From Macrostomum lignano (Eukaryota): a stretch of DNA of 64,000 nucleotides. The notes beneath the pieces are model-generated. The model worked only from the letters and a program-made list of their open reading frames with translations, was not told the DNA's origin and searched no databases. The first letter of the stretch is position 1. The number at the start of each line of letters is the position of its first letter. The stretch spans positions 1 to 64,000 of the forward strand of contig NIVC01001891.1 of the NCBI GenBank assembly GCA_002269645.1, given 5' to 3'. Made by a program: the position numbers and the translations under genes. Positions 1 through 64,000 of this stretch are shown in pieces.

Positions 1-405
1 TGCTGGGCCAGCCTCCCAGATCCTCAGCTGCTGGGCCAGCCTCCCAGATCCTCAGTTGCTGGGCCAGGCCTCCCAGATCCTCAGTGCTGGGCCAGCCTCC
101 AGATCCTCAGTTGCTGGGCCACAGCCTCCCAGATCCTCAGTTGCTGGGGCCAGCCTCCCAGATCCTCAGTTGCTGGCCAGCCTCCCAGATCCTCAGTTTG
201 CTGGGCCAGCCTCCCAGATCCTCAGTTGCTGGGGCCAGCCTCCCAGATCCTCAGTTGCTGGGCCAGCCTCCCAGATCCTCAGTTGCTGGGCCAGCCTCCC
301 AGATCCTCAGTTAGCTGGCCAGCCTCCAGATCCTTAGTTGCTGGGCCAGCCTCCCAGATCCTCAGTTGCTGGGCCAGCCTCCCAGATCCTTAGTTGCTGG
401 GCCGC
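1..405 (+). repeat. Minisatellite, ~28-bp unit (gctgggccagcctcccagatcctcagtt), truncated by window start
   Basis: About 14 near-identical tandem units; the ORFs at 56-337 and 84-314 are translations of this repeat. Confidence 0.95.
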
Positions 406-2060
406 CCAAGTAGCAAGTCGAAGCATGTAAAATGTTTCAGAAAAACTCATCAAGTGCTCCTTCATTTCACTGCGCCTCATTGGAATTTGTCAGCTGTTCT
501 ATTTTTTCACTTGTGTCCGCAGTGCTAGCGGAACAATTACTTTTATTCAAATTAACTAAATTTGGGCTTTCTGTCATGTCTGGGCTTCAATAAGCGGGGC
601 AGGTAATGCAGCTTTTTGATAGTAATCTCGTGCAGATTAATTTAGTTCGTGCTTACGTGTCTTTCAAGACCAATTAATTGTGCGATACAGTGTCATTATA
701 TTTACTGTCACAATGTTCATCGATTATATAGCTTTCTAAATTTACCTAGCTAACCAATATTTACTTTTAGTAGTAGTAGTAGTAGCAGTAGATAGTAGTA
801 CTTATAGTAATATACACAATTTTAGTTGCTTATGAAAGTTTGTCGTGGTTTTGTATATAGTACATGTAAAATTTGTTTGCGGTTTGTAATGCATTTTTAA
901 TTAATCGCATCTGTTTATATAATCTATGTTGGTAATCATTTTTAGTCGGACAAAATGTTTCTAATATATGAAAAGCATCGACATCAACCACAGCGGTTTA
1001 GAACCTTGAATTTTAAACAAATAAATGCATTTATACTTTAAATATATAAATTCAATTAATAATAGCAAATCCGAAACATTTTGCTTGAAATTCACAAATT
1101 TTGCTAACATTTATTGCAGTTCAAAAAAGCTTGTTACTTGTTCATTTACCAGTTTTTTTTCAAATTTTAATTCCCATGTCCTTTACAGCTACTTAAAGTG
1201 GATGCACATTTTTAAAATCGATAAAAAGGTGCTTTGAGACAAATACGAGCCGTATTTTATTGTAATTTCCAAGAAAAAGCCTACTATAGCAGTAGTGATG
1301 TCGGTAAAAAATAAGAAATATTATATATTTTGAAATGTCAACAAAAGTCACAAAAAGTTGTTACGCATTAATTTAATCTAGCAATAGAAAGGTTACAATT
1401 TACAATCAATTTTGCAATGAAAAAGCAGTCTATTACATGTAACATGTACCTTAGTAGTAATTAAAATTTGAAAGCTCAATTAATAATTAAGCACAATAAT
1501 ATTGACATTACGAACGTAAATGTCAACAAAACGAGCAGAATCAGTTAGTCTATCGATTGCAATGGACTTACCGCTAATAGATAACAAGCAAAGTCTAAGT
1601 AAGAGGACAACCCGATATGTCGTGTAAACAACTAGAAAGCCTAAATTTTCTTTAAAATATTCTTGGTTTAATAAAGAGCGCACCAACAAGTACATTATTT
1701 AAAATCTAGTTACTCTAATGAACTAGTATTGCGAGCAGTCCCTTACTAACAGAATAAATATCAAACGTTCGATTATACTTATTAGCTCGTAATATGCATG
1801 CATAAACGAATCAAGTTCTGGTTTATAAGAGGTTCAACGACAACATGTGAAAATATTTCGTAGAGAAAGGCAACACGGAGAATGAACAGAAAATAAATAC
1901 CTTGATAAGCGCCGCTGAATACTCGTAGATTTTTAAACGAAAAAGCTACCAAAATACGAGAAAAACAGTATCTCAATAGTCAGCAATACGTGCAGTGTAT
2001 GCTACTTACTATAAGTAGGCGCATTGCGTTGTGTTATTTCTTTAATTATAGGCTTGCTGG

Positions 2061-5000
2061 CTACGTGTGCCTGGGTTCGTCGGGCACAGAGGCGAATTCC
2101 GGAAAGCAGACGTCGGGTCTGTCGCCGTTTAGCAGCTCGTTCTCGTCCTCGGTCAGTCGCCTGCGGCCTTGAAAGCGTTTAGAAACATTTATTAAAAGCA
2201 TCAGCTTTCACAGTCGACAGCTATAAGACAGACAGACGGACAGACAGACAGGCAGGCAGGCGGACAGACATACAGTCAGGCAGGCAGACAGACAGACAGA
2301 CAGACAGACAGGCAGGCAGGCAGGCGGACAGACAGACAGACAGACAGACAGACAGTCAGACAGACAGACAGACAGACGGACACAGACAGACAGACAGGCA
2401 GACAGACGGACACAGACAGACAGGCAGACAGACAGACAGACAGGCTATTACCTTCGTGCCTGGCGATGAACAGCTGGGTGACTCTCGAGGACAGCTGTAA
2501 GGCCTCCCTGGGCTCCAGGGCGTGAGTCAGGCCCATCCGCTTGGAGAGCCAGAAGGCCGCGTACAGACCCGAGTCTGACTGGGCAGCATGGTTGGTGCCG
2601 CTGCGGGATGGCGGTAAGAAAGGGGCGGTTCTTAGGGGAAGATTAAGACAGGGCGATTTTCAGGGGCGGATTAAGAAAGAGGGCGGTTCTTAGAGCGGAA
2701 TAAGAAAGGGGAGCCTCTAGAGGCGGATTAAGAATGGGGCGAATCTTACGGGGCGGATTAAGAAAGGGGCGGATTAAGAAAGGGGCGATTCTTAGAGGCG
2801 GATTAAGGGGCGATTCTTAGAGGCGGATTAAGAATGGGGCGGTTCTTAGAGGCGGATTAAGAATGGGGCGGTTCTTAGAGGCGGATTAAGAATGGGGCGG
2901 TTCTTAGAGGCGGATTAAGAAAGGGGCGATTCTTAGAGGCGGATTAAGAAAGGGGCGATTGTTAAAGGCGGATTAAGAATGGGGCGGTTCTTAGAGGCGG
3001 ATTAAGAATGGGGCGGTTCTTAGAGACGGATTAAGACAGGGGCGGTTCTTAGAGGCGGATTAAGAAAGGGGCGGTTCTTAGAGGCGGATTAAGAAAGGGG
3101 GCGATTCTTAGAGGCGGATTAAGAAAGGGGGCGATTCTTAGAGGCGGATTAAGACAGGGGCGGTTCTTAGAGGCGGATTAAGAAAGGGGCGATTCTTAAA
3201 GGCGGATTAAGAAAGGGGCGATTCTTAGAGGCGGATTAAGACAGGGGCGGTTCTTAGAGGCGGATTAAGACAGGGGCGGTTCTTAGAGGCGGATTAAGAA
3301 AGGGGCGGTTCTTAGAGGCGGATTAAGAAAGGGGGCGATTCTTAGAGGCGGATTAAGACAGGGGCGGTTCTTAGAGGCGGATTAAGAAAGGGGCGATTCT
3401 TAAAGGCGGATTAAGAAAGGGGCGATTCTTAGGGGGGGGTGGATTAAGAAAGGGGCGGTTCTTAGGGACGGATTAAGAAAGGGGCGATTCTTAGGGGGGT
3501 GGATTAAGAAAGGGGCGGTTCTTAGGGACGGATTAAGAAAGGGGCGATTCTTAGGGGGGTGGATTAAGAAAGGGGCGGTTCTTAGGGACGGATTAAGAAA
3601 GGGGGCGATTCTTAGAGGCGGATTAAGAAAGGGGCGATTCCTAGAGGCGGATTAAAAAAGGGGCGGCTCTTAGAGATGGGACAAATACAACAAAACACGA
3701 TTTCCATAAACTCACCGAATAGTAAGAACGGTAGACATTCCCTTACTCAAACCGGGCGACTCCAGGACCTCTCTAGCCCTGGCCACGTTAGTCTCCCAGT
3801 GAAAATGCTCATCATTCAGAAATAGCACAGGGACTTTGAGCTTCCTATACAGCTCGGGATCCACTGGATGCATCCATACATCGTGTAGAGAGCAGGTTCT
3901 GAGTTTAAAGTAAAAATTTTTTTGAGAAAAAGTTACTTTTACGGTGAATGCGCAATTTACTCTAATAAGTAGACAAATTAGTCACTTTTTTCTATTCAAT
4001 TGATTGGATTATAGGGCTGCCACTCACTGATAGAGTCCCTCCGGCGCTGTGATAGCGGCTGTGAGAGCCGTGGCCGCGCCGAACGAATGGCCCATGATGT
4101 GAATTCGATTCGTGTCTATTCGATCCTGAAGAATTCGAATATAATGACAAGTTGTGATTGGTACATTGTTGTAGGATTTGACACCTGGTTAACGTACATC
4201 TTAACATTTTAGGGTTGATATTTTTAGCATATGCGACATCTTAAGAGGCCTTACGGGTGTCGTCCTATTTGCCAGGGTCAACGAATTAGTTGTTAGGGGC
4301 ATTGATTTAGTTGCTACGGCATTAATTTGGTTGCTAGGGCCACCGAATTAGTTGCTATGGTCATTGATTTGGTTTCTAGGGTCACGAAATCGATTGCTAT
4401 GGCCACTGGTTTTGTTGCTAGGGTCACTGAATTTGTTGCTATGGTCACTGAATTGGTTGCTATGGTCATTGAATTGGTTGCTAGGGTCACTAAATTGGTT
4501 GCTATGGTCATTGAATTGGTTGCTAGGGTAACTGAATTGGTTGGTTGCTATGGTCATTGAATTGGTTGCTAGGGTCACCGAATTGGTTGCTATGGTCACT
4601 GAATTGGTTGCTATGGTCATTGAATTGGTTGCTAGGGTCACTGAATTGGTTGCTTTGGTCATTGAATTGGTTGCTAGGGTCACCGAATTGGTTGCCATGG
4701 TCATTGATCTAGTTACTAGTGCCACCAATTTGGCTTTCAAGTACATTAATTTGAGAGATTTGGCAGCTTCAGGCCCCAAACCAATTCTCTGTTACTAGCC
4801 AGAAGTCTCACCTTAAACTGGACCAACAACCAGTCGAACTGTTTTCCCCTACAGCCTGGCATCCAATTGCTGACTGCCTGACCTTTGTGCAGCCTCAGCA
4901 TCGTGTCAGTCAGCTGAATGGCTTCAGCAGCCCGATGCCGAACCTGCTTGTTTCTATAAGGATAATCGCTTAAAACATGCTTCTCATAGTGCAGCCAGAC

Positions 5001-6131
5001 TCTCTGCTCTTCCTGCTGCTTTCTGAGCCTCTTCAACTCGACTTTGTCGGTTACAGTTGTCGTTGTCGCTTCCGCATCGACGCTATCGCCGTCGTAGCTG
5101 GCGCTTACAGCTTCTGGTAGGAAGAAGCTGCAAGAGCCAGACCCGTCCCTGTGCTCAACTGAGGCAACTATGAAGCCGTGAGATGCCAAGTCCAGACAGA
5201 TCGCCGAGTACACATGTCTTTGACCGCCCAGGCCGTGTGAAAATATTATCATGGGTAGGCGTTGTTTCTGCTGCTTCTGTGGTTGCTGCTCTTGATTGCT
5301 CGGCGATGTTTCCGCATCTGCTGGTTCTGCTTTTAGAGGCAAGGAGTGAAAATAATGACCTTGAAACCAATCTGGGAAAGATTTCCTAAACGACCTTGAA
5401 ATCAATCTGGAGGCGTACATGTACCGAATGTACGTTCTCATAAAAAAACTTGAAATCAATCTGGGGGTTTCTCAAATGACCTTGAAATCAATCTGGGGGG
5501 GTTTCCTAAATGAACTTGAAACTAATCTGGGAAAGATTTCCTAAATGACCTTGAAATCAATCTGGAGGCGTACGTTCTCATAAAAAACCTCGAAATCAAT
5601 CTGGGGGGTTTCCCAAACGACCCTGAAATCAATCAGGGGGGTTTCCTATAAATGACCTTGAAAGCAATCTGGAGGGGGTTTCTAAATGCATGACCTTGAC
5701 ATTAATGTACAGTAGAAGAGTTTGAAATTAAACGACCTTGAAATCAACCAATCAACCTCGAAATAAATCTAGAAAAGTGCTTTCTAAAATGACCTTGATA
5801 ATTACAAACGACAGTCTCGCTCGCCTAACTTACTCGACTGTTCCAGCTTCACCCAATCGTTATTATCGTCAGCTCCGATCAATGGCGCATGCCAGGCGCA
5901 ACAGAGTCGCAGCCGACTTGCCGCCCAAGCAAAGAAGCCGCGCAACCAGCGACTCCAATGTAGAAAGTCCAACAGACCGTGAACGTACTCAGGCTCAGTG
6001 TACCGATGCCCGTTCTCCACCTGGGTTTCTGTTGGATAGTAGATCCTAGCTAGAACGCCCGACCTGCCGCATTCCGTAAGCAAGTCAAAGGCTCCCACAT
6101 TGTGGGCACCGCTTGGTTGATAGACGAAATT
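2061..6131 (-). CDS. PAFAH2: Platelet-activating factor acetylhydrolase (PAFAH2/PLA2G7-like serine lipase), 5'-partial
   Basis: Exons 6131-5834, 5329-4812, 4125-4028, 3898-3716, 2600-2452, 2167-2061 all have AG/GT boundaries, matching phases, and total 1353 nt ending in TAG. Motifs: PSGAHNVGAFD, IYYP, IIFSHGLGG, VASVEHRD, nucleophile GHSFG, HDVWMHP (Asp), GTNHAAQSD (His). The ATG-containing first exon was not located. PAFAH2 vs PLA2G7 orthology is not resolvable by eye. Confidence 0.9.
2227..2443 (+). repeat. (GACA)n/(GGCA)n microsatellite in last PAF-AH intron
   Basis: Directly visible tetranucleotide run. Confidence 0.95.
2618..3670 (+). repeat. G-rich minisatellite, ~29-bp unit (ggcggattaagaaaggggcgattcttaga), intronic
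   Basis: More than 30 tandem units; each contains taagaa...ttctta self-complementary arms. Confidence 0.95.
4283..4720 (+). repeat. Minisatellite, 21-bp unit with alternating A/B variants (ttgctagggtcactgaattgg / ttgctatggtcattgaattgg)
   Basis: About 20 tandem units inside the intron 4126-4811. Confidence 0.95.
5353..5800 (+). repeat. Degenerate tandem repeat built on aatgaccttgaaatcaatctgg
   Basis: About 10 irregularly spaced copies in the PAF-AH intron 5330-5833. Confidence 0.85.
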
Positions 6132-6174
6132 CTGAAGGTTAAAACAAAAAGTTAAATAATACTAGGCAAATTTT

Positions 6175-6332
6175 CTAAATGACCTTGAATTCGATCTCGG
6201 AAAGTTTCCCTAAATGACCTTGAAATCGATCTGGGAAAGTTTCCTTAATTGACCTTGAAATCAATCAAAATATTTCCATAAATGACCTTGAAATCGATCT
6301 GGGAAAGTTTCCTTAATTGACCTTGAAATCAA
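6175..6332 (+). repeat. Second array of the tgaccttgaaatc repeat (~35-bp unit)
   Basis: Five copies just upstream (minus-strand sense) of the 6131 exon. Confidence 0.85.
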
Positions 6333-6554
6333 GAAAGTTCAGGACTGCTGTACACCATAGGTGAGTCTCAGGGGTCAGCTAGAACTGACGTGACTGTTCT
6401 GCTTCCTCGAGCGCCTGTGATTCGCGACAGTGGCCTGTAAAGTCTCCTGCGAACTCACGAGCTGGATAACAAACTGACTGGCCTCTCTGTCCAGACCTCG
6501 GGTCCTTTGAAACTTTACAATAACAATTCGGCCCGCTTAAGGTTTGTGTCTCTT

Positions 6555-6717
6555 CTCAGCTCTCCTCTCTTCTCACCTCTCTCTTCTCCTCTCTTCTCCT
6601 CTCCTCTCCTCTCCTCTCCTTTCCTTCCCTCTTCTCTCCTCTCATCTCATATCTTCTCCTCTCCTCTTCTCTCCTCGGCTCTCCTCTCCTCTCCTCTTCT
6701 CTCCTCTCCTCTCCTCT
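6555..6717 (+). repeat. (CTCTC/CTCTT)n pyrimidine microsatellite
   Basis: Directly visible. Confidence 0.95.
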
Positions 6718-7233
6718 GGCCTTCGAGTTAAAAAAGGTTTGCCGACTCCATGAACTATGCAACTCCGCTAGAGTACGACCAAGTGCTGTTTTTTTAAAAG
6801 AAGTGGTGCCACTTTAAAATAGTCTGGGTTTTTTACATAAAAAAACACCTCCAATATTCAACCTTTGAACGGAGGAGAGAGAGAAAAAGCCTTAACTAAG
6901 TGCCCGCGAATTCAACCAGCCCTGCATGCAGTGTTTTGCGAGTACAAAGTACACTACTAAAGACACTGACAGCTGGGGCTTGTGAAATTTTGATATTGAA
7001 GCTCAGGCTGCCCAGCAGAGATAAGAGCCCATTTTAGGTAATGAGCATATATGTTCTAATCTATTTTTAGCAACTAAAATAGCAAGACTGGCAATTGAGT
7101 ACATTTCAAACTCCAAAGAACCTTCATAGAGTCCGTACATAGCATTTGATATACCACAAATGACCTTCAGATGTACTGGTACTTTTATTGACTTAATTCA
7201 GACCTGATTGCATCAGAAATTCCCAGAATCCTA

Positions 7234-7370
7234 TACGAGGGTCACTCAGAAAGTCTTTAGCCTGAGTAGAATCCACGAGACGTAGAAGCATGAAATTTGT
7301 CTATGGTAAAGACCAACTTTTAAAAGTATTGCAGCAAAATTTTCAAACTAGAAGCAGCCACTTTCGAGTC
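7234..7370 (+). mobile_element. Possible mariner-like terminal remnant
   Basis: TA followed by cgagggtcactcagaaagt resembles mariner TIR starts; no partner TIR or transposase found. Confidence 0.3.
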
Positions 7371-7627
7371 CTGCTCGTCTGCTCTGATCTGATCTGCTCT
7401 GAGGCTGCTCTGATCTATGAATCTTACATTTTTCTGATAAAATTCTAGGATAGGTTTTATTGTTAGAATCCAATTTTTATAGACCAAATATAAAGTACAG
7501 ATTTTTGGATCTAGGGATTGATTTGTTTAATAGATGCACAAAAAATTTATTTACTATGGCTTTTACTATGATTGATTAATTTATTCTATGACAATGGGCG
7601 ATTAAAATACAGTCTAGATAAAGATTC

Positions 7628-7769
7628 CAGTGGCAGATCTAAGGCCTATAAACCTCTTTTTCTGTGGCTAGACTTGCAAAATTCAAGTTTATTTAGGGCT
7701 TATTTTGGGCCAACCCAAAAACTTTGGCCAATCCACCCCCTTACTTAAAAAATTCTGGATCCGCCACAG
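7628..7769. mobile_element. Small MITE-like element
   Basis: Imperfect terminal inverted repeats cagtggcagatcta ... ctggatccgccacag; no TSD confirmed. Confidence 0.35.
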
Positions 7770-9911
7770 AAATATTTCTTGTTTAGATAGTTTTATTCCA
7801 TTTATTAAGAGATTAGATTTATCATATAATCCAAAAGACTAGCAATGTAAGACATTTTTAATATTAATATTGTTAATTAAACTTAAAGCTTATTTTGATT
7901 TTTACAAGTTATTCAATTATAAAATTATACTAAATTCAGTGTCCCAAAATGCTATTTACAACCCAAATTGAGTATAATCAACCAAAAAACTATTTTAAGC
8001 TTATAGCAGGTACTAAGATATTAGATTACATGGCATAATCTATGCTAAATATTAATAAATAGAACTAACTAAAAATTACAATTCTTTATAAACAATATTT
8101 AAAAAAACTAGCTAAGTAGCTTTAAAAGTTGAATTTGTATTCTTTTAATTGTTAATCTGATTAGTAATAAATTACTGTTCTTTATCTTTAGACTTCAAAG
8201 GTTTTTTGTAGCTATTACAAAAAATTACTAGGTAAAGCACAATGTAAATAGTTATTAAGTTTGGTTGACAACTACAGTATAGGTATAGTATAGATAGTAT
8301 AGAATAGCCTAGTCCTGGGCGGACTCCTGGGTAAGTTCTAGGATAGACATTATAGACATCGTTGATACATTGTGTGAAAACCTTAGTCAAGTGTTTCTAT
8401 AGTGACAAGTTTTGCAAAGCTTTATAGACAACCTCCTAAAACAAGTTGTGATTAGCTGTAGTGGGATCGAGTTACAAACATATTGTGTGTGTGCCAGAAA
8501 GCGGTCTAGAAAGAAATAACAACCAGTCGTGAACAAAACTGACCGTGTTTTCTTGGAAAGTTTCAAGTTTAAAAGCACGCGACAATGTAGTAACTAGAGT
8601 ACATACTAAGTCAAAAGGTTATAACAAAAGCTTTTAACATATTTAATCGGTCGGACTGGCAAATTCTTTTCTTCCAAAGCATATTCATTGCAGTAAAAGT
8701 GGTTCAACGACCAAATGAGCACCAAAAGGCCTATTTTATTCCAATTGCCATTTACTAGCCAGTATTTTTGTGCATTAATTTCTGTGTGCATACATTTATG
8801 TGAAAAATAAATGCTCTAGTACTATTTTAAGGTCCCACTAGCCCACTCCTAGAGAATTGTAACTCTTTAAAATGCTGGAGAACTTTGTTGCAAGCATATA
8901 GTTTTGCGCCAGTCTACGCATGTAATGCGTCACTCGACTCCATCATTTTCATGGAAAATACGTATGAAGTTCATGAAAGTTCTAATTAGCTGTTAATATT
9001 TTTCATTTATTACAAGGTCTAAAATTAGCACGTACATTCAATAATGTGTAGTTTATGATGTGCTATAGTATCGTAATTAATGATGCACAGAACTTCATAG
9101 GTTCTAGCAAATGAAAACAAATCTTCAAACTCAACTGCTCCATTAACGATTGATGCAGGAACCATGCATACGCTACCCACCTCCCACCGATCGTCTTAGC
9201 TAAACGCATGCATAATTTAATCCGCGCCACTCCCAAAAAGAGCACGCGCATTTGCGCGCGTGTCTCGTCCGGCCTCCAACGACGATAAGAAAATCCGCGA
9301 TCAAGGACGTTCTTCAGTCAGGAGCATTTACACGTATACTGTATGCAGCTGCTTTATCAATTGATCACGAATCCTAATTTATAGATCGTCTAAGTGCGTG
9401 CCTGCTCAGCTCATTTAAAATGGGCCAGCCATCGACTAGGGAGGCGCGTATTGTGATCACCCGGGGGGAGAGAGAAGGAAATGGAGAAAGGAAATATCTG
9501 AGAGTCTATATAAATTTTTCACGAGGTGAACTAGCTAGGCAATTTCGCCGTAAATTACTTTTCCTTATATAAGGACAAAAATGGCTTACAATGTAAGTGT
9601 TTAAGGTTTCTTCCTCTCGCTGCATTCGCTGCACTTTCTACGCTCGTATTCTCATATGGATACTCAGACTCAGACCATGCATAAAGTGTATTGTGCAGAT
9701 TTCGTGCCCAGTAGTAACTACATGTGTAGTTGGTGACTCATATTGAATTACACCCAGATTGTATCGCATCCTCGCGTGCAGGCAATAAGCTATGCATGCA
9801 TGAGAGCCACACCCACACACAACTTGCTGAAAAATTATTGGAAAAATATTGGATTATGTCAAAGTGGTACTTTAACTACACCCAGATACATGTACCTCGG
9901 GTTAGACCATA

Positions 9912-11100
9912 GATACCTCAGCTAACCTTCAGATGCCTGAGCTACCCTTCAGATGCCTTCAGCTATACTATTCAGATGCCTCAGCTACCCTTCAGATGCC
10001 TCAGCTACGCTGCAGATACCTCAGCTACCCTTCAGATGCCTCAGCTACCCTTCAGCTGCCTCAGCTACGCTGCAGATACCTCAGCTACCCTTCAGATGCC
10101 TCAGCTACCCTTCAGCTGCCTCAGCTACGCTGCAGATACCTCAGCTACCCTTCAGATGCCTCAGCTACCCTTCAGATGCCTCAGCTACCCTTCAGATGCC
10201 TCAGCTACGCTGCAGATACCTCAGCTAACCTTCAGATGCCTTCATCTATACTATTCAGATGCCTCAGGTACCCTTCAGATGCCTCAGGTACCCTTCAGAT
10301 GCCTCAGCTAACCTTCAGATACCTCAGCTACCCTTCAGATACCTTCAGCTATACTATTCAGATGCCTCAGCTACCCTTCAGATACCTTCAGCTATACTAT
10401 TCAGATGCCTCAGCTACCCTTCAGATGCCTCAGCTACGCTGCAGATACCTCAGCTAACCTTCAGATGCCTTCATCTATACTATTCAGATGCCTCAGGTAC
10501 CCTTCAGATGCCTCAGCTAACCTTCAGATGCCTCAGCTACCCTTCAGATGCCTCAGCTACCCTTCAGATGCCTCAGCTACGCTGAAGATACCTCAGCTAC
10601 CCTTCAGATGCCTCAGCTACCCTTCAGATGCCTCAGCTACGCTGAAGATACCTCAGCTACCCTTCAGATGCCTCAGCTACCCTTCAGATGCCCCAGCTAC
10701 CCTTCAGCTGCCTCTGCTACGCTGCAGATACCTCAGCTACCCTTTAGATGCCTCAGCTACCCTTCAGATGCCTCAGCTACGCTGCAGATATCTCAGCTAC
10801 CCTTCAGATGCCTCAGCTACCCTTCAGATGCCTCAGCTACGCTGCAGATACCTCAGCTACCCTTCAGATGCCTCAGCTACCCTTCAGATGCCTCAGCTAC
10901 GCTGCAGATACCTCAGCTACACCTCAGATACCTCAGCTACCTTTCAGATACCTCAGTCCTCAGCTACACCCCAGATACCTCAGCTACACCCCAGATACCT
11001 CAGCTACACCTCAGATACCTCAGCTACCTTTCAGATACCTCAGTCCTCAGCTACACCCCAGATACCTCAGCTACACCCCAGATACCTCAGCTACCCCCAG
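9912..11100 (+). repeat. Minisatellite, 20-bp unit (cctcagctacccttcagatg) with variant units and a diverged right end
   Basis: About 55 tandem units; the long ORFs 9933-11274 are repeat translations. Confidence 0.95.
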
Positions 11101-11470
11101 GCACCGCAACTGAACTCAGGTTTAAAAAGCATTCAAGCAATTCAACCTCAACGGTCGAGCGGTTCCAAGTTTACCCACACTCTATTCTGTCTGTGTGAAG
11201 TCACTCGGAACTGTCACTCAAATTTTCTGTCTCGCATGAAAATGCCTCTTTGCAAACAGCAGCATCTTCTCTAGCTGTGCTTCAATTTATTTTAGTCTGT
11301 GAACAACATTTCTCTAGCTTCAAAAATCAATACTGTCAGTTTATGCCCGTCACTGCCACAGCCATCGAAAGCCATCAATTTTACATACTCAACAGTCCTT
11401 TGCGAGTTCCCTCAAGTTAATTGGCTGAATTTCCATGGAATCATCAAATCAAATAAACTTTTTGGATATC

Positions 11471-11670
11471 AATGTCAGATAGTCTGAAAGCTGGGGTGTC
11501 AGATGGTCTGAAATCCGGGGTGTCAGATGGTCTGAAATCCGGGGTGTCAGATGGTCTGAAATCCGGGGTGTCACATAGTCTGAAATCCGGGGTGTCAGAT
11601 GGTCTGAAATCCGGGGTGTCAGATGATCTGAAATCCGGTGTGTCACATGGTCTGACAGACAGGGTGTCCG
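11471..11670 (+). repeat. Minisatellite, 24-bp unit (ggggtgtcagatggtctgaaatcc)
   Basis: About 8 tandem units. Confidence 0.95.
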
Positions 11671-12409
11671 ATGCAAATGATGCTATTATTGTAATATTAT
11701 ATAATATTAAGTACAGGTATTATAGAGACTCACAACTTTGATTTATTGCATGCATGCATTTTAGCAAAACACCCATAGAGGGCGTACGAGCATTCGGGGC
11801 TCGTATCAGGAGTTCTGCTTTAGTCACAGCCAGTCAGCTTGTGTGCGTGTGTGGTCCACCCCGGGTGAAAACTAAACCAATTCCGGTCGGTTATAATATT
11901 TTTTGTTGGCCCGTCTCCATTAATTTTCTTTTCGCCTTCTCTCTCCCTCTCTTGCTCTATCTCGAATGCTGGTGGGGGCTTGTTTGGGTTTGGGCTTTCT
12001 CTTACTTCTCTCTCCCTCTCTGCTCTCAATTCTCAGCCCGCCGTAGCCAACAGGCTAATTCTCAAGGCTAGTTCCAGTTAGTACACTACGAGTACATAAA
12101 AATGCATAAATTGCATTATTTCCACTCGCCTCTCGCTACAGCTCATATGCATCTAATTGTGTTCGGCTTCTATAATATAGAAGTCTTCGCCTCATCCATT
12201 CTCTTTTAATTTGTATCGATAATTCTCGTATATACTCGTAATTACATGTAAGTTATAATAAAGTCCCAGCAAATTATAACGAAGATGGACATCATTATTT
12301 GAATCGTGCTGAAAGACTATAAGGGTAAGTATATTAACATATAGTTAATACCATATTTTTTCTTATAAATTATACCATAAAAGGACTCTATCATCACAAC
12401 ACTTACATT

Positions 12410-12740
12410 TAAAACCCCAAAATTCACAACTCTGAATTTCAAAAACCCCAACCTCCACAAACCCTAAAATTCACAGCATTAAACTTCACGAACCCCAACC
12501 TCCACAAACCCTAAAATTCACAGCATTAAACTTCACAAACCCCAACCTCCACAAACCCTAAAATTCACAGCATTAAACTTCACGAACCCCAACCTCCACA
12601 AACCCTAAAATTCACAGCATTAAACTTCACGAACCCCAACCTCCACAAACCCTAAAATTCACAGCATTAAACTTCACAAACCCCGACCTCCGCAAACCCT
12701 AAAATTCACAACATTAAACTTCACAAACCCTAAACTTTAG
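12410..12740 (+). repeat. Minisatellite, 47-bp unit (aaacttcacgaaccccaacctccacaaaccctaaaattcacagcatt)
   Basis: About 6-7 tandem units. Confidence 0.95.
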
Positions 12741-13542
12741 AAATCCAACCTTTCTATTTTTGTGTACAGCGAAAATGCGAAACCGCGAAAGGCCCTTATA
12801 GACAAGACAACATAGCAGATAGACGAGCTGCATAAATAGCTGCTTAAAAGTACAAACTGTCTGGTTGCTTACACAAACGTATAGCGTGACAGACCAAACA
12901 GACAGCGCCAATTGAAGTCTTGCGTACCACACGTGCAAACAGACTTTAGTATATATAAGCATGCTTAATCTCTCCCTCAGCCTCCCAGATCCACACGGAT
13001 GATGTCCCAACATCACCTCATCCCTCAATCCCGACCCCACAGTTCCCCAATCATCTCAACCATCCAACAGAGCCAGATTGCTCTCCCTGATGTTTGCCAT
13101 GCAGCAGTCATCCGCAGGTTGGCTTAAACTTGGGAGTGAGAGGGGATAAAGAGAAAAGGGGATGCGGAAAGAGAAGGAGAGAGAGAGAGTTTCTCCCCAA
13201 CCACGTGGACCATCTGGACTTGTCTCATTGGCTGATTTCTTCACTTCTCCCAGCACGCGCGTACAAAACCTTCGTGGGCGCTGCTAGGGAACCTTTTCTC
13301 TGTCGGGGCTAAAGAATTTAATCTCCGGAGTCGCCGTGTAGGAGGAAGAGAGGTGGCAGCGGTTAGCGGCGGCGCTTGAAAAGCCTCTTTGAGCCTCTTG
13401 AGAGCAACTGCCAGGTAAAAGTCTTTCTTAAACACATTGGAAGCACTACAGAATTACTAAAGAGCAATTTAGACATTTTATAGACTTGTCAAGACTATTT
13501 TTAGTGCCCTGTTTACGTAAGTTTCTCCTGAAAGATGCATAT

Positions 13543-13930
13543 GTAAGAATGGTGTTCATACCTGTAAGAATGGTGTTCATACCTGTAAGAATGGTGTTCA
13601 TACCTGTAAGAATGGTGTTCATACCTGTAAGAATGGTGTTCATACCTGTAGTAATGGTGTTCATACCTGTAAGAATGGTGTTCATACCTGTAGTAATGGT
13701 GTTCATACCTGTAAGAATGGTGTTCATACCTGTAGTAATGGTGTTCATACCTGTAAGAATGGTGTCTATACCCGTAAGAATGGTGTTCATACCTGTAAGA
13801 ATGGTGTTCATACCTGTAAGAATGGTGTTCATACCTGTAAGAATGGTGTTCATACCTGTAAGAATGGTGTTCATACCTGTAAGAATGGTGTTCATACCTG
13901 TAAGAATGGAGTTCATACCTGTAAGAATGG
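13543..13930 (+). repeat. Minisatellite, 21-bp unit (cctgtaagaatggtgttcata)
   Basis: About 18 near-identical units immediately upstream of the SANS-like gene. Confidence 0.95.
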
Positions 13931-14151
13931 CGTTTTACTACATATAACAAGCTTTTTTTATTTTATTACCGGTTGTACCGGTTTTACTGCCGGTTGTGTG
14001 ACTGAAAAAACATTCCTTGAACTTTATAACCCAAACGACCCTGATGTAACACATTACTCACGATTAGCCACGCAGAAATATCAACTCCTTTTGTTCCTAC
14101 AGTTGTCAATCGGCCAAGTTCAAGCCTCAGTCCAGCTCAGACACAGCAGCA

Positions 14152-16377
14152 ATGACTCGAAACCGGGAGCGCTACCACCAGGCCGCCAGGGACGGCTATC
14201 TCGATCTGTTGCGCGAGGCAACGCGAAGCGAGGCGGACGGGCCAGACGAGAACGGAATGAGTCCGGTGATGTGGGCAGCCTTCTATGGCAATGTGGACGC
14301 GCTGAGGCTGCTCATACAGAGAGGGTGAGCGGGTTTTAAGGGGCAGATTGGTTCAACAGTAAAGGCGTCTGACTCTCGCGCCACCACCTCTGGTTTGATG
14401 CACGCGATTTGCACCCACGAGGACCAAATAGAAAGTCAGGGCCGCAGTACAGTATTGGCGCGCTTGTATGCACAACGGAAGGGGCCGTAGCCCAGTGGTC
14501 CCGCGCGGTGCTCTGGTGTGCCAGCGGCCCAGGCTCGACTCCAAATGCAGTCACAACAATTTGGGGCGGAATTGAAATTGCGGCTTGGCTCTGCTCGTGC
14601 AATTAACGGCCTTGAGGGCCACCCCCCAAGGCGCAGTGAAGTGTACATGGCTAACAATAAATAAAGTTAGGGCCGCTGTACACTCCTGTGTGAGTGTGTG
14701 CCTGTGCGTATGACTGCGTACGTATCCACGCGCCTGTGTGCTTGCTCAGGGGAGTCGGCGGAATGGGCAGTAATGCCTCTCGCCGGTTGTGACAATGTCG
14801 CTTGAAGTGCACCAGAGTGCACACAGCCCTGCGAATATTATTAGCATTATCATTGGGACTATGATGTGTGTCAAAACCCGTCCATTTGCTGCAGGGGCAA
14901 CCCGGACAAGACAGACTACATGGGCAGCAGTGCGCTGCACTTTGCCGCACTGAACGGCCACATGAACTGCGTCACCTTCTTAGTAAACTTTGGTGCCAAT
15001 ATTTGGATTTTGGACAACGATTTTCACACGGCACTGGATCTGGCAGGGCTGAGAGACCATCGAGACATCGTTGAGTACCTGGATGGCGTAGCTGGCAAGC
15101 AGGTGAGCATGAACCGGCGAGTTGTATCCAAGATGCGCGAGAAGGCAGCGCTGGAGGCGCAGAAGCGCGTAAAGAAATTCGACCGCCTGATGCGGAAGAC
15201 CAGCAAGAAGCTCGCAAAAAACGACCGGCAGCAGCAGGCGGCCCTGTCCGCTTCGTTTAACTCCTCGTCGTCGAGTGCTAGCACGATACTTCGCTCGAAC
15301 GCCACTAGCAATCCGAACTACCGGCACCAGACAAGGTCAGGGACGGAAGACGACGCCAGCGACCAGAGCCAGTCACGCCAGAGGTCGCTGTCCTTCGGTC
15401 TGACAGCAGCCGGAAGCTCCGGTGGTCGCGCCGGCAGTCTGTCAGACTTAGTCGGTGCGGTAACTCTCCGACGGCCTCAGAACGGCAGCGGGTCCTCTAG
15501 CAACGGCCCGAGGCCTTTCTCAGAATACCTCACCAGTGCGCGATCAAATCGGAGTCGCTACACGTTCGGTGCGGCTAGGAAAGTGGTCAGTCACCACAGG
15601 CAGCAGCAACAGCAACAGAATTCAGCAGGAGTCAGCAACAAAGACTACGGCGACTATAACGACGGCAATCTAGCTTTGTCAGCTTCGTCGCAGAGTTCAG
15701 ACATTGTCTACGCGAGGACAAGCGCCGATGGACGTTCTATTTTGTCCGGACCGGTCTCTGAGCCCGACATGCAGCAGCAACAGGACGCTGGACTGTTCGA
15801 GAGGCCTGGCTTTGGTAGCGTAGCTTTTTTCCACCGGCATCCGCGCACGGCGCCCTCCCAGGCGGCGCTCATGGCAAAAACGTTGAGCTCGTTGAAGGAC
15901 GCTCCACCGCTAGGACAGCAGCCGCAACCGCAGCCGCACCCAATGCTCCTTCAACCGCCGTCGCCGTCCTACAGCAGACGCAGCGGAGCAGCCGACTCGA
16001 TTGGCACGTCAGGCAGCCTGCTGCGCCGGTGGCGCGATCTGCCCTGGTCGGGCGAGGATCTCGACAACCTCGAGGATGACTACGAGTACGACGACGACAA
16101 CGACGACGTTGATGGCAGACTCGGTGGCGGCAAAGGGACTCTGAGACCGAGGAAGCAGGCCGATCTGGAGCTGTTCCTGACCTGCCTGGGCCTCCCGGAC
16201 TGCATGCCAGCGCTGGCCCGCGAGCAGATCGACCTGGACTCGCTCAGCCTGTGCACCGACGCCGACCTGCAGACGCTGGGCCTGCCGCTGGGCCCGCGAC
16301 GAAAAATTCTCGAGGCGATGCAGCGTCGACGCGTCGCTTTTGAGCGACGCGACTGTCTAGTAGACTTGCGACTGTGA
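14152..16377 (+). CDS. USH1G: SANS/HARP family scaffold (ankyrin repeats + central region + SAM), USH1G/ANKS4B homolog, 551 aa
   Basis: Exon 1 14152-14324 ([24 protein letters not shown]...[18 protein letters not shown]), GT donor, AG acceptor, exon 2 14895-16377; total 1656 nt. Contains [18 protein letters not shown], central [11 protein letters not shown] and C-terminal SAM ([10 protein letters not shown]...[10 protein letters not shown]), closely matching vertebrate USH1G as I recall it. Confidence 0.93.
14481..14665 (+). mobile_element. tRNA-derived SINE-like element in SANS intron 1
   Basis: Head ggggccgtagcccagtgg (A box) and ggctcgactcc (B box, 14532-14542), no tRNA acceptor-stem 3' half, ends in aataaataaa. 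Confidence 0.55.
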
Positions 16378-17610
16378 ATGGCTATAATCGTAAAAGTACA
16401 CACGGCTACTCAATAGTTTAGTTCATTCTTAGAAAGCGCAATATCATTTCACTGAAAAGACCACTGCTAAAGTGTGATATCATGGATAACTAAAGTAGAT
16501 TTCGCATGATGCCGGATGTTTTCGCTGCAAAATGCAGCGAATAAGGAAGCTTTTTGGTTTTAGCTAGAATTTTAGTATATGAACTATCAATCTAGTGCCC
16601 CCCTTCGGGGCGGCTAAGAAGCAAGGAACAAAACTTATTAATGCAAGTCCATTAAAAAAGCACATTTTCCTAAGAACCAATTCCTTCTTCCGTTTTATAA
16701 ATCACCCTATTCGAGTTAAATAGACACGGACAAAGATATTTGCAATGAATCTCTTTTTTGAGAAGTAACAAAAAGACAACAAAATAATTAGTCTTCTCGA
16801 AGATAGCAGGCCTTCCCCCAAGATAGCAAGCATCCCCTATATCGCAAGCAATCCTTAAAAAATTTATTCCTTTCTTTGTTGCCTCCCCAAACGTGGGGTG
16901 CTGATACTAAAAATGGGAGTTTAGCTGACACCAACGTGAAGCTTAGTGCTAAAAACACGAAAAACTTCTCATCTTTTCGCTAATGCATTTTGCAGCAAAA
17001 AAGTTCTACTCTAGCTATCTCTGCATAGTAGTATGTATAGTGCCAATGCTACTTTTTATGTATCACAAGTCACTACACACGTAGCTAATAGCGTAAAAAC
17101 TGGCTTATAATCCCATAGTTCGCTAGTTCGATTCCAGCAATGATTGGAAATGCTCATTATTGAAGTTTCTTAGTCTCGTTCACTGCAATACTCATTGAAG
17201 ACAGATGTTTAGCATCACCAGGCGTCGTGATTGGGTAGGACTCAATTGTGCCTGATACGTACTGTGCCATTGTAAATAAATGTTGACGTTTACACTTTGC
17301 AACGAATCGTATTTGAATGTAAAAAAAACTTGTCTGAACCAGCTGTGCATTATTGATTTAAGCGATGTAAGCAAGCGCGGCTTCAGCTTGTGCAATTGCT
17401 GCCGAAAAAAGGGCGTATAGATGATTATTGTACCCTTTTGTATGAAATATGATTGTAACCGGATTTCTAGGACCAATTCTTCCGTTTATGGCACTTTGAA
17501 AGAGCAGGCAGTAAAGATAATCAGCCAAGCGTCTATGGTACTCGTAATTGAAAAGGACAGTAAAGGCGACTAGCCTAACTGTCAAAAATTAACTGTCGTG
17601 GATTTTTAGC

Positions 17611-18163
17611 CAAGGACTACTTAAGAACACAGGACGTTACACTTGCAAATATTGGCAGAATTCTAAAAGGCCGCTTTGAATGCATGTGTCTATGGTTTTA
17701 GTGGCCTTTTTGCTATTTGAAGCAATGTGTATAATACATGAATAGAAATTAAAGCCTAGTGAATAAAGCTTTTTATATGCATGTATACCGACAAAATATT
17801 TATATTTTCTCCAAAAGGTGATCGTGAACAGGGTGTAGAAGTTTAAAAAAAACGAAGAAATACCCAAAAATAACAATAATGACAATATTGAATGATAGGA
17901 ACTACACTTGGTCAACAATAATAATACTTATTCGCTCATTTCCCGATTCATGGACTTGTTCATGGCCTTCATCCAGGAGTCAATTTCAGCCTCTTGTTGC
18001 TCTAACGTAGACTTATGGGAACTTATGAGTATCATGCTACGCTGCTATGCGAATTACTAAGCAAAAAGGCCACTAAAACCATAGACACATGCATTCAAAG
18101 TGGCCTTTTAGAATTCTGCCAATATTTGCAAGTGTAACGTCCTGTGTTCTTAAGTAGTCCTTG
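17611..18163. mobile_element. P-superfamily-type MITE, 553 bp
   Basis: 104-bp TIRs (17611-17714 and 18060-18163, one mismatch) beginning CAAGG; perfect 8-bp TSD tttttagc (17603-17610 and 18164-18171); no coding capacity. Confidence 0.85.
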
Positions 18164-18289
18164 TTTTTAGCTTTCATTCAAAATGATTTCTACCTATAGA
18201 AAAAGGAGCTAAAGAAGTATTATTAAATGAGCTACACTAAAGTGCTGCCTAAGCTAACCAGTGAATATCTGCAAATTCTGGACCGGATT

Positions 18290-18570
18290 GGGAATTAATA
18301 TGGGCCTAAATCGACCGAGATTCGACGAAAACTTAACGTGGCAAGGTTTTGCCAGTTCCTCAAAGAGAAGGGGCTCTGCCAAGAGTTTGAGCGTGTACTG
18401 GGTCGATTCCTGAGCGATTATCTGAGGCTTTTCTATTTGTCTCTTCGAAAGCAGGGTGGAACATACTACGCGCCGAAGTCTCTCATCTGTTTTCGTGCGG
18501 CCATTCAACGGCACCTGGAATCCCCGTCCGTCAATCGCCAGGTGAACATCATTACAGGAGAATCATTACC
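18290..18570 (+). pseudogene. Crypton/DUF3504-associated tyrosine-recombinase N-terminal fragment
   Basis: PKSTEIRRKLNVARFCQFLKEK...YLRLFYLSLRKQGGTYYAPKSLICFRAAIQRHL...RQVNII fits the L-x-x-FY...RK-x-x-G-x-x-Y...SL...RAAIQRHL pattern of CryptonA/ZMYM/KCTD1-type proteins; the catalytic C-terminal part is absent. Confidence 0.65.
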
Positions 18571-19342
18571 GGAGGAACAAAATTATTCCTCGTTGCTTTT
18601 CTTGTTGTTCGTAGTTGTCATGTTTCGATTATTTTCTTTAGGTAAATGCTTCCGTAAAATTTCCGGCAACAATCTTAAACAGCCGGCAAGCAATTGAGTT
18701 GTTGCCGAAAGTCTTACTGCCGAAAACCATAGACAAAAGGGTACAATAGCGACATAGACAGATTCTTTTACGACAGCAATGGCTTTACAGCTACGCGGCT
18801 TCAGCTTACGCAATTGCTGCCGAAAAAATCCGTATATATCGTTACATTGCTCCCTTTTATATCTATGACCGCGGCATCTGTGTTTACGACGTAGCGCTCT
18901 TATGTCTATGGCCAAGACATTCTGCGTGTAAAATGCAGATTGCACCGACTGTTGGTCAGTCTATGTCTATGGCATCGCTCAAGCAACAGCTAAGCTGAGT
19001 GATTCAGAGAGCAGCGTCAGCGCTAAAGAGGAACGACAACAAAAGGCGGCAGACGTCACAAGAAGTTGCAGGATGATCGCCAGGCAAGCGTTGCTTCATC
19101 TTCTTGAAAAGGACCCTTTGCTGATCAACCCATTGGGCTGACGCAGCAGGAACTGTTGTGTTGTCTAGTTAGATTCTAGTTGGCTGATGCCTGATGTACA
19201 TGTACATACAGTGTACATTTTAAATGGCTTGACTGCTCTCAGGACCAAATTGAATGGGAAATATCTGTAGTCCAGTGCCCCAACTAAGGGTGACTCGGCA
19301 AAATAGTTATTGTAAGCTATATAGTATTTATTTTAATCAAAC

Positions 19343-21137
19343 CACAGAACTTACTCAGAATGCTCAATCAGCGATTTAATGAAATTAAACTGCGTAGAAA
19401 TAGATATGCGTACAAACTACTAATCCGGTGAAGAAACATAAGTAGCCATAGACTGTTACTCAAGTGTGTAGCACAAGACCGCCTGATTTATTAAGTCAGT
19501 AACCAGAAACCATGCAGCAATCGAAACGTGAAACGTAGAAACCAGTTAAACTGGAGCAAAAAAAGTTTTGAAGTGATGCAACTCAAAAAGTTGGATAAAA
19601 AACGGAAAAGTGTCATTAAAGCACTGCCATTAGTTGCCAACGTTCATTCGCAAAAATTTCTTGCTCACTGCGTCTGCGCCGAACACTTGCTTCCTCTTCC
19701 TTTGCCTTTGAGTTTCCCGTCGCTGATTGTTGCACCAATGGTGCAGCCGTAGGCGGCAATACAGCGCTGCAAAGCTGATTGCACAACTTACCGAATGGGA
19801 CTCAATGTGCAGATTGAGAGCGGGCTGAATCGCTGCAGCAAATTTTCGCTGAAGGTCTTTGCCAACGCCTTTCTGTTGGAAATAGGATTTGTCACTGCCA
19901 AGAAAGATTTGCTCCATGATCCTGACGGCAGATACCAATTTGTCACTTGGATAAGTCAGACTGGACTCTGCGATGCTCTTCAAATTGATGAAGAGTCTGC
20001 AGGAATTATCAGCAGTCTGCAATTCTGACGTGCATTCGCCGCATGGAGCATTCAAACAGGAAGTCAGATGTCTGCGTAGCAACCAGCCTGCAACATAAGA
20101 AAGCTTCTCATCTTCGATTCCATTTCCATCTGACTCAAGCAACTCAGAAAAATTAGAATCTGAGGTGACTTCGCACAACGAAGTTTGACTGTCGACATTC
20201 TGGTGCTGTTCGCAGTTTCCTGCTGGCTGCGCCACACAGTTGAGAAGAGCACAGTCGTCTCCAGCACAATTTTTTGAATGAGGGTTGCAACTTAGCAGCT
20301 GATTATCAGCAAGAGATCGTAATGCTGCAACTGCCTCTCTGCACTCTGGGCGATCGTTGAAGCCACCTCGACGTCGGATGCAGGAGTCACGAGTGTCGGC
20401 TCCCATTTGTCGAATGCCTTGCCACTGGGTTGCCTCTTGGTCACATACAACTGCGCGCAAGCTTAGTCCCACTTTCTTGATAGCAGTTGCGCACTCCATT
20501 AACATTTGCTTAAACCTCGCAGCGCCATGCCGTCAAGACTCAACGTGCAATTCTTTTCAGCGTTTGTCATAGTGCTGACAATTTTCGAAATGCTGCTGCT
20601 AACCGTAGGGCAAACTCCAGGTTGGCGCAGACAACTCCCGATCTTTCGGCGAATAGTGACGCGGCTTGGCAGTTTAAATCCAATGTCTCGCAGGAAACGA
20701 TGGCAACGGGGACTATAGTGGAGAAGTCCTGTTGCAATTCGGAGTGACGAGCGTGACCACGTTGGTCGATTCCTGTTCGCATTTTTTTGTTGATCGTTGA
20801 TAAATGCGTTTACTAGAGGGCTCAAGCCATGGCACCGAGTTGAGGCGGAGGAAGAGTTGACACAGGAAATTTGGACAGCCATATGCAGCACACTGTTTTC
20901 GCGATTTTGCAGAAGGCATACTTCACTGCAGCAAAACCAAACATCCAAATTCTTTGTGAAAAGACAATGCTGCTGCAAGTGCTGCAAGTTAAATGAATAT
21001 ATCTTGTGCTACACACTTGAGTAACAGTCTATGGCTACTTATGTTTCTTCACCGGATTAGTAGTTTGTACGCATATCTATTTCTACGCAGTTTAATTTCA
21101 TTAAATCGCTGATTGAGCATTCTGTGTAAGTTCTGTG
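19343..21137 (-). mobile_element. Internally deleted (non-autonomous) P-element/THAP9-type transposon, 1795 bp
   Basis: 136-bp TIRs (19343-19478 and 21002-21137, one mismatch) starting CACAG; 8-bp TSD aatcaaac (19335-19342 and 21138-21145). Transposase remnants: MPSAKSRKQCAAYGCPN (ATG 20919), WSRSSLRIA...LPSRVTIRR...CTLSLDGM, AVVCDQEATQW, RGGFNDRP, YVAGW, RLRLHHWC (to 19630). Confidence 0.92.
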
Positions 21138-21614
21138 AATCAAACTGATGGCTAGCTATAAGAGTACACAATTCCCTCGTGTGCATGCATAGCTAAACAG
21201 ATACATATGTGAATAGGTAAAAGAACCGCCTCAAGTCGAAACATAATATTTGACTTCGTGTTTCATTCCTGCCTACCTTCTCGTTCGTGATATCCATTAT
21301 AAACACAAGGTACTGTTTAGTCAAACAATAACGAAAATCTTTCAAGTTGAAAGATTACATTTTACCGTCTAAAGCAATGGTCAACTTTTCAAAATAAGAC
21401 TTCTTTATTGAATCTAATTAAATTTTTAAACAGGCGATCTTGATATGCGCATGCTCGAGTGAGTATTCGTAGGCGTCTTAAGTCTCGACGTGTGTACCAT
21501 CAGTCATCATTTAAAAATAGTAATCCAAACCTGTTAAGTACTTAGTAAGTCAACAGTGCAACCTCGAGGCAAGTACCGCCTTACAACTTCCCAAGTTTTC
21601 TAAGTACATTCGAT

Positions 21615-21815
21615 AAGTACTTTCCAAGTATGCAATATTTTCTTGGGTCACTTCTCAAGTACTTTCCAGTTCCAAGTATGCAATATTTTCTTGGGTCACT
21701 TCTCAAGTACTTTCCAGTTCCAAGTATGCAATGTTTTCTTGGGTCACTTCTCAAGTACTTTCCAGTTCCAAGTATGCAATGTTTTCTTGGGTCACTTCTC
21801 AAGTATACTTTCCAA
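21615..21815 (+). repeat. Minisatellite, 48-bp unit, ~4 copies
   Basis: aagtactttccagttccaagtatgcaatattttcttgggtcacttctc repeated. Confidence 0.9.
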
Positions 21816-23159
21816 GTTACTCGGATGTAGACACATGAAGTGTACTTTGTACTTTGTTCTTTTGTATTTTGGCTGACTTGGGAAGTTTCTAAGCATGTTG
21901 TTTTTCCCGGGCATGGTCGGTGCGACACAGCATAGTACGATCTATCCATAAAAAACTATGCGGAATAACACTAATAGGGTGATTTATGATCCAAGCATAT
22001 AGTATCTATACTATAGTAGTTGACTAATCAATACTTATCATGCAACCAAGATTACAATACAATGAACTACAATTGACAATTAACTGTCAACTAATTAATT
22101 AAGGCGCTAATGATGTTCTTTGACAGATTTATTGCTACTCATAAACCGCAATGAAACAATTATAGATTATTACTGTGCATAATAGTACATACAGAATCAA
22201 TGCAACATTACGTCGTATTAAATTTTCCTGTTATGGAACACGTAAATGCGCCTGTGCAAGTTCAAGTGGGTCAGTTGCTCAAATAATTTAGCATTTTAAC
22301 GCATTAGCCAAGGAACGATACTGAAGTGGAATTTCCTTAATAGGTGCAAACAGGATGCGAACTTTGGAAGCACCTTAGCAAACGGGACCCAATGCTCACA
22401 GGAGATTGCTGAGATGCCAAAAGGCTCAAGGGGGAGTTGCTGAGGCTCAATGGCCAATAAAAGCACTTTCCTCGACTTTTCAAGCTAGATTTTAGCACAG
22501 GTATACAGTTGCCTCCAAAGCTCCCTTAGAAGATGTCCAAACATCTAAATTTTTAGGCCATGCTTGCTATGTCTTTCCTGTGATTGGTGGCTACTCATAA
22601 ATCTGTTTAAAAGTAATTAGGAAATTATAATTTTTTATAGTATTTATTCTCGAGCCAAAGGGCTTACAGTTTGATTAATTTTAGTTTGGTTTACAACCCA
22701 ATCATGCATGTCATAAATTTGTCGTAGCAATAGTAGACACATGAACCATAAAATCAAGCTGCTCCACTGAGGTTTTCGGGCTCAAGAGAACTCAATAAAA
22801 GTAGGAAAAAATCTGAGAGCAGTAAAAACATGATCATCATTAGGAGCGTTGATAGATATCAAAAAGTGATGCCACAAAACAGTATCCCAGGAATGAAATG
22901 AATTTTTTCAGTTATTTGGTGTGCACTTAGCCAATCCAGAAAGGATTCACAGTGGATTAATTGCTAAAGCGCTGCAGTTAGCCTAGAGTCTCTAAATATT
23001 GCCATCTCACTGATTTGCCCTACTCAAATGATATTTTGAAGTGCAGCGTGTGAGAGCAGCGATTTGTAGGTCGAATTTCACTAATATTTAGCATCACGTG
23101 ATTCTGGAATGACCAAGAAACGTCTCCCAAGCTAAAGAAATCTTTCTTTACACCTGTCA

Positions 23160-26100
23160 TCAAGCAGTTACGTCGACATCCAGATGACCGACAACTCCGC
23201 TGATGCCTGCAAGGCTAACGTCTGTCGTTGAAGCGATTTTTGTCGTCGATTTCCTAATGCCATTGTCAGCTGTTCCTCGCCGATCACCGTTTGAGCCAGT
23301 TTTTCTTGCCAGCGCCTTCGGCGAGGCTGCGATTCCCAGTCGGAAAAGGAACTCCATCAGCTCAACCATGGTGACAATACTCGCTCCCATCCATAGACCT
23401 GCGTTTGGGAGAAGTTTTCAATACATGTAATTAAACCAAAATTTTCGGGGATGTTCAGGAAGCGCTACTAGTGCACCAGCTCCTATACTTTAGTACACTT
23501 ATTTGTGTTCAATTTTAACAAAACTCGCATTCGAAGTATCGTAGTAAGGGCGTTCATTCTGTCTATGGACAAAACTTACCCCTGACTGCAGATTTCCCTT
23601 TAAATAATTCGGAATGCTATATTCAAATTCAGCACAACATTTTTGACGGGCTTTTTGAGTGTACATCATATCAATCTTCAGCAGACTTCCCTCTCAAGCT
23701 ATCAATATAGAACTGTCTATTGCTCTTTATATAGTATCTCTCTTAGAAGTCCAGATGTACTCGTAATGATGTGAGTTTTGTGATACGAAGCATACGAGCG
23801 CATTCAGTAGAAGAACGAATTAGGACTTCCAAGAACGAGAGACCCTTACCGAGAATGCCACCGAGATCGGACAGCAGGTTCCGCAGGGGATAGACCCAGT
23901 CTTCCCGGCTGTGAACGGAGCTACTTGAAGCGGCTCGTAGGTCCAACAGCGCAAAGTAGCCGAACTTCTCGTTGATCGGTCGAGACTTTGCTTGAACTAA
24001 GATTTTTAAAGGGCCACTGCCCGACTCCACGGCTCGAGAGACTGCCCGGTCGATGTAGAGATTTAACGAGCTGTTTGTTGCGTTCAACGTATATTCGTCT
24101 ACTTCGTTTGTTGGCCAATTCGTTGAAGCGACGCTTGGCTGCAATTTTATGAAAATAAAAACTGCAATTGTCATAATTAAGTTCACAAGCGGCTTAAGGT
24201 TGACATCCATGTTGTCGCCCATGCAAGACAATTGACCTCGGAGAGGCCTGTTCGGCGATTCACGCTCATGACAGTCAAACTGAGGATGTACGAGCGTAAC
24301 TGACAGTCAGAGCACTGTTCACCCGGCATGTGTCAGCGTCATGCAACCAACCCGTATTAACCAGTGGGTGGCAACCCAAGCACGGGGAAAGTTTGACTGG
24401 CACCCTAGAATTTCTGCCACTACCTACCTAAGCGCAAAGGGTCAGCGACCATCTATCGCCTGGACTCTCCTGAGGGAAACCGTGCTCAGGACAACAGGAA
24501 CCACCGGATCTCCTTGCGCGACACTGCAGCACTAGCTTACCGTGGATGGCAGGGGTAAACAGAACGGGAAATGACGCCTCTCCGCTGTATCAAGATGTAT
24601 GTAACCCCCTGCACTGAAGTTAAGTAAGTAAGTCGATGTGTGAAAGTCTGATACCTGTGAGTGTGTCCTTAGTAGAGACTGTCGACCTTGTTTGTGGAAT
24701 TTCAAAAGCAAACTAAGTAAACTGATGCAGGAAAAGTCACGTCTATCGTTACTACTATACATCAAGCTAATAAGCTCATTCACCTGGTACTCGACGCGAC
24801 GGCACAGCCGCAGACAGCCGCTGGTATTGACACCAAAGCCGCCTCTCTGCGTTTGACGCTCACTGACTGTATCGAAACAGATCGAATTCAGTCTTGGTTG
24901 CTGCCACGCGTCCCAGTGCGATTGGTAGAACGTCTCAAACTCTGTGATATTTCCCGAAGTGTAGTTGTACACCGTCATGTTGTTCACGGGGGCTGGGTCG
25001 GTTGGAATTGGCATAACGTCGACGAAGAAGGCCGGCTCCCACAGGGCGTGGCACGGTTGCACTGCAGGTTCCAGTAGTAGGTCTGTTGGCGTCGGCAGGT
25101 GCTCCGCAAGGCAGCCGCACTCGCTCAGGAATTCCAACTGTCTCTGAAGAAGCAGGCAGTCGCGCTGACCGGCGATGAAGCTCTGCTGTCTGCCACCCTC
25201 CGTGTAGGTGACGTTGCCGAGACTGTCTGTGCAGCTATAGGCCTTCCGGTTCAGTTTTGTCTCTACTCGGCGACTCACCTTAGTGCTGACTCGCTGAGCA
25301 AGCGGCACTTTGAAGGCGGTTGTCATGTCCGGCACCGTGCCTGTTCGGATGAGAATGGAATGTACTCGTAAGCAAGCAAGTAAGTTGTACCAACCAACCA
25401 ACCAACCAACCGACCAACCAACCAACCAACCGACCAACCAACCAACCAACAAACCAACAACCAACCAACCAACCAACCAACCAACCAACCAACCGACCAA
25501 CCAACCAACCAACCAACTAACTAACCAACTAACCAACCAACCGACCAACTAACCAACTAACCAACCAACCAACCAACCAACCAACCAACCAACCAACCGA
25601 CCAACCAACAAACTAACCAACCAACCAACCAACCAACCAACTAACCAACCGACCAACTAACCAACCAACCAACCAACCAACCGACTAACCAACCAACCAA
25701 CCAACTAACCAACCAACCAACCAACCAACCGACCAACCGACCAACCAACCAAGCAACCAACCAACCAACCGACTAACCAACCAACCAACCAACTAACCAA
25801 CTAACCAACCAACCAACCAACCAAGCAACCAACCAACCAACCAACCAACCAACCAACCAACCAACCAACCAAGCAACCAACCAACCAACCAACCAACCAA
25901 CCAACCAACCAACCAACCAACCAACCAACCAACCAACCAAGCAACGGATACATCATGCATTATATTTTCATATTACTGTATAATACCTGTATACAAAGTC
26001 TGTATACAAAGTCAGTCCGAGTACGACCCATGAGTCTTCCCATACGTGGCTACTTTAGTATTTATGATTTCTGTCTTTTACCCAGTTGCCTTTAACTTGA

Positions 26101-27660
26101 TATAGACTTTATTGAACGACAGTATCGCCACTGCAGCGCACTTGACCCGCTCTGCAAGTAGCAGTCTTACCCCCAAAGCCAGTCAATCAATAAGCAGTGT
26201 CATTATTACGCTTAACTTTGAGCTCTGGCTAGACCAGCTGCTGCTTTTGGCCGTTCTTCTAACAGTAGCTCCCTAACTCCCTATGCACCCACCGCGTTTG
26301 CAATTGCTGTCTTTGGCTAATTTGTTGACAAATAACCCCATAAACCCCTGCAAGACACCAGTGCATAACTTTATTTGCGGCAAAAAAGCATAACTGACCT
26401 TAGTAATGCCCCAAGGGAAAATAATTGTGTTTAATTATGCATTCCACGTGACTTCTAAGCTGACTCACAAGAATGCAATGAGATTATTTAATGGAAGTGA
26501 AGACCTTCCTGCAGACTGCAGAGTCCATTAGTGCACAGCACTCTTTGACTCGGAAAAAGAACGACTTAAGGACGATAGAAGACTTAAGCTTTTAAACTTC
26601 TGTGACTGCTTTCATGAGCTGTGACTAAAATTTGGTTACACGAGTGAACTGCTAAGCTAGCAGTTTCGTTGTGCCATAGACGAAATCATTGTGGGCTGAT
26701 TCTGGGTGCTCCATGCAGCGATTTTCCTTTTCTTCGCTCCTCGCAAGCCCCGCAAGCTAAACTCCTTTGCGGTCAGATAAATTCTTCAAAAAGAAGAAGA
26801 GTGAATGTCTTGCATAGATCGGAAGCAACTTTACTAAGTTTATTCCTAAGTTTGCTGATAGATCTTAACTCCGAAGCGAAGATCAAGAACAGGAAGCCAA
26901 GATAGCAAACAGATCAAGCTAAAAGCTTACCGGGCTCGTGCAAGCTGATGGAGAAGCCCGGGATGTGGTTAATTTCCTCCTCTTCTGTGAGGAAGCTGTT
27001 CGCATCCGAGTACAGCAGCAGGAAAAGCCCCTTGCCCTCCTCCGTCTGTGCAACGCTCCGATCCTCCGGCGTGAACGTGAAGCACAGGAAGCGCTCGGGG
27101 TCGCGGTACTCTGCGAACTCCTTGTCAAGATGGCAGTTTCGCGAGTTGAAAGTGCACGCTACCACCGTGTCTCGCAGCGTCTGGAACTGCTGCGAGCGGT
27201 AGGCGACCTGCTTCAGACTGAACATGCCGTCATCGTAGGAGCTGTAGGGATAGTAGGGAATCGCTGGGTGGGACTTGTTCGACTTGATGCGGTACCAGAT
27301 CCTCGCCAGGTCGTACGTCATGTCGTACACGGACCGGTTGCTGCCATACCTGTTGGGGATGCTCGAGTTCGAGTAGAAGTAGTGGATGTAGTCATTCGGA
27401 CACACCGTCACCGACGGGAACTGGAAGTCGTCCAGACCTTCGAAGGCCTCGGTGTTGACCGGGTACTCTAAGTAGCGGGTGAGCAGTTGGCCAAGGTGGA
27501 CGAAGAAGCCGACAACGGTGCCGAGGACGAACAGCAGCCAGACGGCGCGGTAGACGAGCGGCCCGTCGCTCAAACGTCGCACGCCGTGGATTGTCGTCTC
27601 CCTGGAGAACACGCGGCCGATCTCGGAGCGAGATTGGCTGTTAAGGTTTGTGTCGCTCAT
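23160..27660 (-). CDS. DEG/ENaC (ASIC/amiloride-sensitive sodium channel family) subunit, paralog A, 604 aa
   Basis: Exons 27660-26931, 25340-24784, 24138-23850, 23398-23160; phases match, 1815 nt. Pre-TM1 TTIHG motif, TM1, FPSVTVC, CFTF, Cys-rich thumb (ECGC), STNWP, TM2 [16 protein letters not shown] selectivity filter. Confidence 0.92.
25392..25944 (+). repeat. (AACC)n microsatellite in intron 1 of DEG/ENaC paralog A
   Basis: Directly visible, starting about 50 bp from the exon 2 acceptor. Confidence 0.97.
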
Positions 27661-28129
27661 GTTGCGATCTAATTGTTTGTAGACAATCTCGTACTTTAAA
27701 ACTGTATAATCTATTACTAGATTAAGTGTACAACTGCTGTGCGCATCGGCAAGACTTTTAAAGTCTCGAGTTGACTGCTTGCCTATTGGATGGCATTTAG
27801 CTAAGGCTTGAGAACTGCTCAGCCAATAAAGCCTCAAGAATAGTTTAGAGTGGCTTTAGACTCGAGTGGTTTCCCATGAACCCTTATACCTCAGTGAGCT
27901 ATTCTCCTGCAATGGAGCATGACTAATTGGCTAAAAAATGCCATTAAGTAAATCAATGAGGCAAGAGAAATGACCAATCGAATGAGCCAGGGCTACGGCA
28001 GATATGTAAGCTATGGAGAAACAGGCTGCACAGAAAGATTTAGTCTATTTCTATATTTGGTCTAATTCATATAGCTAGCGAAATATATGCTAATAACAGA
28101 TTATTCTTGCGGATACATGAATAAATACA

Positions 28130-30835
28130 ATTTAATCTTCCAGATTACAGGTTAATCTTCCAGATTACAGGTTAATCTTCCAGATGAAAGGTAGGAATAC
28201 ATGTTAATCTTCCAGATTACAGGTAAGAATACAGGTTAATCATCCAGTTTACAGGTAAAAATACAGACTAATCTTCCAGATTACAGGTAGGAATACAGGT
28301 TATTTTTCCAGATTACAGGAAAGAATACAGGTTACTCTTCCAGATTACAGGCAAGAATACAGGTTATTCTTCCAGATTACAGCAAAGAATACAGGTTAAT
28401 CATCCAGTTAACAGGAAAGAAAGAATACACGTTAATCATCAAGATTACAGGAAAGAAAGAATACAGGTTAATCATCCAGATTACAGGAAGGAATACACGT
28501 TAATCATCCAGATTACAGGAAAGAATACAGGTCAATCATCCAGATTACAGAAAAGAAAGAATACAGGTTAATCATCCAGATTACAGGAAAGAATACAGGT
28601 CAATCATCCAGATTACAGAAAAGAAAGAATACAGGTTAATCATCCAGATTACAGGAAAGAATACAGGTCAATCATCCAGTTAACAGGAAATAAATAATAC
28701 AGGTTAATCATCCAGATTACAGGAAATAAATAATACAGGTTAATCATCCAGATCGCAGGAAAGAAAGAATACAGGTTAATTATCCAGATATCAGGAAAGA
28801 AAACAGGTTAATCTTCTAGATTACAGGTAAGAATACAGGTTAATCATCCAGATATCAGGAAAGAATACAGGTCAATCATCCAGATTACAGAAAAGAAAGA
28901 ATACAGGTTAATCATCCAGATTACAGGAAAGAATACAGGTCAATCATCCAGATTACAGGAAATAAATAATACAGGTTAATCATCCAGTTAACAGGAAATA
29001 AATAATACAGGTTAATCATCCAGTTAACAGGAAATAAATAATACAGGTTAATCATCCAGTTAACAGGAAATAAATAATACAGGTTAATCATCCAGATTAC
29101 AGGAAATAAATAATACAGGTTAATCATCCAGATTACAGGAAAGAATACAGGTCAATCATCCAGATTACAGAAAAGAAAGAATACAGGTTAATCATCCAGA
29201 TTACAGGAAAGAATACAGGTCAATCATCCAGATTACAGGAAATAAATAATACAGGTTAATCATCCAGTTAACAGGAAATAAATAATACAGGTTAATCATC
29301 CAGATTACAGGAAAGAATACAGGTCAATCATCCAGTTAACAGGAAATAAATAATACAGGTTAATCATCCAGATTACAGGAAATAAATAATACAGGTTAAT
29401 CATCCAGTTAACAGGAAATAAATAATACAGGTTAATCATCCAGTTAACAGGAAATAAATAATACAGGTTAATCATCCAGTTAACAGGAAATAAATAATAC
29501 AGGTTAATCATCCAGTTAACAGGAAATAAATAATACAGGTTAATCATCCAGTTAACAGGAAATAAATAATACAGGTTAATCATCCAGTTAACAGGAAATA
29601 AATAATACAGGTCAATCATCCAGATTGCAGAAAAGAAAGAATACAGGTTAATCATCCAGATTACAGGAAATAAATAATACAGGTTAATCATCCAGTTAAC
29701 AGGAAATAAATAATACAGGTTAATCATCCAGTTAACAGGAAATAAATAATACAGGTTAATCATCCAGTTAACAGGAAATAAATAATACAGGTTAATCATC
29801 CAGTTAACAGGAAATAAATAATACAGGTTAATCATCCAGTTAACAGGAAATAAATAATACAGGTTAATCATCCAGTTAACAGGAAATAAATAATACAGGT
29901 TAATCATCCAGTTAACAGGAAATAAATAATACAGGTTAATCATCCAGTTAACAGGAAATAAATAATACAGGTTAATCATCCAGATTGCAGGAAAGAAAGA
30001 ATACAGGTTAATTATCCAGATTGCAGGAAAGAAAGAATACAGGTTAATTATCCAGATTGCAGGAAAGAAAGAATACAGGTTAATTATCCAGATATCAGGA
30101 AAGAAAACAGGTTAATCTTCTAGATTACAGGTAAGAATACAGGTTAATCATCCAGATATCAGGAAAGAATACAGGTTAATCATCCAGATTACGGGAAAGA
30201 ATACAGGTTAATCATCCAGATTACGGGAAAGAATACAGGTTAATCATCCAGATTACGGGAAAGAATACAGGTTAATCATCCAGATTACGGGAAAGAATAC
30301 AGGTTAATCATCCAGATATCAGGAAAGAATACAGGTTAATCATCCAGATTACAGGAAAGAATACAGGTTAATCATCCAGATTACAGGAAATAATACAGGT
30401 TAATCATCCAGATTACAGGAAAGAATACAGGTTACTCTTCCAGATTACAGGAAAGAATACAGGTTAATCATCCAGATTACAGGAAAGAATACAGGTTAAT
30501 CATCCAGATTACAGGAAAGAATACAGGTTAATCATCCAGATTACAGGAAAGAATACAGGTTAATCATCCAGATTACAGGAAAGAATACAGGTTAATCATC
30601 CAGATTACAGGAAAGAATACAGGTTAATCATCCAGATTACAGGAAAGAAAGCAGGTTAATCATCCAGATTACAGGAAAGAATACAGGTTACTCTTCCAGA
30701 TTACAGGAAAGAATACAGGTTAATCATCCAGATATCAGGAAAGAATACAGGTTAATCATCCAGATATCAGGAAAGAATACAGGTTAATCATCCAGATATC
30801 AGGAAAGAATACAGGTTAATCATCCAGATTAAGGG
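28130..30835 (+). repeat. Compound minisatellite of 32-bp (ttacaggaaagaatacaggttaatcatccaga) and 36-bp variants, between the two DEG/ENaC genes
   Basis: About 80 units; central block is the 36-bp gttaacaggaaataaataatacaggttaatcatcca variant. Confidence 0.96.
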
Positions 30836-31572
30836 AAATAATGCGGGTTAATCTTTCAGTAATTATGTATGCAAGACTGAAGGGTCCCTGGTTATTTACT
30901 TTTCCATAATGGAAGGCGGTGACCTTGTTGCACGCATATTTCTCATACTAATAGAAAACACAAGCAAAAAACCTTTTTGTCTGAAATAGATGGTACAATT
31001 TCTCAAGCTGACAGGTTGAAAGTTAAATATAGTTAATCATATTTCCATGGCTTTCTAAAGAAGACTTTCAGAGCAGCATTTTAACCATTATTGATTCTCA
31101 ACTGTCAGCTGCCAAGAAAAATTTGAGTTGACTGGCTTTGAGTAGTCTCTAAGACTGCTTCTGTTAAGCCAGACATTCAGACAGTCAAACAAAGAAACAC
31201 TTTCAACTGTCACCGCAACAAACATTCCCAAGTAAGAGTACTATTTTAATTATTAAAACAGGCCAGAGAAAGTCAAATAAGCAGATTAAAGCGCACGAAA
31301 ATTAACCTTTCAATGCAGACTCAGTTCAAACCCGAATCAGGCACGGGAGTTTAGAAATTGATGCGAAATAGAAATTAGAAATCTTATTAGCAAATATAGT
31401 GCTAATTTGCGATGCGCTTACTCATAAGTAGCGGAAGCATTTTAGATAGCTAAGCTTCGTACAGCCTCGTACGAGATAAGAGTGCATTTTTTATAGTAAT
31501 AAACTCCCAAGGCGCACTCAAAGGTTTAGTAAATGTGTACTAAATACTGCTAGAACGCGTCGAGGCGATGCA

Positions 31573-31947
31573 CTAAGCATGGACGTCAACATCAAGATGG
31601 CCAGTCACGGAGCTGACGCTGGCGCAGTGGATCGCACTGGCTGTCCCCGCAGCAGCCGCAGCAGTGGCCTCTGTGGAGCTCGATTTGCCATCAGATACGA
31701 CTTTTCGATCGCTGCCAGCCTGATCAGTGTCGTCTGATGTCGACAGGGCACCGGAGAACGGAGTCAGAAAGAGGCGAACTACCAGCTCGACCAGTTCGAT
31801 CACAGTGATGATGCTGGCACCCATCCACAGGCCTGGAGGGCGGCAGTTAGTTAGTTAATTAGTTAGTTAGCTAGTTAATTAGTTAGTTAGTTAGTTAGTT
31901 ACTTAGTTAATTAGTTAGTTAGTTAGTTAGTTAGTTAATTAGTTAGC

Positions 31948-31978
<31 letters not shown>

Positions 31979-34900
31979 CTAGCTAGCTAATTAGTTAGTT
32001 AGTTAGTTAGTTAGTTAATAATTAGTTAGGCAGTCAGTCAGTCAGTTAGCCAGTCTTCAGTGCCATCGCAGGTAAAGAAGAAACCCCAGTCTGCAAAACT
32101 CACGTCAATCATCATGTTTGACATGGGTAATTAATTTTCAGATCAACTTACTACGGAAAATAATTTAGGCTAGTTAGTTAGTAGGACATTATTTTCCATA
32201 CTGGAGTCTGCATCGGTCTGTTACTTTTCAGTGCTGTACTTTGAGAAAGGAACTTTCAAATATTTGCTCACCCCATCATTAACGGCCTATAGCTGGCAGT
32301 CGATTTGAGAATATGAGAGAAAATATTGAATAAAGGTGCTCAAGTGTGTGCAGGCAGCTGCTCAATCTTCTCAGTAATGAAATAATGGATTGATTGATTA
32401 CTGGGCTGAGTTTGCCAGACTGGGGTGGCACTGCGACAAGTGTGACCTGATTAACACTTTAACAGACGGCGTGACTTGGAATTCAGTTCGGCAAAATTTT
32501 TATAAAGCATGAAACAGAATTTTTAGTGGTCCTCGGCTTTTGCTTTCAAAGGATTTAGAAATCTACTGAATTGATTTGAGTGCTGCTTCAGACTTATTGC
32601 AAATACCTCCAGACATGGAGTAGATGAGACAGCAGGACATTTCAATGACAGAGTGGATAAACAGCAGGACATTTCAATGACAGAGTAGATGAGACAGCAG
32701 GACATTTCAATGACAGAGTGGATAAGACAGCAGGACATTTAGAAGACACAAAATGGATGAGACAGCAGGACATTTAGAATGTACACTAAATGGATGAGAC
32801 AGCAGGACATTTAGAATGTACACTAAATGGATGAGACAGCAGGACATTTAGAATGTACACTAAATGGATGAGACAGCAGGACATTTAGAATGTACACTAA
32901 ATGGATGAGACAGCAGGACATTTAGAAGACACAGAGTGGATGAGACAGCAGGACATTTAGAAGACACAGAGTGGATGAGACAGCAGGACATTTAGAATGT
33001 ACACTAAATGGATGAGACAGCAGGACATTTAGAAGACACAGAGTGGATGAGACAGCAGGACATTTAGAAGACACAGAGTGGATGAGACAGCAGGTAATTT
33101 AGAAGACACAGAGTGGATGAGACAGCAGGACATTTAGGACACAGAGTGGATGAGACAGCAGGACATTTAGAAGACACAGAGTGGATGAGACAGCAGGACA
33201 TTTAGAAGACACAGAGTGGATGAGACAGCAGGACATTTAGAAGACACAGAGTGGATGAGACAGCAGGACATTTAGAAGACACAGAGTGGATGAGACAGCA
33301 GGACATTTAGAAGACACAGAGTGGATGAGACAGCAGGACATTTAGAAGACACAGAGTGGATGAGACAGCAGGACATTTAGAAGACACAGAGTGGATGAGA
33401 CAGCAGGACATTTAGAAGACACAGAGTGGATGAGACAGCAGGACATTTAGAAGACACAGAGTGGATGAGACAGCAGGACATTTAGAAGACACAGAGTGGA
33501 TGAGACAGCAGGACATTTAGAAGACACAGAGTGGATGAGACAGCAAGACATTTAGAAGACACAGAGTGGATGAGACAGCAGGACATTTAGAAGACACAGA
33601 GTGGATGAGACAGCAAGACATTTAGAAGACACAGAGTGGATGAGACAGCAGGACATTTAGAAGACACAGAGTAGATGAGACAGCAGGGCATTTAGAAGAC
33701 ACAGAGTGGATGAGACAGCAGGACATTTAGAAGACACAGAGTGGATGAGACAGCAGGACATTTAGAAGACACAGAGTGGATGAGACAGCAGGACATTTAG
33801 AAGACACAGAGTGGATGAGACAGCAGGACATTTAGAAGACACAGAGTGGATGAGACAGCAGGACATTTAGAAGACACAGAGTGGATGAGACAGCAGGACA
33901 TTTAGAAGACACAGAGTGGATGAGACAGCAGGACATTTAGAAGACACAGAGTGGATGAGACAGCAGGACATTTAGAAGACACAGAGTGGATGAGACAGCA
34001 AGACATTTAGAAGACACAGAGTGGATGAGACAGCAGGACATTTAGAAGACACTGAGTGGATGAGACAGCAAGACATTTAGAAGACACAGAGTGGATGAGA
34101 CAGCAGGACATTTAGAAGACACAGAGTGGATGAGACAGCAGGACATTTAGAAGACAGAGAGGATGAGACAGCAAGACAGACAACACAGATCCCCTCCCCC
34201 AGCAACAAACCCAAAATTCCTCCCAGATCCGACAGCAGGTTCCTCAGCGGGTAGACCCAGTCCTCGATGCTGTGCATTGTACTGCTGGTAGCAGCTCCAA
34301 GGTCCAACAGAGAAAAATATTGAAACTTCTCAGTCAATGGCCGAGATTTAGCTTCAAGCAGGATGTCCAACCTGTCCAGACCAGAGTCCAGAGCCCGAGC
34401 GATGGCTCGATCGATGTAGAGGTTTACCGAGTTGTTTGTTGCGTTCAGCGAGTAATTATTGTTAGAATTTGATGTTGAATTTTTTAGCTGTAAACAGGTA
34501 TGTCGCGGCCAGCTCGTGGCGGTGACGCTTGACTAAAATTAATAATGAAGTGAGTTAGTAGACTCCAAACTAAGAAAGCAGGTGGTTAAGCTACCTGTTT
34601 TTTTAAGATAAATAAAGCTACTGCTAATAGGGCACCAAAGCTACTGCTAATCGAGCGCCAAAGCTACTGCTAATAGAGCGCCAAAGCTACTGCTAATAAG
34701 GCGCCAAAGCTACTGCTAATAGGGCACCAAAGCTACTGCTAATAAGGCGCCAAAGCTACTGCTAATAAGGCGCCAAAGCTACTGCTAATAGAGCGCCAAA
34801 GCTACTGCTAATAGGGCGCCAAAGCTACTGCTAATAGAGCGCCAAAGCTACTGCTAATAGGGCGCCAAAGCTACTGCTAATAGAGCGCCAAAGCTACTGC

Positions 34901-37686
34901 TAATAAGGCGCCAAAGCTAATTCAAGGTGGCGCAATTGCCGTTGCCCCTGACCCCTTAGCTACGGCCTCTAGCTAATATTTCGATATTTGCATTGATCAG
35001 ACCGGATACTCGATCCGGCAACAAAGGCGCTGACAGCCGCTAGCGTGCGAGCCGCCGCCTCTCTGAGTCTGGAGATGTCGAATTCGATCGAAACAGAGCG
35101 ATCGCAGCCTCTGCGGCTGCCACTCTGCCCAGTGTGACCGGTAGAATGTCTCGAAGTCTTCAACAGTACCGGATGTGAAGTTTATCACCGTCATGTTGTT
35201 CAACTTTGCGGGAAAAACTGGAACTGGATCAACGTCGACGAAGAAGGCCGGCTCCCACAGGGCGTGACACGGTTGCACTGCCGGTCCCAGCAGGTCTGTT
35301 GGCATCGGCAGGTGCTCCGCCAGGCAGCCGCACTCCCTCAGGAATTCCAGCTGTCGCTGGCGAAGCAGACAGTCGCGCTGACCGGCGATGAAGCTCTGCT
35401 GTCTGCCACCCTCCGTGTAGGTGACGTTGCCCAGACTGTCTGTGCAGCTATAAGCCTTCCGGTTCAGCTTTGTCTCTTCGTGACGAGTCACCTTAGCGCT
35501 GACTCGCTGAGCGAGCGGCACTTTGAAGGCGGTTGTCATGTCCGGCGCTGTGCCTGTTAGTCATTGGTCAAGGTAATATTAATAATAATTTATAATTGAT
35601 TACACCTCGCCTAGTAGGCAGATAAGCAACCGACATCTGAAGGCTGCGTACGGCTGTTCAGTCCAAGTACTGGGGGTCGCCACACACATCCTCAATTACC
35701 CCAGCTAATGCTGGCACCCATTTTACAGCTGGGTGAATTGAAGCAATGCAGAGTGAAGTGTCTTGCTCAAGGACACAAATTGTTCCGAAAGGGGCCCGAA
35801 TCGAACCCCGACCCTTTCATTCGAGAGGATGACGCTCTAACCACTAGGCAACAATCCCTAGTTACTACATGGTGGGTCAAGGTAACTTGATACGCATGCA
35901 TAGATATTTAATTAGCTAGGTAATCTTGAAAATGAAAAACTTGCAACTTTTCTGGACTTGACATTATGCTCCGGATTAGGTATTTATGGATTAGGGATCA
36001 AGGTGTGTTCGTCTCTAGCTACGCTTTTTCAGCGGACGGAGTTTGCGGATGCTTGCGTCAGACTGCTGGCCGAACTGAACTAGGAAACTGTCGTTGCTGA
36101 ATAGTATATGCATCAAACAAAGGCGCTCTCTCCTAGTCCGCTACCGTCTTTATCTACGCATTTGATCCTAGCGTATCTCGTCTAAGTAAAAAAAAGATAG
36201 AATACACAACCAACAACAACAAGGCCGGCCTAAATAAGTAAACGAGCGTATATATATAAGGAATTAAATTAAGGGGGGTTGAGTGTACGCTCGTAGATAA
36301 GACAAGGAGGGGTGGAGGTCGCGACGAAAGAAGGAGGCGAGATCGAAGAGCCAATCAGAAGGCAGCGAGGGGAGAGAGCTAGAGAAAATAGCAAGACTAA
36401 ACTAGGCAGGAACGTTGAGTAAACAGAGTGAACAGACAAGTGCAGATGGACTAGGAAAGTCGAGTAAAGACTATACATGTACTTAAGAGCCCAAGGGCCG
36501 GAGAACAACATTTGGGTAGAATGGGACAGCCAATCAAAATTGGGTACGCAGTGGGCTAAGGGCAGAAGGAATGTGGTGGGGGTTGGCTCTTGTAGACGTG
36601 ATTACGATCCAATGCTTTCATCTTAGCAACGTGCTTTTGCTCGTGTTGTGCAGTCTCGCTTGAAAAATTCGTCCGATTGTTTTGCAGCAAAATATATTTT
36701 CAAGGTAATCAGTTTTCTTTATATCAAATCTAGGTTTGCTTCTTCAGTATCTAGGAAATTCTATACATTTATAACCTATACAAGACCTCCTTATCTTGTA
36801 AAAAGCATTGCTTTCTGAGCAGTCAGTCAGATGCAGTAAGGAACAGACACAATTTCAAGAGGCCCTACGCACCTGATGCTAGCAATTCGAACGAAAAATG
36901 CTAATATTTAGCGTCAAGAGTTGTGACACTAGACTGCTCTCTATACTATAGCTTACCGGGCTCGTGCAAGCTGATGGAGAAGCCCGGGATGTGGTTAATT
37001 TCCTCCTCTTCTGTGAGGAAGCTGTTCGCATCCGAGTACAGCAGCAGGAAAAGCCCCTTGCCCTCCTCCGTCTGTGCAATGCTCCGATCCTCCGGCGTGA
37101 ATGTGAAGCACAGGAAGCGCTCGGGGTCGCGGTACTCTGCGAACTCCTTGTCAAGATGGCAGTTTCGCGAGTTGAAAGTGCACGCTACCACCGTGTCTCG
37201 CAGCGTCTGGAACTGCTGCGAGCGGTAGGCGACCTGCTTCAGACTGAACATGCCGTCATCGTAGGAGCTGTAGGGATAGTAGGGAATCGCTGGGTGGGAC
37301 TCGTTCGACTTGATGCGGTACCAGATCCTCGCCAGGTCGTACGTCATGTCGTACACGGACCGGTTGCTGCCATACCTGTTGGGGATGCTCGAGTTCGAGT
37401 AGAAGTAGTGGATGTAGTCATTCGGACACACTGTCACCGACGGGAACTGGAAGTCGTCCAGACCTTCGAAGGCCTCGGTGTTGACCGGGTACTCCAAGTA
37501 GCGGGTGAGCAGCTGGCCAAGGTGGACGAAGAAGCCGACAACGGTGCCGAGGACGAACAGCAGCCAGACGGCGCGGTAGACGAGCGGCCCGTCGCTCAGA
37601 CGTCGCACGCCGTGGATTGTCGTCTCCCTGGAGAACACGCGGCCGATCTCGGAGCGACTCGCGTCTATACGGTCGGACAGGTGCAT
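31573..37686 (-). CDS. DEG/ENaC subunit, paralog B, 620 aa
   Basis: Exons 37686-36957, 35553-35003, 34532-34211, 31832-31573; phases match, 1863 nt; same intron positions and motifs as paralog A ([23 protein letters not shown]|LWMGAS). Two donors are weak (GTCTGA, GTTTGT). Confidence 0.88.
31851..32050 (+). repeat. (TAGT)n microsatellite near the acceptor of paralog B last exon
   Basis: Directly visible. Confidence 0.95.
32620..34175 (+). repeat. Minisatellite, 35-bp unit (tgagacagcaggacatttagaagacacagagtgga), in paralog B intron 3
   Basis: About 44 highly homogeneous units. Confidence 0.97.
34612..34918 (+). repeat. Minisatellite, 22-23-bp unit (aaagctactgctaatagggcgcc)
   Basis: About 13 units in paralog B intron 2. 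Confidence 0.95.
35575..35858 (-). mobile_element. tRNA-derived CORE-type SINE (copy 1)
   Basis: Minus strand: A box tagtggttagagc, B box ggttcgattc, CORE-like cttgagcaagacacttcactc...cccagctgtaaaatggg, (TTA)n-like tail. Confidence 0.8.
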
Positions 37687-38804
37687 ACTTGCTATACTGG
37701 CCAAGGTTCTAAAGTTCTAGGATTAAACGCGCTTCGCAAGATGCCTTGCTATCCAGGCAGATGTAGCTATATGTTCAGACGAATACAAAGTCTTCGAGAG
37801 ATTAGTTTGCAGACAGCGAATGACAGACGCCTGCTTCAGTTGGGGATGTTTTGAAATGCATTTAGCTGGCACCAATCAGCTTGGCCCTGAGCAGTGATTG
37901 GCACTGCGAGAAAACTCTCGCACTTTTTAGTAAAATGCCGACAAACAGAGGGCGATAGGTTCAGAACCTGCAGTAGATGACAGCAGGAACCCTTGATTGG
38001 AGAGGAGGCCACTTCTTGGTTGCCAAGGCGTTTTAGCACGATGGTCAATACATAATAATGACATTAAAATAATTGACATCCGCAACCAATGAGGCAATTC
38101 CGCGTACTCCGCAGATTCTCTGTGCCTTTGGGGGTTGGCTGGTGAACTAAATCGAAACAGAACGTCGTAGATTAAAAATAAACAAATCATTTGGAAACCG
38201 CAAACTTGAATTTTTGTTTTTTTTTACAATTCTCATTTATAATGACCCAACTAATAAACTGTTTATTATTACTGTTACATTAAATATTATCAACTGTAAA
38301 GTTCGACGGGGGGGCAGTTGTATTAATGACAATCACTAATTACAGCTTTTAGGTCAGAGCGAGCAAGTGAAAGAAAAAAAGAAAATAATTAATGCAACTC
38401 AGATATAGCAGAAAAAATATGATAATAATTAGTCTAACAGTCGTTAAAGTTAAACTTAACTAAACTACTAAAGCCTATAAACTATACAAAACCGTAGGAT
38501 AACAAAAATGGCAAATGAAGAACATACAAACCCCTTGCATTTAAATAATCTAAACACTTTAATTTTATTATTATTTTTTACATCGTTAATACTCTAAAGA
38601 GAAAAACACTATTGATAAAACTGCAATTAGCAAGAAAAAAACCTCAACGATTTGGGACCAAATTTGAAACAATATATGGAAAACATTACCGCAATTTTTG
38701 CTTCACAAATTTGAACAAAGTCTCTAACACCCTTGCATGCGTCTTTTCAATGCGACTAAAGTTCAAAACTTGTAGAACAAGACGCTGGCATAGTTAATGT
38801 GTCA

Positions 38805-41412
38805 TTACAGGCTGCATTTCTTCAGCTTCGATGACGGACCGCCAGACTCGTAAGATGACGAATAGCGATTCTTCCGTTTGAGCACCTGCCGCATCAGCTC
38901 AACGCTGGTGTCCGGGCTCTCTCTGGTGAAGTCCAACCACTCAGCGGTGGCCAGGACGCCGTCGGGACAGTCGCGAATGCACCGGATACAGGCGGATTTC
39001 AAGATTTCGCAATCGTACAGCCAGGCGATGCGAATGCAGCTGATTAAATTATCCGAGTTTAGCGAATAGGACAACCGTTGAGAGCACAGTTCGATTAGGG
39101 ATTTCACCTGCAACAGTTCGAGATATTCGAGTTTTGCTTGTGTGCTAAGTGACCCGAATATCTGCAGGATTGTTGGGTTGAGTGGCTGACTGAGTAACAG
39201 ATAAGGGTGGGAAAGTGACAGACAGATTAGGGGTGTCTGAGTGACAGATTAAGGTTGTCTAAGTGACAGATTAGGGGTGTTTAAGTGACAGGTTAGGGGT
39301 ATTTAAATAACAGTTTAGGGGTGACAGACTAGAGGTGTCTGAGTGACAGATTAGGGGTGTCTGAGTGACAGACTAGAGGTGTCTGAGTGACAGACTAGAG
39401 GTGTCTGAGTGACAGACTAGAGGTGTCTGAGTGACAGACTAGAGGTGTCTGAGTGACAGACTAGGGGTGTCTGAGTGACAGATTAGGGGTGTCTGAGTGA
39501 CAGACTAGAGGTGTCTGAGTGACAGATTAGGGGTGTCTGAGCGACAGATTAGGGGTGTCTGAGTGACAGATTAGGGGGTGTTTAAGTGACAGATTAGGGG
39601 TGTCTGAGTGACAGACTAGAGGTGTCTGAGTGACAGATTAGGGGTGTCTGAGCGACAGATTAGGGGTGTCTGAGTGACAGACTAGAGGTGTCTGAGTGAC
39701 AGACTAGAGGTGTCTGAGTGACAGACTAGAGGTGTCTGAGTGACAAACTAGGAGTGTCTGGTTGCCAGGTGATTGACAGGGTTCGTAATTGGCAGAAAGG
39801 GGACTATTTAAAATCAACATACCACACTGTACACTGACCTGATACAGGTGGGCCATCTTCATCAGTTCGAGAGCTCGGTCCTGCAGCTCGGTCCTGCTAA
39901 TCCTACCGCCGTACAAGTACACAAAGAACAGACGAATAGTTTCCACCGAGAAACTATCAATGACAATCTCTGATTCAGTTGATTCTTTACAAGAATTCGA
40001 GATCATAGCGGCGAACACCTCGCTGCGGACGCACAGTACGCACTTGTGCACTTTAATCACGGTATCGCCTGGGGCCAGTATCCTCAGATCGGAGAATGAA
40101 CCATCAACAAGTAGGCCGCTAAAGTCGCAGGCCTCCATTTGATAGTACACCTGATCGGCGTCCGGACCGTCAGCTGCTGTTGGACTGCACGGCCGGACTG
40201 ATGGGCAGAGATGGAGCCGCGGATTCTGGCACTGCTGACAGCTGTGACACTGACGCTCGGAATTGGTGGACGGATCGGCTGACACGGTCTCTTCAATGGA
40301 GAATTCAACGTGAGCTCGGACAATGAGATTTTCGCTACTCTCCAGCATCAGGCGTTGGGCGAACCTGGCGTGACCGAAGCCGCGGTAGCTGTTGTTGTCC
40401 CGGCTGGTGATGTGCCGGTTGCGGTTGCTGAGGTCGCCGATCTTTGACCTGAGAGAGAGAGAGAGGGATTGGGTTTTACTACTTAGCTAGTAGTCTAGGG
40501 TTATAGCCTAGGGACTCACGACTGAAAGGTCGGGGGTTCGATTACCGATCCCACTGGAACAATTTGTGTGCTTGAGTAAGACACTTCACTCTACACTGCT
40601 TCAGTTCACCCAGCTGTAAAATGGGTGCCAGCATTAGCTGGGGTAATTGAGGGTGTGTGTGGCGACCCACCCCCTTAGTCCTTGGACTGAACAGCCGTAC
40701 GCAGCCTTCAGATGCGCCGCGCAATAGCTGCGACTGAGCTGTCGGTTGCACATCTGCCCCAAGTGGGGCAGGTGTAATCAATTATTATTATTATTGGTTT
40801 GTTAGTTAGCTATAATAAAAATATTTGATTACACCTACCCTAATGGGGTAGGTCCAGGGTAGGTGTAATTCCGATGACTTCTGAGCACACACACGCTCAC
40901 ATAGGGTGCACAGCGGCCCCGACTTTTATCGTTAGACAGTGCACACACTGAACATCGGGGCTGGCCTTAATGGTGGCATGAAATCGCAAACAAAAATTGC
41001 ATCTCAGCCTACTAACAGTAAACACAATAGTTTTTGCTTATTTTACTCACCCATTATCTAATTCGATCTCAAAGCCAAATCGAACGGACACCTCCTTGAC
41101 TTCGCCATACTCAGCAACCATCAGGAACAATCCAAAGAAGGATGTGGCAGCCTCTTCCCGTTTCTCTTTTAGATACATTTTGAAAGCAAAATCTGGCACA
41201 TTGTTAGCGTAGAAAGCATCGGACTCAAAGCATCGGTCTTTATAGTTGTGAAAATTCCATTGGGCAATGCGCCACTCCAGACTCATTGTGTGCACCGTGA
41301 TGTCCGAGTGGATCACCTGGACAGATGATTCGGTATCTGATACGGCATTTGCACTGCCACTGCCGCCATTACGACGGTCAGTAGTTGAGGAAGTGTGACT
41401 GATAACGCGCAT
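38805..41412 (-). CDS. MATH-BTB-BACK protein (SPOP/TDPOZ-like cullin-3 adaptor), 424 aa
   Basis: Exons 41412-41051, 40448-39839, 39107-38805; phases match, 1275 nt. MATH (LEWRIAQW...FKMYL...FGLFL...VSVRFGFEI), BTB (FSDLRI...IKVHKCVLCVRSEVFAAM...FFVYLYGG...AHLYQV), BACK (LIELC...IAWLYDCEILKSACIRCI). Confidence 0.87.
39185..39760 (+). repeat. Minisatellite, 22-bp unit (ttaggggtgtctgagtgacaga / ctagaggtgtctgagtgacaga)
   Basis: About 25 units in intron 2 of the MATH-BTB gene. Confidence 0.95.
40485..40797 (+). mobile_element. tRNA-derived CORE-type SINE (copy 2)
   Basis: Homologous to 35575-35858 in opposite orientation; B box ggttcgatt, CORE-like segment, (TTA)n tail. Confidence 0.8.
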
Positions 41413-42234
41413 TTGAGCTTAGCTGGATGTGTACTTGTGTGTTTATTTATACCATGCAGTGCAATGATCATAATTAAAATAATGGAGCTGCATAGTTTTT
41501 AATGTAATTACAACAAAGGCTACAGGATGCTTTAGTTAGGTACATACAAACTTAAGTTTCCACCGAAATGCAACATATTGGTATTTAAAGAGCCTTTTTG
41601 CATTACAGCTTAGCTCTGTATGGAATTTAATTTTTTTTGTAATAAACATACTTTGCCTAATTTATCACCTGGTCAGATCAGAGTCTGATCAGGCCTAGTC
41701 TAGAATTTTCTATATACAATCTTGCAGGTTTTTATAAGCTTGCAAAACAATAATTGGAGAGGGCAAATAAAACTATTTGTTTTCTATTTCTAATGGCAGT
41801 AGTTGACAATGGCCTATGGGAAACTGCTAACATGCAATATAGTGTATTTAGTTATGAGTACATATCCATTTCTTAAACATTACTTTGATTATTTTGAAAT
41901 TATAGTCAAATTAGTTTTATTATAATATTTTTAAAAAGTATTCTATTAATAAATTTGTTTTGATATCATTTAAAAGTATAATGTAAGGCCAATTTTAGAA
42001 TGCAGAAACAACCTGATCTTTGACTTTCTCTGCTCTAGAAAAACAAGATCTTTGGAAGTGAAAGACCATAATATTATGAGGAAATCATTGTACAAAGTGG
42101 ACTGTAAAGCTATATAGCAAGACCAATGCCACACTACACAAGGCATTGTGTAGTAATAAGCCCCTACCATCTTAACCACAATGTGCATGTAGTATGAAAA
42201 ATGTGTTGTTTGAGTCTGTGACCCAGAGACTTAC

Positions 42235-42610
42235 AATTCTAGGAACTTAAGAGCTCCCCTCAACCCTCACATTGAAAATGAAAACATTCATCTTAACTTT
42301 ATTCTACCACCTAACCCCAATGAGCACATGGAATTAAAACTCTATTGCTTAAGTCCCTAACCCTAGGGACTGAAGAGCTCCTCTGCATTGAAAGTGAAAA
42401 TATACATCTTAACTTTAGTTAGTCTCCCCATCACCTAACAATGCAGCATGCATATGGCATTGAAACTCTGTTGCTTAGTCTCCAAATCCATGTAGGGACT
42501 TAAGAGCTCCCCTTTGAAAGTGAAAACATTCATCTTAACTTTAGCCTTTATTACCCAACCACACCATAGAGATGGCATTGACAATGAAATTCCAGGAACT
42601 TAAGAGTTCC
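42235..42610 (+). repeat. Degenerate tandem repeat, 3-4 copies of ~120-140 bp
   Basis: Recurrent aggaacttaagagctcc and ttgaaa(a/g)tgaaaacattcatcttaacttt blocks. Confidence 0.7.
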
Positions 42611-43248
42611 TCTCAGTTTGATTTAAAATTGACAATATTCATTTATTTATATTATCCTAACTCTATCAAATCAATAACCCCAATGGCCTGTCAATTCTCA
42701 GTTAAGTAGATAATATTATTAGATATGTAAAGTACAAGTTCTCATAACTATATAGTCATAGGCCTATTGAAATCTAGACTCCAGAAGATTACATATCTGC
42801 CAGAAAATTCTAGCATACAACTGACCTCTTTCAAAGTTGGTGTATAAATTTTGGCATATAAATTCATGCAGATTGTTTGGCATACAAATTTATGCTGCAC
42901 ATGACAATTTTAATGAAAATAAATGTTTTTATATAAAATAGACAAAAATTCATTCATATTTAAAAGTCAATTATAAATTTTGGCTTTTTATAAATAACAT
43001 TAATTAAAAAAAGCTGGGTTTTTTGTGCAAAGGGTGCAAACAGCATCCTGGTCTGCAAATTTTTTGCAAAGATGTGATGCAGATTTAAAAATTTAGTGTT
43101 ATGGATGTCTTAAGTCTGTAACTTTGTATTCTTAGAATTAGCCAGTAATTTTTTGAATTCTTAATTAATGTAATTTAAGGAATTTTCAACTGTCAATTAA
43201 ATTTTGGTAAGCAGAACCTGATGAATTGAACACTGAATGGTGGACAGC

Positions 43249-43354
43249 CTGGGTTTTTTTGTGCAAATAGGTGCGAATAGCATCCTGGTCTTGAAATTGC
43301 ACCCTGAAATCTAGCACAGGGTGCCAAACCCAAGCTATGGACAAAAAAACCCAG
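43249..43354. mobile_element. 106-bp MITE-like element (partial second copy at 43015-43062)
   Basis: Perfect 14-bp TIR ctgggtttttttgt; internal gcaccctgaaat shared with the element at 54682-57544; no TSD seen. Confidence 0.55.
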
Positions 43355-44104
43355 AAAAAGAGTAAAAATATTGCTTAAAACTTTAATTACACAGCATTAT
43401 TTCTAAAGGTATTTATTAATTTTGTTTAAAATTGGAATATTTATATTATTTTAAAAAGAACTTCCTTACATAAACCTTTTCTAGGAAACTCAACTTGTAA
43501 AAACCAAATTACCTTTTTAAGAGAACTTTTTTGGTATAAATTTTAGGCATATTTTCCATTTTTGGCATATATTGGCATACATTTTGTCAAGATAGAATTA
43601 TTGTTCTGGCATAAACTACTACATAATCTGGACCCTAGATCCACATTTATATGCTTTGCCAAAAAACCTCTATATCAATAACTTATTATAGCTATATCCA
43701 GTGTTAGGCACAATTCAGATATTTCAATACTCTGATACTATTAGAGTTTGGTAACTTCCAATACAATTTTCAAATTTTCCAGATAGTCTAATAGTCCAAT
43801 ACTTTTAGCTACTGATTGCTATTTGTTTCTACAATTTCTATAAGATAGTAAATATACACGAGTACTACACTATAGTGTCCCAAGCCCGCAGCCGGCCTCC
43901 CGCCCCCTGATCTTGCAGAGTGTGGACCGGGGGCCTGCCGGAGCCTCGCCTGGGAGCAATCCTGGGGAAAGATGGCAACCCAAAGCCTTCCTGCTGTTCG
44001 CCGTGGCAGGGGGTAGCTCCTCGGAGCTGGCTGGGGGTATACCCAGTCCCCGAGCGGTCGGTCTGCCTTTTTCTAATTTGTGTTTCTTCTCCGTTTCAGC
44101 TTCT

Positions 44105-45022
44105 ATGGATTCTAAACAAAAATCTCTTCCGGCTCAGGAGCCGGCAACTCCCGCGGCCGGGGGTCCAAAAATCCCCCAACCCTCCAGCTCGGAGGTATTT
44201 CTCTCCGCGAACCCCGCGGTTACTACCCTAAGTGGGGCTAATTCGACTCCCACTGGTGGAGATTCTGGTGGTGACACAACCACGTACCGCGACAGCGAGG
44301 CTAACGCGGCTCCCAGCACTGTCCGCAAGAGGCAGCAGCCTGAGGACCGCACGCTTACCCCCCAGGACCCGAAGCGCTCTAAGGGCAGGGGGACAGCCGG
44401 CTCCTATGCCAAGGTGGCTGCTGAGCCCCTCCATAAAATCTGCGTCCGTGCGGCCAGCGGGACGCTGAGTGACGCCCAGATGGAAGGTGCTATTGCCCTC
44501 GTTGACGACTTCCTCTAGGATAACGACCATCTCGGTGTTGAGGTCGAGTCAGTCAGATTCGCCAACGGCAATCTCATCCTCGCTTTCAAAAGTGAGGTCC
44601 ATCTGAGCACTGCCTTAGCCAACCTGCCCAGCATCGACTGGAGTACCTCCACGGCACAGCTCCCGGAGCTGGTCGTTGAGAAGGCCCGTCCTCCGCCTCC
44701 ATGTAAGAGGTATAGGGCCTTCTATTCCGGGCACAGGACGATCGAGGAGATCCGTGGTCGTCTTGTCGCCAAGCACCCCGAGTTGCCGGCGGACGGCCTC
44801 CGGGCCTACAAGGAGGTGCCGGCCAAGGACGGCAACGGGAAGACCCTCTACATGGGCCTCTCCGCTGATTGGGAGCGCCACATGCAAGGCAAAGACCACG
44901 CCGCCTACGTTGGGGCATGGAAGTTAGTCTTCCACCTCATCCCTAGGAAGAAGCGCAACGCCAGCGGTGAGCAGCGCCGAGACGATCCCGAGAGCCCGGA
45001 TAGCTCTGAGGGCGAGACTTAA
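44105..45022 (+). pseudogene. LINE ORF1 (305 aa) with one in-frame TAG at 44516-44518
   Basis: The two ORF-track pieces (43913-44518 and 44783-45022) lie in one frame; translation continues through the TAG ([12 protein letters not shown]...). Confidence 0.75.
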
Positions 45023-47276
45023 GCTGTTCTCGACCCGCCATGCCCAGATCTTCAATGATGAGGCGTGACCGTCTGAGGACCAACCCGGCGGGTGGGTCCA
45101 ATGATGATTTCACCACACTCACGCAAAACAGTGATCATAACCTGCACATCGTGCAGATTAATCTGCACCACGCGGTCGCAGCCTCCAGCAGCCTCACCGA
45201 CACCCTCAATGGCACCGGTGTTGACATCTACCTCATCCAGGAGCCTTACACCGTGAGAGGTAAGCCCACCCTGCTGCCGAAAGGCTACCAGATCCTCTTC
45301 CTCTCTGGAGGGGAAACCCCTAGGGCCATTGCTCTGGTCAAGTACGAGCTCGCAGCCATGCTCATGCCGATGTTTTGCAATAAAGACATCTGTACCTTCA
45401 CCGTGAACGGGATGATTTTCTCATCCGTGTACATGGACATTCAGGATGAGCTTCCGTCACCCCTCCTGCAGGATCTCGCAAACTATTGTATCATCGAGAA
45501 CCGGAACCTCATTATTGGTTGCGACGCTAATGCTCACAACACTGCGTGGGCTAGCAGTAACACTAACCTTAGAGGTAGTATGCTTATTGATTTCATTAAC
45601 ACCTCGAATTTGCATATTTGCAACTTGGGGCGTAAACCCACCTTTGCGAATGCTAGCAGGAAAGAGGTCATTGATCTCACCCTTGCGTCCAGTAGCATCC
45701 TTAATCGGATTCAAAATTGGAGGGTCAGGGACGATATCCCCTCGCTCTCGGACCATTTCTACATCCATTTCAGCGTCACAGCTGGCGGCGCTCGCGTCAC
45801 CAAGGCGAACCGTCCCAATTTAAAAAGGGCGGATTGGACTGGCTTCAGAAGGGACCTTGAGTCTCTGATCAGCAGCGAACCGGCCGATGACCTGGAAGGC
45901 TGCGATGATATTCCGAGCATTGAAGCACGCTGCAACAAACTTGTCGAGCTGCTTAATGCGGCCACGATCAAGAACGCTCCTCCAATTGTCAGTAGAAAGA
46001 AGTACTCACCTTGGTGGAACAAGGAGCTCACCCGCTTAAAAAAGGCCTCCCGTCGGCTGCATCGGATTGCCAACCGGAACAACACCCCAGAAGACTGGGA
46101 GAACTACCACTCTGCTTTGAGAATCTACAAGAGTTGCATCCGGAAGGCCAAAAAGGACACCTGGAAGGCCTTCTGCGCCGGTTTAGAGGGCCAGCATCCT
46201 ACTGCCCGGCTGGTCAAGTCCCTCAGGCATGACAACCTCGCCCAGTGTAACTCCCTCCTCCATTTGGATGGCAACTATTCCAGAACCGCCGAGGAATCCC
46301 TCAATCTGCTTTTCTCAGCTTGTTTCCCCACATGCGAGCATCCTGAGCAAATCATTGCTGATCACAACCCAAGAGATCGACAGCTTTTCGAGCAGTGCGC
46401 CACCAAGAACTTAATTCAGCTGGCCGCCAACACTTTTAAGCCGTTCAAAGCCCCCGGCATTGACAATATCGCCCCCTGTGTTCTCCAGGAAGCGGTTAAG
46501 CTGCAGAGCTTCTCTGCCTTTTTCTCTAAGCTCATCACCGACTGTTTCACCACTGGGTACATTCCCACTATCTGGAGGACCGCTCAGGTGGTCTTCATCC
46601 CCAAGCCTGCCAAAGGCGACTATACTAATGTGAAATCTTTCCGCCCCATCAGCCTTACATCCTTCTGCATTAAGCTGATGGAGAGACTCATCTTGTGGAG
46701 GCTGCGCGACTGCGAGTTAAGGACGGCACCCATAAGTAAGCACCAATTCGCCTTCTAGCCAGGTAAAACCACAGATACTATAAACACTAGATAGGCCACT
46801 CAGGCTAATTTTCTGGGCAAGTTTTTTATTCTACTTTCTGCTTAGTAGCAATGAAAGGAAGCAACAGTATTATTTGCTAAGTTAGACAAATCGAGCGACT
46901 GTTCTTGAGACATCGTTTGCTATAAGATCGTCATAGACAACTAACTTGTTTTGGGCAGTAAGGGTGTACATTAAGACGCGACAGTGTACAATTCCGCTTA
47001 TCTTTTAAGTTTTAAAGTGGATGAAGGGGTAGTCTGAAATGGGGTTGATATCGGTTTCGTATAAGGCAGGGTGAGAGGATCGATAATTTAGGCGCACTGG
47101 TGGTGGGATAGAAAACCAAGGACTGCACATAGCTAGCCTGGGTTAGGGGTGGGGTTTGAGAGGTTGGGGGTTAGAAATTTTGGGGCTGGCAAATCGTGTT
47201 TAAATACAAGCTTATATTGATAAACAGGAAAAGAGTCAAGAGTTAATGAAAGTACTAGCTTTTCTATCTCGTAGAG

Positions 47277-50200
47277 ATGTCATTTGATTCGAACCACTGC
47301 TGTGCTCCCACTTGCACGAGCTCTGTGCTATCACCACCCGAGAAAGGAAATCCGGTGCGAATGCATAGATTTCCGAAAGATGAAACTGTGGCGAAGCGCT
47401 GGCAGCAGCTATTGGAGCTGGATATTGACCTCCAAACAATATGGTCACGGGGCCTACGTGTATGCAGCTTGCACTTTACGGACGAGGCCTACAACTGCCC
47501 TAAAAAGCGCCACGAACAAGACACCCGTCTTCGCTGGGACGCAATCCCACACCGAGAGCTGGTGCTGCCTCGGCTCGTTCGAATAGACCAACTACCCTCT
47601 GTGCAAAGAACTGATGATGAAGCTGACAACATGTACCCTCCAGTGCTGGAGCCAATTAGCGATCTGCCCGCAGCCGAGCCTGCGACCTGCCTGCTGCCAG
47701 TGCAGTGGCAGAGCAACAGTCGGCTACCAGATGCTGCACCGAGAATAGCTGTTGCTGCTGAGAGCTCTCACCTCTGCAGCCGATTCCAAGCACGAGAGGC
47801 AACGATAAAGCGACTGCGATCCCGAAAGCGACAAGCGATGATCAAACGGCTGCAACAGCAACTCTCGATGGCCAAGGCAAGTGCAGCGCAGTCGTGCATT
47901 CGTGGTCAACTGGGCTCTCGCAGTCGGGGGGTGCGCTGGTCGAAGGATGTCATCAACAGATCATTGCAGCTGCACCACAAGAGCCCTGCTGCTTATCGGC
48001 TGTTACAAAACCACTGGGGATTGGCTCTGCCATCGAATACATCCTTGAAGAGGCGCATTCGCCAGTTTTTTCCATCTGTTGGGCCGTGCCGCTTGACACT
48101 TCAGTTGTTAAGCAGCCAGCTGAATGCTGGCCCTGAACAAAGACGACTGGCGACCCTGTGCTTCGACGGCATAAGCTTGTCACCCAGCGTGCAGTACGAC
48201 TCGAACGCTGACAGAGTAGTCGGCTTCGACGACCGGACAGTCGGGGCACTGAGGGAGTGTACCAGCAGGCAGCAGCAGCAGGACGAGGAATGGGGTCGGC
48301 GCGTCCAGGTGAAGGCGGCGAGCAGGGACGAGGCCGTCAGCTTCAGGAGGTTCCGGACGGGGCACTCCTTGGAGCTGGCAGCCTACCGGAAGAGGATCGG
48401 CAAGGAGACCAGCGGCATGTGCCGGGCCTGCGGGTGCGAGGAGGAAACGGTGCAGCATGTGTGTGAGTGCGCCGCGACGGTGAGAGCTAGGGGCCGGTTT
48501 GGTGTGCACGGGCTGTCGGACCTCAGCAGGAGTCAGGAGAACGCCTTGGCCATGTGGAGATGGTACCGGGACCTCCCACCCGAGCCCGGAGGAGGACGGA
48601 AATCGGCCTAACGTCGGCCGGTGGCGCGGGTGCGTCACCGAAACAACAACAACAACAACAGCAGCAGCAGGAGCAGCAGCTGAAGCCAGTGAACGAGGCA
48701 GTAGTCGCCGTGCTGCGAGGTGTTGCGCAGGACTGGAAGCAGCCGATCGCCCAATATCCCGTGAGCCACACTCTCGGACAGTCCGGGTTCAAGGCCGCCA
48801 TCGCCGAGTGCTTGCGCGCCAGTCACGAGGCCGGAGTTCGGGTTGTTGCTCTAGTTGCCGACCAGGAATCAACGCAGTGGGCTCATCTGAGCAGGCAGGC
48901 AAGCGCGGCAGCACCGTTCTTACAGCATCCGGTTACACAGGCCCCTGTGTACGTGATGATTGACGTGCCACATTGCCTGAAGAACACCCGTAATGCCCTA
49001 ATGAAAAATGACATTGAGTTTGACGGCCAGAAGCTCGCGAAATGGCATCACCTACTCAGCTTCTACGAGGTCGACTGCAGCCGATCGCTACGACTTGCAG
49101 TTCGTTTGAGCGATGCTCACTTTAACCTACAGCTGGGACAGAAGATGCGGGTCTCTCTCGCAGCGCAGATTTTTAGCCGTTCCATCGCCAGCGGCATCAA
49201 GACACTCGTACACCACCAAGTGATGAAGGCTGACGCCCTGCAGACCGCCGAGTTCGCTGAGAGATTGAATGACGCGTTCGATCTGCTGAACTCATCACAC
49301 TCCTTCGTCAAAGGCACAAAGCAGCCGATTCGTCGTGAGTCGTTGGTGGACCAAATGGAGCAGCTGCGAAAAGTGGAGAATTTTGTGAAAAGCTGGCGCT
49401 TCCTTCCGCACACCGGCAGAGCTGCGAAGGCGACCATGAATTTCAAGGAGGGCTGGCTGTTGTCAATTTCTGCGATTCGCTGCTTGTCCGCTCAGTTAAT
49501 TCAGAACGAAGGCTTCGAGTACGTCTGCACGCGACGGTTCTCGCAGGATCATGTTGAGGTGAGCTTCGCATCAGCTGTGCATATTATGTGTTGCTCGTAT
49601 TTTTCGGTTCTTCGAGATTCTTTATGATTAGCTAATTTAGCTTCTTGAAGTTTCACTTTTTCAAAAACGCAATTTTACTCCTCGGAAAGGCAGTAAATGT
49701 AAATCATACTTTCAGAGTGCACCGAGTAGTACAATTTTAGCAAAGTGAAACGCCATCCCTTTTCAGAATCTCTTCAGCATCCTTAGAGGGCGCAACGGGT
49801 TCAATGAAAAACCCGAACTGTCAGCTTTCATTGGCGCCCTGAGATCAGTAGCGGCTGGTGGGCTCTCTAAGCCGGATTCATCGGCTAGGAACTGTGAGGA
49901 TGACGGCTGCTCAGCTGCGATCTCAGCTTCCGGCGCATCAGCTTGCGCATCAGTAGGACGAGACGACAGCACTGCTGCAACAAGTGACTGGACACCGCCG
50001 AGTGAAGCCTCTGGCAGCAATTCAAACGAAGCAGCCATCCCGCTGCTGCACGAACCGATGGAAGGCCTGGCTACTGTCCAAGACGATGCAGTACTGAACG
50101 AGGCCACTGAATACGTAGCTGGTTACGTGCTGAAAAAGAGTGGCGTATTGGACTGCAGCAACTGCAGGGCGGAGCTGACAGTGTCAGATCCGTCTGGCTG

Positions 50201-50537
50201 TCACATGCAGCACAAGCGTCTGCCCCACGCAGTCATCGGCCTCACGCATCCTTCACCTGCGGCTTTGGGCGAGTTCTGCAAGATGGAGGCTGCCTTCGTT
50301 GCGCAATCGCACAGTTTTATTGTGCAGCCGCAGGTAGCTAAACGATTGGCTGCTGTGTTCACAGCTGCAGCAGTTGCACTGCCGGCGTGCAGCTCACACG
50401 CTGCACATGTGCAGCGTCAGGTATGCAGCACGTTTGCACAGCTGCGACTGCATCATTGGTGCCGCTGCAAGATGAGAAGCCTGCGAGCAGCGGCGAGCAG
50501 GAGCAGCACGCTGCGAAAGTTTCACAAACTGCGATGA
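47277..50537 (+). CDS. P-element transposase (THAP zinc finger + RNase H-like DDE), 887 aa when reconstructed; currently disrupted by a LINE fragment
   Basis: 47277-48283 + 48673-49558 + 49767-50537 = 2664 nt in frame. THAP (CCAPTC...FP...W...CSLHF), CFDG, VADQ, DVPHCLKNTRN, SQDHVE|NLF, RGRNGFNEKP, YVAGY, LRLHHWC; GT-AG intron 49559-49766. Confidence 0.9.
48284..48658 (+). mobile_element. 5'-truncated LINE 3' end (375 bp) inserted in the transposase gene
   Basis: Encodes RFRTGH...YRKRI...CRACG-EEETVQH-CEC (non-LTR ORF2 C-terminus), (CAA)n tail; 14-bp TSD cagcagcagcagga (48270-48283 and 48659-48672). Tail type differs from the host LINE, indicating a different family. Confidence 0.92.
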
Positions 50538-53500
50538 GCTGTTTAATTGATGAGAAATCATTCTATTTGGATAAACGAAAATGGAGTATATAATAGCTTG
50601 TATTTGCTAAGTATAGTTAACAGCAATAATATGGCCGTCAATGCAATCTAAAGCATTCACACTGCTTTTTGTCGTAGAAAGTATAGTTAAAAGTTTATTT
50701 TTGCTAATATCAATACAATTGCTGCATTGTATTCATCTTGGTTTTTTAATTTTTTAAATATAAAAAAACGCTAAAATGTTTTATCACTACTAAGCAGAAA
50801 GTAGAATAAACTGTCGTGTTGTGAAAATTAGCCTGAGTGGCCTATCTAGTGTTTATAGTATCTGTGGGTAAAACCACCGAGCACGCTTTGCATGTTATTA
50901 CCTCAGCCATTGAGAAAGCTATCCTGAGTAAGCAGATTGCCTGTGGGCTTTTCTGCGATATCGATGGGGCCTTCAATAACGTTTTGTTTGGCTCCTTCAG
51001 TGACTCCCTTTTGCAGAAAAAGGTCCGACCCAGCATTGTGCGTTGGATCGACTTTATGATCCGGAACAGGAAGGTGACTTCCTCCCTCATGGATGCCACC
51101 TGCACTCACACGGTTACTAAGGGCGGAGCCCAAGGTGGAGTGCTCACCCCGCTGCTCTGGAATCTCGTGATGGACGAGCTCCTGACGGCTGACGTCCCCA
51201 GCAGCATAGTCAAGGCTGGCTACGCTGATGATGTCGCTGCTATTGTCAGTGGCCCTGACACCAGTACCCTCCGTAGCTTAATGCAGCAGTTCGCCAATAA
51301 GGCGCAAGCCTGGGCTACCCGGCACGGCCTAACCATTAGCACCGCTAAGACGGTGTCCATTATCTTCACCAGGAAGCGGAAGTGGAGCATGCGGAACCTC
51401 ACCATCTACGGTAAGGACATACCCTTAGTCAAGGAAACTAAGTATCTAGGTGTGACGCTCACCCACGATCTGCGTTGGACCAAGCACGCTGACAATGTCA
51501 TCGGGTGCGCCAGGCGCTGCTTTGCGCAGGTGAGGAGAGCCATCGGGCCTACTTGGGGTCTTTCTCCCAAGACGGTCAGATGGATTTACACTGGCATCGT
51601 TCGGCCCAGTATCACCTACGTGTGTGTTATCTGGTCCAGTGCGTTAGAGTTGAAGACTGTACGGGACCGGTTGTACCAGCTGCAGGGTAACATCTGCCAA
51701 GCCATCACCGGTGCGTATCCATCCACCCCTTACGAGGGGCTCAACACCATCCTCAGCATGCCTCCGCTGCATTTGTTCATTAGAGCTGAGGCGATGAAGG
51801 GCGCCGCGTGTCTCATCTGTGATAAATTTATTGCTAACACGCCCTCGGGCTTCATGCCTGAGAAGACTCTTTTCCCTCATCTGGACTATATCCGTCGCGA
51901 TCTTCAACGCATCCACCTCAATTTAGACGAGGTGGACTGCAGATCCCCCACTCTCATCCTCAGGAGGGGCTTCAAGTGTACTCTTCCACCGAGAGGGAGT
52001 CACTCGCTGGACGTGGGCATCAACAGGAGAAGCCAGGGTATTCACTGCTTCACTGACGGATCCCTGCGTGACGGTCTCGCTGGTGCGGGCATTGCCATTT
52101 TCCACAAGGGTGAAGCGATCTTACAAGAGAGTCTTCATCTTGGTGAGAATGTCTCGGTTTTTCAATCCGAAGTTGTAGCTATCAACCAGTGCGCTGAGCA
52201 TTTGCACAAAGCTGGCATCAGCAGCTTTGACATTTATTTTTACTCTGACAGCCAGGCCGCTATTAAGGCCTTGTCTTCTATCAAGCTCTCAACCAAGTCA
52301 GTCTCAGACTGCCTCAAAAGCTTGCAGACCCTAGCGATTCTCAACAGGATCAATGTTATCTGGACACCAGGCCATAGCAACATCCTCGGCAACGAGCTTG
52401 TGGATCAGCTTGCCAAGCGGGGTTGCACCCCTGATAGAGCGCAACGCTCAGTCAAGTTACCTTCTCCGAAGTCATCAATCAACCGCGCCATTCAAGATTG
52501 GCTAAACCGCCAGCATCAGACTCACTGGGACAGCTGCTCCGAATACCGGCAAGCACGAAAGGCTATGCCTGCCATTAACCGGAAAGTATCCGAATATCTA
52601 ATATCCTTAAGTAAAACTGACCTGAGGGAGATGTACATGGTCATTACTGGCCATGGCTTCTTCCAGAGACATATTTCACTGCAAAGTGGCTGCTCCCCTA
52701 TCTGCCCATTCTGTGATTTAGAGGAGGAAACCTTGACGCACCACGTCACTTTCTGCCCGCACTTCAACGAGGCGCGGAGGCGTCACCTCGGTCACCCGCT
52801 AAGGCTTGACAAGCTCACCACTCCGGACTGTATCCGTGATCTACGTGCATTCGTTCGGGATTCTGGGCGGATGAAAATCGCAGACGCCACTCTCGCGAGC
52901 TCTTCTGCTGGCGAGGGGTGGGCGCAGCCCCTAAACAAGTTTCTGTTTAGCTTGGGGTTGCGATAGGGGCCTCGCGGCCTGTTCGCGGCGCTCTGCCCCC
53001 CATCGGTAGTAGTAGTAGTATAGTCATATAAGAAATTTAGTGAATGATGCATACATGTCAATAGTTGGGAATAAATAAATAAATGCAATATTTTAGGCAT
53101 ATACATATATTGGATAAGGCAAAGTTGAGTAAAGGAAAGAGAAATGACACAATTTACTGAGGTTTACATGTATAAAGAGCAGAGAGACAAGGTGTTATCA
53201 AATCCAAATCAGAAGTAAGGCTTTAAAGCCTATACCTTGGCTTAGAGCATTTGGTCTAGCTGGCTAGCTGGCTATATATACATGTAAATGTACCTAACCC
53301 AAAAAACAAGGCTGAGGTTAAGTGTGCAGATGCATCAATTGCAGACTAACAGGCAGCCATACTATGCTAAAACTATAATAGTACTAATAGGTATAAAGAC
53401 AAGGGCTAGTAAATAGTTAATGATTGACTATAGTGGTGACTATTGGTTTTCATTCATTAATTTTATTTTTTTACTGCAAAAGGTTTTATCATTTAAAACA

Positions 53501-54958
53501 ATGCTAAGCTTGCTTTATTTGCTTGAAAAACCAAGGAGGTCTGACTCTAAGAAGCTTAAATTATATGCATTTTCTATTTGTTAAACATTTCTTTTTGCAA
53601 AAATCAGGTATTGGAATAGAGTATTAGAATTAGGTATTGCCAATTAATCTAATTTGGGTATTGAACTTTCAGGTATTGGTGATATTTTTTCAGAAAGGAT
53701 ATTGGAATATTGGTTTCACTGATAATTTTTTGAGTATCATCAATTGCCTTAACAGAAAAGGCTCCTAACTAGCATAAATTAATTGTGGCCTACATGATAT
53801 TGTACCAAACATTGGCTATATCTATAGGCCTAGCTATGGTGGAACTCTAACTTTAAGCAATATAAACTATCTAGAGCTGTGACCTTCTGATCTTAGTATT
53901 AGTAATGCTTATATAAAAAGAAAATTTCTATATCTGATAGGGCCTATGAATAGGCCTAAATAAAAAATTAAAATATAACTTTTATATTTTTCTTTGATAA
54001 TGACTTACCTTGTCTAGTTTTATCTCAAAAGTCATAATGAATATAAATTCAAATATAAAACTATAATATAACTTATTATGTAAGATAGGCCCCTATTCCT
54101 TTTAAAATTGCTTAGGTCTACTTGTCTCTATATTCTTATAATAAGCCTAGGATTCATTTATGCCTAAGCCTAACTTCAAAATTTTACCTATCCAGTGCAA
54201 CTTAGTTTTGTTTAGATTTGCAACTTAGTTTCTCCTGATTGCAACTTAGTTCCTCCTAATTATGACTTAGTTCCTCTTGATTGCAACTCAATTTTCACTT
54301 TGTATTTGACTTTTCTTGCCTTTTTTGCTTTTTTCCTTTTTTCCCTCTTTCTTTTTTCCTCCTTTCTTTTCTTTCTTTTGCTCTTCTTTCCTCCTCCAAT
54401 TTTTCATATTTTGTGTTTTTGATTTTGTGACTTACCTTGGCTAGTAGCTATTTCACCCATCTAGTTTGGACAGATATTGGGCATGTATGCTAGGATAGGT
54501 TTATCTTATAAGTAAAGGCAAGCCAAGGTTAACATCTAAATACAATAGATATAGGCCCTAGACCAATAGCAATTAGAGGTTGGACGGATTAAAATCATTG
54601 GATGGGATTGCTAGATTGGGATTGGGAAAAAATTTTTTGGCATCAAGATTGGGATCAGGTCTTTAAAATATTACAAGCAGCCAGGGTTTTTTTTTGTGCG
54701 CAGAGTGTGCGTATGCACCCTAAATTTTAAAATCGCACCCTGAAATTAAAAAAGTAGGTGCGGTTTAGGTGCGGTCTTATAACCATTTTTCTTTAAAGGC
54801 TTAACCATGCTTAAGCTATTTTTTATGCACTGCCTTAAAATATGAAACAAAATAACTCTTTAAATCCTATTAAGTCATATAGGCGATATAGCCTATAGCT
54901 ATAGCCTTATGTAGGATATTAAAATATACATTCCCAGTTGTCAGAAATGTGAGCAATA

Positions 54959-57435
54959 TGAGGGTTTCACGAGAGATATTCAGACAGGGGCTCCCTAAAA
55001 CACGCCCCGCACCGGGCCCCAAACCGCTACACATTATAACATTTTTTGTCAATGCAGTATTTGATTGCAAGGAAAAGTTAAAATAGTAATGGAATAAGCA
55101 TCTTTATTTATTTTTTTAAATATTATTTTTTTTTATATTCTCATTTTCATTATTAATTTATAATATTATTATTTTATTAATATTATTATTAATATCACTT
55201 ATTGTTCACCAAATTTTATATTTCAAAGTAAAAAAACTAAATTTAATAAAAACTTGAAGCTTAACAGAAAACGCATTCTGAAGTGTCTTTAGTTATAGTC
55301 CAATTTGTTTTAATGTGTAGCGCTGCAGGGTGGTGCGGGGCGTGTTTTAGGGAGACCCATTCAGACAGACATTCAAAATGATTGTCTGTAACTTCAAACA
55401 AAATTGACCCGTTTCAACCATCTTTTTGGCAAATACTTACGCAAGTGTTGGGCGTCGAATAAGCTTTAATTTATTAACTGAAGTAAAAATCCTTCTGACA
55501 TACATTGATTTAAAAATTGCTTAGCAACACTAGCTCTGATTAGAAATCGCTTTACTGTTGACTAAAATTGTTTTGATCGTAGCAGCCTAAAAGCAGATAC
55601 TGGATTTAAAAATGCTTCGATTTACTCTATACGCATGTCTCAGCTTTAAAATGACACCTCAGGCGTCGCAAAAGACAGCTTTGATGCTGAGATATTCGAC
55701 ACTAAACATGCATTGCTTTGCGCAAACTCACATTCAGAAATTTCACTGATTTTTTGTCGATATTTGTGCAGTTGCCGTGTCCTTGTTTTTCATCAGAATC
55801 TCGTCAAATTCTAGTCATGTCTATAAGCATGTCTCAGCTTTAAAATGACACCTCAGGCGTTGCAAAAGACAGCTTTGATGCTGAGACATTCGACACCAAA
55901 CATCGCTTTGCTCAAACTCACATTCGGAAACTTCACTGATTTTTATTCAATATTTGTTCAGATGCTTGTCTACTTCTCCATTTATTAACCATCGCATGGA
56001 GCCTTGCTAACGTACAAGTGTATGTAGTTACTGTAAATGGGGGGTTTTGTGACTCACTTAAACTTGTTTACGCATTCTGCAGCTATTTGCCGCCTTTCAT
56101 TGGAGTGATTCATGGAGTCCAGTTGATAAATTTCCGCAAATTGGACTGCTTCTACGTCAGATCTCAACATTTGGAACCATCCTTGAACTATTTCAGAGTT
56201 AAGTGAGCTAATGGCATCAAATGGAAGGCTAGTGCTCGTACTCGTAAGCAAAGCAGGTTCACAATTGAAATGGTTGTATTCATGGCCATGGGATCTAAAC
56301 TGATCTGTTTTACTTTCACGATTGCTTCGGTCTCAGAAGGAGCAGCAGTTGATGGACTGAGGTGAGAAGAAGATGTGTCACGACTTGAGCTGTTTTTAGA
56401 AAATATCTTTATCCAATTAAATATTTTCATGCGGCTCCTTAGGTTGTTCCGAATTCCGAGTCTAGAAGTCAAGACAGAAAAAAAGTAAAGAACTGCTACG
56501 GTAGTCCGTAGGGATTGAAAAGCTTAGCAGTACATTAGAAATCGCCTGTTCAATCTAAAAAGTTTGAAGTACATATAGCTATTGGGTTGCAACAACAGTA
56601 GAAAAAATTTTTCCTTTTTATTTTATTCCCACCGCTTACCTCATTCCAATTTGGATAGCAGAATTGCCACGCAAAAAAAGTAAAAACATAACAATAAACT
56701 ATTTGCTTCATATTAATTGCCACTGACTGTTAATAAACGCGACGTCAATTTCTCTCAATAACAATTGGAACATGTTTCTTGTACACTCGTATATTTATTT
56801 GAATTGCAAAGCGGTGAAAAAGTCATGATTGGTCGCCATATGTACAAATGTACACTCACAGACTCACTGACTCAGGTACAATCTATGCAATATAAAGGCA
56901 GGAATCATTAAAAATCAAATACTTAAGACAGTTTAAGAGAAGTCCAGGTTTAAACTGGACATGACTAGAATTTAACAAGTTTCTGATGAAAAACAAGGAC
57001 ATGGCAGCTGCACAAATATCGATAAAAATCAGTGAAATTTCTGAATGTGAGTTTGCACAAAGCAATTGTTTAGTGTCGAATATCTCAGCATCAAAGCTGT
57101 CTTTTGCGACGCCTGAGGTGTCATTTTAAAGCTGAGACATGCGTATAGAGTAAATCGAAGCATTTTTAAATCTAGTATCTGCTTTTAGGCTGCTACAATC
57201 AAAACAATTTTAGTCAACAGTAAAGCGATTTCTAATCAGAGCTAGTGTTGCTAAGCAATTTTTAAATCAATGTATGTCAGAAGGATTTTTACTTCAGTTA
57301 ATAAATTAAAGCTTATTCGACGCCCAACACTTGCGTAAGTATTTGCCAAAAAGATGGTTGAAGCGGGTCAATTTTGTTTAAAGTTACAGACGATCGTTTC
57401 GAATGTCTATCTGAATATCTCTCGTGAAACCCTCA
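54959..57435. mobile_element. Foldback-type element with ~490-bp inverted arms
   Basis: Left arm 54959-54986 + 55368-55821 is the reverse complement of ~56958-57435 (estimated >90% identical by eye); no TSD found; ~135-bp partial direct duplication of the left arm at ~55826-55960. Confidence 0.8.
54987..55358. mobile_element. MULE-type MITE, 372 bp, inserted in the left foldback arm
   Basis: 27-bp TIR ggggctccctaaaacacgccccgcacc (one mismatch); perfect 9-bp TSD attcagaca (54978-54986 and 55359-55367). Confidence 0.88.
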
Positions 57436-58825
57436 CATTCTAAACAAGACTCAAGAGAAATTGCACTCTGAGCCTTAAAATCGCACCTTGAAATTTGGCA
57501 CAAGGTGCGATTTCGCACCTTATCTCTGGCGAAAAAAAACCCAGCAAGCAGTTTTTGATAACAAAGTTGAATAAACAATGTTATTGTTAAAATCAAGAGA
57601 TAAAACATGAAAGAATGATGCAAAGTTTTATAGGGGCCTAACCAAAGGATTGTAACAATATAATGAGTACAAGTAAAACAAAATGCATTCAATCAATTAT
57701 CAACTCTATAAATTTTGAACCAAAATACCTATTCATGATTCCCTTTTTTAAGGTTGGGATCCCAATCCCGCAGGAATCCAATTTTCCTTGGGATCCCAAG
57801 GTTTCAAGATTGGGATCAGGATTCAGTCTAACCTCTAATGGCAATAATGTCTAATAGGCCTAAATCTGCATAAGTATACAATAGGCTCAGAGTCTAGGGT
57901 CTACCTACTTACTTTATCTGTTGACAGATAGGAAAGTCAATGCACAATGCTATCCCCCATGTCCCTTCTAATAATAACATAGGTTAAAAAGGATTATATA
58001 GTCATATAGCCCCCCTAGGAAAAGCACTAGACACTAGAGTCTAGACAAGTTACATCCATCAACAATTACTGAATCAGACAATAGGCCCGCCCTAGTAAGG
58101 CCCTAGAAAAGCAATATAGAAATTACTATAAATGACTAACTAAAATGATATGATACTATAGCATCAGGTATATGTATGCAAAAGCAACAAATTATCATGA
58201 TCAGGCCTAATTGTGGAGCTTATTCGTTAAGCCTGGATCCATCATCCATGTTTAGTACTTGAACTAGTTTCTAAATTTCGCATTTAAACTTGCGCAAAAA
58301 TAATAAACAGCCAATTGTTAATGACTAAATTAGTCAATCGTTATTACCGTCGCTAGGGTTTCCTAATGAAAAAAAGTAACCTTATTGTTTTGAGATTAAA
58401 AAAAAGCTTAACTGAAAAGTAGGCAAAAACTCAGTGTAGATGTATTTGTTAAAAATAACTGCAAAAAATTCTTATAGGTCCGAAAAGTAAATCCTTGCTT
58501 TCCCTAACTTCCATGTGGCAGCTCGCTCTGCGCAATGGACTAAATTTCAGAACTATCAACTAATAGCTCGGTTCCATTTCACAACTTTGTAACTCACAAC
58601 CGTTTGCAGCTGATCTACGGCCGTATATATCTTCGAGATTCTGATCAGGTTTCTATTTGTCTGTTTCAAGCCTAAATTAGCAAATTAAGTGTATATGAGG
58701 AAAGCTCTGTTTCTGCTTGTCGTCGCGCTGACTGCATGTTTGCTGCATATCAGTGGCTACTAGCGCTGATGACTTGATTAAGTGCAGGTTCCCGAAAGAC
58801 CCGATAATAACAAGCAAGCGCTCGA

Positions 58826-59000
58826 AAGCCAAAAGCAAACCACCGAAAGCCGAAAGCAAACCCCCGAAAGCCGAAAGCAAACTCCCAAAAGCCGAAGGCA
58901 AACCCCCGAAAGCCGAAGGCAAACCACCGAAAGCCGAAGGCAAACCACCGAAATCCGAAAGCAATTATCACCGAAAGCCGAAAGCAAACCCCCGAAAAAC
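58826..59000 (+). repeat. Minisatellite, 21-bp unit (aaacccccgaaagccgaaggc)
   Basis: About 8 units; source of the KPPKAEG ORF. Confidence 0.9.
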
Positions 59001-62000
59001 GGAAGCAAACTTACGAAAGCGAAAAAAGGTACGTAAGATTTCTTGGAAAAAAATTTGCGAGCTAGTTTGTGCTATACTTTCAAGTACACGGTATTTACTG
59101 AGTAAATTTTACTGCACCATCTTTTTTGAGCGTACATGTCTACACGTCTCTGCAAATATTGCAACATTTCTGCTACTATAATCCAGTATGGCTTAGTCGC
59201 CCATGTGCATGTCATCTAGCTGTATGATTTCACGTCGAAACGGACGAATAATGCGCGTTAAAAACGCAAAAGTCAAACTGTGCGTCCCTGCAAAAAGACT
59301 TCTTGTTTGCGCCTCAAATGAAAGAAAAAGAAAATCGTCTGCTTTTTTATGAGTTAATTTTTACTCAATTGTATTGTATCCATCGCACAGCTGTGATACG
59401 TATATTTCTGTCTATTTAGATCATCAAACAGTTTAAAGTTACATAGAACTTGTTATGTTGCGAAATTTCAGTATTAGAAAATCAGAGCTTCTAAATTTCA
59501 TAAAAATTGCATAATAACAAGACTAATAAGGTTTCGGACAGTGCTGAAAGTTTGCATGTTACGAAAGATATTTTTGAGCAGAAAAAAACAAATTTATGAA
59601 GCACTATAAGTGGCTTTAGTTCGACAAAATCCATTTTCACGCCGGTTGAATCACTTCCTCACTGGGATGATTCAACGTCGAGTCGTCCGTATCCAGATCG
59701 ACAGGGGACGCCGCGTGGTGGAGGCATCGACGCGCATGCATTTGCGATGATGCAGATGATCAGATAGCAGAGATTTCAACCGTGCGCTCCAGGATCAGGG
59801 GAATTCTGTAGAAATTCTTCCGTAGTTTTGACAGTGCGCGGTTTCTTATCTCAAACAGATTGCCTAACCAAGAATTAACGATGTAATTCTTTCTAGGCAT
59901 TTTCAAGTGCAATAATTTGATATTTCTTAGTCAGTAGGACTTATAATGCTAGTAGTACAAGCAAGCACTCTTATTGCTAAAACCTCACCATGCCAGAAAA
60001 TACTCTTACATGTACTTCCGAGAGTAATAAATTAAAATAACTTAATTAGTTGACCCCTTGTCTGCCCCACGTACCCTGCAGTACGTTTCGCTAGTAGAGA
60101 ATCTGCCGTGAGTTATTCCCCGCTGCAATAGACTAGCTATACACTCGCCACGCGGCAGATTTTGTCTGCATTGCCTCCCCAATGCTTAGTACATATGTAA
60201 GTCTTAAAAAAAGAGATTTACCCGATCAAAACTTTTTGATTGTAACTGCATATCAAATGCATATTTTGGGGGGGGGGGTTGACTTGCTTGCAGTCTCGAG
60301 AATTGCTTCTGGATCGCAGCATATGCTTCTTGAGTTGATAAACCTCATCTAGAAGTCTACTACCATGTTCTGCTCCTGCAGCTTGCACGCAGTCGGCTTT
60401 TTCTTTATTCTTACGAGTATTAACAGTTTTACTTGGTTGCTGAGCTGGGTGAGTTCGTACGACTATATAAGCATACAAGTCTATAGTTTAGAGGTCTGGG
60501 GCAAGGGAGGCCGCGGCCCCTTTATGCTGGCGCCCCTTGGTTCTGCTAAAGCCACCGGTGCTGGTGCCTCTCTATACTCTCAAATGAATTGGTGCCAACT
60601 CAAATCAAAGGGTAATGGGTCATGAAAAGTACTGCACTTCTTTCGCTCTCACCAAGTCCTTGAATCTACCCCTCGGTTTTCCTCCCTCGCACACGTACGT
60701 CCTTTAACTTTCATTAACATTTGACGTTCAAATAAAATATGCATAAAAATCAATGATTAAAACAGATTATTTTTTTAAAAGCATAGTAATTCAATTACAA
60801 AACGATCAAAGTCATTCAATGACTTTCATTATTAATTTTGCGTCTGATTTTCGCATTCATTATTCTGACTGCGGGGTGGGCGGGTGAATCTGGAGAAAGT
60901 TAACAATAGATTGGATAGACACGCTCGTATTAGAAAAAGAGAAAATGTCTATCTACCATTTTTATACACAGCTATAAAAACAAGGAGTATTAGAAAATAA
61001 AATTGTTTGAGAAAGCTCAAAAAATTAAAACAAAATTTTCAGCTTCGCTTTTTTTGCAAGCATATAGTACACAAGATGCATAATATTGCCATATCGTAAA
61101 TCTAATCAGAATTTCGATCTGATTCGCATTCACAAAAAATTATAAACTCTCTCCAGGAGAGAAAATTTGTTTAGGATAATTCTAAAGTTTTCTAAAACCA
61201 ATTGAAACTGCTGGAGAACTATCTCTGAAAAAATATCTATTTTGATGGCATTTACATTATCGTACACATAATTTACTCTGATCACGGACGGAAATTGAAT
61301 GGAATGTAAAAATAAAATTTTTGTATATATTAGCAACATTTTACCAATACGAATTAAAACAATAATATTTAAACATCAATGGGAAGTATTTAAATAAACA
61401 GTATAATTCTTTGCATCACAGACAGAAAACAAAATTAAAAGGAAAGCGTTATAACAAGCGCTTGAAAATGGACAGCACATCGAGTGTAGCGTTAAGCGTT
61501 TATACATTCAGACTTAAATTTTTATCGATTGCAGACAAAAATTGGACGGATTTGAAATTTGTTTAAATTGTAATATCAGATCAAATATAATATTACGCAA
61601 TAGTACGTTTAAAAGCTATTAAATATTATTCAAAATATTTAAACAATGATATTATTAATTGCATCACATGCACAAACAGTAAATTAGAAAAAAAGAAGAA
61701 AAAACTATATAAGCGCTTGAAAATGGACGGAGCGTTGAGTATAGACTTCGACTGTTTTATCACATTTTAATTAATAGAGTAAATGTACAATACTAGCCTA
61801 CTCATAAGAGTAGGAAACTGAGGAGAAGATGTTAAATCTGAGGCACTCCGAGGTAAAAGATAAAAGTTTAAAAACAAAATAGATAAGGCAACACAGCGAT
61901 GTTAAATCGAGTAAAGATCTACTAAACAATGCTAATAGCTATAGCTACTACATACTACTTGTATATACTACTGTTCTTCTACAACAAAAGGAGCAGTACA

Positions 62001-62561
62001 GCATTAAGTGTTTTACTGATAAAAGAAACCAGAAAACAACAGAGAAAGAACATCAAGTTTCAGTCATCAAAAGGCACCAACACAAGCTATATGGGCTTAG
62101 AAAATCTGCAAAACAGACGATTCATAGGAAAACAGAAAATCCAAGAAAGCAAAGCGTAAGAGGAAGACTCAAAAATTAAAACAAAATACAACAAAAAAAT
62201 CAATGAAGGGCGGAGGAAGTTTTACTAATTATACACATTTCACTGTCAAGGCTATAACGACTTTTTTAGTAAAGTTAATGTAAAATACATGCAACATTTT
62301 GTTTTACACTTTTTGCTAAGTATTATAGTTTGCCAAAACTGCAATCTAATTCTATTCTACTTAGTTCTATAAATAGCAACCTGCACTTTGGGCCATAGAC
62401 ATCGAATGTTGAAAACTGCGATTAAATTCGTCTCTGGCAGAATCATCACCCTGGAGCGTGCAAATTGTTAATGTCTATGGTAAAAAACACTTGTTAGCGA
62501 GCAAGAATTCATTTAGTTTAAAAACTTGCTTTCAAATCCAAAATAGATCCCAATAATCCCA

Positions 62562-63704
62562 TTAAATACCCAGCAAGTTGTCAAGCGAACCAACAGCCCC
62601 GACAAAATTCTCGTCGATCCATTCGTCCTGCTCGTGCTGCATAATGGGGGACGGAGTGCTCGGCAGGCCGATCATGAGGCCGTTCAAAGAGCCATTCAAA
62701 CTGGCAGGATTCTGATGCTGCTGATGCTGATCACCCATGCCACCGTGGTTGGACCCGTTGGTGAGCCACCAGCTGGGCGGCGGCAGGGCCATGCCGTGCA
62801 GCGTCAAATCCAGCAAGCTGTCGGGATTCGACATGTCAAGCGCCGGCGTCGGGTCAGCCAGTACAGCGTCGTCATCCGGTTCAAACAGCCAGCGCTCGTC
62901 TTCGTCGAGATCTCCGACGCCGATGATGCCGCCTGGTAGAGCTACGAGAGAGTCGGCGCCAACGTTCGACACGGCGGTGGCCGCTGTAGAGTCTTTGCCT
63001 GGCGTCAGTGAAACTGACGATGCTGTCAGAGTGGAAACCGCGACGGAGGCCGCCGCTGCGGCTGCCGTTGTCGCCGCTACAGAGACGGCCGTGGCTGCGG
63101 CGGCGGCGGCAGAGGCTGCGGCAGCTGCTGCCGCTGTTGAAGCCGGCTGAGCCGTCAGGGTCGGGTCGCGGACTCGAGTCTCCACAGGGCCGCCGCTTAG
63201 AGCCATGGACACCCAGTGACCGCTGGAGTCGTGTCTGCCGCCGCTGTCCGCATCGACGCTTCTTCCGTTGCCAAATCTGCTCTCATCCTGGATTCGCCTC
63301 AGCTTTGCCGCCGCCGGGTGGTCGCTTAGCAACGGCGACTCGTCAGTTTGTTCATCGTGACTGTGATGCCGTCGATTGTTGTTGCCATGGAAACCGGCGC
63401 CGCCGTTTACAAGAGGCGAATCGAAAAGATGCAATGGCGGTGGCGGCAGCTGATGATGATGCTGAGGCTGCGTTGAGCGTTGACGCTTTAACAATCCGTG
63501 AGATGAAGGCGACACCTGATGATGCTGGTACTGCTGCTGCTGCGCATTAGCCAGCTCAAACTGGCCAGTGTAGTCTGGATTCAGGCGCCAGTAGCCGCCG
63601 CAACTGCCGGCGCTTCCGCTGCCACCACGGCTGGCCGCTTCGTCTTTGCGTCGAGGTACGCGTTGGAAGCAACGATTGAGGGTCAGGTTGTAGCGGACGG
63701 CGCT
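62562..63704 (-). CDS. FOXJ1: FoxJ1-like forkhead transcription factor, last coding exon (5' part lies beyond window)
   Basis: Acceptor tctctcccag at 63705; 1143-nt in-frame exon to TAA: SAVRYNLTLNRCFQRVPRRKDE-(insert)-GGYWRLNPDY is the C-terminal half of a forkhead domain with the FoxJ1-type VPRxKDE...GGxWR wing, phase-0 intron at the usual WQ|N position, and C-terminal LDLTLHG...PPSWW resembling the FoxJ1 DLTVHG motif. Confidence 0.8.
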   Translation of the reverse strand, partial: SAVRYNLTLNRCFQRVPRRKDEAASRGGSGSAGSCGGYWRLNPDYTGQFELANAQQQQYQHHQVSPSSHGLLKRQRSTQPQHHHQLPPPPLHLFDSPLVNGGAGFHGNNNRRHHSHDEQTDESPLLSDHPAAAKLRRIQDESRFGNGRSVDADSGGRHDSSGHWVSMALSGGPVETRVRDPTLTAQPASTAAAAAAASAAAAAATAVSVAATTAAAAAASVAVSTLTASSVSLTPGKDSTAATAVSNVGADSLVALPGGIIGVGDLDEDERWLFEPDDDAVLADPTPALDMSNPDSLLDLTLHGMALPPPSWWLTNGSNHGGMGDQHQQHQNPASLNGSLNGLMIGLPSTPSPIMQHEQDEWIDENFVGAVGSLDNLLGI

Positions 63705-64000
63705 CTGGGAGAGACGGGGGTTGTTGGAGATAATTTTAGAGTCGGTAACTACGAGCTTTACAAGCTACTAGCTGGCCAACAAGTTGGGTTATTGGGATAA
63801 GTATGCGTTGTGTTGCCCGATAAGGGGCGTCGCCACCGGGGTGGGGACAAGGGGAACATGTCCCCCAGTAAAAACTATGGGGGACATGCCAATGCTTTGC
63901 CCCACCCCACCCACCCAACTTTGTGACCCGTTATGGAAATAAATTTTGCTTCAGGGTGGCAAAATATAGTACCTGCGGCGCCAAAATGAGTACCTGCGGC

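What the first reader, a model, noticed from the sequence alone, without database searches (positions are those of the whole stretch)
63560..63704. FoxJ1-like factor with rewritten DNA-recognition helix (NSIRHNLS to SAVRYNLT)
Sequence: helix H3 reads S-A-V-R-Y-N-L-T-L-N in an otherwise open 380-codon exon, and wing 1 carries a Gly/Ser insert (AASRGGSGSAGSC). Established: the Asn and His of the N-x-x-R-H motif are the base-contacting residues and are near-invariant in forkhead proteins. Inference: replacing both (N to S, H to Y) while keeping R, N, L and the FoxJ1 C-terminal motif suggests altered specificity or a non-DNA-binding/dominant-negative paralog of the motile-cilia regulator.
Basis: partly seen in the sequence, partly recalled or inferred. 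Interest (0 to 1): 0.75.

Follow-up and report, generated by a model that had tools for sequence, protein, structure and literature searches.

The report
Divergent FoxJ1 paralog of a flatworm
This is the last exon of a real, transcribed Macrostomum lignano forkhead gene from a flatworm-only branch of the cilia regulator FoxJ1, a branch that has repeatedly lost the two amino acids forkhead proteins normally use to read DNA bases, so it probably no longer reads DNA the standard way.

Summary
On the minus strand, window 63704-62565 is an open 380-codon terminal exon. It begins S-A-V-R-Y-N-L-T-L-N and carries a 9-10-residue Gly/Ser insert in wing 1.

The window is M. lignano contig NIVC01001891.1. 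The exon belongs to the RNA-seq-derived gene BOX15_Mlig028538g1 (PAA62899.1). The upstream exon, outside the window, ends TGG CAG|GTGAGG and joins in phase 0, giving W-Q|S-A-V-R-Y. No alternative NSIRH exon exists in the locus.

FoxJ1 membership rests on four things:
- the best forkhead-domain matches;
- an N-terminal DLTNLGWLQN motif;
- two C-terminal motifs;
- an intron at exactly the position and phase of a canonical FoxJ1.

The closest relatives are a flatworm-only group of FoxJ1 paralogs (trematodes, cestodes, Gyrodactylus, Geocentrophora, planarian FoxJ1-2/-5). In these the base-contacting Asn and His are also replaced, and by varying residues. Other members and the second flatworm lineage, which includes planarian FoxJ1-4, stay canonical.

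The gene is therefore neither an artefact nor a pseudogene. It is one more case of a recurrent recognition-helix erosion that two flatworm Fox surveys do not discuss, and their gene set does not include this gene. Its function is inferred only: weakened or altered DNA reading, possibly through partner tethering.

The parts
62565..63704 (-). Terminal coding exon (380 codons) of M. lignano gene BOX15_Mlig028538g1. It encodes forkhead helix 3, the wings and the C-terminal tail.
   Evidence: open frame. (100% match to PAA62899.1 residues 347-727).
62562..62564 (-). Stop codon TAA
63705..63730 (-). 3' end of the 4.48-kb intron: pyrimidine-rich tract and AG acceptor (TCTCCAACAACCCCCGTCTCTCCCAG|AGC), phase 0
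   Evidence: The donor TGG CAG|GTGAGG lies outside the window at record position ~68187 (L001 11319).
63675..63704 (-). Recognition helix H3, S-A-V-R-Y-N-L-T-L-N. The Ser codon AGC is at 63702-63704 (Asn position) and the Tyr codon TAC at 63690-63692 (His position).
   Evidence: Each codon is one transition away from the canonical AAC / CAC.
63639..63674 (-). RCFQRVPRRKDE: strand S2 and the start of wing 1. The string RCFQRVPRRK is shared with the trematode divergent FoxJ1 proteins; in the 9-sequence alignment F, Q, R, V, P, R, K and E of this block are invariant.
63600..63638 (-). Gly/Ser-rich wing-1 insert AASRGGSGSAGSC, absent from all relatives and predicted disordered
63570..63599 (-). 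GGYWRLNPDY: strand S3 and the end of the forkhead domain
62766..62813 (-). LDLTLHGMALPPPSWW, a FoxJ1-type C-terminal motif (LDLT.xG...PP.WW)
   Evidence: Shared with FoxJ1 proteins of Tubulanus and Lytechinus and with trematode paralogs.
62565..62654 (-). C-terminal end motif PSPIMQHEQDEWIDENF......LDNLLGI
   Evidence: Shared with trematode and cestode paralogs, Geocentrophora FoxJ1-2, and Leptoplana and Schmidtea FoxJ1-1.
63036..63134 (-). Ala/Thr/Val low-complexity tract inside the exon, with no counterpart in relatives

Best explanation
Window 62562-63704 (minus strand) is the last exon of a transcribed, intact Macrostomum lignano FoxJ1-family gene. GenBank lists it as PAA62899.1, 727 aa and partial; the full protein is probably 733 aa.

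The gene belongs to a flatworm-only group of long-branch FoxJ1 paralogs, here called lineage B. This group is marked by CFQ(K/R)V..RRK(D/E)E in the domain and a W(V/I)D...LD.(I/L)LG(L/I) C-terminus.

Shown:
- The winged-helix fold, the hydrophobic core, the invariant Trp, Arg and Leu of helix 3, the basic start of wing 1, and the FoxJ N- and C-terminal motifs are all kept.
- The two residues that normally hydrogen-bond to bases are replaced, Asn by Ser and His by Tyr.
- The same two positions are replaced in most lineage-B relatives, by residues that differ between taxa.

Inferred:
- After FoxJ1 duplicated in flatworms, constraint on base reading by this copy relaxed.
- The protein no longer recognises RYAAAYA sites by the canonical mechanism.
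- It acts with weakened or altered specificity, and most plausibly reaches ciliary-gene chromatin through its conserved non-DNA-binding motifs and partners such as RFX.
- It probably works in a restricted set of ciliated cells rather than as the general motile-cilia master regulator.
For: Identity:
- 100% match to UniRef A0A1I8GW87 and PAA62899.1.
- Window coordinates equal NIVC01001891.1 coordinates.
- The GenBank annotation derives from RNA-seq transcript assembly (PMC5730564).

Splice junction:
- Phase 0, W-Q|S-A-V-R-Y.
- No alternative exon for this half of the domain.

FoxJ1 family:
- A HMMER scan of 1.84 billion representatives gives flatworm paralogs first, then proteins that their sources name FoxJ1, at ~90 bits. 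The best solved-structure matches, from other Fox families, reach 64 bits at most.
- Three collinear similarity blocks to Tubulanus FoxJ1: N motif, forkhead domain, C motif.
- Motifs confirmed.
- Identical intron position and phase in Tubulanus FoxJ1 (W-Q|N-S-I-R-H) and in the Opisthorchis paralog (W-K|E-A-L-R-Q).

Fold:
- AlphaFold2 mean pLDDT 82.8, with H1-H2-H3 and two wing strands.
- Pfam Forkhead 87.8 bits.

Recurrent erosion of helix 3:
- 0 of 11 members of the divergent group have Asn or His, against 118 of 123 other domains.
- Published flatworm FoxJ1 sequences read: Emul_J1_2 LALRQ, Gsa_J1_2 LDLRQ, Geap_J1_1 HSVRQ, Geap_J1_2 SSIRH, Geap_J1_3 SAIKH, Smed_J1_2 NSVRN, Smed_J1_5 TGIKN.
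- Letr_J1, Bose_J1_2/3, Smed_J1_1 and Geap_J1_4 keep NS(V/L)RH.

Consequence for DNA binding:
- Usually only Asn and His make direct base hydrogen bonds (PMC8501956).
- N208A plus H212R is the mutant labelled DBD in FoxO1 constructs (PMC8970673).

Partner tethering and restricted role:
- Xenopus Foxj1 is stabilised at promoters by Rfx2 (PMC5245798).
- Planarian foxJ1-1 and foxJ1-2, which are lineage-B type, are expressed only in a dorsal stripe of presumptive sensory ciliated cells and give no gliding defect on RNAi. foxJ1-4, which has the canonical CFEKV-type domain, is required for cilia (PMC3493443).
Against: - No binding, expression or phenotype data exist for this gene.
- Ser and Tyr can still donate hydrogen bonds, and the Arg of helix 3 is kept, so substantial sequence-specific binding is not excluded.
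- No second Macrostomum sequence could be retrieved, so purifying selection on S/Y (dN/dS) was not measured. The 50%-identity library collapses close relatives.
- Placement inside lineage B rests on neighbour-joining trees of ~106 columns with moderate support. The M. lignano gene grouped with the neodermatan paralogs in 178 of 300 bootstraps, and less often once more long-branch sequences were added. Long-branch attraction is possible. By raw identity the domain is closest to canonical flatworm FoxJ1s (Letr_J1, 55%).
- RFX tethering is extrapolated from Xenopus.
Confidence: 0.6

Rival explanations
1. It is a functionally ordinary FoxJ1. Ser and Tyr, together with the retained Arg, water-mediated contacts and the wings, still give near-canonical forkhead-site binding, and the gene is a normal motile-cilia activator, perhaps the main one in Macrostomum.
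For: The fold and all FoxJ1 motifs are kept. His to Tyr alone occurs in a fish FoxJ1-A-like protein (P0106). FoxJ1 was reported missing from M. lignano and only two long-branch paralogs were found in its congeners, so no canonical copy is documented in this genus.
Against: Asn and His are usually the only direct base hydrogen-bond donors. The paired N208A/H212R change is the mutant labelled DBD in FoxO1 constructs. Within the paralog group these two positions vary freely (S/D/E/G/L/H/T and Y/Q/K/N), which is not what a conserved base contact looks like.
Confidence: 0.2
2. It is a non-DNA-binding decoy. The protein has lost DNA binding and acts as a dominant-negative competitor, titrating FoxJ1 partners through the shared N- and C-terminal motifs.
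For: Both base-reading residues are lost while the partner or activation motifs are kept.
Against: The basic wing-1 start (RVPRRK), the helix-3 Arg and the whole fold are strongly conserved across the paralog group, which suggests the domain still contacts nucleic acid or chromatin. A canonical FoxJ1 to antagonise has not been shown in M. lignano.
Confidence: 0.12
3. It is a decaying duplicate, a young pseudogene left by the recent M. lignano genome duplication, and the helix changes are neutral damage.
For: M. lignano has a recent genome duplication and a redundant assembly. The exon has low-complexity expansions and a wing insert.
Against: About 733 codons stay open across three exons with consensus splice sites. 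Short motifs at both protein ends are retained. The gene model is transcript-derived. Comparable helix-3 states persist in distant flatworm lineages.
Confidence: 0.05
4. It is an annotation or splicing artefact, and the real mRNA encodes a canonical NSIRH helix through another acceptor or exon.
For: None found.
Against: The donor is phase 0. The only nearby alternative AG shifts the frame. tblastn finds no other exon for this half of the domain in the 27-kb locus or the window. The same intron position precedes the equivalent codon in Tubulanus and Opisthorchis.
Confidence: 0.02

Closest known systems
Neodermatan divergent FoxJ1 paralogs: Echinococcus multilocularis FoxJ1-2 and Gyrodactylus salaris FoxJ1-2 of Pascual-Carreras et al. 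2021; unnamed Schistosoma, Trichobilharzia, Opisthorchis, Clonorchis, Paragonimus, Calicophoron and Mesocestoides proteins
   Same: Best whole-library matches, at 45-50% identity over the domain. They share TLIYMA..SLKK.K.TL..IC.WI, RCFQRVPRRK(D/E)E, WRLNP, the N-terminal D(S)LTNL.WLQN motif, LDLT..G...WW, the C-terminal W.D...LD.ILGL, and an intron at the same codon. Both Asn and His are replaced.
   Different: The replacement residues differ: D/E/G/L and Q/K there, S and Y here. They lack the Gly/Ser wing insert and the poly-Ala/Gln tracts. The trematode and schistosome proteins carry an extra K(I/V)S.KFL..WQN block after the domain. Whether the loss is shared or independent is unresolved.
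Geocentrophora applanata FoxJ1-2 and FoxJ1-3 (Prorhynchida)
   Same: Same Asn to Ser change, and in J1-3 the same W-Q-S-A start of helix 3. They also share SLKKNK.TL, FAFY/FAYY, PSPIM and the LLG(L/I) end.
   Different: They keep His. J1-3 also changes the helix Arg to Lys. Neither has a wing insert.
Canonical FoxJ1 (e.g. Tubulanus FoxJ1-A-like XP_074647082, Lytechinus FoxJ1-B-like, Schmidtea FoxJ1-4)
   Same: Domain architecture, N- and C-terminal motifs, and intron position and phase.
   Different: Canonical W-Q-N-S-I/V-R-H-N-L-S. The Pfam score is 128.7 bits against 87.8. Schmidtea FoxJ1-4 is experimentally required for motile ciliogenesis; nothing is known for this gene.
Engineered FoxO1 N208A/H212R mutant, labelled DBD in the constructs
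   Same: The same two helix-3 positions are changed together.
   Different: It is an artificial mutant in a different Fox family, with Ala and Arg rather than Ser and Tyr.
Teleost FoxJ1 extra copies: Gouania FoxJ1-B-like WQKAIRWNLS and Parambassis FoxJ1-A-like WQNSIRYNLS
   Same: Natural FoxJ1 duplicates with the helix-3 His replaced by Trp or Tyr, and in Gouania also Asn replaced by Lys.
   Different: These are independent vertebrate events; they do not belong to the flatworm lineage and are otherwise close to canonical FoxJ1.

Membership tests
Forkhead (Fox) winged-helix family | A forkhead domain detectable by profile and folding as H1-H2-H3 plus wings | tested here: met
   PF00250 scores 87.8 bits against a cut-off of 27 on the full protein. 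46 solved forkhead structures match, down to E=9e-17. The AlphaFold2 model has pLDDT 82.8 and the expected elements.
Forkhead (Fox) winged-helix family | N-(S/A)-I-R-H base-contacting motif in helix 3 | tested here: not met
   The helix reads S-A-V-R-Y. Only the Arg is kept. 118 of 123 comparison domains have Asn, and 118 of 123 have His.
FoxJ1 subfamily | The forkhead domain is most similar to FoxJ1 among Fox classes | tested here: met
   After the flatworm paralogs, the top single-domain hits are proteins that their sources name FoxJ1 (Tubulanus, Lytechinus, Sphaerodactylus) at ~84-90 bits. The best matches among solved structures, FOXN3/C2/L2/A2, reach 64 bits at most. Neighbour-joining trees place the gene within the FoxJ1 hits, with a long-branch caveat.
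FoxJ1 subfamily | N-terminal DDSLT(S/N)L.WLQ motif | tested here: met
   The gene has MDMDLTNLGWLQNMNLMKL. This aligns to Tubulanus FoxJ1 residues 29-61 at 54.5% identity, E=7e-9. A similar motif is present in a flatworm FoxJ2/3 sequence, so it marks the FoxJ classes rather than FoxJ1 alone.
FoxJ1 subfamily | C-terminal LDL(T/S).xG...P.W(W/F) motif and an acidic LD..LG end | tested here: met
   LDLTLHGMALPPPSWW and ..WIDENF...LDNLLGI match source-named FoxJ1 proteins and the flatworm paralogs.
FoxJ1 subfamily | Phase-0 intron between the W-Q and the Asn codon of helix 3 | tested here: met
   Position and phase are identical in M. lignano, the Opisthorchis paralog and canonical Tubulanus FoxJ1. 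Whether this position is exclusive to FoxJ1 among Fox classes was not tested.
FoxJ1 subfamily | Activates the motile-cilia gene programme | not testable with these tools
   No expression or functional data were found for Mlig028538.
Flatworm FoxJ1 'lineage B' paralogs (informal grouping used in this report) | CFQ(K/R)V..RRK(D/E)E in the domain plus a W(V/I)D...LD.(I/L)LG(L/I) C-terminus, as opposed to the CFEKV type | tested here: met
   Signatures are present. The gene co-clustered with lineage-B sequences in 50-73% of neighbour-joining bootstraps. The grouping itself is mine and needs a proper maximum-likelihood phylogeny.

The most novel reading that the evidence does not exclude
Macrostomum may have no FoxJ1 with a canonical recognition helix.

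- Gasiorowski (2025) attributes the two Macrostomum FoxJ1 paralogs to a duplication within the genus.
- Both give only ~1e-20 to 1e-23 best hits to a canonical FOXJ1. By my rough estimate that is ~110-125 bits, close to this gene's 113 bits against canonical FoxJ1 and below the 150-167 bits of Geocentrophora FoxJ1-2 and canonical Leptoplana FoxJ1.

If so, a heavily multiciliated animal would run its motile-cilia programme with FoxJ1 proteins that cannot read DNA through the Asn and His contacts. More broadly, the repeated erosion of helix 3 in flatworm FoxJ1 paralogs would mark a shift of this forkhead domain from direct base reading to partner-tethered or non-canonical recognition.
Probability: 0.25. 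Interest if true: 0.7.

Novelty: new variant of a known kind. Interest (0 to 1): 0.45.

Why it matters
FoxJ1 is the conserved master regulator of motile cilia, and flatworms depend on such cilia for locomotion, feeding and excretion.

Two surveys of flatworm Fox genes describe FoxJ1 as unusually labile: expanded, long-branched, absent from catenulids, and first reported missing from Macrostomum. Neither discusses the DNA-reading residues, and their M. lignano set lacks this gene.

This gene, and a whole group of flatworm paralogs, keeps the fold and the FoxJ1 motifs but has lost the two base-contacting residues. That gives a concrete, testable natural experiment on three questions:
- how far a forkhead domain can drift and remain useful;
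- whether FoxJ1 can work through partners such as RFX without canonical DNA reading;
- how the ciliogenic programme is wired in early-branching flatworms.

M. lignano has transgenesis and RNAi, so the tests are practical.

Tried and rejected
1. The word-indexed protein search performed poorly on this query.
   - With the whole exon it returned only the self-match, because low-complexity words dominated the candidates.
   - With the 105-aa domain it returned nothing.
   - With a 9-sequence alignment it returned four weak hits.
   - The exhaustive HMMER scan gave the relatives instead.
2. Exact-sequence look-ups failed for the UniRef protein, the 317-aa window ORF and the extended 733-aa protein. 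I therefore obtained no homeolog or congener DNA and no dN/dS.
Fold assignment rests on sequence matches to solved structures and on the AlphaFold2 model.
4. P0105, a Ser-containing sequence that sometimes paired with the gene in trees, comes from an apparently unspliced gene on a metagenome scaffold. It is not a Macrostomum paralog.
5. The FOXN3 hit that topped the solved-structure list was not taken as evidence for FoxN membership. No FoxJ1 structure appeared among the matches, and source-named FoxJ1 proteins score much higher.
6. The alternative acceptor and alternative exon hypotheses were rejected.
7. No AATAAA or ATTAAA signal lies within 765 nt downstream of the stop codon. I did not pursue this.
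8. A literature search for Mlig028538 found nothing.
9. I remembered FOXG1 N232S as a pathogenic Asn to Ser change. I could only confirm that it is among the neuropathogenic alleles cloned in PMC8835715, so I have not used it as evidence.
Full report
**What is in the sequence**

The feature lies on the minus strand. Translating window 62562-63713 gives ..LSQ|SAVRYNLTLNRCFQRVPRRKDEAASRGGSGSAGSCGGYWRLNPDY.. and runs open to a TAA at 62562-62564.

- The exon proper is 63704 to 62565, exactly 380 codons.
- It has no stop in frame, against 7-18 stops in the five other frames. None of 20,000 shuffles stayed open.
- Pfam recognises the C-terminal half of a forkhead domain.

**Where it comes from**

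- The exon is 100% identical to UniRef A0A1I8GW87 and to GenBank PAA62899.1 (BOX15_Mlig028538g1) of the flatworm Macrostomum lignano.
- Fetching that gene's contig showed that the window is NIVC01001891.1 positions 1-64000 of assembly GCA_002269645.1.
- The GenBank annotation of this assembly was made from a genome-guided RNA-seq transcript assembly (PMC5730564). The gene model therefore reflects transcripts.

**Gene structure**

- The protein maps to three exons.
- The exon upstream of the window ends ..GAT CAA AGC TGG CAG|GTGAGG. The window exon starts ..CCCCCGTCTCTCCCAG|AGC GCC GTC CGC TAC.
- The junction is phase 0 and reads W-Q|S-A-V-R-Y. The intron is about 4.48 kb.
- The AG two bases downstream would shift the frame.
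- tblastn with canonical and native half-domains finds no other exon for this half of the domain in the 27-kb locus or in the window.
- An in-frame ATG six codons upstream of the 'partial' GenBank start, preceded by a stop, suggests a complete protein of 733 residues.

**Family assignment**

- The full protein scores 87.8 bits on Pfam Forkhead. A canonical FoxJ1 scores 128.7.
- An exhaustive HMMER scan of 1.84 billion representatives returned flatworm proteins first. Next came canonical-helix proteins at 84-90 bits, which their sources name FoxJ1 (Tubulanus, Lytechinus, Sphaerodactylus).
- The best solved structures, all from other Fox classes, reach only 64 bits.
- Outside the domain the protein has the N-terminal motif DLTNLGWLQNMNLMKL, a C-terminal LDLTLHGMALPPPSWW, and a terminal ..WIDENF...LDNLLGI. 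All three are shared with source-named FoxJ1 proteins and with the flatworm relatives.
- The intron sits at exactly the same codon and phase in canonical Tubulanus FoxJ1 (TGG CAG|..AG|AAT TCC ATT CGC CAT) and in the Opisthorchis relative (TGG AAG|..AG|GAA GCT CTT CGC CAA).
- AlphaFold2 predicts the expected H1-H2-H3 and wing topology (pLDDT 82.8). Only the insert is disordered.

I file it as a FoxJ1-family gene that fails one family hallmark, the N-x-x-R-H helix.

**The rewriting is not unique to this gene**

The closest relatives come from trematodes (Trichobilharzia, Schistosoma, Calicophoron, Opisthorchis, Clonorchis, Paragonimus) and a cestode (Mesocestoides).

- They share TLIYMA..SLKK.K.TL..IC.WI, RCFQRVPRRK(D/E)E and WRLNP with the M. 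lignano protein.
- Every one lacks both Asn and His, reading D/E/G/L and Q/K instead.
- In my sample, 0 of 11 members have either residue, against 118 of 123 other domains.

The FASTA supplement of Gasiorowski 2025, compiled from Pascual-Carreras 2021, adds published FoxJ1 sequences of the same type.

| Sequence | Five residues at the NS(I/V)RH positions |
|---|---|
| Echinococcus FoxJ1-2 | LALRQ |
| Gyrodactylus FoxJ1-2 | LDLRQ |
| Geocentrophora FoxJ1-1 | HSVRQ |
| Geocentrophora FoxJ1-2 | SSIRH |
| Geocentrophora FoxJ1-3 | SAIKH |
| Schmidtea FoxJ1-2 | NSVRN |
| Schmidtea FoxJ1-5 | TGIKN |
| Leptoplana FoxJ1, Bothrioplana FoxJ1-2/3, Schmidtea FoxJ1-1, Geocentrophora FoxJ1-4 (same signature group) | NS(V/L)RH, canonical |

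A second flatworm lineage, the CFEKV type, is uniformly canonical. It includes Schmidtea FoxJ1-3 and -4, Mesostoma, Monocelis, Gyrodactylus FoxJ1-1 and Echinococcus FoxJ1-1. It also includes Schistosoma, Hymenolepis, Paragonimus and Dicrocoelium proteins.

This fits Gasiorowski's reconstruction of a FoxJ1 duplication in the rhabditophoran ancestor and his remark on long FoxJ1 branches.

**Shared or independent loss**

- Neighbour-joining trees put the M. lignano domain with the neodermatan divergent group in 178 of 300 bootstraps.
- It falls inside a broader flatworm 'lineage B' cluster in 50-73% of replicates.
- By raw identity it is closest to canonical flatworm FoxJ1s (Letr_J1, 55%).
- AGC and TAC are each one transition from canonical AAC and CAC. 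By the genetic code (my own reading) they are two steps from the D/E and Q codons of trematodes.
- Taxa branching between Macrostomum and Neodermata keep canonical copies.

I therefore lean towards independent erosion in Macrostomum, but this remains unresolved.

**Mechanism**

Established:
- Helix 3 lies in the major groove, and usually only Asn and His make direct base hydrogen bonds (PMC8501956).
- The Asn is described as ultra-conserved (PMC12143875).
- N208A plus H212R is the mutant labelled DBD in FoxO1 constructs (PMC8970673).

Shown here:
- Those two positions are replaced, and they vary between orthologous groups.
- The Trp, Arg and Leu of helix 3, the core, the basic wing-1 start and the non-domain motifs are conserved.

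Inferred:
- Base reading by the canonical route is weakened or lost.
- The domain still contacts chromatin.
- The protein is recruited or stabilised by partners.

Two published results make a specialised, partner-dependent role plausible:
- Xenopus Foxj1 is stabilised at promoters by Rfx2 (PMC5245798).
- Planarian foxJ1-1 and foxJ1-2 are restricted to a dorsal stripe of presumptive sensory ciliated cells and give no gliding phenotype on RNAi. foxJ1-4 is required for cilia (PMC3493443).

Rivals are near-normal binding, a dominant-negative decoy, a decaying duplicate and an annotation artefact. Each is listed with its test in the Rival explanations section.

**Novelty**

- The gene is already annotated as a hypothetical forkhead protein, and flatworm FoxJ1 expansion is published.
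- Pascual-Carreras 2021 reported FoxJ1 as missing in Macrostomum, as relayed by Gasiorowski.
- The compiled set of 44 M. lignano Fox genes does not contain this sequence.
- Neither paper mentions the recognition helix. Gasiorowski's text has no hit for 'recognition helix' or 'DNA-binding', and Pascual-Carreras has none for 'helix 3' or 'recognition'.

I rate it a new variant of a known kind, of moderate interest.

**Limits**

- No congener or homeolog DNA was available, so there is no dN/dS.
- No maximum-likelihood phylogeny was built.
- There are no expression data.

Noticed in passing
window 63960-64000, continuing outside the window (L001 14544-15546); second array at L001 12530-13552: The forkhead-splitting intron holds two ~1-kb minisatellites with 21-nt periods (also scored as 46- and 42-nt units). 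The last 41 bases of the window are the edge of one of them.
   Followed up: partly
window 63769-63933: Three nested inverted repeats lie in the intron just upstream of the exon: 28-nt arms at 71%, 14-nt arms at 86% and 11-nt arms at 100% complementarity. Together they form a ~165-nt palindromic element, possibly a small transposon or hairpin.
   Followed up: no
L001 9983-10000 (record ~69506-69523, outside the window): An in-frame ATG (MTAASS..) lies six codons upstream of the 'partial' start of PAA62899.1 and is preceded by a stop, so the complete protein is probably 733 aa.
   Followed up: partly
window 45040-52966 (+): This looks like a nested transposon. A LINE-type endonuclease ORF (45040-46758) and a reverse transcriptase plus RNase H ORF (50837-52966) are separated by a THAP / TNP-like (P-element/THAP9-type) transposase split over two ORFs (47277-48611, 48554-49627).
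   Followed up: no
window 26914-27837 (-): An open frame matches the amiloride-sensitive sodium channel family (ASC/DEG-ENaC, PF00858, E=1.5e-28).
   Followed up: no
window 14866-16377 (+): A 503-aa open frame carries ankyrin repeats and a C-terminal SAM domain.
   Followed up: no
window 63036-63134 (-): A 33-residue Ala/Thr/Val/Ser low-complexity tract sits inside the FoxJ1 exon. With the poly-Gln tracts, it swamped the word-indexed protein search with unrelated candidates.
   Followed up: no
library proteins P0041/P0044 (Gouania willdenowi) and P0106 (Parambassis ranga): Teleost extra FoxJ1 copies also change helix 3, reading WQKAIRWNLS and WQNSIRYNLS. Erosion of the base-contacting residues in FoxJ1 duplicates is therefore not confined to flatworms.
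   Followed up: partly
library proteins P0002-P0007: Several very long proteins (774-1758 aa) match the query domain in 4-8 separate stretches. They may be multi-forkhead proteins or fused gene models. Their origin was not looked up.
   Followed up: no
library proteins P0076, P0097, P0101, P0103, P0119, P0147, P0120, P0121: These canonical-helix (NSIRH) forkhead proteins, whose origin was not looked up, carry 4- to 19-residue insertions exactly between W-Q and N-S-I-R-H, which is the conserved intron position. They look like intron read-through or mis-spliced gene models.
   Followed up: no
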